From a virus (Duplodnaviria; Heunggongvirae; Uroviricota; Caudoviricetes), in the IMG/VR virus record IMGVR_UViG_2713897074_000004, positions 1 to 5,813 of that record: a DNA stretch of 5,813 bases; one strand, given 5' to 3'. The notes beneath the pieces were generated by a model. The model had not been told where the DNA came from and made no database searches. It saw nothing but the letters and a program-made list of their open reading frames with translations. How positions within the stretch are numbered: position 1 is the first letter of the stretch; every line of letters begins with the position of its first letter. This document shows, piece after piece, positions 1-5,813 of the stretch. A program made the position numbers and the translations under genes.

Positions 1-62
1 CCGTTACGCACCACCCCGTCAGTAGCTGAACAGGAGGGACAGCTGATAGAAACAGAAGCCAC
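1..62 (-). CDS. insA: insA 5' fragment (IS1 InsA N-terminus), cut by window edge
   Basis: Minus strand from GTG at 62 translates MASVSISCPSCSATDGVVRN, the CxxC zinc-finger N-terminus of IS1 InsA; runs off the window. Confidence 0.7.
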   Translation of the reverse strand, partial: MASVSISCPSCSATDGVVRN

Positions 63-117
63 TGGAGCACCTCAAAAACACCATCATACACTAAATCAGT
101 AAGTTGGCAGCATCACC
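1..117 (-). mobile_element. IS1: IS1 terminal fragment: reverse complement of the first 117 bp of IS1 (insA-proximal end), element body lies left of the window
   Basis: Reverse complement of 1-117 reads GGTGATGCTGCCAACTTACTGATTTAGTGTATGATGG...GGGGTGGTGCGTAACGG, which I recognise as the IS1 left end including the insA start; exact inverted copy of 5697-5813. Identity from memory, not searched. Confidence 0.9.
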
Positions 118-153
118 GGTTTATCGGCGGCCCAGCGTTATGGCGGTATTTTT

Positions 154-2049
154 GTGCCTCCGCATATTGCGGTCATCCATCAATATATGCGTGAGATGAT
201 GGCAGGCGGCGGCAAAATGATCCTCGGGTCAGACAGCCACACCCGTTACGGTGCATTAGGGACAATGGCAGTCGGTGAGGGCGGCGGTGAGTTGGTAAAA
301 CAGCTGCTTAATGACACCTGGGATATCGACTATCCGGGCGTGGTTGCGGTGCATCTGACCGGAAAACCTGCGCCGTATGTGGGGCCACAGGATGTGGCGC
401 TGGCTATCATTGGCGCGGTGTTCAAAAACGGTTACGTCAAAAACAAAGTCATGGAGTTCGTTGGACCGGGCGTTAGCGCGCTCTCTACCGATTTCCGTAA
501 CAGCGTTGACGTGATGACCACTGAAACGACCTGTTTAAGTTCTGTCTGGCAAACCGATGAAGAAGTCCATAACTGGCTGGCGCTGCACGGTCGCGGCCAG
601 GATTACTGCCAGCTTAACCCTCAACCGATGGCGTACTACGATGGCTGCATCAGCGTTGATTTAAGCGCCATCAAACCAATGATTGCGCTGCCGTTCCACC
701 CGAGCAACGTGTATGAAATCGACACACTGCACCAGAACCTGACCGACATTCTGCGTGAGATTGAAATTGAGTCCGAACGCGTGGCGCACGGTAAAGCCAA
801 ACTCTCGCTGCTGGATAAAGTGGAAAATGGTCGCCTGAAAGTGCAGCAGGGGATTATCGCGGGCTGTTCTGGCGGTAACTACGAAAACGTCATCGCGGCG
901 GCGAATGCACTGCGCGGTCAATCCTGTGGCAATGACACCTTCTCGCTGGCAGTTTACCCGTCATCACAGCCGGTGTTTATGGATCTCGCCAAAAAAGGTG
1001 TGGTAGCAGATTTGATTGGCGCAGGCGCAATCATCAGAACCGCGTTCTGCGGCCCATGCTTTGGCGCGGGCGATACGCCAATCAACAACGGTTTGAGTAT
1101 TCGCCACACCACGCGTAACTTCCCGAACCGCGAAGGCTCTAAGCCAGCTAATGGGCAGATGTCAGCGGTGGCGTTGATGGACGCTCGTTCTATCGCTGCG
1201 ACTGCGGCAAACGGTGGCTATTTAACCTCTGCCAGCGAACTTGATTGCTGGGACAACGTGCCGGAGTACGCCTTCGATGTAACGCCGTATAAAAACCGTG
1301 TTTATCAGGGCTTTGTGAAAGGGGCAACTCAGCAACCGCTGATTTACGGGCCGAACATTAAAGACTGGCCGGAATTGGGTGCGCTGACTGACAATATCGT
1401 CCTGAAAGTGTGCTCGAAGATCCTCGACGAAGTGACCACCACCGACGAACTGATTCCTTCCGGTGAAACCTCTTCTTATCGTTCAAATCCGATTGGTCTG
1501 GCGGAGTTTACCCTGTCTCGCCGCGATCCCGGTTATGTTAGCAGAAGTAAAGCGACTGCTGAGCTGGAAAATCAGCGTCTGGCGGGGAATGTCAGCGAGC
1601 TGACAGAGGTGTTTGCGCGCATTAAGCAGATTGCTGGTCAGGAGCATATTGATCCGCTGCAAACTGAAATTGGCAGCATGGTCTATGCGGTGAAACCAGG
1701 CGATGGTTCTGCGCGTGAACAGGCGGCGAGCTGCCAGCGTGTGATTGGCGGTCTGGCGAATATTGCCGAGGAGTACGCGACTAAACGCTATCGTTCTAAC
1801 GTCATCAACTGGGGGATGTTACCGCTGCAAATGGCGGAAGTACCAACCTTTGAAGTGGGGGATTACATTTACATCCCTAGCATTAAAGCGGCGCTGGATA
1901 ATCCGGGTACGACGTTTAAAGGTTATGTGATCCATGAAGATGCGCCGGTAACGGAAATTACGCTCTATATGGAAAGTCTGACTGCTGAAGAGCGCGAGAT
2001 TATCAAGGCGGGTAGTTTGATTAACTTCAATAAAAACCGTCAGATGTAA
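154..2049 (+). CDS. ybhJ: Aconitase-family hydratase YbhJ, 5'-truncated (C-terminal ~640 codons only); functionally a pseudogene remnant
   Basis: Frame is open from 103 with no ATG/GTG/TTG before GTG at 154; translation carries aconitase-family signatures (GSDSHT, CGPC cluster ligands, swivel-domain GDGSARE). K-12 YbhJ is about 753 aa by recall, so roughly 110 N-terminal codons are replaced by IS1 at 117/118. Gene order ybhJ-ybhC-att lambda matches E. coli. Confidence 0.8.
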
Positions 2050-2065
2050 AAAGCGCCATGTGAAT

Positions 2066-2268
2066 GTAGGTCGCATTCGGCACTTATTGTCGGATGCGAT
2101 GCTTGCGCATCTTATCCGACCTACGAATCGCATCGAATCTGTAGGCCAGATAAGGCATTTTCGCAGCATCCGGCACTTATTGTCGGATGCGATGCTTGCG
2201 CATCTTATCCGACCTACAAATCGCATCGAACCGTAGACCGGATAAGGCGTTTACGCCGCATCCGGCAA
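2066..2268. repeat. BIME: 4-5 REP palindromes in alternating orientation, including a ~62-bp near-identical direct repeat (2076-2137 and 2169-2230)
   Basis: REP-like units GTCGGATGCGATGCTTGCGCATCTTATCCGACCTAC (x2, + orientation) alternate with inverted units TGTAGGCCAGATAAGGCATTTTCGCAGCATCCGGCA and CCGTAGACCGGATAAGGCGTTTACGCCGCATCCGGCA; sits between the convergent 3' ends of ybhJ and ybhC. Confidence 0.75.
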
Positions 2269-2282
2269 ATAGTTAATTGCTC

Positions 2283-3566
2283 TTACTTCTTCGCCTCTGC
2301 AACCACTTTACTACCCACGCCGCGGTTATTGTATTCCCACATGCGGTTGTAGTTAGTGTCATTCAGATTGCGCTGTATTTCGTCGTTATCATCTACGCTG
2401 CCGGTATTACCCGCAAACGGACGATTAGAGATCACCGCATCGGCCCACGGTTTAGCCGTGTTAAAACCTTCGTTGATGGCGCTATCACGGATCACCACCT
2501 GACCGTTGGTATTGGCATCAACATCCAGCGAGCGGCCCAGTTGCGCCACACCATCACCGAAAGCATTGAAACGGCTGTTTACGGCGAGGAAACCGTAGTA
2601 AATGTTGGACAGCGTAGCCGGTGCAAACACATACGCTTCTTGCTGAGTACGTGAGTTCACCACGCGGAATTCGGTGTTATCGAACACCACTGCGCCGCGA
2701 CCAGAAACGATATCCACATCCCCTTCAATGTAGCTGTTGGTCACCAGCGTACGCGGCTGACGATTCGTTTCCAGACGGTTCTGTACACCGCTGTTGGTGA
2801 CAAAGAAGGTGTTCTGACGACCGAGAATGTTAACGTTGTTAATCTGTACCTGGTCACCATCAGTACGCAGTGCCACCGCCGGATGGTTACCTGCATCTAC
2901 GCTATCGCCCAGCGTGTTTTCGATGGTCAGATTTTGCAGTTGCAGGCCATTGTTTTGTGACCAGAAGACCGCAGAGCAGAGAACACCGATACTGTCGCTG
3001 CGTTTGCTCTGGCAGCTATCGTACATATACCACGCTGGTTTACCTGGCATATATTTGCCGCGCGGGTTGACGTCGTGACGCCAGTCGGCAGGGCTCATGC
3101 CACCATCAAGGGAAAGCCCAATCTTCACATCAATCGGTTTTTCACCTGTACCGTACAGAGTAATTCCACCCGGAGCGGCAGGGACATATACCGTTCCCTG
3201 ATACTCACCAGGCATCACGGCAATATACTGGCGCTTGTTGGTACGCTTGATAATTGCCGCATCTACCGCCGCCTGAATCGTGGTATGCGTTACACCTTGA
3301 GTGCCCGCCGGGCCGACAACAAAGTCAGGTTGCGCAGGCAGGGTAATCGGGGAAGGATTCCACGCTGCAGCACCTGGTGTCAGGGATGCAAAATAGTGTT
3401 GAGCATCGAAATTCTGCGCTTCTTTTGCCGATAGAATCGGGCGAGAAGAGGTACCAGGCGCGGTTTGATCAGAAGGACGTTGATCGGGCGGGGTTGAGCT
3501 ACAGGCGGTCAGCGTCACGCCAAAAGCCAATGCCAGCGCCAGACGGGAAACTGAAAATGTGTTCAC
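2283..3566 (-). CDS. ybhC: YbhC, pectinesterase-family outer-membrane lipoprotein (annotated acyl-CoA thioesterase)
   Basis: 427-aa ORF with lipoprotein signal peptide and lipobox (MNTFSVSRLALALAFGVTLTAC|SS); GTG start at 3566 preceded by GGAG; sequence and position next to att lambda match E. coli ybhC by recall. Confidence 0.85.
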   Translation of the reverse strand: MNTFSVSRLALALAFGVTLTACSSTPPDQRPSDQTAPGTSSRPILSAKEAQNFDAQHYFASLTPGAAAWNPSPITLPAQPDFVVGPAGTQGVTHTTIQAAVDAAIIKRTNKRQYIAVMPGEYQGTVYVPAAPGGITLYGTGEKPIDVKIGLSLDGGMSPADWRHDVNPRGKYMPGKPAWYMYDSCQSKRSDSIGVLCSAVFWSQNNGLQLQNLTIENTLGDSVDAGNHPAVALRTDGDQVQINNVNILGRQNTFFVTNSGVQNRLETNRQPRTLVTNSYIEGDVDIVSGRGAVVFDNTEFRVVNSRTQQEAYVFAPATLSNIYYGFLAVNSRFNAFGDGVAQLGRSLDVDANTNGQVVIRDSAINEGFNTAKPWADAVISNRPFAGNTGSVDDNDEIQRNLNDTNYNRMWEYNNRGVGSKVVAEAKK

Positions 3567-3599
3567 AGGTTGCTCCGGGCTATGAAATAGAAAAATGAA

Positions 3600-3705
3600 T
3601 CCGTTGAAGCCTGCTTTTTTATACTAAGTTGGCATTATAAAAAAGCATTGCTTATCAATTTGTTGCAACGAACAGGTCACTATCAGTCAAAATAAAATCA
3701 TTATT
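3600..3705 (+). other. attL: Phage lambda attL (B-O-P'): 15-bp common core 3613-3627, IHF H' site, arm-type Int sites P'1-P'3
   Basis: Bacterial arm ...TTGAAGCCTGC followed by core GCTTTTTTATACTAA and phage arm GTTGGCATTATAAAAAAGCATTGCTTATCAATTTGTTGCAACGAACAGGTCACTATCAGTCAAAATAAAATCATTAT; IHF consensus TATCAATTTGTTG at 3653-3665; arm-type sites AGGTCACTAT, CAGTCAAAAT, AAATCATTAT at about 3675-3705. Confidence 0.85.
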
Positions 3706-4771
3706 TGATTTCAATTTTGTCCCACTCCCTGCCTCTGTCATCACGATACTGTGATGCCATGGTGTCCGACTTATGCCCGAGAAGATGTTGAGCAAACTTA
3801 TCGCTTATCTGCTTCTCATAGAGTCTTGCAGACAAACTGCGCAACTCGTGAAAGGTAGGCGGATCCCCTTCGAAGGAAAGACCTGATGCTTTTCGTGCGC
3901 GCATAAAATACCTTGATACTGTGCCGGATGAAAGCGGTTCGCGACGAGTAGATGCAATTATGGTTTCTCCGCCAAGAATCTCTTTGCATTTATCAAGTGT
4001 TTCCTTCATTGATATTCCGAGAGCATCAACATGCAATACTGTTGGGATGGCAATTTTTACGCCTGTTTTGCTTTGCTCGACATAAAGATATCCATCTACG
4101 ATATCAGACCACTTCATTTCGCATAAATCACCAACTCGTTGCCCGGTAACAACAGCCAGTTCCATTGCAAGTCTGAGCCAACATGGTGATGATTCTGCTG
4201 CTTGATAAATTTTCAGGTATTCGTCAGCCGTAAGTCTTGATCTCCTTACCTCTGATTTTGCTGCGCGAGTGGCAGCGACAGGGTTTGTTGTTATATGGCC
4301 TTCAGCTATTGCCTCTCGGAATGCATCGCTCAGTGTTGATCTGATTAACTTGGCTGACGCCGCCTTGCCCTCGTCTATGTATCCATTGAGCATTGCCGCA
4401 ATTTCTTTTGTGGTGATGTCTTCAAGTGGAGCATCAGGCAGACCCCTCCTTATTGCTTTAATTTTGCTCATGTAATTTATGAGTGTCTTCTGCTTGATTC
4501 CTCTGCTGGCCAGGATTTTTTCGTAGCGATCAAGCCATGAATGTAACGTAACGGAATTATCACTGTTGATTCTCGCTGTCAGAGGCTTGTGTTTGTGTCC
4601 TGAAAATAACTCAATGTTGGCCTGTATAGCTTCAGTGATTGCGATTCGCCTGTCTCTGCCTAATCCAAACTCTTTACCCGTCCTTGGGTCCCTGTAGCAG
4701 TAATATCCATTGTTTCTTATATAAAGGTTAGGGGGTAAATCCCGGCGCTCATGACTTCGCCTTCTTCCCAT
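3701..4771 (-). CDS. int: Lambda integrase Int (tyrosine recombinase), apparently intact
   Basis: 356-aa product MGRRRSHERRDLPPNLYIRNNGYYCYRDPRTGKEFGLGRD... recognised as lambda Int; catalytic signatures present (HELRSLSARLY, LLGHKSDTMASQY with the active-site Tyr); overlaps xis by 23 bp as in lambda. Confidence 0.95.
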   Translation of the reverse strand: MGRRRSHERRDLPPNLYIRNNGYYCYRDPRTGKEFGLGRDRRIAITEAIQANIELFSGHKHKPLTARINSDNSVTLHSWLDRYEKILASRGIKQKTLINYMSKIKAIRRGLPDAPLEDITTKEIAAMLNGYIDEGKAASAKLIRSTLSDAFREAIAEGHITTNPVAATRAAKSEVRRSRLTADEYLKIYQAAESSPCWLRLAMELAVVTGQRVGDLCEMKWSDIVDGYLYVEQSKTGVKIAIPTVLHVDALGISMKETLDKCKEILGGETIIASTRREPLSSGTVSRYFMRARKASGLSFEGDPPTFHELRSLSARLYEKQISDKFAQHLLGHKSDTMASQYRDDRGREWDKIEIK

Positions 4772-4967
4772 TTCTGATCCTCTTCAAAAGGCTACCTGTT
4801 ACTGGTCGATTTAAGTCAACCTTTACCGCTGATTCGTGGAACAGATACTCTCTTCCATCCTTAACCGGAGGAGGGAATATCCTGCACTCGCGTACCCATC
4901 GACGAACTGTTTCAAGGCTTCTTGGGCGTCGCTGGCGTGCGTTCCACTCCTGAAGTGTCAAGTACAT
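4749..4967 (-). CDS. xis: Lambda excisionase Xis
   Basis: 72-aa product MYLTLQEWNARQRRPRSLETVRRWVRECRIFPPPVKDGREYLFHESAVKVDLNRPVTGSLLKRIRNGKKAKS recognised as lambda Xis. Confidence 0.95.
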   Translation of the reverse strand: MYLTLQEWNARQRRPRSLETVRRWVRECRIFPPPVKDGREYLFHESAVKVDLNRPVTGSLLKRIRNGKKAKS

Positions 4968-4995
4968 CGCAAAGTCTCCGCAATTACACGCAAGA
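4950..4995 (-). promoter_or_regulatory. pI: pI region: cII-binding TTGC-N6-TTGC tetrad repeats immediately upstream of and overlapping the xis start (cII-activated int promoter)
   Basis: Minus strand reads TTGCGTGTAATTGCG (TTGC at 4993-4990 and 4983-4980, 6-nt spacer), 13 nt upstream of the xis ATG; matches the lambda pI/cII site as I recall it. Exact -10 and transcription start not determined here. Confidence 0.5.
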
Positions 4996-5014
4996 AAAAA
5001 CCGCCATCAGGCGG
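4995..5014 (-). terminator. Putative weak intrinsic terminator at the orf55 stop (5-bp GC stem, 4-nt loop, 6 U)
   Basis: Minus-strand RNA GCCGCCUGAUGGCGGUUUUUU: stem CCGCC/GGCGG followed by UUUUUU. Short stem; function unverified. Confidence 0.3.
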
Positions 5015-5174
5015 CTTGGTGTTCTTTCAGTTCTTCAATTCGAATATTGGTTACGTCTGCATGTGCTATCTGCGCCCATATCATCCAGTGGTTATAACAG
5101 TCGTTGATGTTCTCTGCTTCGATAACCCTGTTGAATGGCTCTCCATTCCATTCACCTGTGACTCGGAAGTGCAT
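5007..5174 (-). CDS. Small lambda hypothetical protein (orf55-like, 55 aa) between xis and the ea8.5 slot
   Basis: ATG at 5174 preceded by GGAG (7-nt spacer); translates MHFRVTGEWNGEPFNRVIEAENINDCYNHWMIWAQIAHADVTNIRIEELKEHQAA, stop at 5007-5009; below the length cutoff of the supplied ORF track; position matches the small ORF next to xis in lambda (by recall). Confidence 0.6.
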   Translation of the reverse strand: MHFRVTGEWNGEPFNRVIEAENINDCYNHWMIWAQIAHADVTNIRIEELKEHQAA

Positions 5175-5185
5175 TTATCATCTCC

Positions 5186-5212
5186 ATAAAACAAAACTCG
5201 CCGTAGCGAGTT
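5186..5212 (-). terminator. Putative rho-independent terminator downstream of the 142-aa gene (7-bp stem, 4-nt loop, U-rich tail)
   Basis: Minus-strand RNA AACUCGC-UACG-GCGAGUU followed by UUGUUUUAU; lies 46 nt after the stop at 5258 and just before the orf55 RBS. Confidence 0.45.
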
Positions 5213-5257
5213 CAGATATAATTTCCACCAAAGGCAGTAGTTGCTTGATGCTAAGAA

Positions 5258-5686
5258 TTATTCAATATCTATTCCTGTAATATCTTTTATCTTTTTCCTT
5301 GCAAAGCCTTTTGCTAGTGATTTTGAAACACTCATAAGTGTACTAATTCCCTCATCCTTAAAGTTTGTTTTTATAGCTTGCCAGACATCCTTTTGACGTA
5401 AGTCAGCAATAAAATCATGCCCTCTTGCTGTCAACCTCAGTGGTACTTCGATCCAACTATATCCAACACCTTCCCCTAACGCTTTGGACAATATATGACC
5501 GAACCCAGGTTTTCCATCAACCCTGACTATTAATTCGTAGTCACATAATAATCGCATATGGAAAATAAAATCTTGGTCATATCTATTAAAGCCATTATCC
5601 TCTAGTTCACTAAGCATCGTGTCAGGGCCACGAGTTTTTTCGAATGCGATAAGTAGATCTTTTAGATATTGCTGGTCTAATTTCAT
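5258..5686 (-). CDS. Hypothetical protein, 142 aa, unknown function; prophage accessory (moron-like) gene in the slot occupied by ea8.5 in lambda
   Basis: ATG at 5686 preceded by GGAGG with a 5-nt spacer (CACCGGAGGCGGCAATG); product MKLDQQYLKDLLIAFEKTRGPDTMLSELEDNGF...KKIKDITGIDIE; no hydrophobic segment long enough for a transmembrane helix, no signal peptide, one Cys; lower GC than the neighbouring lambda and host genes. The ORF track extends it to a TTG at 5710 inside the IS1 end, which I reject. Confidence 0.7.
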   Translation of the reverse strand: MKLDQQYLKDLLIAFEKTRGPDTMLSELEDNGFNRYDQDFIFHMRLLCDYELIVRVDGKPGFGHILSKALGEGVGYSWIEVPLRLTARGHDFIADLRQKDVWQAIKTNFKDEGISTLMSVSKSLAKGFARKKIKDITGIDIE

Positions 5687-5696
5687 TGCCGCCTCC

Positions 5697-5813
5697 GGTG
5701 ATGCTGCCAACTTACTGATTTAGTGTATGATGGTGTTTTTGAGGTGCTCCAGTGGCTTCTGTTTCTATCAGCTGTCCCTCCTGTTCAGCTACTGACGGGG
5801 TGGTGCGTAACGG
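5697..5813 (+). mobile_element. IS1: IS1 terminal fragment: first 117 bp of IS1 (insA-proximal end), element body continues right of the window
   Basis: GGTGATGCTGCCAACTTACTGATTTAGTGTATGATGGTGTTTTTGAGGTGCTCCAGTGGCTTCTGTTTCTATCAGCTGTCCCTCCTGTTCAGCTACTGACGGGGTGGTGCGTAACGG recognised as the IS1 end; exact inverted copy of 1-117. Confidence 0.9.
5752..5813 (+). CDS. insA: insA 5' fragment (IS1 InsA N-terminus), cut by window edge
   Basis: GTG at 5752 then MASVSISCPSCSATDGVVRN...; runs off the window. Confidence 0.7.
   Translation, partial: MASVSISCPSCSATDGVVRN

Follow-up and report, generated by a model that had tools for sequence, protein, structure and literature searches.

We have found that the window, the whole 5,813-nt stretch of DNA analysed here, is very probably a complete short-read contig in which a chromosomal segment lies between an old IS1 copy in a prophage and a recent, inverted IS1 insertion in ybhJ. 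In the structure that we propose, the 5.58-kb segment would be enclosed by a pair of full IS1 copies, of one and the same variant, in inverted orientation, with both IRL ends facing the segment. Nothing in this goes beyond the ordinary biology of IS1, and no new mobile element is involved. The first-pass annotation had offered two readings of the window, namely (a) a whole short-read contig that ends in a collapsed IS1 repeat and (b) a segment truly flanked by two inverted IS1 copies, resembling a composite transposon or an invertible module. These are not alternatives, and both are partly true.

A repeat search and a script established that positions 1-119 of the window are the exact reverse complement of positions 5695-5813, the two arms being 5575 nt apart. 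A perfect inverted repeat of 119 nt cannot be a product of chance. IS1 accounts for 117 nt of each arm: an IS1 left end assigned to the recent ybhJ copy (1-117, minus strand) and its exact complement assigned to the older, lineage-fixed prophage copy (5697-5813, plus strand), each of which stops at the contig end. The two extra nucleotides per arm (GG at 118-119 and CC at 5695-5696) reflect unique flanks that both read CC beside IS1, which is a 1-in-16 coincidence. The 117 nt are identical to nt 1-117 of the 768-bp IS1 annotated in complete genomes (e.g. L001, 14580-15347), and the window ends are identical to the annotated IS1 in L001, L002 and L008. They begin with the left inverted repeat (IRL) GGTGATGCTGCCAACTTACTGAT, of approximately 23 bp (5697-5719, and 95-117 as reverse complement), and end with 62 nt from the beginning of insA, whose GTG start at IS1 nt 56 falls at 5752-5754 on the plus strand and, for the minus-strand copy, at 62-60. 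The terminal repeat, the start of insA and the sequence are those of the 768-bp chromosomal IS1 of E. coli, and the ybhJ copy has a 9-bp duplication. This exact 117-nt complementarity bears out the first-pass claim that the same insA-proximal (IRL) end of IS1 stands inverted at both termini. The inner flanks had also been quoted correctly as lacking a matching target-site duplication, since GGTTTATCG (118-126) and GCCGCCTCC (5688-5696) are unrelated in either orientation.

How much IS1 is present at the contig ends depends on the assembly. In an independently assembled ENA contig (ERZ27246564:k141_18856), the 5575-nt core is the same and the arms measure 141 and 140 nt. This contig differs from the window by one mismatch in 5813 nt (position 3432, synonymous in ybhC), and its left IS1 arm extends 22 IS1 nt further. 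Logan contigs L004-L007, from 15 listed runs, carry the left junction with only 25-27 nt of IS1. Because the arms differ in this way (119, 141/140 and 25-27 nt), the IS1 length at the contig ends is set by the assembler and not by biology. Related ETEC chromosomes each yield at least 40 matching pieces, and the sole repeated part of the query is the IS1 end. High copy number in the lineage is shared with other IS1 insertions of E. coli, as is the position of the contig ends exactly in the repeat. The window is very probably an entire de Bruijn-graph contig from ETEC-lineage E. coli, presumably built by MEGAHIT at a k that we infer to be 119, and it halts on both sides where unique sequence meets multi-copy IS1. 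The two large contigs described below have IRR arms of 137 and 139 nt, so that a 141-mer still has room for 4 and 2 nt of flank, and a simple rule in which arm length equals k accounts for these lengths only in part. Reading (a) is supported by the assembler-dependent arm length, by k141_18856 and by the Logan contigs.

The left junction joins IS1 to codon 111 of ybhJ (insertion site at ybhJ nt 331) and recurs in four ENA contigs as well as in the Logan contigs from the 15 listed runs. It occurs in none of 5,426 complete RefSeq genomes, and a 40-nt pattern spanning it had no match in JGI metagenome contigs or GTDB species representatives. Apart from the absence of this site from those RefSeq genomes, nothing of substance sets the insertion apart from known IS1 insertions. 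The partner of the left junction closes the 316-kb contig k141_47121 (L009) of the same ENA assembly, which runs from ybhJ codons 1-113 through GGTTTATCG into the IRR of IS1. The 137 nt of IRR that follow GGTTTATCG have 0 mismatches to the variant resident in the prophage and 9 to the IS1A type. One copy of GGTTTATCG therefore lies at 118-126 (plus strand) of the window and the other at 10331-10339 of L009, beside the IRR, so that a 9-bp target-site duplication flanks this single element. IS1 target duplications are 8 or 9 bp long (PMC12428005). The partner junction was also predicted as a protein, consisting of YbhJ residues 1-113 followed by 26 residues read from the resident-variant IRR. 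The version with a 9-bp duplication and the resident variant was found exactly in a collection of 15 billion proteins, from which versions with an 8- or 10-bp duplication, and the version with an IS1A-type IRR, were absent.

IS1 severs ybhJ from its own start. The 3' part of this aconitase-family hydratase gene (codons 111-753; 118-2049, plus strand) is collinear with annotated ybhJ at 9001-10932 of L001, and gene callers report a remnant of 620 aa whose start is ATG 187. That remnant is on record, with the Pfam Aconitase domain, and truncated YbhJ proteins starting at GTG 154, ATG 196 or ATG 199 had no exact protein match. An NCBI contig of 4,785,142 bp is listed as encoding both truncated YbhJ products. 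The left copy would thus have arisen by a recent, ordinary IS1 transposition into ybhJ that generated the 9-bp duplication GGTTTATCG, with the nearby prophage IS1, or a further copy of that variant, as its likeliest source. Simple insertion, with the segment keeping its native orientation, is the route that we favor, and the resulting arrangement would probably have no function beyond inactivation of ybhJ.

The right junction, between a DUF2513 gene and IS1, belongs to the old copy. At least 21 complete ETEC-type chromosomes share it without a difference over 634 nt, and in L001 the full 768-bp IS1 (14580-15347) has the DUF2513 gene on one side and a truncated lipocalin gene on the other. This copy, common to many ETEC genomes, is an old resident of a degenerate lambda-like prophage that occupies the lambda attachment site. 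Its flanks, GCCGCCTCC and GGTATTCTC, form no target duplication, indicating a later deletion or recombination. The fourth junction, which joins the IRR to the lipocalin remnant, terminates the 204-kb contig k141_35400 (L018) of the same assembly. That the two window junctions belong to different events, as had been suggested, agrees with a recent ybhJ insertion that has a duplication versus an older prophage copy that has none.

The four junctions are thus distributed over three contigs of one assembly, and two IS1 copies bracket the segment. Two copies are required because one IS1 has one IRL and both window junctions are IRL. The assembled IS1 amounts to 117 nt per copy (141 in k141_18856), with matching IRR ends on L009 and L018, and each junction is expected to continue into a full 768-bp IS1; the prophage copy measures 768 bp in 21 closed relatives. 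A precedent exists in the complete genome E66, in which a second IS1 of the same variant lies inverted, 0.55 kb from the resident copy. It has a 9-bp duplication, CGGCGAGTT, on its sides, and the segment between the two copies is in native orientation. Reading (b) therefore holds to the extent that two inverted IS1 copies do flank the segment, as the complementary outer junctions on L009 and L018 attest, while the composite-transposon origin that it implied does not stand.

Such an origin would mean that IS1, segment and IS1 had moved as a unit together with int, xis and the DUF2513 gene, in the manner of Tn9 or of IS1-flanked enterotoxin elements. Tn9 has direct IS1 repeats, and the heat-stable enterotoxin element Tn1681 is bracketed by inverted ones. 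The window resembles these transposons in having two IS1 copies around a cargo of a few kilobases, with the same geometry as the inverted case, and IS1-bracketed modules do exist in the pathotype, since on the ETEC plasmid pEntH10407 the toxin genes have IS1 copies around them (PMC2762410). However, it is the single ybhJ copy, and not the whole unit, that has the 9-bp duplication on its two sides, and the unit has unlike outer flanks (GGTTTATCG on the ybhJ side and GGTATTCTC on the lipocalin side). Collinearity with the normal modABC...ybhI-ybhJ-ybhC-attL chromosome and with the prophage remnant extends through the segment and into both outside contigs. In 1,738 complete genomes, a single place accounts for at least 80% of the window; that place was the ybhJ-ybhC locus in all 10 of the listed regions that were opened, no listed match lay in another context, and the segment was collinear with the native ybhJ-ybhC-attL locus wherever a locus was examined. 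Unlike IS1 composite transposons, this unit is not enclosed by a duplication, has no second location among the loci examined and gives no sign of ever having moved, and the cargo is native chromosome plus a prophage end in its normal place. From the duplication, the outer flanks and the collinearity, we conclude that the segment was already in place when IS1 came to bracket it and that it did not come in as a composite transposon, an origin that we consider highly improbable. An assembly artefact, in which a chimeric join or end trimming made one or both junctions unreal, is just as improbable. The exact symmetry of the ends has a length that is a plausible value of k, and the left junction is in no complete genome, yet the four ENA contigs reproduce that junction, as do, with a different assembler, the Logan contigs of the 15 listed runs. 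The partner of this junction, with the matching 9-bp duplication, exists as well, and 21 closed chromosomes contain the right junction. Least credible of all is a single IS1 that closes the segment into a circle or supplies both junctions. The identical end sequences favor it and nothing more does, while geometry excludes it, both junctions being IRL when one copy has one IRL and one IRR; moreover, two separate IRR junctions lead into the 316-kb and 204-kb chromosomal contigs of the same assembly.

A more serious rival to simple insertion concerns the orientation of the segment. The resident IS1 may have transposed replicatively into ybhJ, or the inverted copies may have recombined, leaving the segment inverted or present in both orientations. 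The same IS1 variant stands at the IRR ends of both flanking copies, inverted repeats of the same IS flank the segment as they would an invertible one, and the two IRL ends face the segment in the geometry of intramolecular replicative transposition in its inversion mode. By derivation, the four junction sequences would be the same as those left by a simple inverted insertion. Adjacent rearrangements are consistent with this pathway as well. In draft genome L014 the junction of IRR and lipocalin remnant is kept and the IRL side is joined to ybhD, which resembles an IS1-adjacent deletion, the sister outcome of inversion; L010 holds another such deletion, with a mosaic IS1 that has 13 mismatches from the resident copy. 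IS1/Tn9 is among the elements that give deletions and inversions by intramolecular transposition (PMC9330008). The products of IS1, IS26 and Tn3-type intramolecular events are likewise inverted copies of one IS variant with the same end facing the segment, accompanied here by sister deletions from the same IS1 end in L010 and L014. Their diagnostic feature is the orientation of the enclosed segment, which the window sequence alone does not tell apart. Against the inversion, E66, the one closed genome in which a comparable inverted copy lies close by, shows a simple insertion with the segment in native orientation. Simple insertion is also the commoner outcome of IS1 transposition. Duplicative inversion differs from the favored explanation in orientation and pathway only. 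We consider it unlikely, though by no means negligible, that the segment was inverted in this way, and we give no better chance to a segment that flips by way of the 768-bp inverted copies. If either were true, a circulating ETEC clone would carry a natural IS1-bounded invertible, and in principle transposable, module with a functional lambda int/xis pair.

The enclosed segment is a stretch of native chromosome that ends in prophage. Palindromic repeats of the REP/BIME type occupy the ybhJ-ybhC intergenic region (2060-2270, no strand assigned), as two units 92-93 nt apart that belong to direct-repeat families D1 and D2, and the Logan contigs break at these repeats. They are followed by ybhC (2283-3566, minus strand), which encodes a pectinesterase-family lipoprotein annotated as an acyl-CoA thioester hydrolase and was assigned from the ORF list, the L001 annotation and PF01095. 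The lambda att core GCTTTTTTATACTAA (3613-3627, plus strand) marks attL, where the bacterial ybhC side meets the P' arm of the prophage, and the lambda alignment starts here: window positions 3613-5222 correspond to 27724-29333 of lambda J02459 with 98.9% identity. Within this alignment lie int (3701-4771, minus strand), an intact lambda-type integrase gene of 356 aa assigned from the ORF list, annotation, Pfam integrase domain and lambda alignment; xis (4749-4967, minus strand), a 72-aa excisionase gene assigned from the ORF list, annotation, lambda alignment and PF07825; and a 55-aa lambda-type ORF (5007-5174, minus strand; phrog_676, E = 1.7e-39). The att core with its P' arm, the tyrosine integrase and the excisionase are arranged in lambda order as an attL-int-xis module. 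The left end of the lambda prophage beside ybhC is accordingly the closest known counterpart, sharing the 98.9% identity, the att core at 3613-3627 and intact int and xis. Compared with lambda, the prophage here is a remnant: past the DUF2513 gene, IS1 links it to the truncated lipocalin gene and to lysis and tail genes that are scattered. The DUF2513 gene itself (5258-5686, minus strand; PF10711; phrog_585, function unknown; WP_000762731.1 in L001) is a prophage accessory gene of 142 aa whose Shine-Dalgarno motif, GGAGG, directly adjoins the IS1 end. A defense role was considered for this cargo, but its protein had no match in PADLOC. A candidate outward or hybrid promoter reading from the IS1 end into this gene was rejected, the sole promoter-like site there being the inward insA promoter (5704-5731, plus strand).

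Strain PSS-16 had given an apparent 100% match to the whole window, which was discarded as four BLAST pieces joined over 10.5 kb. The locus in that strain holds an IS3 and two other IS1 copies, leaves ybhJ intact, and is not the same structure.

For the clone from which the window derives, the structure gives a scaffold order of 316 kb, IS1, 5.58 kb, IS1 and 204 kb, and the IS1 insertion at ybhJ nt 331 is a lineage marker. It also calls for caution in the interpretation of similar contigs. The same IS end inverted at both contig termini is the assembler outcome for a segment between inverted copies of a multi-copy IS, and symmetric IS contig ends are not by themselves evidence of a transposon. 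A side observation, that the AT-rich 5' end of ybhJ carries many independent IS1 insertions in E. coli, fits known IS1 behavior and may be of interest for work on IS target choice and ETEC genome dynamics.

A repeat search identified terminal arms of the window (1-119 and 5695-5813) that are 100% complementary and separated by 5575 nt, and a script confirmed the 119 bases as exact. The IS1 portion comprises 117 nt per side and starts with GGTGATGCTGCC at 5697; the two extra arm bases match because CC adjoins IS1 in both unique flanks. These 117 nt correspond to nt 1-117 of the annotated 768-bp IS1 of complete genomes (e.g. 14580-15347 of L001, from NZ_CP024275.1) and include the left inverted repeat (IRL) and the start of insA (GTG at 5752). 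Thus, both junctions involve the insA-proximal end, directed outward from the segment, in agreement with the first-pass annotation of one IS1 end, 117 nt long, in inverted orientation on each side.

The right junction, between the DUF2513 gene and IS1, is old and common to the lineage. A 634-nt stretch running from the DUF2513 gene into the IS1 end is present, 100% identical and in a single piece, in at least 21 complete chromosomes, mostly of ETEC isolates (e.g. O6:H16 strains, TW10598, B2C and FMU073332), which have at most 2 mismatches to window 118-5813. In L001, the DUF2513 gene and a truncated lipocalin gene are separated by one 768-bp IS1, and beyond it are dispersed lysis and tail genes from a decayed prophage. 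The flanks of this prophage IS1, GCCGCCTCC and GGTATTCTC, show no duplication, which points to deletion or recombination after the original insertion.

The left junction, where IS1 meets codon 111 of ybhJ, is real, recurrent, recent and clone-specific. IS1 at this position was absent from 5,426 complete RefSeq genomes. For window 1-420, as for a 63-nt junction probe, the best matches were two-piece joins from IS1 copies elsewhere, and the candidate full-length match to the window, H1, was rejected as a joining artefact. A 620-aa YbhJ remnant (gene caller, ATG at 187) is recorded on eight contigs, four from ENA (5-10 kb) and four from Logan (listed for 15 sequencing runs); all of the Logan contigs are mismatch-free against the window, with 25-27 nt of IS1 each. 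The window differs by a single base from the nearest complete genomes at each of two positions: the variant at 2784 is common to the window and L003 (ENA contig ERZ27246564:k141_18856), and that at 3432 (synonymous, in codon 45 of ybhC) is absent from both L001 and L003. Based on these differences, the ybhJ::IS1 clone represents a sublineage for which RefSeq has no closed genome.

The partner protein predicted for a simple insertion consists of YbhJ 1-113 followed by read-through into the right end of IS1 (IRR), and its versions covered 8-, 9- and 10-bp duplications with two IS1 variants. Only P0001, with a 9-bp duplication and the prophage-resident IS1 variant, was present in a 15-billion-protein collection, from which the other predicted versions were absent. 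P0001 is encoded at the extreme end of L009, a 316-kb contig (k141_47121) from the ENA assembly that also contains L003, with the gene order modABC-ybhA-pgl-ybhD-ybhH-ybhI-ybhJ' ending in ...TTTTTGGTTTATCG and then 137 nt of IS1 IRR. Over these 137 nt, the sequence agrees with the resident variant throughout and differs from the IS1A type at 9 positions. The fourth junction, IRR beside the truncated lipocalin gene, forms the end of L018, a 204-kb contig (k141_35400) of that assembly, where 139 nt of this variant are present. The four junctions give the genome order 316-kb contig, IS1, 5.58-kb segment, IS1, 204-kb contig. Since each IS1 has one IRL, two IRL ends need two copies, and this geometry excludes a single IS1 copy or a circle. 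The segment thus lies between an inverted pair of IS1 copies, one fixed in the lineage and the other, which splits ybhJ, probably a recent insertion with a 9-bp duplication; this is an ordinary explanation of the window ends.

A 9-bp duplication, GGTTTATCG, flanks the ybhJ copy of IS1 itself (window 118-126 and L009 10331-10339), as is characteristic of IS1 transposition, which makes 8- or 9-bp duplications (PMC12428005). Around the whole IS1-segment-IS1 unit, the outer flanks are unrelated and the chromosomal context is native, which argues against insertion of the unit as a composite transposon. The earlier suggestion of a composite-transposon-like or invertible module therefore stands only in part: the four junctions establish that an inverted IS1 pair flanks the segment, but with no unit-level duplication and a native location there is no evidence for a mobile composite element. 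The two inverted copies, each presumably a full 768-bp IS1, could recombine, flipping the segment at low frequency.

A simple inverted insertion and a duplicative inversion, in which the resident prophage IS1 moved by intramolecular replicative transposition and inverted the segment, yield identical four junction sequences. What tells the two routes apart is solely the orientation of the intervening segment, which is invisible in short-read contigs. For IS1/Tn9, intramolecular transposition is known to yield deletions or inversions (PMC9330008). We regard simple insertion as the probable origin and duplicative inversion as rather unlikely. Local activity of this IS1 in relatives includes both simple insertion and deletion. 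In the closed ETEC genome E66 (NZ_CM173951.1; L008 8047-10124), the DUF2513 gene alone lies between a pair of inverted IS1 copies, both of this variant; the second copy is 0.55 kb from the resident and has its own 9-bp duplication, CGGCGAGTT, and the native orientation of the intervening segment, together with this duplication, indicates simple insertion there. A third E66 IS1 (IS1B type, duplication TGAAGTCTT) interrupts ybhI. In the draft genomes L014 and L010 (10413-11200), the junction of IRR with the lipocalin remnant is kept and the IRL side adjoins ybhD, with loss of the DUF2513 gene through ybhH, reaching inside ybhD to differing end points. The IS1 in L014 is the resident copy unchanged; that in L010 has 13 mismatches and may be a recombinant of two variants.

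The length of the IS1 arms varies with assembly. L003 (5856 nt) extends the window by 22 and 21 bases of IS1 at its ends and mismatches it once, at 3432; its arms of 141 and 140 nt consist of CC and 139 or 138 nt of IS1, and its name bears the MEGAHIT label k141. The MEGAHIT default k list includes 119, and the 119-nt window arms would be expected from the same graph at k = 119; k = 117 fits equally. The k-mer CC+IS1[1-117], common to both junctions, forms a branching node. Related ETEC chromosomes each gave at least 40 matching pieces to a query whose sole repeated part is the IS1 end, so this repeat is highly multi-copy. Together with the longer arms of L003 and the short IS1 ends of the Logan contigs, this bears out the other initial reading, a whole short-read contig stopping in an IS1 repeat. 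IS1 at k141 contig ends is not always exactly k (137 nt in L009, 139 in L018 and 138 at the right of L003), and 4, 2 and 2 flank bases complete 141, 141 and 140, respectively; the four-base case (ATCG) would require another junction to share four flank bases, or end trimming.

The first 330 nt of ybhJ and a few bases upstream (L001 8663-9001, ybhJ nt -7 to 331) are a repeated IS1 target in E. coli. IRL faces the gene body at most roughly 340 bp upstream of the window junction in 15 complete genomes. Nine of these were opened (L020-L028) and have nine different junction positions, from nt -7 to 217, three with 8- or 9-bp duplications and six whose far side shows either foreign DNA or a deletion reaching ybhH or ybhD. 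Oppositely oriented IS1 occurs in the same region in 29 genomes, including ETEC H10407. IS1 prefers AT-rich targets, which fits the G+C content of 36-38% here versus about 53% around it; the window's site (nt 331) is at the edge of this tract. In 13P484A, H2 and CH4784 (L022, L023 and L024, about 1-860 each), IS1 joins ybhJ to foreign DNA (a Tn3-family transposase fragment, IS4321 and an acyl-CoA carboxylase gene), suggesting IS1-bounded islands inserted at this site.

The segment carries ybhJ codons 111 through the stop (118-2049) and, on the minus strand, ybhC (2283-3566), int (3701-4771), xis (4749-4967), a 55-aa ORF (5007-5174) and the 142-aa DUF2513 gene (5258-5686). REP/BIME-like repeats between ybhJ and ybhC (2060-2270) comprise two units spaced 92-93 nt apart, with 65-nt copies 97% alike and 35-nt copies 86% alike, and the Logan contigs end within them. 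Window 3613-5222, from the lambda att core (3613-3627), aligns with lambda J02459 27724-29333 at 98.9% identity, which marks this as the attL side of a lambda-type prophage integrated at the classical attachment site. One-place coverage of at least 80% of the window in 1,738 of the 5,426 complete E. coli genomes indicates that about one third of sequenced strains have a lambda-int-type prophage end there. The DUF2513 protein matches one PHROG of unknown function and none of the PADLOC models. Its gene keeps a Shine-Dalgarno GGAGG touching the IS1 end, with IS1 10 bp upstream of the start codon (window 5684-5710), and its open frame extends to a TTG at 5710 within IS1, giving a 150-aa ORF. A search for an outward promoter-like site at this IS1 end found none and detected the inward insA promoter alone. 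On the minus strand, there are terminator-like hairpins with T runs at 4998-5017 and 5194-5213, just downstream of the 55-aa ORF and the DUF2513 gene, and 5 terminator-like sites were found in 4950-5813 versus 0.5 expected.

Follow-up and report, generated by a model that had tools for sequence, protein, structure and literature searches.

The phage DNA considered here is close to systems that are already described. Lambda integrates between ybhC and ybhB, as this element does, and its 27724-29333 stretch agrees with the locus in the 15-bp core and in a P' arm whose H' and P'1-P'3 sites are identical; Int is 99% identical and keeps every catalytic residue, Xis agrees in 71 of 72 residues and the orf55 product in 54 of 55. 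The sequence diverges from lambda past orf55, where a DUF2513 gene lies in place of ea8.5, and, unlike in lambda, int and xis have no pL, N or cII here by which they could be driven. The locus shares 99.9% DNA identity from attP through DUF2513 with Escherichia phage Chlobot (PP925838.1), whose Xis, orf55 and DUF2513 products are identical and whose Int is one residue apart. Chlobot is complete at 46.5 kb and includes genes of the early, replication, lysis, head and tail functions, but at this locus an IS1 replaces everything upstream of DUF2513. The same element is annotated in RefSeq as a defective lambdoid prophage at attB(lambda) in FG92-1, ETEC M9682-C1, TW10598, B2C and others. With M9682-C1 the phage part is 100% identical and the DUF2513/IS1 junction is held in common, whereas the sublineage studied here, unlike the closed relatives, has an additional IS1 in ybhJ. 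IS1 is classically known to promote adjacent deletions and inversions, which were described first in the gal region. The locus resembles those deletions in the single IS1 without target duplication at the junction and in the one fixed end, and it does not differ from them mechanistically; it is a natural series and not a laboratory one.

Against this background, the locus is very probably the left end of a lambda-family prophage, already defective, that was cut by an IS1-associated deletion of 6.07 kb, after which the same IS1 eroded some sublineages further. It is an ordinary and already known kind of feature, prophage decay in a diarrhoeal E. coli lineage, and its significance beyond bookkeeping is small.

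The window, that is, the whole stretch of 5,813 nucleotides that was analysed, is a contig from short reads that breaks off inside IS1 on each side, with the same IS1 terminus at both ends. Each end consists of 117 nt of the IRL end of IS1 facing inwards, and the terminal 119 nt form a perfect inverted repeat made up of these 117 nt and two chance bases. The features between them are collected in Table 1. Judged by sequence, the phage DNA comes from the left end of a lambda-family prophage at attB(lambda), and the window shows two SNPs in all relative to M9682-C1, both in ybhC.

Table 1. Features of the window and the basis on which each was assigned.
Feature	Position	Strand	Basis or remark
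Left IS1 terminus (IRL end, reverse complement)	1..117	-	Contig end; interrupts ybhJ after nt 330
ybhJ, 3' 1,932 nt only (truncated host aconitase-family hydratase gene)	118..2049	+	ybhJ annotation in relatives
ybhC, host gene on the gal side of attB(lambda)	2283..3566	-	ORF; annotated ybhC in relatives
attL core (O), GCTTTTTTATACTAA, 15 bp	3613..3627	+	B arm on the left, P' arm on the right
P' arm	3628..3704	+	Identity to lambda
IHF H' site, TATCAATTTGTTG	3653-3665		Read from sequence
Arm-type Int sites P'1-P'3	3674-3704		Read from sequence
int, lambda-type tyrosine integrase, 356 aa, frame intact	3701..4771	-	Lambda comparison and Pfam
xis, excisionase, 72 aa	4749..4967	-	PF07825, E 3.9e-41, residues 1-72
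CII box, TTGC-N6-TTGC, just upstream of xis	4980..4993	-	Read from sequence
Terminator-like hairpin between orf55 and xis	4998..5017	-	Consensus scan
Lambda orf55 (lambdap35) homologue, 55 aa	5007..5174	-	54/55 identical to lambda; phrog_676
Terminator-like hairpin 3' of the DUF2513 gene	5194..5213	-	Consensus scan
DUF2513 gene, 142 aa, predicted winged-helix protein	5258..5686	-	Pfam DUF2513; in the place of lambda ea8.5
Right IS1 terminus (IRL end with insA promoter region)	5697..5813	+	Contig end; junction also in 22 complete genomes

The attachment site and the recombination genes were reported as intact in a preliminary description made from the same DNA, and in this respect it was right. 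The attL that it described, with core, IHF H' site and P'1-P'3, was confirmed by identity to lambda and by motif reading, with small corrections of coordinates, and its estimate of about 2.1 kb of phage DNA before IS1 corresponds to 2,084 bp (3613-5696). The core is flanked on the left by the host B arm, which adjoins ybhC, and on the right by sequence identical to lambda. Aligned from lambda 27724, positions 3613-4029 match without exception and the first mismatch falls at 4030, hence the P' arm has lambda's sites unchanged. The overlap of the arm sites with the 3' end of int is found in lambda too, where the 'int 4' binding feature lies likewise. Over the whole stretch from attP to orf55, identity to lambda is 98.9%.

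Concerning int and xis, both frames are intact and match their family profiles. Int differs from lambda Int by three substitutions (H164P, A245V and I248V), all of which are also present in Chlobot; it retains the catalytic R212, K235, H308, R311, H333 and Y342, and its Pfam domains are Arm-DNA-bind_1 (arm-binding) and Phage_integrase (catalytic). The single substitution in Xis is G59S. On sequence alone, Int would be active in recombination. Positions 4927-5092 show zero mismatches to lambda, and the CII box within them is one that we take to belong to promoter pI. Because pL, N and cII have been lost and xis is preceded by two terminator-like hairpins, the genes themselves are probably not expressed except where a related phage acts in trans; this reading draws entirely on the missing regulators and on consensus scans. 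The orf55 homologue at 5007-5174 had not been listed in the preliminary description.

The main question is what the IS1 at the right end stands for. A contig that ends in IS1 cannot by itself exclude a simple insertion into a complete, inducible lambda-like prophage continuing past the contig end, and a complete phage with the same left end does exist in Chlobot. This was the first of the two scenarios in the preliminary description. The closed relatives make it hardly conceivable. A search of 5,426 complete genomes gave the exact DUF2513/IS1 junction in 22, each time at 100% identity; these are E. coli, mostly human ETEC. The insertion sequence is identified by its terminal inverted repeat GGTGATGCTGCCAACTTACTGAT, and the relatives hold a full 768-bp copy with a frameshifted transposase (insA/insB'). 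A 9-bp direct target duplication is the mark of a simple IS1 insertion. In M9682-C1, whose junction is identical and whose phage part is that of the window, the resident IS1 is flanked by GCCGCCTCC and GGTATTCTC, without any such duplication, which indicates a deletion junction. Past this IS1 comes a truncated lipocalin gene instead of the neighbours of DUF2513, and the DNA beyond is not contiguous with the DNA before IS1 when judged against either Chlobot or FG92-1. The right-hand junction between IS1 and lipocalin' (GGAGTCACTACC joined to GGTATTCTC) is common to 26 genomes and is retained in 20 of the 22 genomes that have the DUF2513/IS1 junction. By contrast, a fresh IS1 in strain E66, located inside the hairpin at 5194-5213, shows a perfect 9-bp target duplication, AACTCGCCG. 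The closed relatives examined thus exclude a simple insertion into a prophage that is otherwise complete, and neither a complete prophage past IS1 nor a 9-bp duplication, the combination named beforehand as decisive for that scenario, was found in M9682-C1.

Deletion is the reading that fits, and its extent can be taken from FG92-1, an IS1-free version of the element. The segments shared by M9682-C1 and FG92-1 are 99.8-99.95% identical, and the IS1 of M9682-C1 takes the place of 6,073 bp that are still present in FG92-1. These comparisons support an IS1-associated deletion in the closed relatives. The lost 6.07 kb would begin 10 bp upstream of the start codon of DUF2513 and end within the lipocalin gene beyond Q, and the event would have left one IS1 without target duplication, either by an insertion followed by an adjacent deletion from one of its ends or by two insertions followed by recombination between them. 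It would date to the ancestor of a mainly human ETEC lineage, of which some records are typed O6:H16. This locus did not come up in a literature search for IS1 deletions in prophages of ETEC.

Regarding the second scenario of the preliminary description, in which an IS1-mediated deletion left a defective remnant reduced to a stub that was retained for its cargo, the deletion itself holds; its role as the cause of the defect, the lone stub and the selective retention do not. FG92-1 is annotated without the segment from exo to O and without head genes, so that the prophage was already defective, lacking its immunity and replication region, before IS1 arrived. Moreover, about 11.3 kb of late genes and an attR follow IS1 in M9682-C1. 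The attR that was proposed to be sought next to ybhB was found with its core and a lambda-like P arm in M9682-C1 and E1433, the core being intact in M9682-C1, and the lambda late genes that were likewise proposed as a target are present past IS1 in M9682-C1, in a decayed state. In the closed relatives with the junction, the element does not exceed 14.2 kb, the repressor, O/P and head genes are missing, and J and the tail-fibre genes are cut short. By gene content, neither these elements nor the 2.1 kb in the window itself would represent an intact inducible lambdoid prophage.

The distance from att to att falls from 20,855 bp in FG92-1 to 14,170 bp in M9682-C1 and to 5,644 bp in E1433. The resident IS1 has thus continued to delete rightwards in E1433, and this could suggest that the present isolate is a true stub, with nothing phage-derived past the right IS1 and attR lost as well. 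Such a state is very improbable, since M9682-C1 and E1433, both read through to ybhB, keep attR and at least the pin-tfa-GGDEF segment, and the lipocalin junction is lost in a mere two of the 22 genomes (E1433, which was examined, and E1620, where the junction is absent). Since further DNA is missing on the right in these two, it is uncertain how large the remnant is in this isolate, and the picture past IS1 is taken from closed relatives, none of which has the ybhJ::IS1 junction. As a practical caution, a short-read contig ending in IS1 tells nothing of what comes next.

Erosion has also proceeded leftwards. Two independent IS1-led deletions, of 9,229 bp in the E54 group and of 9,177 bp in E2386, removed attL, int, xis and DUF2513 from six sister genomes; four host genes and part of a fifth went with them. 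One IS1 end is fixed and the other flank varies among sister strains, as would be the case if the same IS1 later made deletions at one end or the other, depending on the sublineage. Closed genomes preserve four stages (20.9 kb, 14.2 kb, 5.6 kb and the int end wholly lost), and the locus clearly illustrates how a single IS1 copy erodes a prophage step by step in nature. The enrichment of incomplete prophages in integrases and IS transposases is a documented general pattern (PMC7744054), and the erosion series shows why both are over-represented in cryptic prophages.

These losses bear directly on the proposal that selection maintains the stub, above all its DUF2513 gene, as a domesticated remnant of benefit to the host. 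The gene starts with an ATG preceded by GGAGG, and an alternative 150-aa frame from a TTG extends into IS1. It belongs to a family of proteins of about 140 aa that is also found in the early-left operon of some lambdoid phages. All reading frames of the stub are intact, IS1 ends 10 bp before the start codon and spares the ribosome-binding site, and conservation of the family extends across Enterobacterales (19 columns invariant among 37 sequences). Even so, selection for a benefit to the host is a very unlikely reason for its presence. The stub was lost independently at least twice, in 6 of 28 sister genomes; in E66 the additional IS1 splits DUF2513 from the rest of it; and no defence-system match was given by PADLOC. 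The stub carries no substitutions among relatives, and its intactness then reflects a recent event and offers no power for inferring selection: intact frames in a remnant that does not differ from its kin are no evidence of it. Of the features expected of a moron or lysogenic-conversion cargo gene, consensus scans gave a terminator-like hairpin downstream (5213-5194) and no promoter-like site towards the gene in the window, nor any in the IS1-free relative, and DUF2513 therefore looks like a gene of the pL operon expressed at induction. The persistence of attL, int and xis would owe nothing to selection on the cargo; the event would be recent, as the zero substitutions among relatives suggest, and the genes lie at the border of the prophage. 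As for function, no sequence relative was found in the PDB, Foldseek against the PDB gave non-significant matches only (E 0.13 or more), and a literature search by the name DUF2513 found no mention. The family is uncharacterised and could merit attention from phage biologists.

At the other end of the window, the breakpoint lies at nt 331 of ybhJ. The IS1/ybhJ junction was absent from all 5,426 complete genomes, where 16 apparent matches turned out to be IS1 copies at other nearby positions. An assembly chimera was considered and ruled out, given that five other public assemblies, obtained independently, have the identical junction. Sequencing runs that share it include ERR14366163, SRR6077271, SRR29077683 and ERR4899512. 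The sublineage of the window carries a second, inverted IS1 copy in ybhJ.

It is possible, if doubtful, that the 5,579-bp segment between the two copies has been inverted in this sublineage, either by intramolecular, replicative transposition of the resident IS1 into ybhJ or by recombination flipping the segment between inverted copies. Both inward ends are IRL, the geometry that, reasoning from the Shapiro model, is expected of the inversion product of an intramolecular IS1 transposition, and the same IS1 made adjacent deletions from its IRL end nearby. The same four junctions, however, would follow from a plain second insertion in that orientation. In E66 a simple insertion of inverted orientation is flanked by a 9-bp duplication and the segment is uninverted, and the 40 or more IS1 copies in these genomes are possible donors. 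A fusion product of the ybhJ 5' part with IS1 was rejected as a discriminator, since both events lead to the same four junctions and evidence from short contigs cannot tell them apart.

The 5.58 kb from ybhJ' through ybhC, attL, int, xis and orf55 to DUF2513, between two inverted IS1 copies, could also be viewed as a unit in its own right, an invertible segment or a composite transposon. If so, new replicons could receive from it a lambda integration and excision module, intact by sequence, along with a winged-helix gene, or expression of both could be switched through IS1-borne signals. This is extremely improbable. The segment lies beside ybhC at its native chromosomal position in all relatives, which argues against movement as a composite transposon.

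The truncated YbhJ was also followed by exact-product look-ups. The products starting at GTG154 (631 aa) and ATG196 (617 aa) gave no match, and that from ATG187 (620 aa) was matched.

Both ends of the window carry an identical 117-nt piece of IS1, its IRL end, in inverted orientation, and the outer 119 nt of the window form a perfect inverted repeat. Since both ends lie inside IS1, the window is a contig whose assembly halted in the IS1 copies at either side.

Features of the window between the two IS1 copies
Feature	Position	Strand	Remark
Left IS1 terminus (IRL end)	1-117		disrupts ybhJ after nt 330 (codon 110)
ybhJ, from its nt 331 on	118-2049	+
REP-rich spacer, ybhJ-ybhC	2050-2280
ybhC	2283-3566	-
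attL core	3613-3627
IHF H' site	3653-3665		in P' arm
P'1-P'3	3674-3704		in P' arm
int	3701-4771	-
xis	4749-4967	-
pI CII box	4980-4993		intact
orf55 homologue, 55-aa ORF	5007-5174	-
DUF2513 gene, 142-aa ORF	5258-5686	-
Right IS1	starts 5697

The phage DNA, from the start of the core to IS1, comprises 2,084 bp. Sequence comparison showed that 3613-4029 matches lambda, starting at lambda 27724, without any difference, and therefore the P' arm, including H' and P'1-P'3, is lambda's own. Relative to lambda Int, the Int of the window has three substitutions (H164P, A245V and I248V) and retains R212, K235, H308, R311, H333 and Y342, and Xis carries a single substitution (G59S). Pfam matches were obtained for the arm-binding and catalytic domains of Int and for the excisionase family in Xis. 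Apart from a single substitution, the 55-aa protein is that of lambda orf55, and BLAST identity to lambda is 98.9% as far as this gene. The complete Escherichia phage Chlobot is 99.9% identical through the 142-aa gene (BLAST); its Xis, orf55 and 142-aa proteins are the same as those of the window and its Int is one residue off. These data confirm the preliminary description of an intact-looking attL, int and xis within about 2.1 kb of phage DNA before IS1. The features it listed are real, but orf55 had been overlooked, the cargo product has 142 aa and not 150 aa, and the start of IS1 is 5697.

At least 80% of the window was matched in 1,738 of 5,426 complete E. coli genomes; as such a match needs lambda-type attL-int DNA beside ybhC, about one third of closed genomes carry a lambda-int-type prophage or remnant there. 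REP/BIME-like repeats are clustered in the ybhJ-ybhC spacer, and one copy (2144-2214, + strand) matches the Rfam family naRNA4 with 60.7 bits versus a gathering threshold of 59.5.

Concerning the right-hand (resident) IS1, its exact junction with the DUF2513 gene was found at 100% identity in 22 of the 5,426 complete genomes, mostly human diarrhoeal ETEC (including TW10598, B2C and FMU073332); two records, M9682-C1 and 2014EL-1346-6, are typed as O6:H16. The closed genome M9682-C1 differs from the window by two SNPs, both within ybhC. Its resident IS1 (768 bp) shows no 9-bp target duplication, the flanks being GCCGCCTCC and GGTATTCTC, and it is followed first by a C-terminally truncated lipocalin gene, a ybgA-like gene and an HTH gene, and then by essD-rrrD-Rz, trkG with a frameshift and ynaK'. 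Next come pieces of J and of the genes for tail fibres, and after these a recombinase resembling pin and a GGDEF gene. At the right border, an attR core whose P arm is lambda-like precedes ybhB and bioA. A stub standing alone is thus not supported, since in M9682-C1 decayed late genes and an attR core follow IS1; neither, in this relative, is a simple IS1 insertion in a complete prophage, considering the lack of duplication and that only remnants lie beyond.

An IS1-free version of the element is present in strain FG92-1, and the shared segments are 99.8-99.95% identical. Past the DUF2513 gene, a small number of early-left fragments lead up to a truncated P; the remainder comprises ren, ninB through Q, an intact lipocalin gene, lysis remnants, trkG and tail fragments, and the exo-to-O segment and the head genes are absent. 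This element is already defective. Exactly 6,073 bp of FG92-1 are missing from the IS1 lineage, and IS1 occupies their place; hence, the IS1 event was a deletion inside an already dead prophage. The IS1-mediated deletion proposed earlier was right in outline, but it did not cause the defectiveness. Insertion into a live prophage and IS1 as the killing event were both rejected on the same grounds.

Small independent decay events beyond the IS1 deletions were also observed. trkG is frameshifted in M9682-C1 (L001 27051-28507) and intact in FG92-1 (L006 8832-10289), E54 and E2386, and FG92-1 has its own 600-bp loss, which fuses lysis genes.

The right junction between IS1 and the truncated lipocalin gene appears in 26 genomes, 20 of them with the left junction too. 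In E54, E1316, E1648, E1654 and E1739, the IRL end of the resident IS1 abuts ybhD through a 9,229-bp deletion that took part of ybhD together with ybhH, ybhI, ybhJ, ybhC, attL, int, xis, orf55 and DUF2513. E2386 shows an independent 9,177-bp deletion with its endpoint in ybhD 52 bp away, and in E1433 a rightward deletion from the IRR end reached into a tail-fibre fragment. Core-to-core lengths are 20,855 bp in FG92-1, 14,170 bp in M9682-C1 and 5,644 bp in E1433. E66 carries an IS1B in ybhI and a further inverted IS1 between orf55 and DUF2513 (L009 6144-6920) with a perfect 9-bp duplication, AACTCGCCG. This copy shows that simple insertions here leave a duplication, which strengthens the reading of the resident IS1 as a deletion junction.

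The extra E66 copy lies inside a terminator-like hairpin downstream of the DUF2513 gene (window 5195-5203), and that gene is bracketed there by two inverted IS1 copies. The ybhD endpoints of the two IS1-led deletions are at L007 8313 and L010 6313; IS1 copies occur near the same spot in several unrelated E. coli (e.g. 55989 and UTME strains), and ybhD may be a preferred IS1 target.

On the left side, IS1 at ybhJ nt 331 was found in none of the 5,426 complete genomes. A truncated YbhJ product of 620 aa is on record in several assemblies, and an ENA contig (ERZ27246564, 5,856 bp) contains both IS1 junctions with one SNP relative to the window. Together with four Logan contigs from separate runs (ERR4899512, SRR29077683, SRR6077271 and ERR14366163), all five assemblies agree to the base at the ybhJ junction, and therefore the double-IS1 bracket is real and marks a sublineage. 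The inward-facing ends of both copies are IRL. This geometry could be given by a simple insertion in inverted orientation, as is seen in E66, or by inversion of the segment between the copies via intramolecular transposition; the four junctions would be the same in either case, so that the two look alike in short contigs.

The 142-aa protein matches Pfam DUF2513 and phrog_585 (unknown function), and no PADLOC model. Its relatives, around 100 at cluster level, are spread across Enterobacterales, and 19 columns are invariant in an alignment of 37 sequences. Among phage records it is encoded in just two, those of Chlobot (100%) and of a Klebsiella phage (48%). The AlphaFold model is confident (pLDDT 92.8), with a predicted winged-helix fold and a C-terminal helical extension, and Foldseek gave no significant match in the PDB. 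A literature search returned no mention or published characterisation of DUF2513. In lambdoid phages, it takes the position of lambda ea8.5. Judged from fold and position, the best guess is a small DNA-binding protein with a winged helix, encoded in the early-left operon.

All four phage genes read leftward. The DUF2513 ATG is 10 bp from the IS1 end, which leaves only a GGAGG ribosome-binding site upstream. No promoter-like site points out of IS1 towards it, the only one in IS1 being the insA promoter, which points away, and none was found upstream of the gene in FG92-1. Between DUF2513 and xis there are two terminator-like hairpins (5213-5194 and 5017-4998). In lambda, the only known source of xis is the N-antiterminated pL transcript, and int comes from pL or CII-activated pI. 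As the element lacks cII, N and pL in every relative examined, int and xis are probably silent unless another lambdoid phage brings the regulators, or Int/Xis in trans. Excision in trans would be conceivable, since relatives have both the attL and the attR core.

The stub shows no substitutions among the 22 relatives; its intactness therefore reflects recency, and the comparison has no power to detect purifying selection. Moreover, the stub has been lost at least twice, in 6 of 28 genomes carrying the resident IS1, and these losses also removed four host genes and part of a fifth. The suggested selective retention of the cargo gene is consequently unsupported. Incomplete prophages are documented to be enriched in integrases and IS transposases, and one of the proposed causes is that adjacent host genes shield border genes (PMC7744054). 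Such shielding fits this locus with no appeal to the cargo. The locus is thus a known kind of thing, and the element is already present, annotated, in RefSeq genomes.

Finally, the gene encoding a GGDEF sensor-domain diguanylate cyclase (L001 32252-33583), between the tail-fibre remnants and attR, is present in every relative examined, even the most eroded one (E1433), and makes a better case than DUF2513 as an accessory gene that this prophage has retained.

Follow-up and report, generated by a model that had tools for sequence, protein, structure and literature searches.

Single-chain sensor-effector proteins of abortive infection, such as the PADLOC candidates PDC-S35, PDC-S66 and PDC-S60 and AbiTi, carry an N-terminal recogniser followed by a TIR or membrane effector. 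The DUF2513 family (Pfam PF10711, PHROG 585), whose members are mostly small standalone proteins, has no assigned function. Our literature search for DUF2513 or PF10711 found no paper naming the family, and it was also unnamed in the results of literature searches on YjcQ with the winged helix and on integron defence screens. YjcQ (PF09639) is a prophage-associated winged-helix family that some DUF2513 members match weakly; to our knowledge, it is likewise functionally uncharacterised.

The DNA analysed here, referred to as the window, is a stretch of 5,813 nt from a Caudoviricetes virus record. An earlier note, made from the sequence alone, had singled out a gene of uncharacterised function beside the lambda-type xis gene as a candidate for phage defence, and the literature searches agree with it that the function is undescribed. 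We show below that this gene is an intact DUF2513 member occupying a variable slot in a decayed lambda-like prophage, and we evaluate what such a protein might do.

Gene Call and Sequence Composition

The DUF2513 gene lies on the minus strand at 5258..5686, with the start codon ATG at 5684–5686 and the stop codon TAA at 5258–5260. As the earlier note had it, the product is 142 aa long with a single cysteine (C48). The winged helix-turn-helix (wHTH) core covers residues from about 5 to 98, followed by C-terminal helices at 99–137 and a basic KKK end. The described acidic N-terminal half and basic tail were recovered in the calculated isoelectric points, 4.6 for residues 1–50 and 9.6 for residues 101–142. 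A 150-aa reading frame with a TTG start was rejected as an artefact; it extends into an IS1 element, while all homologues begin with MK(I/L)(D/N).

A Shine-Dalgarno sequence GGAGG, read directly from the sequence at 5692..5696 on the minus strand, is located 5 nt upstream of the ATG and comprises the last native bases ahead of IS1. Phage Chlobot and strain ATCC 8739 have identical bases here; because the Chlobot phage is intact, the site is considered native, and the gene does have the ribosome-binding site of its own that had been proposed. The GC-content of the gene is 36%, compared to 45–49% in int, xis and orf55 and 53% in host genes.

Prophage Context and the Variable Slot

The genes beyond DUF2513 are of lambda type, about 97% identical to those of lambda, as the earlier note had recognised. 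They comprise the integrase gene int (3701..4771) and the excisionase gene xis (4749..4967), both taken from the open reading frame list and annotated as such, and orf55 (5007..5174), a 55-aa ‘undocumented’ lambda gene assigned to phrog_676 (unknown function). All three are located on the minus strand. The lambda att core GCTTTTTTATACTAA was found on the plus strand at 3613..3627 as an exact match, with 0 expected by chance, and marks the attL side of the prophage remnant. We conclude with high confidence that the locus lies in a decayed prophage that occupies attB-lambda of an ETEC-type E. coli.

A survey of related phages demonstrated five different occupants of the slot after orf55: lambda has the 93-aa ea8.5 gene, HK022 and HK106 have genes of 94 aa and 266 aa, respectively, ev099 has a gene of the LprI family, and the window has DUF2513. 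The suggestion of a swappable slot was thus correct, as was the distinction of this gene from Ea8.5, to which its sequence is unrelated. With high confidence, the DUF2513 gene is a foreign, low-GC occupant of this variable slot, i.e., swappable cargo of lambda-like phages.

Between the DUF2513 gene and orf55, a terminator scan identified a hairpin with a T-run at 5194..5213 on the minus strand (fold z-score −2.0). Read on that strand from 5213 to 5194, it consists of an 8 bp stem followed by TTTTGTTTT, and it begins 44 nt past the stop codon, not 46 nt as had been stated. The same hairpin is present in lambda imm434, HK106, ev099 and Chlobot. Homology ends at about 5219–5222, where a five-phage alignment places a mosaic junction (5219..5222) at which the lambda-common backbone stops and the DUF2513-specific insert starts. 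The hairpin is not specific to the DUF2513 gene, because it also occurs in lambda, HK106 and ev099; judging from this alignment, it is a boundary element of the shared lambda backbone, and its assignment as a terminator belonging to the gene was rejected. As regards the moron-like architecture proposed earlier, the GC-content of the gene does deviate from that of the flanking phage genes, and neither a terminator nor a sigma-70 promoter of its own was found.

IS1 Insertion and Loss of the Upstream Region

The alignment of the window with intact phages breaks at 5697, where IS1 starts. The left end of this IS1, with the inverted repeat IRL GGTGATGCTGCCAACTTACTGAT followed by the first part of insA, which points away from the DUF2513 gene, occupies 5697..5813 on the plus strand. 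It matches IS1 in phage P1 and other records at 100%, contains a perfect inverted repeat match at 5697–5719, and corresponds to the IS1 transposase annotated by RefSeq at the right end of the window. A second IS1 left end, in inverted orientation, interrupts ybhJ at 1..117 on the minus strand (inverted repeat match at 95–117). The two ends are 100% identical over 117 nt, and RefSeq reports ybhJ split by IS1 in ETEC O6:H16 strain 2011EL-1370-2.

IS1 directly adjoins the Shine-Dalgarno sequence, a juxtaposition that the earlier note overlooked. The gene therefore has no native upstream region: the window lacks both the phrog_536 gene and the conserved 12-bp palindrome GTGACATGTCAC found there in intact relatives, and with them has gone the early-left transcript by which the gene would normally be read. 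A promoter scan of the gene's strand from the DUF2513 gene to the end of the window detected no promoter-like site. The window copy is probably poorly expressed or silent. This copy, a remnant that is clonal within an ETEC lineage, orphaned by IS1 and already annotated, matters less than the family it belongs to.

Family Membership and Selective Constraint

Although the earlier note considered the protein unassignable to any family from sequence, it matched Pfam DUF2513 (PF10711) with 42.5 bits against a gathering cut-off of 29.6 (E = 8.6e-11), residues 2–115 aligning with profile positions 1–100 of 100. It was also matched over its full length by phrog_585 (E = 2e-34) and already bears the RefSeq name “DUF2513 domain-containing protein”. 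The gene can be described with high confidence as an intact member of an uncharacterised family already annotated in RefSeq. A search of NCBIfam matched no model, and the sequence search of the PDB that had been called for returned one chance-level match only (E = 0.87).

DUF2513 is present in 183 of 5,426 complete E. coli genomes. A family profile search yielded 1,440 clusters (50% identity), most of which match from position 1 to about position 136; nearly all are standalone proteins of 130–150 aa. In an alignment of 40 sequences, homology extends over the full length, including the C-terminal extension past the Pfam model. Y7, F42, G63, R84 and T86 are invariant in the wider family, and H43 nearly so.

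Phage homologues are saturated at synonymous sites (pS 0.73–0.95), with pN of 0.13–0.33. Among close E. coli variants, dN/dS is about 0.7–1.0, a value resting on very few changes and consistent with relaxed selection in decaying prophages.

Predicted Structure

The AlphaFold (AF2) model of the window protein has a pLDDT of 93.5 and takes the form of a winged helix of MarR/PadR type, to which three extra C-terminal helices are added; the wing has four strands, and the beta strands span residues 53–85. The model thus predicts, with high confidence, a DUF2513 protein built from a winged helix-turn-helix core plus three C-terminal helices. Its structural neighbours are winged-helix DNA binders, the closest being repressors of the MarR/PadR/HxlR type. 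The recommended Foldseek comparison of this model with the PDB and BFVD returned no match at E ≤ 0.001 and nothing characterised. The invariant residues Y7, R84 and T86, together with the nearly invariant H43, could form a ligand pocket instead of a DNA-reading surface.

The protein does contain the HEPN-like pattern R-x(4-6)-H that had been pointed out (RLTARGH, residues 84–90), and both R84 and H90 are invariant in 40 close homologues. An RNase toxin using this motif nevertheless has virtually no chance of being the correct reading. The confident model is a winged helix and not an all-alpha HEPN fold, R84 is placed in a beta strand and H90 at a helix start, and winged-helix DNA binders, not HEPN proteins, are the structural neighbours. 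Neither Pfam nor PADLOC results included a HEPN family, and some members of the wider family, such as P0197, P0244 and P0167, have Q, R or I in place of H90. The motif therefore stands and the HEPN nuclease was rejected on fold.

Mobility and Effector Fusions

DUF2513 genes were found in three accessory slots of lambdoid phages, lying next to xis-orf55, within the nin region or upstream of the terminase. A Vibrio homologue, which aligns with the window protein over its full length (HHalign probability 99.4%), is flanked by two attC/VCR repeats of a superintegron with no other called gene between them, and the neighbours of this cassette differ between strains. In some phages, a retron RT I-B gene (E = 2e-111) or a PDC-S67 gene (E = 6e-40) directly adjoins DUF2513.

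A minority of family members are fused to effectors. In P0129 and six other 90%-identity clusters, DUF2513 is joined to a CAP12/Pycsar-type TIR; P0241 carries a ThsB/PDC-S66-type TIR (E = 1.8e-57), P0197 a PDC-S60-like domain (E = 2e-28), and P0113, P0204 and P0193 AbiTi-like tails. These fusions score E = 1e-17 to 1e-36 against the DUF2513 family profile. P0113 and P0129 are 58% identical over the entire 144-aa module and have unrelated effectors; over 133 aa, the window protein shares 39% identity with the sensor part of P0129. Judged from the best 150 family-profile matches and the 90%-identity fusion clusters, fusions are a small minority, with about 10 of the best 150 of 1,440 clusters longer than 190 aa. 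A search with an N-terminal profile gave 120 matches, almost all of them standalone.

The window protein itself has no effector domain, the sequence stopping after the DUF2513 module, and no effector is encoded in its neighbourhood, where orf55 and IS1 are the adjoining elements. The proposed check against PADLOC-DB v2 returned 0 families for the window protein at E up to 10; in the DUF2513 fusions, it is the effector parts alone that PADLOC models match. In Chlobot, where the neighbours are phrog_536 and orf55, neither has a PADLOC match. The suggested link to defence thus draws on the fusions, the retron RT and PDC-S67 neighbours and the integron cassette, and not on a PADLOC match or an effector in the window. 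Taken together, these comparisons point plausibly towards defence and make the gene a reasonable but unproven candidate.

Upstream Region in Intact Relatives

The gene upstream of DUF2513 in intact relatives, phrog_536, encodes a protein of about 112 aa with a Cys-rich C-terminus and is annotated as a transcriptional regulator. A sigma-70 promoter scan upstream of the DUF2513 gene in intact Chlobot called none. Inspection by eye showed a TGnTATAAA-like element that overlaps the stop codon of phrog_536; the strict scan calls no promoter there, and the element was not accepted as a promoter of the gene.

Of 37 distinct upstream contexts, 12 contain the perfect 12-bp palindrome GTGACATGTCAC 10–12 nt ahead of the ATG, and 2 more contain it with one mismatch. 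The palindrome is invariant though flanking bases vary and the protein diverges to 57–76% identity. In 847 kb of loci it occurs 62 times against 0.05 expected, including two independent sites within other phage genes. Two identities for the palindrome were dropped by eye, a LexA box, for which one CTG/CAG half fits per locus only, and a CRP site, for which the spacing is unsuitable.

Proposed Function and Alternative Explanations

Our best explanation overall, to which we assign a probability of about 0.38, is that the gene is an intact DUF2513 cargo gene encoding an autonomous recogniser that excludes phages through binding alone. The 135–145-aa module would be a self-contained recognition domain for a specific macromolecule, a proposal of low confidence; the ligand would most likely be a nucleic acid, bound through the winged helix. 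In a minority of relatives, the module is fused to what would be suicide effectors (a TIR of NADase type, a PDC-S60-like domain or an AbiTi-like tail), an arrangement of sensor and effector that is typical of abortive-infection proteins. Lacking an effector, the standalone form, if protective, would occlude or sequester a component of the incoming phage and so act as a repressor-like exclusion factor. Against this explanation, defence through binding alone is a less common design, and fusions are a small minority of the family. Furthermore, the gene is located in the early-left operon, in the nin region or near the terminase, and the scan called no promoter for it. This suggests that it is expressed in the lytic cycle, and a role benefiting the phage would account for such expression no less well than protection of the lysogen would.

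A role benefiting the phage would be that of an anti-defence decoy or sponge, in which standalone phage DUF2513 mimics and blocks host DUF2513-TIR and DUF2513-AbiTi sensors, hypothetically by sequestering the trigger or by forming dead mixed oligomers. CAP12/Pycsar-type TIR domains generally pair with ligand-sensing domains, and a standalone protein of 161 aa with DUF2513 only (P0313) is 78% identical to P0129 over 53% of its length. P0113 and P0129 keep the whole module including the C-terminal helices, and the position of the gene in lytic-cycle operons, with no promoter called in the scan, also fits. However, the known fusions are metagenomic and not from the Enterobacterales that host these phages, and it is hard to see what benefit an anti-defence gene would bring as a cassette in a Vibrio chromosomal integron. 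We regard this reading as quite improbable. Somewhat unlikely, in our estimate, is an ordinary winged-helix regulator without any role in phage exclusion, a DUF2513 dimer binding GTGACATGTCAC and perhaps other sites to control its own gene or phage and host genes. The MarR/PadR/HxlR-type folds closest to the model, the conservation of this candidate operator just upstream of the ribosome-binding site in relatives, its excess over expectation in the loci and the regulator annotation of phrog_536 itself all argue for such a protein. Plain repressors, however, are not fused to TIR or AbiTi-like effectors, and one would not expect a regulator lacking a linked target either as a promoterless single-gene integron cassette or as a gene moving between three unrelated phage slots; Pfam gave no MarR/PadR match either. 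Moreover, the 3′ end of phrog_536 always precedes the palindrome, which may therefore belong to that gene, and the palindrome is missing in many members, some of which have an intact phrog_536 (L075, L054).

The association with phrog_536 could also reflect a two-gene module, for example regulator-effector or toxin-antitoxin-like, of which the window copy would be a dead half. In Chlobot, phrog_536 lies immediately upstream on the same strand, 28 nt away; the same arrangement is seen in other loci, whose outer flanks are of at least five kinds, and the 3′ end of phrog_536 is kept together with the palindrome where the rest of the gene is replaced. Yet DUF2513 is intact despite an internal stop in phrog_536 in ATCC 8739, alongside truncated phrog_536 in L019–L024 and L043–L046, and with no phrog_536 at all in L047–L049, L053, L055 and L076–L085. 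The Vibrio homologue is alone in its cassette, and phrog_536 has no PADLOC or Pfam match. Obligate pairing was rejected as a requirement, since phrog_536 is broken or absent in several loci and the Vibrio cassette is solitary, and we consider the two-gene reading very improbable.

Returning to the autonomous recogniser, a broader and bolder version can be formulated, which we hold to be plainly unlikely. Here, DUF2513 would be a widespread class of effector-less immunity or counter-immunity proteins, in which a winged-helix module of roughly 140 aa would recognise a nucleic-acid or protein cue specific to phages and block infection through binding alone, or phage-borne copies would blind the DUF2513-TIR and DUF2513-AbiTi sensors of the host. 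The module would be common to phage slots and Vibrio cassettes, and GTGACATGTCAC, if bound by DUF2513, would serve as a self-site for autoregulation or self-immunity. Should phage exclusion or counter-defence prove true, a function would be provided for a DUF with more than a thousand sequence clusters. Lambdoid cargo slots and integron cassettes would then be linked as carriers of one small immunity module, and the sensor domains coupled to TIR and AbiT-type effectors would gain a winged-helix recogniser. Through phage escape mutants, the fusions of sensor and effector also give practical access to the trigger.

Comparison with Known Systems

Compared to Pfam DUF2513 and PHROG 585, the window protein is a plain member with nothing different about it. 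The only DUF2513 member above the YjcQ cut-off is P0114 (E = 5.5e-6, 26.9 bits against 23.3), and the window protein had no YjcQ match in the Pfam search. With Ea8.5 of lambda and the other slot occupants, including the 266-aa gene of HK106 and the LprI-family gene of ev099, the gene shares position, orientation and the downstream boundary hairpin and no sequence relationship.

MarR/PadR/HxlR regulators have the wHTH fold in common with the predicted model. In contrast to them, DUF2513 has a longer wing of four strands and, at the end of its C-terminal helices, a conserved basic KKK motif. Foldseek E values between these regulators and the DUF2513 model were no better than 0.07, and the Pfam search with the window protein gave no MarR/PadR match at E up to 10. 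Among the single-chain sensor-effector proteins of abortive infection, P0129, P0241, P0197, P0113, P0204 and P0193 carry a DUF2513 module before their effectors. The window protein is homologous to that recogniser and stops where the effector would begin.

The DUF2513 gene and its family

The gene occupies positions 5258–5686 of the minus strand (ATG at 5684–5686, TAA at 5258–5260) and encodes a protein of 142 aa with a single Cys. Direct reading of the ORF confirmed the description in the earlier note, including its own ribosome-binding site (GGAGG at 5692–5696, 5 nt before the ATG) and an acidic N-terminal half followed by a basic tail, with pI values of 4.6 for residues 1–50 and 9.6 for residues 101–142. 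A longer, TTG-started ORF of 150 aa is an artefact that extends into IS1; all homologues begin with MK(I/L)(D/N).

The protein had been considered unassignable from sequence; however, it matched Pfam DUF2513 with 42.5 bits (cut-off 29.6) and phrog_585 over its full length (E 2e-34), and is an ordinary, already annotated member of a known, uncharacterised family. The PADLOC check proposed in that note gave no match for the window protein, nor did NCBIfam or PDB sequence searches, and a literature search found no paper containing "DUF2513" or "PF10711". The fold is predicted to be a winged helix-turn-helix extended by helices at the C-terminus. The RLTARGH motif (residues 84–90), previously taken as a HEPN-like hint, is present, with R84 and H90 invariant in 40 close homologues. 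However, the HEPN reading was rejected: R84 falls within a beta strand of the model, whose fold is not all-alpha, and the searches matched no HEPN family.

Prophage context and IS1 insertions

As recognized earlier, the neighbouring int, xis and 55-aa orf (orf55) are of lambda type, with ~97% identity to lambda; the att core lies at 3613–3627. GC-content is 36% in the DUF2513 gene, 45–49% in int/xis/orf55 and 53% in ybhJ and ybhC. The position following orf55 is taken by Ea8.5 in lambda, by genes of 94 aa in HK022 and 266 aa in HK106, by an LprI-family gene in ev099, and by DUF2513 in both phage Chlobot and the window, in agreement with the proposed swappable accessory slot. A hairpin followed by a T-run (5213..5194, minus strand) is located 44 nt past the stop codon, a distance given before as 46 nt. 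The same hairpin occurs in lambda, HK106, ev099 and Chlobot, with homology stopping just beyond it (~5219–5222); it represents a backbone boundary element rather than DUF2513's own terminator. A strict scan called no sigma-70 promoter upstream of DUF2513 in the intact phage. The suggested moron-like architecture therefore holds for base composition, by which the gene is foreign cargo, but it is not demonstrably a self-contained promoter-gene-terminator unit.

Two further features were observed in the window. Between orf55 and xis (4998–5017) there is another terminator-like hairpin, AAGCCGCC-TGAT-GGCGGTTT with a T-run after it, within a 60–75-nt stretch that is 95–100% conserved in P22-like, Sf6, HK620 and Stx phages and annotated in their records as 'aI RNA terminator', 'bsq2 boundary sequence' or a promoter/cII site. 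Between ybhJ and ybhC (2073–2267), a REP/BIME-like palindromic unit is tandemly duplicated (spacing of 93 nt, 97% identity), giving rise to spurious repeated ORFs at 1819–2226 and 2060–2236.

The last 117 bases of the window (5697–5813) are an IS1 left end with insA reading away from the DUF2513 gene and the terminal repeat GGTGATGCTGCCAACTTACTGAT directly abutting its Shine-Dalgarno sequence. Alignment with intact phage Chlobot and the ATCC 8739 prophage showed identity through GGAGG, then a total break. A second IS1 left end (1–117) is inserted in ybhJ, splitting it. The two 117-nt ends are 100% identical and inverted, each with insA facing outward, and so enclose the 5.6 kb running from the ybhJ fragment to DUF2513 in the manner of a composite element. 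The window matches NZ_CP022912.1 (3241191–3247003) of ETEC O6:H16 strain 2011EL-1370-2, where the RefSeq order is IS1-split ybhJ, ybhC, int, xis, the 55-aa orf, WP_000762731.1 ("DUF2513 domain-containing protein"), IS1 and a patchwork of prophage fragments; given what lies beyond the gene, this copy is at the disrupted margin of a decayed prophage. IS1 took away both the palindrome and the phrog_536 gene found upstream of DUF2513 in intact relatives, and a scan of the DUF2513 strand from the gene to the window end found no promoter-like site. Independently of any functional reading, the window copy is probably weakly expressed or silent.

Distribution and mobility

A search with window positions 5258–5686 found the gene in 183 of 5,426 complete E. 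coli genomes. Plasmids, such as the 304-kb record NZ_CP081768.1, accounted for 11 of the 188 gene-holding places; these are possibly phage-plasmids, or else large plasmids with prophage fragments. By tblastn, only three sequenced phages hold the gene. A profile search of 1.84 billion representatives yielded 1,440 clusters at E ≤ 0.001, nearly all of 130–150 aa and matching over the full module. Among 80 viral contigs, the gene holds at least three lambdoid accessory positions: beside xis-orf55; in the nin region, in the order methylases, phrog_536, DUF2513, DUF1367, YbcO and Q, or alternatively Ren-like, DUF2513 and DinI; and just upstream of the terminase genes. Homologues in viral contigs showed saturated pS (0.73–0.95) with pN of 0.13–0.33, indicating long-term purifying selection; near-identical E. 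coli copies gave dN/dS of ~0.7–1.0, on very few changes.

Single-gene mobility extends to bacterial integrons. Full-length alignment of the Vibrio homologue P0263 extends through the C-terminal KKK helix (HHalign probability 99.4%), and P0263 is the sole called gene between two VCR/attC repeats of a 14-repeat array. Its superintegron neighbours are RelE/MqsA, CcdAB, ParE/Phd, Fic and HEPN_AbiU2 cassettes, varying by strain. In one Vibrio locus (L090 3000–12450, GCA_014525175.1) the single-gene cassette lies among Fic, HEPN_AbiU2, acetyltransferase and DUF645 cassettes, and in other strains (L091, L093) it adjoins RelE/MqsA or RelA_SpoT cassettes. Another distant member is found in a similar one-directional array adjoining an integrase. 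Phage defence encoded by integron cassettes has been described (10.1101/2024.07.02.601719; PMC12614218); the abstracts of these two sources do not name the DUF2513 family.

Upstream palindrome and phrog_536

Intact relatives carry, 10–12 nt upstream of the DUF2513 ATG, a perfect 12-bp palindrome, GTGACATGTCAC (L001, Chlobot, ~6510–6521; matching position in L011, L043–46, L050–51, L057–58 and L063–68). Of 37 distinct upstream contexts, 12 have the perfect form and two more a form with one mismatch; the palindrome remains invariant although flanking bases vary and the protein diverges to 57–76% identity. The 847 kb of loci contain 62 copies against 0.05 expected. Two independent sites lie inside other phage ORFs, a cII-like gene (L047, L049, L075) and an exonuclease-like gene (L057, L065, L066).

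Without exception, the palindrome comes after the 3′ end of phrog_536 (L001 6526–6864 by ORF call; cluster c2 in viral loci), a gene of ~112 aa with a Cys-rich C-terminus, annotated 'transcriptional regulator' and without match in Pfam or PADLOC. In the deposited Chlobot annotation, this region is divided between a 46-aa 'transcriptional regulator' and a 'UmuD-like protein'. In many loci phrog_536 directly precedes DUF2513; often it is cut down to its final ~30–35 nt, next to the palindrome, with other sequence in place of the remainder. L069 and L072 carry extra sequence between palindrome and DUF2513; in L069 (176–613) this includes a 145-aa ORF that by eye resembles another small winged-helix-type protein, without match in Pfam or PADLOC. 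Possible roles for the palindrome are as operator of DUF2513, as operator of phrog_536 or as a recombination boundary.

Fusions to effector-type domains

Among the best 150 of the 1,440 clusters, ~10 exceed 190 aa. P0129 carries a CAP12/Pycsar-type TIR domain (Pfam E 7.7e-21; PADLOC PDC-S35, CBASS TIR effector and PycTIR), P0241 a TIR_2 domain (PADLOC PDC-S66, E 1.8e-57; ThsB) and P0197 a PDC-S60 match (E 2e-28), while P0113, P0204 and P0193 share a common tail matching AbiTi (E down to 5e-7) and PDC-M14B. P0113 and P0129 are 58% identical across the whole 144-aa module and diverge completely beyond it. At least seven clusters at 90% identity contain the TIR fusion, and the P0129-type TIR domain is also joined to thousands of other N-termini. 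Standalone P0313 shares 78% identity with P0129 over the aligned 53%. Over 133 aa, the window protein shares 39% identity with the sensor part of P0129.

Defence-type genes also adjoin DUF2513 in some loci. In L060 (~2250–3240), a shortened DUF2513 ORF (97 aa by ORF call) is immediately followed by a retron-type RT (PADLOC RT_I-B, E 2e-111), the candidate defence gene PDC-S67 (E 6e-40) directly follows DUF2513 in L061 (downstream of 6432), and the adjacent gene in L074 is a weak TIR-effector match (E 7.5e-6).

Possible function

The DUF2513 module would recognise its ligand, most likely nucleic acid, as an autonomous domain, and the standalone protein, having no effector, would act through binding alone. 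Defence or exclusion by binding is ranked first, with a probability of about 0.38, because it is the sole reading that fits prophage cargo slots, bacterial integron cassettes and effector fusions alike. A role in protecting the lysogen is opposed chiefly by the gene's location in lytic-cycle operons, where no promoter was detected. A plain autoregulated transcription factor, with the predicted winged helix-turn-helix and the upstream palindrome in its favour, is a weaker possibility.

The window protein could also serve as an anti-defence decoy of the fused sensors, which seems improbable. Slightly less probable still is an obligate pair with phrog_536, which is consistent with their adjacency and at odds with the loci retaining only the 3′ end of that gene. 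The gene is a fair candidate for experiment through family-level leads, namely the sensor-effector fusions, the integron cassettes and the palindrome. The arrangement seen in the fusions, a single recogniser with interchangeable killing domains, is typical of abortive-infection proteins, as known from CBASS, Pycsar, Thoeris and Avs-type systems.

What the first reader, a model, noticed from the sequence alone, without database searches (positions are those of the whole stretch)
5258..5686. Compositional island: the cargo gene is markedly AT-richer than its neighbours
Hand counts on 60-nt stretches give roughly 32-43% GC inside 5258-5686, against about 55% in ybhJ and intermediate values in int/xis. 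A local GC drop confined to one gene suggests recent horizontal acquisition from a lower-GC source, as is common for defence and moron cargo.
Basis: seen in the sequence. Interest (0 to 1): 0.4.

Follow-up and report, generated by a model that had tools for sequence, protein, structure and literature searches.

The report
AT-rich accessory gene in lambda-type prophage
The AT-rich patch is real, but it is an ordinary swappable accessory gene (a small winged-helix protein of unknown function) in a decayed lambda-type prophage, and its low GC is a habit of the whole gene family, not a sign of recent import from a low-GC organism.

Summary
Observation confirmed. Window 5258-5686 (minus strand) has 36.4% GC and GC3 of 28.7%. 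ybhJ and ybhC are at 53%, int at 45%, xis at 49%. It is the lowest-GC block of its size in the window. GC3 lies 5.5 SD below what its own amino-acid sequence would give with local host codon usage.

The block is one intact gene, a 142-aa DUF2513 / PHROG 585 winged-helix protein. It sits in the variable slot beside orf55-xis-int of a lambda-type prophage at attB-lambda, where lambda carries ea8.5. Homology to lambda stops at about 5219-5223. The right edge (5697) is an IS1 end that removed the rest of the operon.

Interpretation partly supported. The gene is a mobile mosaic cassette, but recent acquisition from a lower-GC source is not supported:
- All close relatives are enterobacterial, and the best non-Escherichia match is only 75% identical.
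- 50 of 51 homologues in hosts with 32-67% local GC are AT-richer than their flanks (mean -8.5 points, r = 0.86 with local GC).
- About half of the deficit comes from amino-acid composition.

No known defence family matches and no own promoter is visible. Rare relatives fuse this domain to TIR or AbiTi-like effectors, which is a lead only. Function is inferred: an early-expressed PadR/MarR-like regulator or sensor. Ordinary; low interest.

The parts
5258..5686 (-). DUF2513 / PHROG 585 gene: 142 aa, ATG at 5686, stop at 5258-5260. This is the AT-rich block (36.4% GC, GC3 28.7%).
   Evidence: Pfam PF10711 scores 42.2 bits against a cut-off of 29.6, covering model positions 1-100/100. phrog_585 E=2.3e-34. 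RefSeq annotates it as a DUF2513 domain-containing protein, WP_000762731.1. AF2 model has pLDDT 93. dN is 0.15 with saturated synonymous sites against the Enterobacter mori copy.
5692..5696 (-). Shine-Dalgarno GGAGG, 5 nt upstream of the ATG
   Evidence: Read directly from the sequence.
5175..5257 (-). Spacer between DUF2513 and orf55 (38.6% GC). It contains a terminator-like hairpin at 5194-5213 followed by a T-run, and the mosaic junction with lambda at about 5219-5223.
   Evidence: Terminator scan. Three-way alignment with Chlobot and lambda. BLAST to lambda ends at window 5222.
5697..5813 (+). Left end (IRL) of an IS1 element, inserted 10 nt upstream of the DUF2513 start codon. It forms the right edge of the AT-rich island in this window.
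   Evidence: Annotated as IS1 family transposase in the matching genomes. The sequence diverges from phage Chlobot exactly here. No target-site duplication at the far IS1 end in L002. The same junction is present in 23 genomes.
5007..5174 (-). Homologue of lambda orf55 (55 aa), the conserved left neighbour
   Evidence: phrog_676 E=1.7e-39. About 97-99% nucleotide identity to lambda 29118-29285.
4749..4967 (-). xis (excisionase)
   Evidence: Pfam Exc E=3.9e-41.
3701..4771 (-). Lambda-type tyrosine integrase
   Evidence: Pfam Phage_integrase E=3.7e-40 and lambda Arm-DNA-bind_1 E=7e-33.
3613..3627 (+). Lambda att core GCTTTTTTATACTAA, the attL end of the prophage next to ybhC. The GC drop from host level begins here.
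   Evidence: Exact match, with 0 expected in shuffles. Identity to Chlobot and lambda begins at this base.

Best explanation
The AT-rich block is a single, intact, conserved protein-coding gene. It encodes a 142-aa stand-alone DUF2513 (PHROG 585) winged-helix protein. The gene occupies the variable slot next to orf55-xis-int, at the distal end of the leftward early (pL, 'exo-xis') operon of a lambda-type prophage integrated at attB-lambda beside ybhC. It is a mosaic cassette that sits where lambda has ea8.5. The left junction lies just beyond a shared terminator-like hairpin (about 5219-5223). In this strain an IS1 element landed 10 nt upstream of the start codon, and the rest of the operon was lost. 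The gene is therefore cut off from pL and probably silent (inferred). Its low GC has two parts: an amino-acid composition rich in Lys, Ile, Asp, Phe and Leu (about 45% of the deficit) and a strong synonymous A/T preference (about 55%). This offset is a stable property of the gene family wherever it occurs, which suggests long residence in the phage and mobile accessory gene pool. It does not point to a recent transfer from a low-GC donor. Function is inferred, not shown. The most likely role is a small PadR/MarR-like winged-helix protein with a C-terminal helix, made early after infection or induction. It would bind DNA or another ligand and tune phage-host regulation, as proposed for other exo-xis proteins.
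Against: No experiment or paper addresses DUF2513; there were 0 papers for 'DUF2513' or 'PF10711'. The winged-helix domain is acidic (pI 5.2; family median pI 5.45), which is not typical of an operator-binding repressor. No operator was sought or found. The reference for host codon usage was only 7 neighbouring genes (2920 codons), not the whole genome. Flanks in the 51-locus comparison are a mix of host and mobile DNA, so the size of the offset is approximate. The family-wide pattern cannot exclude that this particular lambdoid lineage picked the cassette up from a somewhat lower-GC enterobacterial phage (for example Yersinia-type; that copy has 37% GC).
Confidence: 0.72

Rival explanations
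1. One reading: the gene was recently acquired from a donor with a lower-GC genome and has not yet ameliorated.
For: GC3 of 28.7% is far below host and phage means. The gene is present in only 3.4% of complete E. coli genomes and in 1 of 212 phage records that share the int-xis-orf55 flank. The junction with lambda is sharp.
Against: The closest non-Escherichia homologues are 75% identical or less, all named close hits are from Enterobacterales with 47-59% GC (my knowledge for these genome GC values), and synonymous sites are saturated against the nearest one. Two E. coli allele groups about 2.5-3% apart share the same context. 50 of 51 homologues in hosts of every GC class show the same negative offset, and gene GC tracks local GC. 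Part of the deficit is amino-acid driven.
Confidence: 0.12
2. The gene is defence or anti-defence cargo. The DUF2513 module would sense a phage component, or mimic the sensor domain of host defence proteins. It would protect the lysogen (superinfection exclusion) or help the phage evade a DUF2513-effector defence protein.
For: Rare relatives carry the same N-terminal module fused to TIR domains (P0127, P0228; hits to ThsB, PycTIR and PADLOC candidates PDC-S35 and PDC-S66). Others are fused to AbiTi-like C-termini (P0112, P0193, P0204) or a PDC-S60-like domain (P0191). The gene is solitary, patchily distributed and AT-rich, with no conserved partner across taxa. It is kept intact in a heavily decayed prophage remnant. 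It shows weak sub-threshold similarity to a wHTH family (PF24409, 'wHTH-PRTase associated') that I recall, from memory and untested here, being described in conflict systems (13 of 35 members).
Against: The protein itself gives no PADLOC hit at E<=1. It has no effector domain. The PADLOC hits of the fusions lie in their C-terminal effector parts, not in the DUF2513 module. All 120 best hits of the N-domain profile are stand-alone proteins of about 135 aa, so fusions are exceptional. In intact phages the gene lies inside the early lytic operon, without a promoter of its own for expression in the lysogen. Its retention here may only reflect the youth of one clonal lineage (23 genomes).
Confidence: 0.2
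3. The low GC is only a by-product of amino-acid composition, with no synonymous bias.
For: GC2 is low at 32%. Expected GC from the protein sequence with host codon usage is already 45.5% against 53% for host genes.
Against: Observed GC is 36.6% and GC3 28.9%, against expected 45.5% and 50.2%. That is z=-6.1 and z=-5.5.
Confidence: 0.03
4. The stretch is not a functional gene but decaying AT-rich prophage debris with a chance ORF.
For: The surrounding prophage is heavily degraded, and an IS1 sits 10 nt upstream. dN/dS between the two close E. coli alleles is 0.68, based on only 11 differences.
Against: There is a full-length Pfam hit above threshold and a PHROG hit. The ORF is intact and 100% identical to that of a plaque-forming phage. 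About 1431 clusters of relatives exist. Motifs are invariant, the AF2 model is confident, and dN is much lower than the saturated dS at longer range.
Confidence: 0.03

Closest known systems
Pfam DUF2513 (PF10711) / PHROG 585, annotated in RefSeq as 'DUF2513 domain-containing protein' WP_000762731.1
   Same: Full-length match above the curated threshold, with shared FxFHMR and PLRLTxxGHDF motifs. It has the stand-alone architecture of about 135-142 aa that dominates the family.
   Different: Nothing structural differs; it is a plain member. The family has no assigned function and no solved structure.
Lambda ea8.5 and the other non-essential 'exo-xis region' genes of lambdoid phages
   Same: Same slot: immediately upstream of orf55-xis in the pL operon. 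Same flanks, at 98.9% identity. Small, non-structural and AT-rich (ea8.5 has 38.7% GC), with a predicted nucleic-acid-binding fold.
   Different: No sequence similarity to Ea8.5 (E=9.2). Ea8.5 is a homeodomain/zinc-finger hybrid according to PMC8614690, whereas this protein is a winged helix.
PadR (short subfamily), MarR and HxlR winged-helix transcription regulators
   Different: No sequence-level membership in those families. Foldseek E-values are only 0.05-0.3 with TM-scores of about 0.4. An extra beta-hairpin is inserted in the wing (strands 64-68 and 74-78). The domain is acidic. DNA binding is untested.
Phage 'morons' (Juhala/Hendrix sense: an extra gene with its own promoter and terminator, atypical composition, expressed from the prophage)
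   Same: Present or absent among close relatives at one site, atypical composition, and a terminator-like hairpin directly downstream.
   Different: No promoter-like site of its own, and only 28 nt to the upstream gene in intact phages. It is co-oriented with the early operon, and the hairpin belongs to the flank shared with lambda.
Single-protein TIR / AbiTi-like defence candidates (PADLOC PDC-S35, PDC-S60, PDC-S66; ThsB-like TIR)
   Same: A few proteins of these kinds use a DUF2513-type module as their N-terminal domain.
   Different: The window's protein has no effector domain and no PADLOC hit. The profile matches of the fusions fall in the effector parts only.

Membership tests
Pfam DUF2513 (PF10711) | Score above the curated gathering threshold over the whole model | tested here: met
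   42.2 bits against a cut-off of 29.6, covering model positions 1-100 of 100. All 35 aligned relatives also match.
Pfam DUF2513 (PF10711) | Conserved core motifs shared with relatives | tested here: met
   F40, F42, H43, R84-L85-T86, G89-H90 and F92 are invariant in 35 sequences.
PHROG 585 | Significant full-length profile match | tested here: met
   E=2.3e-34 over profile positions 1-127 of 128.
Moron | Present in some and absent from other closely related phages at the same site | tested here: met
   lambda, PhiR11_1, mEp332, ev099 and 720R6 carry other genes in the slot.
Moron | Nucleotide composition different from neighbouring phage genes | tested here: met
   Second-lowest GC3 of 73 Chlobot genes. 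Fisher p=0.002-0.04 against int, xis and orf55.
Moron | Own promoter | tested here: inconclusive
   No sigma-70-like match on the minus strand upstream. In intact phages the upstream gene ends 28 nt before the ATG. A consensus scan cannot exclude a weak or embedded promoter.
Moron | Own terminator | tested here: inconclusive
   A terminator-like hairpin lies at 5194-5213 plus a T-run. It sits in the segment shared with lambda, so it is not part of the cassette.
Moron | Expressed from the repressed prophage | not testable with these tools
   Needs RNA-seq or a reporter assay in a lysogen.
Known anti-phage defence systems (PADLOC-DB v2) | Match to a model of a known or candidate defence protein | tested here: not met
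   0 families at E<=1.
MarR / PadR winged-helix regulators | Winged helix-turn-helix fold | tested here: met
MarR / PadR winged-helix regulators | Sequence-profile membership (Pfam MarR, PadR) | tested here: not met
   No such hit even at E<=1 for 35 family members.
MarR / PadR winged-helix regulators | Dimeric binding to a palindromic operator | not testable with these tools
   Needs EMSA or ChIP. The acidic pI of 5.2 for the domain argues for caution.
Recently imported island from a low-GC donor | GC/GC3 deviates from host genes beyond the amino-acid effect | tested here: met
   GC3 z=-5.5.
Recently imported island from a low-GC donor | Closest relatives lie in low-GC lineages, at high identity | tested here: not met
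   Named close hits are all Enterobacterales, and the best non-Escherichia hit is 75% identical. Only 3 phage records have a homologue.
Recently imported island from a low-GC donor | The deviation is specific to this copy, not shared by homologues in other hosts | tested here: not met
   50 of 51 homologues are AT-richer than their flanks, r=0.86 with local GC.
Lambda Ea8.5 | Sequence homology | tested here: not met
   BLASTP E=9.2. Only the position is equivalent.

The most novel reading that the evidence does not exclude
The stand-alone phage DUF2513 protein is the free form of a sensor module that some bacteria fuse to TIR, AbiTi-like or other killing domains. Carried by a temperate phage, it would act in trans in one of two ways. 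It could be a decoy that soaks up the trigger, or poisons the oligomer, of host DUF2513-effector defence proteins (an anti-defence gene). Or it could be a sensor that recruits a separately encoded effector (a new exclusion system). The recurrent 112-aa ribbon-helix-helix/zinc-ribbon-like gene immediately upstream in E. coli, Cronobacter and Yersinia prophages might be its partner.
Probability: 0.12. Interest if true: 0.55.

Novelty: already known. Interest (0 to 1): 0.17.

Why it matters
It matters mainly as a caution. A gene-sized GC dip inside a prophage is not, on its face, evidence of recent transfer from a low-GC donor. Here the same negative offset follows the gene family through hosts with 32% to 67% local GC, so it is a trait of the family and of the mobile accessory pool it lives in. 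For annotation, the window is a lambda-type prophage remnant at attB-lambda with an IS1-truncated early operon, and the gene is already named DUF2513 in RefSeq. The only forward-looking point is that DUF2513 is a common family (about 1400 clusters) with no known function. Its module occasionally appears in front of TIR or Abi-like effectors, which gives a testable handle on what it senses.

Tried and rejected
- PADLOC scan of the protein and of orf55: no hit.
- PDB sequence searches with the single protein and with a 35-sequence profile: only chance matches with E around 1.
- Full-text search for 'DUF2513' and 'PF10711': 0 papers.
- The afdb50 fold library was unavailable. The BFVD viral fold search returned only uncharacterised or generic HTH proteins.
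- A search for a conserved neighbour by all-against-all BLAST of flanking ORFs in 51 loci found no partner shared by more than 4 loci.
- A Pfam scan of 123 flanking ORFs gave a heterogeneous mix: terminase small subunit x3, lysozyme x2, and many housekeeping genes.
- Classical CAI could not be computed because no Sharp-Li table was installed. I used an index referenced to 7 local host genes instead. It separates host genes (about 0.73) from phage early genes but not DUF2513 (0.473) from int (0.462) or xis (0.402).
- The 150-aa TTG-initiated ORF (5258-5710) was rejected because its first 8 codons lie partly in IS1.
- NCBIfam has no model for the protein.
- The Rfam scan found nothing in the island.
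- A second large protein search with the N-terminal module, aimed at counting effector fusions, returned only stand-alone proteins among its best 120 hits. The defence link therefore stays anecdotal.

Full report
OBSERVATION. The GC dip is real. Exact counting gives 36.4% GC for 5258-5686 (GC1 48.3, GC2 32.2, GC3 28.7). The partial ybhJ has 53.1%, ybhC 53.2%, int 45.1%, xis 49.3% and orf55 45.8%. The 60-nt blocks inside the gene range from 28% to 43%. The lowest-GC 429-nt windows of the whole 5.8-kb window start at 5167-5173, so they overlap this gene. The dip differs from the host genes (Fisher p about 1e-9) and, more modestly, from int, xis and orf55 (p=0.002-0.04 for GC, 0.004-0.011 for GC3). 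I held the protein sequence fixed and drew synonymous codons from seven neighbouring host genes. That gives an expected GC of 45.5% and GC3 of 50.2 +/- 3.9%. The observed values are 36.6% and 28.9% (z=-6.1 and -5.5). The codon usage of the intact phage gives the same answer. Roughly 45% of the deficit relative to ybhC/ybhJ is therefore amino-acid composition, and about 55% is synonymous A/T preference. A codon-adaptation index referenced to the local host genes does not separate the gene from int or xis (0.473 against 0.462 and 0.402). The deviation is compositional, not a special lack of adaptation.

ANATOMY. The window is E. coli chromosome. It holds ybhJ (aconitase family) and ybhC (pectinesterase-like), then the lambda att core GCTTTTTTATACTAA at 3613-3627. 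After that come a lambda-type integrase, excisionase and the lambda orf55 homologue, all on the minus strand. The AT-rich block is the next gene on that strand. Its ATG is at 5686, preceded by GGAGG at 5692-5696, and it encodes 142 aa. The protein matches Pfam DUF2513 above threshold (42.2 against 29.6 bits, full model) and PHROG 585 (E=2e-34). RefSeq annotates it as a 'DUF2513 domain-containing protein'. From 5697 to the end of the window the sequence is the left end of IS1. The 150-aa TTG ORF listed runs into IS1 and is an artefact. In the matching genome there is no target-site duplication at the far end of the IS1. What follows is unrelated debris (a lipocalin pseudogene, ybgA-like, essD/rrrD), so an IS1-associated deletion removed the remainder of the prophage's early operon. 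The same junction occurs in 23 of 5426 complete E. coli genomes; the listed ones include O6:H16 strains.

MOSAIC CASSETTE. Window 3613-5696 is 99.95% identical (1 mismatch in 2084 nt) to the free-living phage Chlobot (PP925838). There the gene lies in the leftward early operon between exo and xis. Identity to lambda is 98.9% from the att core to window 5222, then vanishes. At that point lambda carries ea8.5, which is unrelated in sequence. The junction lies just beyond a terminator-like hairpin (5194-5213 plus a T-run) that belongs to the shared flank. Other close relatives with the same int-xis-orf55 flank carry other genes in the slot. PhiR11_1 has ea8.5, mEp332 has two opposite-strand genes, ev099 has a 232-aa gene, and 720R6 has a 94-aa gene. 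These slot genes have GC from 38.6% to 46.3%. The gene is present in 184 of 5426 complete E. coli genomes (3.4%). The three further E. coli records I inspected all show the order int-xis-orf55-DUF2513, two at ybhC and one on a 304-kb plasmid next to dps. In Chlobot the dip is also gene-sized (L001 6400-7000). A roughly 50-55% GC segment separates it from a second AT-rich gene. Of 73 Chlobot genes, this one has the second-lowest GC3.

WHY AT-RICH. Three tests go against it.
- A search of 5.8 billion proteins returns close relatives that, where the source organism is named, come only from Enterobacterales (Citrobacter, Enterobacter, Serratia, Yersinia, Pantoea, Cronobacter and others). The best non-Escherichia match is 75% identical. 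Against the Enterobacter mori copy, synonymous sites are saturated while dN is 0.15. Only three phage records hold any homologue.
- I fetched 59 homologous loci from one genome per species and compared the GC of the gene with its surroundings of up to 12 kb in the 51 usable ones. The gene is AT-richer in 50 of 51, with a mean of -8.5 points (Wilcoxon p=7e-10). The hosts span local GC from 32% (Flavobacterium) to 67% (Gemmatimonadota, Rhodobacterales). Gene GC tracks local GC (r=0.86, slope 0.71). In 23 of 50 loci the gene is among the lowest 5% of same-size windows. A negative offset that travels with the family and scales with the host is what a long-resident, persistently AT-biased accessory gene shows. 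It is not what a fresh import shows.
- Low GC is normal for this class of lambda genes: ea8.5 38.7%, ea47 31.4%, ea59 36.3%, ea10 38.8%, sieB 38.6%. The split of the lambda genome into a GC3-rich structural half and a GC3-poor accessory half is established (PMC2266997).

What does stand is the weaker claim that the gene is a horizontally exchanged cassette. The host, trivially, acquired it with the whole prophage.

There is no universally conserved neighbour. In Enterobacterales the gene sits in prophage early regions: next to xis in E. coli, just before the small terminase in Cronobacter, and near the integrase in Serratia. A 112-aa gene lies 28 nt upstream in E. coli, Cronobacter and Yersinia frederiksenii (60% and 48% identity). 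It has a ribbon-helix-helix-like N-terminus and a Cys-rich C-terminus, judged from the sequence and not by a family hit (Pfam gave none). It is absent from the Serratia and E. mori loci and was lost here to IS1.

A few relatives fuse the module to TIR domains (P0127, P0228), AbiTi-like C-termini (P0112, P0193, P0204) or a PDC-S60-like domain (P0191). The PADLOC matches lie in the effector parts. Such fusions are rare: about 7 of the 150 best cluster representatives, and none of the 120 best hits of an N-domain profile. The window's protein has no PADLOC hit.

MECHANISM (inferred). In an intact phage the gene is co-transcribed with the pL delayed-early operon. It lies on the same strand as that operon, 28 nt behind the upstream gene, and no promoter-like site of its own was found. 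It would therefore be made early after infection or induction, like the other exo-xis genes. Those genes are non-essential modulators of the lysis-lysogeny decision (abstracts; PMC8614690). The most economical reading is a small, probably dimeric, PadR/MarR-like winged-helix protein that binds DNA or another ligand and adjusts phage or host regulation (about 0.4-0.5). A defence or anti-defence role is the main alternative (about 0.2). In this strain the IS1 insertion has cut the gene off from pL. With 36% GC it would be a plausible target for H-NS silencing (established general knowledge, not tested here), so it is probably not expressed.

COMPARISON AND NOVELTY. The gene is a plain member of DUF2513 / PHROG 585. 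It is positionally equivalent to lambda ea8.5 but not homologous. It is winged-helix-like in fold but not a sequence member of MarR or PadR. It meets two moron criteria (presence/absence polymorphism and odd composition). The terminator criterion is only ambiguously met, because the hairpin lies in the flank shared with lambda, and the promoter criterion shows no evidence. Nothing here is new in kind. The one lead worth keeping is the occasional DUF2513-effector fusions and the recurrent 112-aa upstream partner.

VERDICT. Observation confirmed. Interpretation partly supported: a mobile cassette yes, a recent low-GC donor no, defence or moron status unproven. Ordinary; interest 0.17.

Noticed in passing
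window 5697-5813: The left end of IS1 is inserted 10 nt upstream of the DUF2513 start codon, leaving the GGAGG ribosome-binding site intact. There is no target-site duplication at the far IS1 end in the matching genome, so the rest of the prophage early operon was deleted. The identical junction is in 23 of 5426 complete E. coli genomes; the listed ones include O6:H16 strains.
   Followed up: yes
L001 7016-7354; L066 6497-6835; L071-L074 5635-5973; L006 5640-5972: A 112-aa gene lies 28 nt upstream of DUF2513 in E. coli lambdoid, Cronobacter and Yersinia prophages (60% and 48% identity). It has a ribbon-helix-helix-like N-terminus and a Cys-rich C-terminus, and 50% GC, so it is not AT-rich. This may be a two-gene cassette. 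The partner is absent from the Serratia and E. mori loci and is lost in this window.
   Followed up: partly
proteins P0127, P0228, P0112, P0193, P0204, P0191 (relatives, not in the window): Rare relatives fuse the DUF2513 module to TIR domains (ThsB/PycTIR-like, PADLOC PDC-S35/S66), AbiTi-like C-termini or a PDC-S60-like domain. All 120 best hits of an N-domain profile are stand-alone, so fusions are exceptional.
   Followed up: partly
window 3613-3627: Exact lambda att core GCTTTTTTATACTAA marks the attL end of the prophage next to ybhC. The ybhC-int spacer (3567-3700) is itself 34% GC.
   Followed up: yes
window 2050-2282: The ybhJ-ybhC intergenic region carries tandem REP/BIME-type repeats (65-nt units at 2073 and 2166, 35-nt units at 2141 and 2233). 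It has an Rfam naRNA4 hit at 2144-2214, just above threshold.
   Followed up: partly
window 4998-5017 and 5194-5213, minus strand: Two terminator-like hairpins with T-runs flank orf55, one between DUF2513 and orf55 and one between orf55 and xis. Both lie in sequence shared with lambda. The scan found 5 sites in all, against 0.6 expected in shuffles. They sit inside the N-antiterminated pL operon.
   Followed up: no
L001 7500-8400 (phage Chlobot): A second gene-sized AT-rich island lies in the same exo-xis region: a 204-aa gene with a signal-peptide-like N-terminus (37.9% GC, GC3 29.8%) and no Pfam hit.
   Followed up: no
L065 (NZ_CP081775.1, 304-kb plasmid): The same int-xis-orf55-DUF2513 block, with further exo-xis genes, lies on a large plasmid next to dps instead of ybhC. 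11 of the 189 matching places for this gene in E. coli are on plasmids.
   Followed up: no
window 5007-5174: This is the lambda orf55 homologue. A modelling paper (PMC8614690) proposes that lambda Orf55 resembles the T7 Gp2 inhibitor of RNA polymerase. It is conserved here at about 97-99% nucleotide identity while the adjacent slot varies.
   Followed up: no

Follow-up and report, generated by a model that had tools for sequence, protein, structure and literature searches.

When an insertion sequence ends only a few nucleotides in front of an intact gene, it has to be asked whether that gene was silenced, brought under a new promoter or simply left behind as its surroundings were lost. The question is raised by a gene of the DUF2513 family in a stretch of viral DNA (Caudoviricetes; IMG/VR record IMGVR_UViG_2713897074_000004, positions 1 to 5,813), in which one end of IS1 lies directly upstream of the start codon. 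The whole stretch of 5,813 nucleotides is called the window below. An initial annotation, made from the letters and reading frames of the window, saw here a gene severed from its native upstream region. Here, we describe what the IS1 end is, what it replaced and what this would mean for transcription of the gene.

Between ybhC and ybhB, at the classical attachment site of phage lambda, sits a lambda-like prophage of which the window covers the left arm (Table 1). The neighbouring genes int, xis and orf55 are annotated as lambda-type, and the attachment-site core matches that of lambda exactly. In addition, the intergenic region between ybhJ and ybhC holds, at 2144-2214, a match to naRNA4, a REP-derived nucleoid-associated RNA, with an Rfam score barely above the gathering threshold (60.7 vs 59.5 bits). 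A piece of IS1 lies at each end of the window, and the left ends of both pieces face the intervening 5.6-kb segment. As a single contiguous piece, the ybhJ-IS1 junction was absent from all 5,426 complete genomes searched; several genomes carry IS1 elsewhere within or near ybhJ.

Table 1. Features of the window (window coordinates; L001 is the corresponding locus of strain TW10598)
Feature	Position	Strand	Remarks
Second IS1 IRL end	1..117	-	exactly 117 bp; interrupts ybhJ; inverted relative to the IS1 at 5697
ybhJ	left part of window		truncated E. coli gene; IS1 interrupts at 117/118
ybhC	2283-3566	-	E. coli gene; REP element between ybhJ and ybhC
Lambda attachment-site core (attL), GCTTTTTTATACTAA	3613..3627	+	between ybhC and int; exact match, 0 expected by chance
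int	3701..4771	-	lambda-type tyrosine integrase, 356 aa, intact; RefSeq annotation
xis	4749..4967	-	excisionase; RefSeq annotation
orf55	5007..5174	-	55-aa phage ORF, phrog_676; operon shared with the DUF2513 gene
DUF2513 gene	5258..5686	-	142 aa, intact; accessory gene of the phage leftward early operon
9 bp abutting the IRL, GCCGCCTCC	5688..5696	.	holds Shine-Dalgarno GGAGG (5696-5692, minus strand)
IS1, first 117 bp	5697..5813	+	IRL at 5697-5719; body runs past the window end
Promoter-like site for insA, inward-facing	5704..5731	+	CTGCCA, 16 bp, TATGAT; divergent from the DUF2513 gene; consensus scan, L001 8755-8782 (offset 3051)
TTGGCA, outward-facing -35-like hexamer inside the IRL	5705..5710	-	5/6 match to TTGACA
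insA, 5' part	5752..5813	+	GTG start; RefSeq IS1 transposase CDS start, L001 8803

The 23-bp terminal sequence of the left inverted repeat (IRL), GGTGATGCTGCCAACTTACTGAT, matches exactly at 5697-5719, and 5697-5813 is identical at 117 of 117 positions to the first 117 bp of the complete 768-bp IS1 of strain TW10598. The plus strand at 5680-5711 reads atttCATtgccgcctcc followed directly by GGTGATGCTGCCAAC; read on the minus strand across the junction, the sequence is ...TTGGCAGCATCACC followed by GGAGGCGGCA and the ATG. The junction is placed to within 1 nt, G5697 being either the first IS1 base or a native base; the native sequence continues CCTCC-GTGACA. The start codon of the DUF2513 gene occupies 5686-5684 and the Shine-Dalgarno sequence GGAGG 5696-5692, with a 5-nt spacer between them, and the IS1 end and the ATG are separated by exactly 10 nt (5687-5696). 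Thus, the initial annotation, which had placed the IS1 terminus at 5697 and the ATG at 5686, 10 bp apart, with only GGAGG and its spacer left in front of the gene, was correct on each of these points. Within the IRL, the outward-facing TTGGCA overlaps the inward-facing site at 5704-5731, which we take to be the insA promoter. The inverted repeat of IS1 is bound by InsA and by the transposase.

As judged from RefSeq annotation and a Pfam match, ATG 5686 is the genuine start of the gene: the RefSeq CDS (WP_000762731.1) begins there, and the match to DUF2513 sets in at residue 2, at profile position 1. The next in-frame Met is residue 24. The protein matches PF10711 (DUF2513) with 42.5 bits vs a cutoff of 29.6, over profile positions 1-100 of 100, and falls in phrog_585, a group without an assigned function. 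A sub-threshold Pfam match to a winged-helix family (E = 0.036) is merely a hint, and the single-sequence AlphaFold model (mean pLDDT 48) is unusable. The PADLOC defence-system models yielded no family at E up to 0.1, a search of solved structures gave a sole match at chance level (E = 0.87), and a literature search on DUF2513 and WP_000762731 found no paper. From these comparisons, nothing would point to toxicity of the protein. Only two homologues were found by tblastn against phages. A homologue in a Klebsiella phage (48% identical) is placed elsewhere, between lysis and terminase genes; the family thus behaves as a mobile accessory gene. Phage lambda itself is not among the phage hits, and the gene is not known as a lambda gene.

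What normally lies upstream of the gene was to be learned, as the initial annotation had proposed, from intact homologous prophages. An essentially complete prophage occupies the same site in 13KWH46, and over the aligned window DNA its int, xis, orf55 and DUF2513 show 99.9% identity; in the isolated phage Chlobot both the DUF2513 gene and the ORF upstream of it are 100% identical. In both, a 112-aa ORF (phrog_536) on the same strand is followed by a 28-bp spacer and then by DUF2513. These genes belong to a leftward early operon that runs from the immunity region, which lies about 6.7 kb from DUF2513, through cIII, kil, gam, bet, exo, accessory genes, the 112-aa ORF, DUF2513 and orf55 to xis and int. 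By this gene order, DUF2513 lies in the interior of the leftward early operon in the intact phage, and its position, strand and operon context are the same as those of the accessory genes (ea genes, orf55) between xis and exo in the early-left (pL) operon of lambda. The lambda leftward early operon is repressed in lysogens. Since DUF2513 sits inside the corresponding operon in the intact relatives, a lysogen would in any case keep it repressed. A consensus scan of the native 1.2 kb upstream, on the gene strand, gives no promoter-like site, and the sole private upstream sequence of the gene in the intact phage would be its ribosome-binding site. Comparison with 13KWH46 and Chlobot therefore bears out that the native upstream DNA is gone, as had been claimed. 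The further claim that a native promoter or operator went with it stands only in part: the upstream region is indeed severed, but in the intact relatives DUF2513 has no promoter or operator of its own to lose.

The native spacer also holds a perfect 12-bp palindrome, GTGACATGTCAC (13KWH46 locus L002, 8748-8759), which is lost from the window at 5697. It directly follows the stop codon of the 112-aa phrog_536 gene and is kept behind phrog_536 in at least three further, unrelated phage contexts, in which the next gene differs (e.g., the small terminase or a 70-aa ORF). A hairpin, a site for protein binding and a boundary between modules are all conceivable roles. The palindrome, together with a TGnTATAAA-like motif, was considered as a private promoter or operator of DUF2513 and rejected, as it goes with the 112-aa gene and no promoter came up in the scan of this region.

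IS1 runs past the end of the window, and its far flank is inferred from closed genomes with an identical junction. A 200-bp probe with 100 bp from each side of the junction matches end to end at 100% in at least 22 complete E. coli genomes; the set includes TW10598, B2C, several strains labelled O6:H16 and a series from diarrhoeal stool, and comes from several laboratories. In TW10598, IS1 is complete (768 bp, L001 8748-9515); its terminal sequence is GGTAGTGACTCCAACTTACTGAT, and its transposase is annotated as frameshifted. Its left 9-bp flank is GCCGCCTCC and its right 9-bp flank is GGTATTCTC, and comparison of these flanks in the closed genome found no 9-bp target duplication. The 9-bp duplications are perfect in control IS1 copies at the same loci: GGCTACTGC flanks the copy in trkG and AACTCGCCG the one in strain E66. 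To the right of IS1 in TW10598 lies a lipocalin gene, truncated at its 3' end and on the same strand as DUF2513, followed by ybgA-like, HTH, essD, rrrD and Rz genes, in the order and orientation of the late region of the intact lambdoid prophage of 13KWH46. IS1 thus joins two regions that are distant (about 14 kb apart) but colinear in 13KWH46, and the stretch in between has been lost; it comprises the remainder of the early-left operon, the immunity region, the genes for replication, the nin region and the gene of the late antiterminator. Because no target duplication is present and distant parts of the prophage are joined, this is a deletion junction and not an insertion aimed at DUF2513.

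Further along the TW10598 remnant (L001 13660-15894), trkG follows directly after the lysis genes and is split by another IS1, which has a 9-bp duplication. We take trkG to be a Rac-prophage gene. Its place after the lysis genes suggests that the remnant is a mosaic of several prophage pieces.

We consider it very probable that the IS1 end is the boundary of an IS1-bounded deletion in a decaying lambda-like prophage and that DUF2513 is a silent or nearly silent passenger beside it. The deletion structure is seen directly in the closed genomes; silence or near-silence is the most likely expression state as judged from what surrounds the gene. The deletion joined the left end of IS1 to the base just upstream of the DUF2513 ribosome-binding site and its right end to the truncated lipocalin gene beside the lysis genes, with removal of the intervening 14 kb or so. 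The route would be either intramolecular transposition of IS1 (adjacent deletion) or recombination between two IS1 copies. An ancestor with a simple IS1 insertion was not found among the genomes searched. As a consequence of such a deletion, DUF2513, orf55, xis and int would have lost their promoter together. IS1 would give no replacement, as its outward TTGGCA has no usable -10, and the sole source of transcription left over would be the truncated lipocalin gene, from which weak read-through would have to cross about 770 nt of untranslated antisense IS1.

Related strains carry other products of the same kind. At least 26 closed genomes share the right junction, at which IS1 meets the truncated lipocalin gene; six of these genomes (E54, E1739, E1316, E1648, E1654 and E2386) are, among the matches listed, not among the left-junction genomes. 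In E54 and E1739, the two examined of those six, the left end of IS1 abuts a truncated ybhD, and ybhH to ybhC as well as the int-to-DUF2513 segment are gone. In E1433, it is the DUF2513-IS1 junction that is kept, and the right end of IS1 adjoins a tail-fibre fragment. Variants in which one junction stays in place and the other shifts are the classical mark of adjacent deletions by IS1 (Turlan and Chandler, 1995, and related studies, as reviewed in PMC9330008). From the gene content of the E54 group, DUF2513 is evidently dispensable in this lineage. The E54 copy of IS1 at the lipocalin junction (L010 6333-7100) has 13 differences from that of TW10598, all within 262-414, and this patch suggests gene conversion or exchange with another IS1 variant. 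Adjacent deletions by IS1 are described, in section 5.2.1 of PMC9330008, as leaving the IS without direct repeats. The present case shares with them, and with IS-bounded prophage decay, the retained IS, the lack of direct repeats, one flank fixed and the other variable among relatives, and flanks colinear with an intact reference; there is no essential difference, and recombination between two IS1 copies gives the same product.

Other IS1 copies have also come close to the gene. In YJ6 (L003 4642-5410), an IS1 variant joins the region upstream of the 112-aa ORF straight to rrrD; a common ancestral IS1 for this junction and that of the enterotoxigenic E. coli (ETEC) strains was considered and rejected, as the YJ6 copy is only 93% identical and points to an independent event. 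IS1B lies between orf55 and DUF2513 in 1332KP (L004 3810-4577) and NCTC9040. E66 has an extra IS1 downstream of DUF2513, so that two inverted identical copies bracket the gene (L005 3755-5792), the extra one with the 9-bp duplication AACTCGCCG; this arrangement resembles a composite transposon carrying DUF2513 alone. The further IS1 copies near DUF2513 in YJ6, 1332KP and E66 are independent events. These strains have up to 40 or more IS1 matches per genome, and several IS1 copies near one gene are therefore unsurprising.

Among the other explanations, rewiring by read-through survives best. Transcription from the lipocalin promoter, or from a weak promoter antisense to IS1, would run on through DUF2513, orf55, xis and int and give low constitutive expression that is absent from an intact lysogen. 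The arrangement allows for it: the truncated lipocalin gene lies directly upstream of IS1 on the same strand, a promoter-like TTGCCA-18-GATTAT (9/12; L001 9408-9379) is found on that strand inside IS1, the only terminator-like site there is weak, with a 5-bp stem (L001 8888-8874), and the ribosome-binding site and ATG of DUF2513 are intact. Some read-through toward DUF2513 from either source is thus possible. Against this stands the length of the untranslated RNA: the truncated lipocalin ORF ends two codons into IS1, and about 770 nt of antisense IS1 RNA follow its stop codon. This RNA is moderately C-rich by a simple scan of C and G content, which makes Rho-dependent termination within it plausible. 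In either orientation, IS1 has polar effects by way of Rho-dependent termination. Furthermore, a reporter behind the terminal 600 bp of IS1 is not expressed (PMC5526668), and the whole segment has been lost in the sister strains E54 and E1739, which gives no sign that its expression is needed. Since there is no usable hybrid promoter and a long untranslated stretch of IS1 follows the lipocalin gene, little or no expression of DUF2513 is to be expected, and we regard rewiring by read-through as unlikely. If read-through expression of the orphaned gene were nevertheless true, it would count as a small example of a promoter captured through a deletion. A bolder version, in which the lipocalin promoter is expressed in the lysogen and the resulting low constitutive level of DUF2513, a putative winged-helix protein, is kept by ETEC O6:H16 as a domesticated regulator or phage-interference factor, seems to us very unlikely.

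Still less credence can be given to a simple insertion of IS1 upstream of the start codon, selected because it silenced a costly or toxic prophage gene, which is close to what the initial annotation had suggested in proposing IS-mediated inactivation or rewiring of such a gene. The IS1 end does lie very near the start codon with the ORF preserved, and other IS1 copies do occur near DUF2513 in other strains. The closed genomes already contradict it, however: a target duplication is missing, and the sequence on the far side of IS1 belongs to a distant part of the prophage. In intact phages, the gene belongs to an operon running leftward from the immunity region, the lambda counterpart of which is repressed in lysogens, and neither the defence models nor the solved structures gave a match pointing to a toxin. 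Nearby IS1 copies are to be expected at the numbers found in these genomes. The scar of a deletion, the operon context, the palindrome that belongs with the 112-aa gene, the loss of the gene in sister strains and the lack of any sign of toxicity all speak against the suggestion.

A productive hybrid promoter, in which TTGGCA in the IRL is combined with a -10 in the flank to drive DUF2513, is scarcely conceivable here. The outward TTGGCA (5710-5705) noticed in the initial annotation is real, with its five matches to TTGACA, and the mechanism is documented for IS1 (PMC8764528, PMC5526668; Prentki, 1986, as cited in PMC9330008). The 5' terminus of IS1 acts as a half-promoter dependent on the adjacent 20 bp (PMC5526668), and activation occurs only with a correctly placed -10 (PMC8764528). 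The known cases (blaTEM, acrEF and afaA; PMC8764528, PMC5526668) share with this junction an outward -35-like hexamer in the inverted repeat that faces the downstream gene; here, however, no -10 lies at a workable distance, and the flank consists of the ribosome-binding site and the start codon, so that the transcript would start inside the ORF. With TTGGCA as the -35, the hexamers at spacings of 15, 16, 17, 18 and 19 bp score 1, 1, 3, 2 and 4 out of 6. The best at 16-18 bp is AATGAA at 5687-5682 (17-bp spacer, 3/6), and TGAAAT at 19 bp reaches 4/6 without an A at position 2; in no candidate at 15-19 bp do A at position 2 and T at position 6 occur together. These hexamers all lie within 5689-5680, overlapping or past the ATG. 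Because the start would fall inside the ORF, beyond ATG 5686, a transcript from any of them would lack the ribosome-binding site and the start codon. The consensus scan likewise gives no promoter site on the gene strand at the junction. The doubt already expressed in the initial annotation, that a -10 at 17-bp spacing would fall on AATGAA over the start codon, is thus borne out.

Finally, the probability that the junction arose in assembly, through the mis-joining of a contig at a repeat, and is the chimera that the initial annotation had allowed for, is negligible: both window ends do stop exactly 117 bp into IS1 (1-117 and 5697-5813), a pattern typical of a short-read contig breaking at repeats, but the identical junction in the complete genomes from several laboratories refutes it.

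The event at this locus is thus known and ordinary prophage decay and not targeted rewiring of DUF2513, and its importance reaches little beyond annotation. An IS end beside a start codon calls for a search for target duplications and a comparison with intact relatives before regulatory rewiring is read into it. As an IS1-bounded deletion with nested products in its relatives, the locus provides a clean example of how one IS1 copy erodes a lambda-like prophage stepwise within one enterotoxigenic E. coli group.
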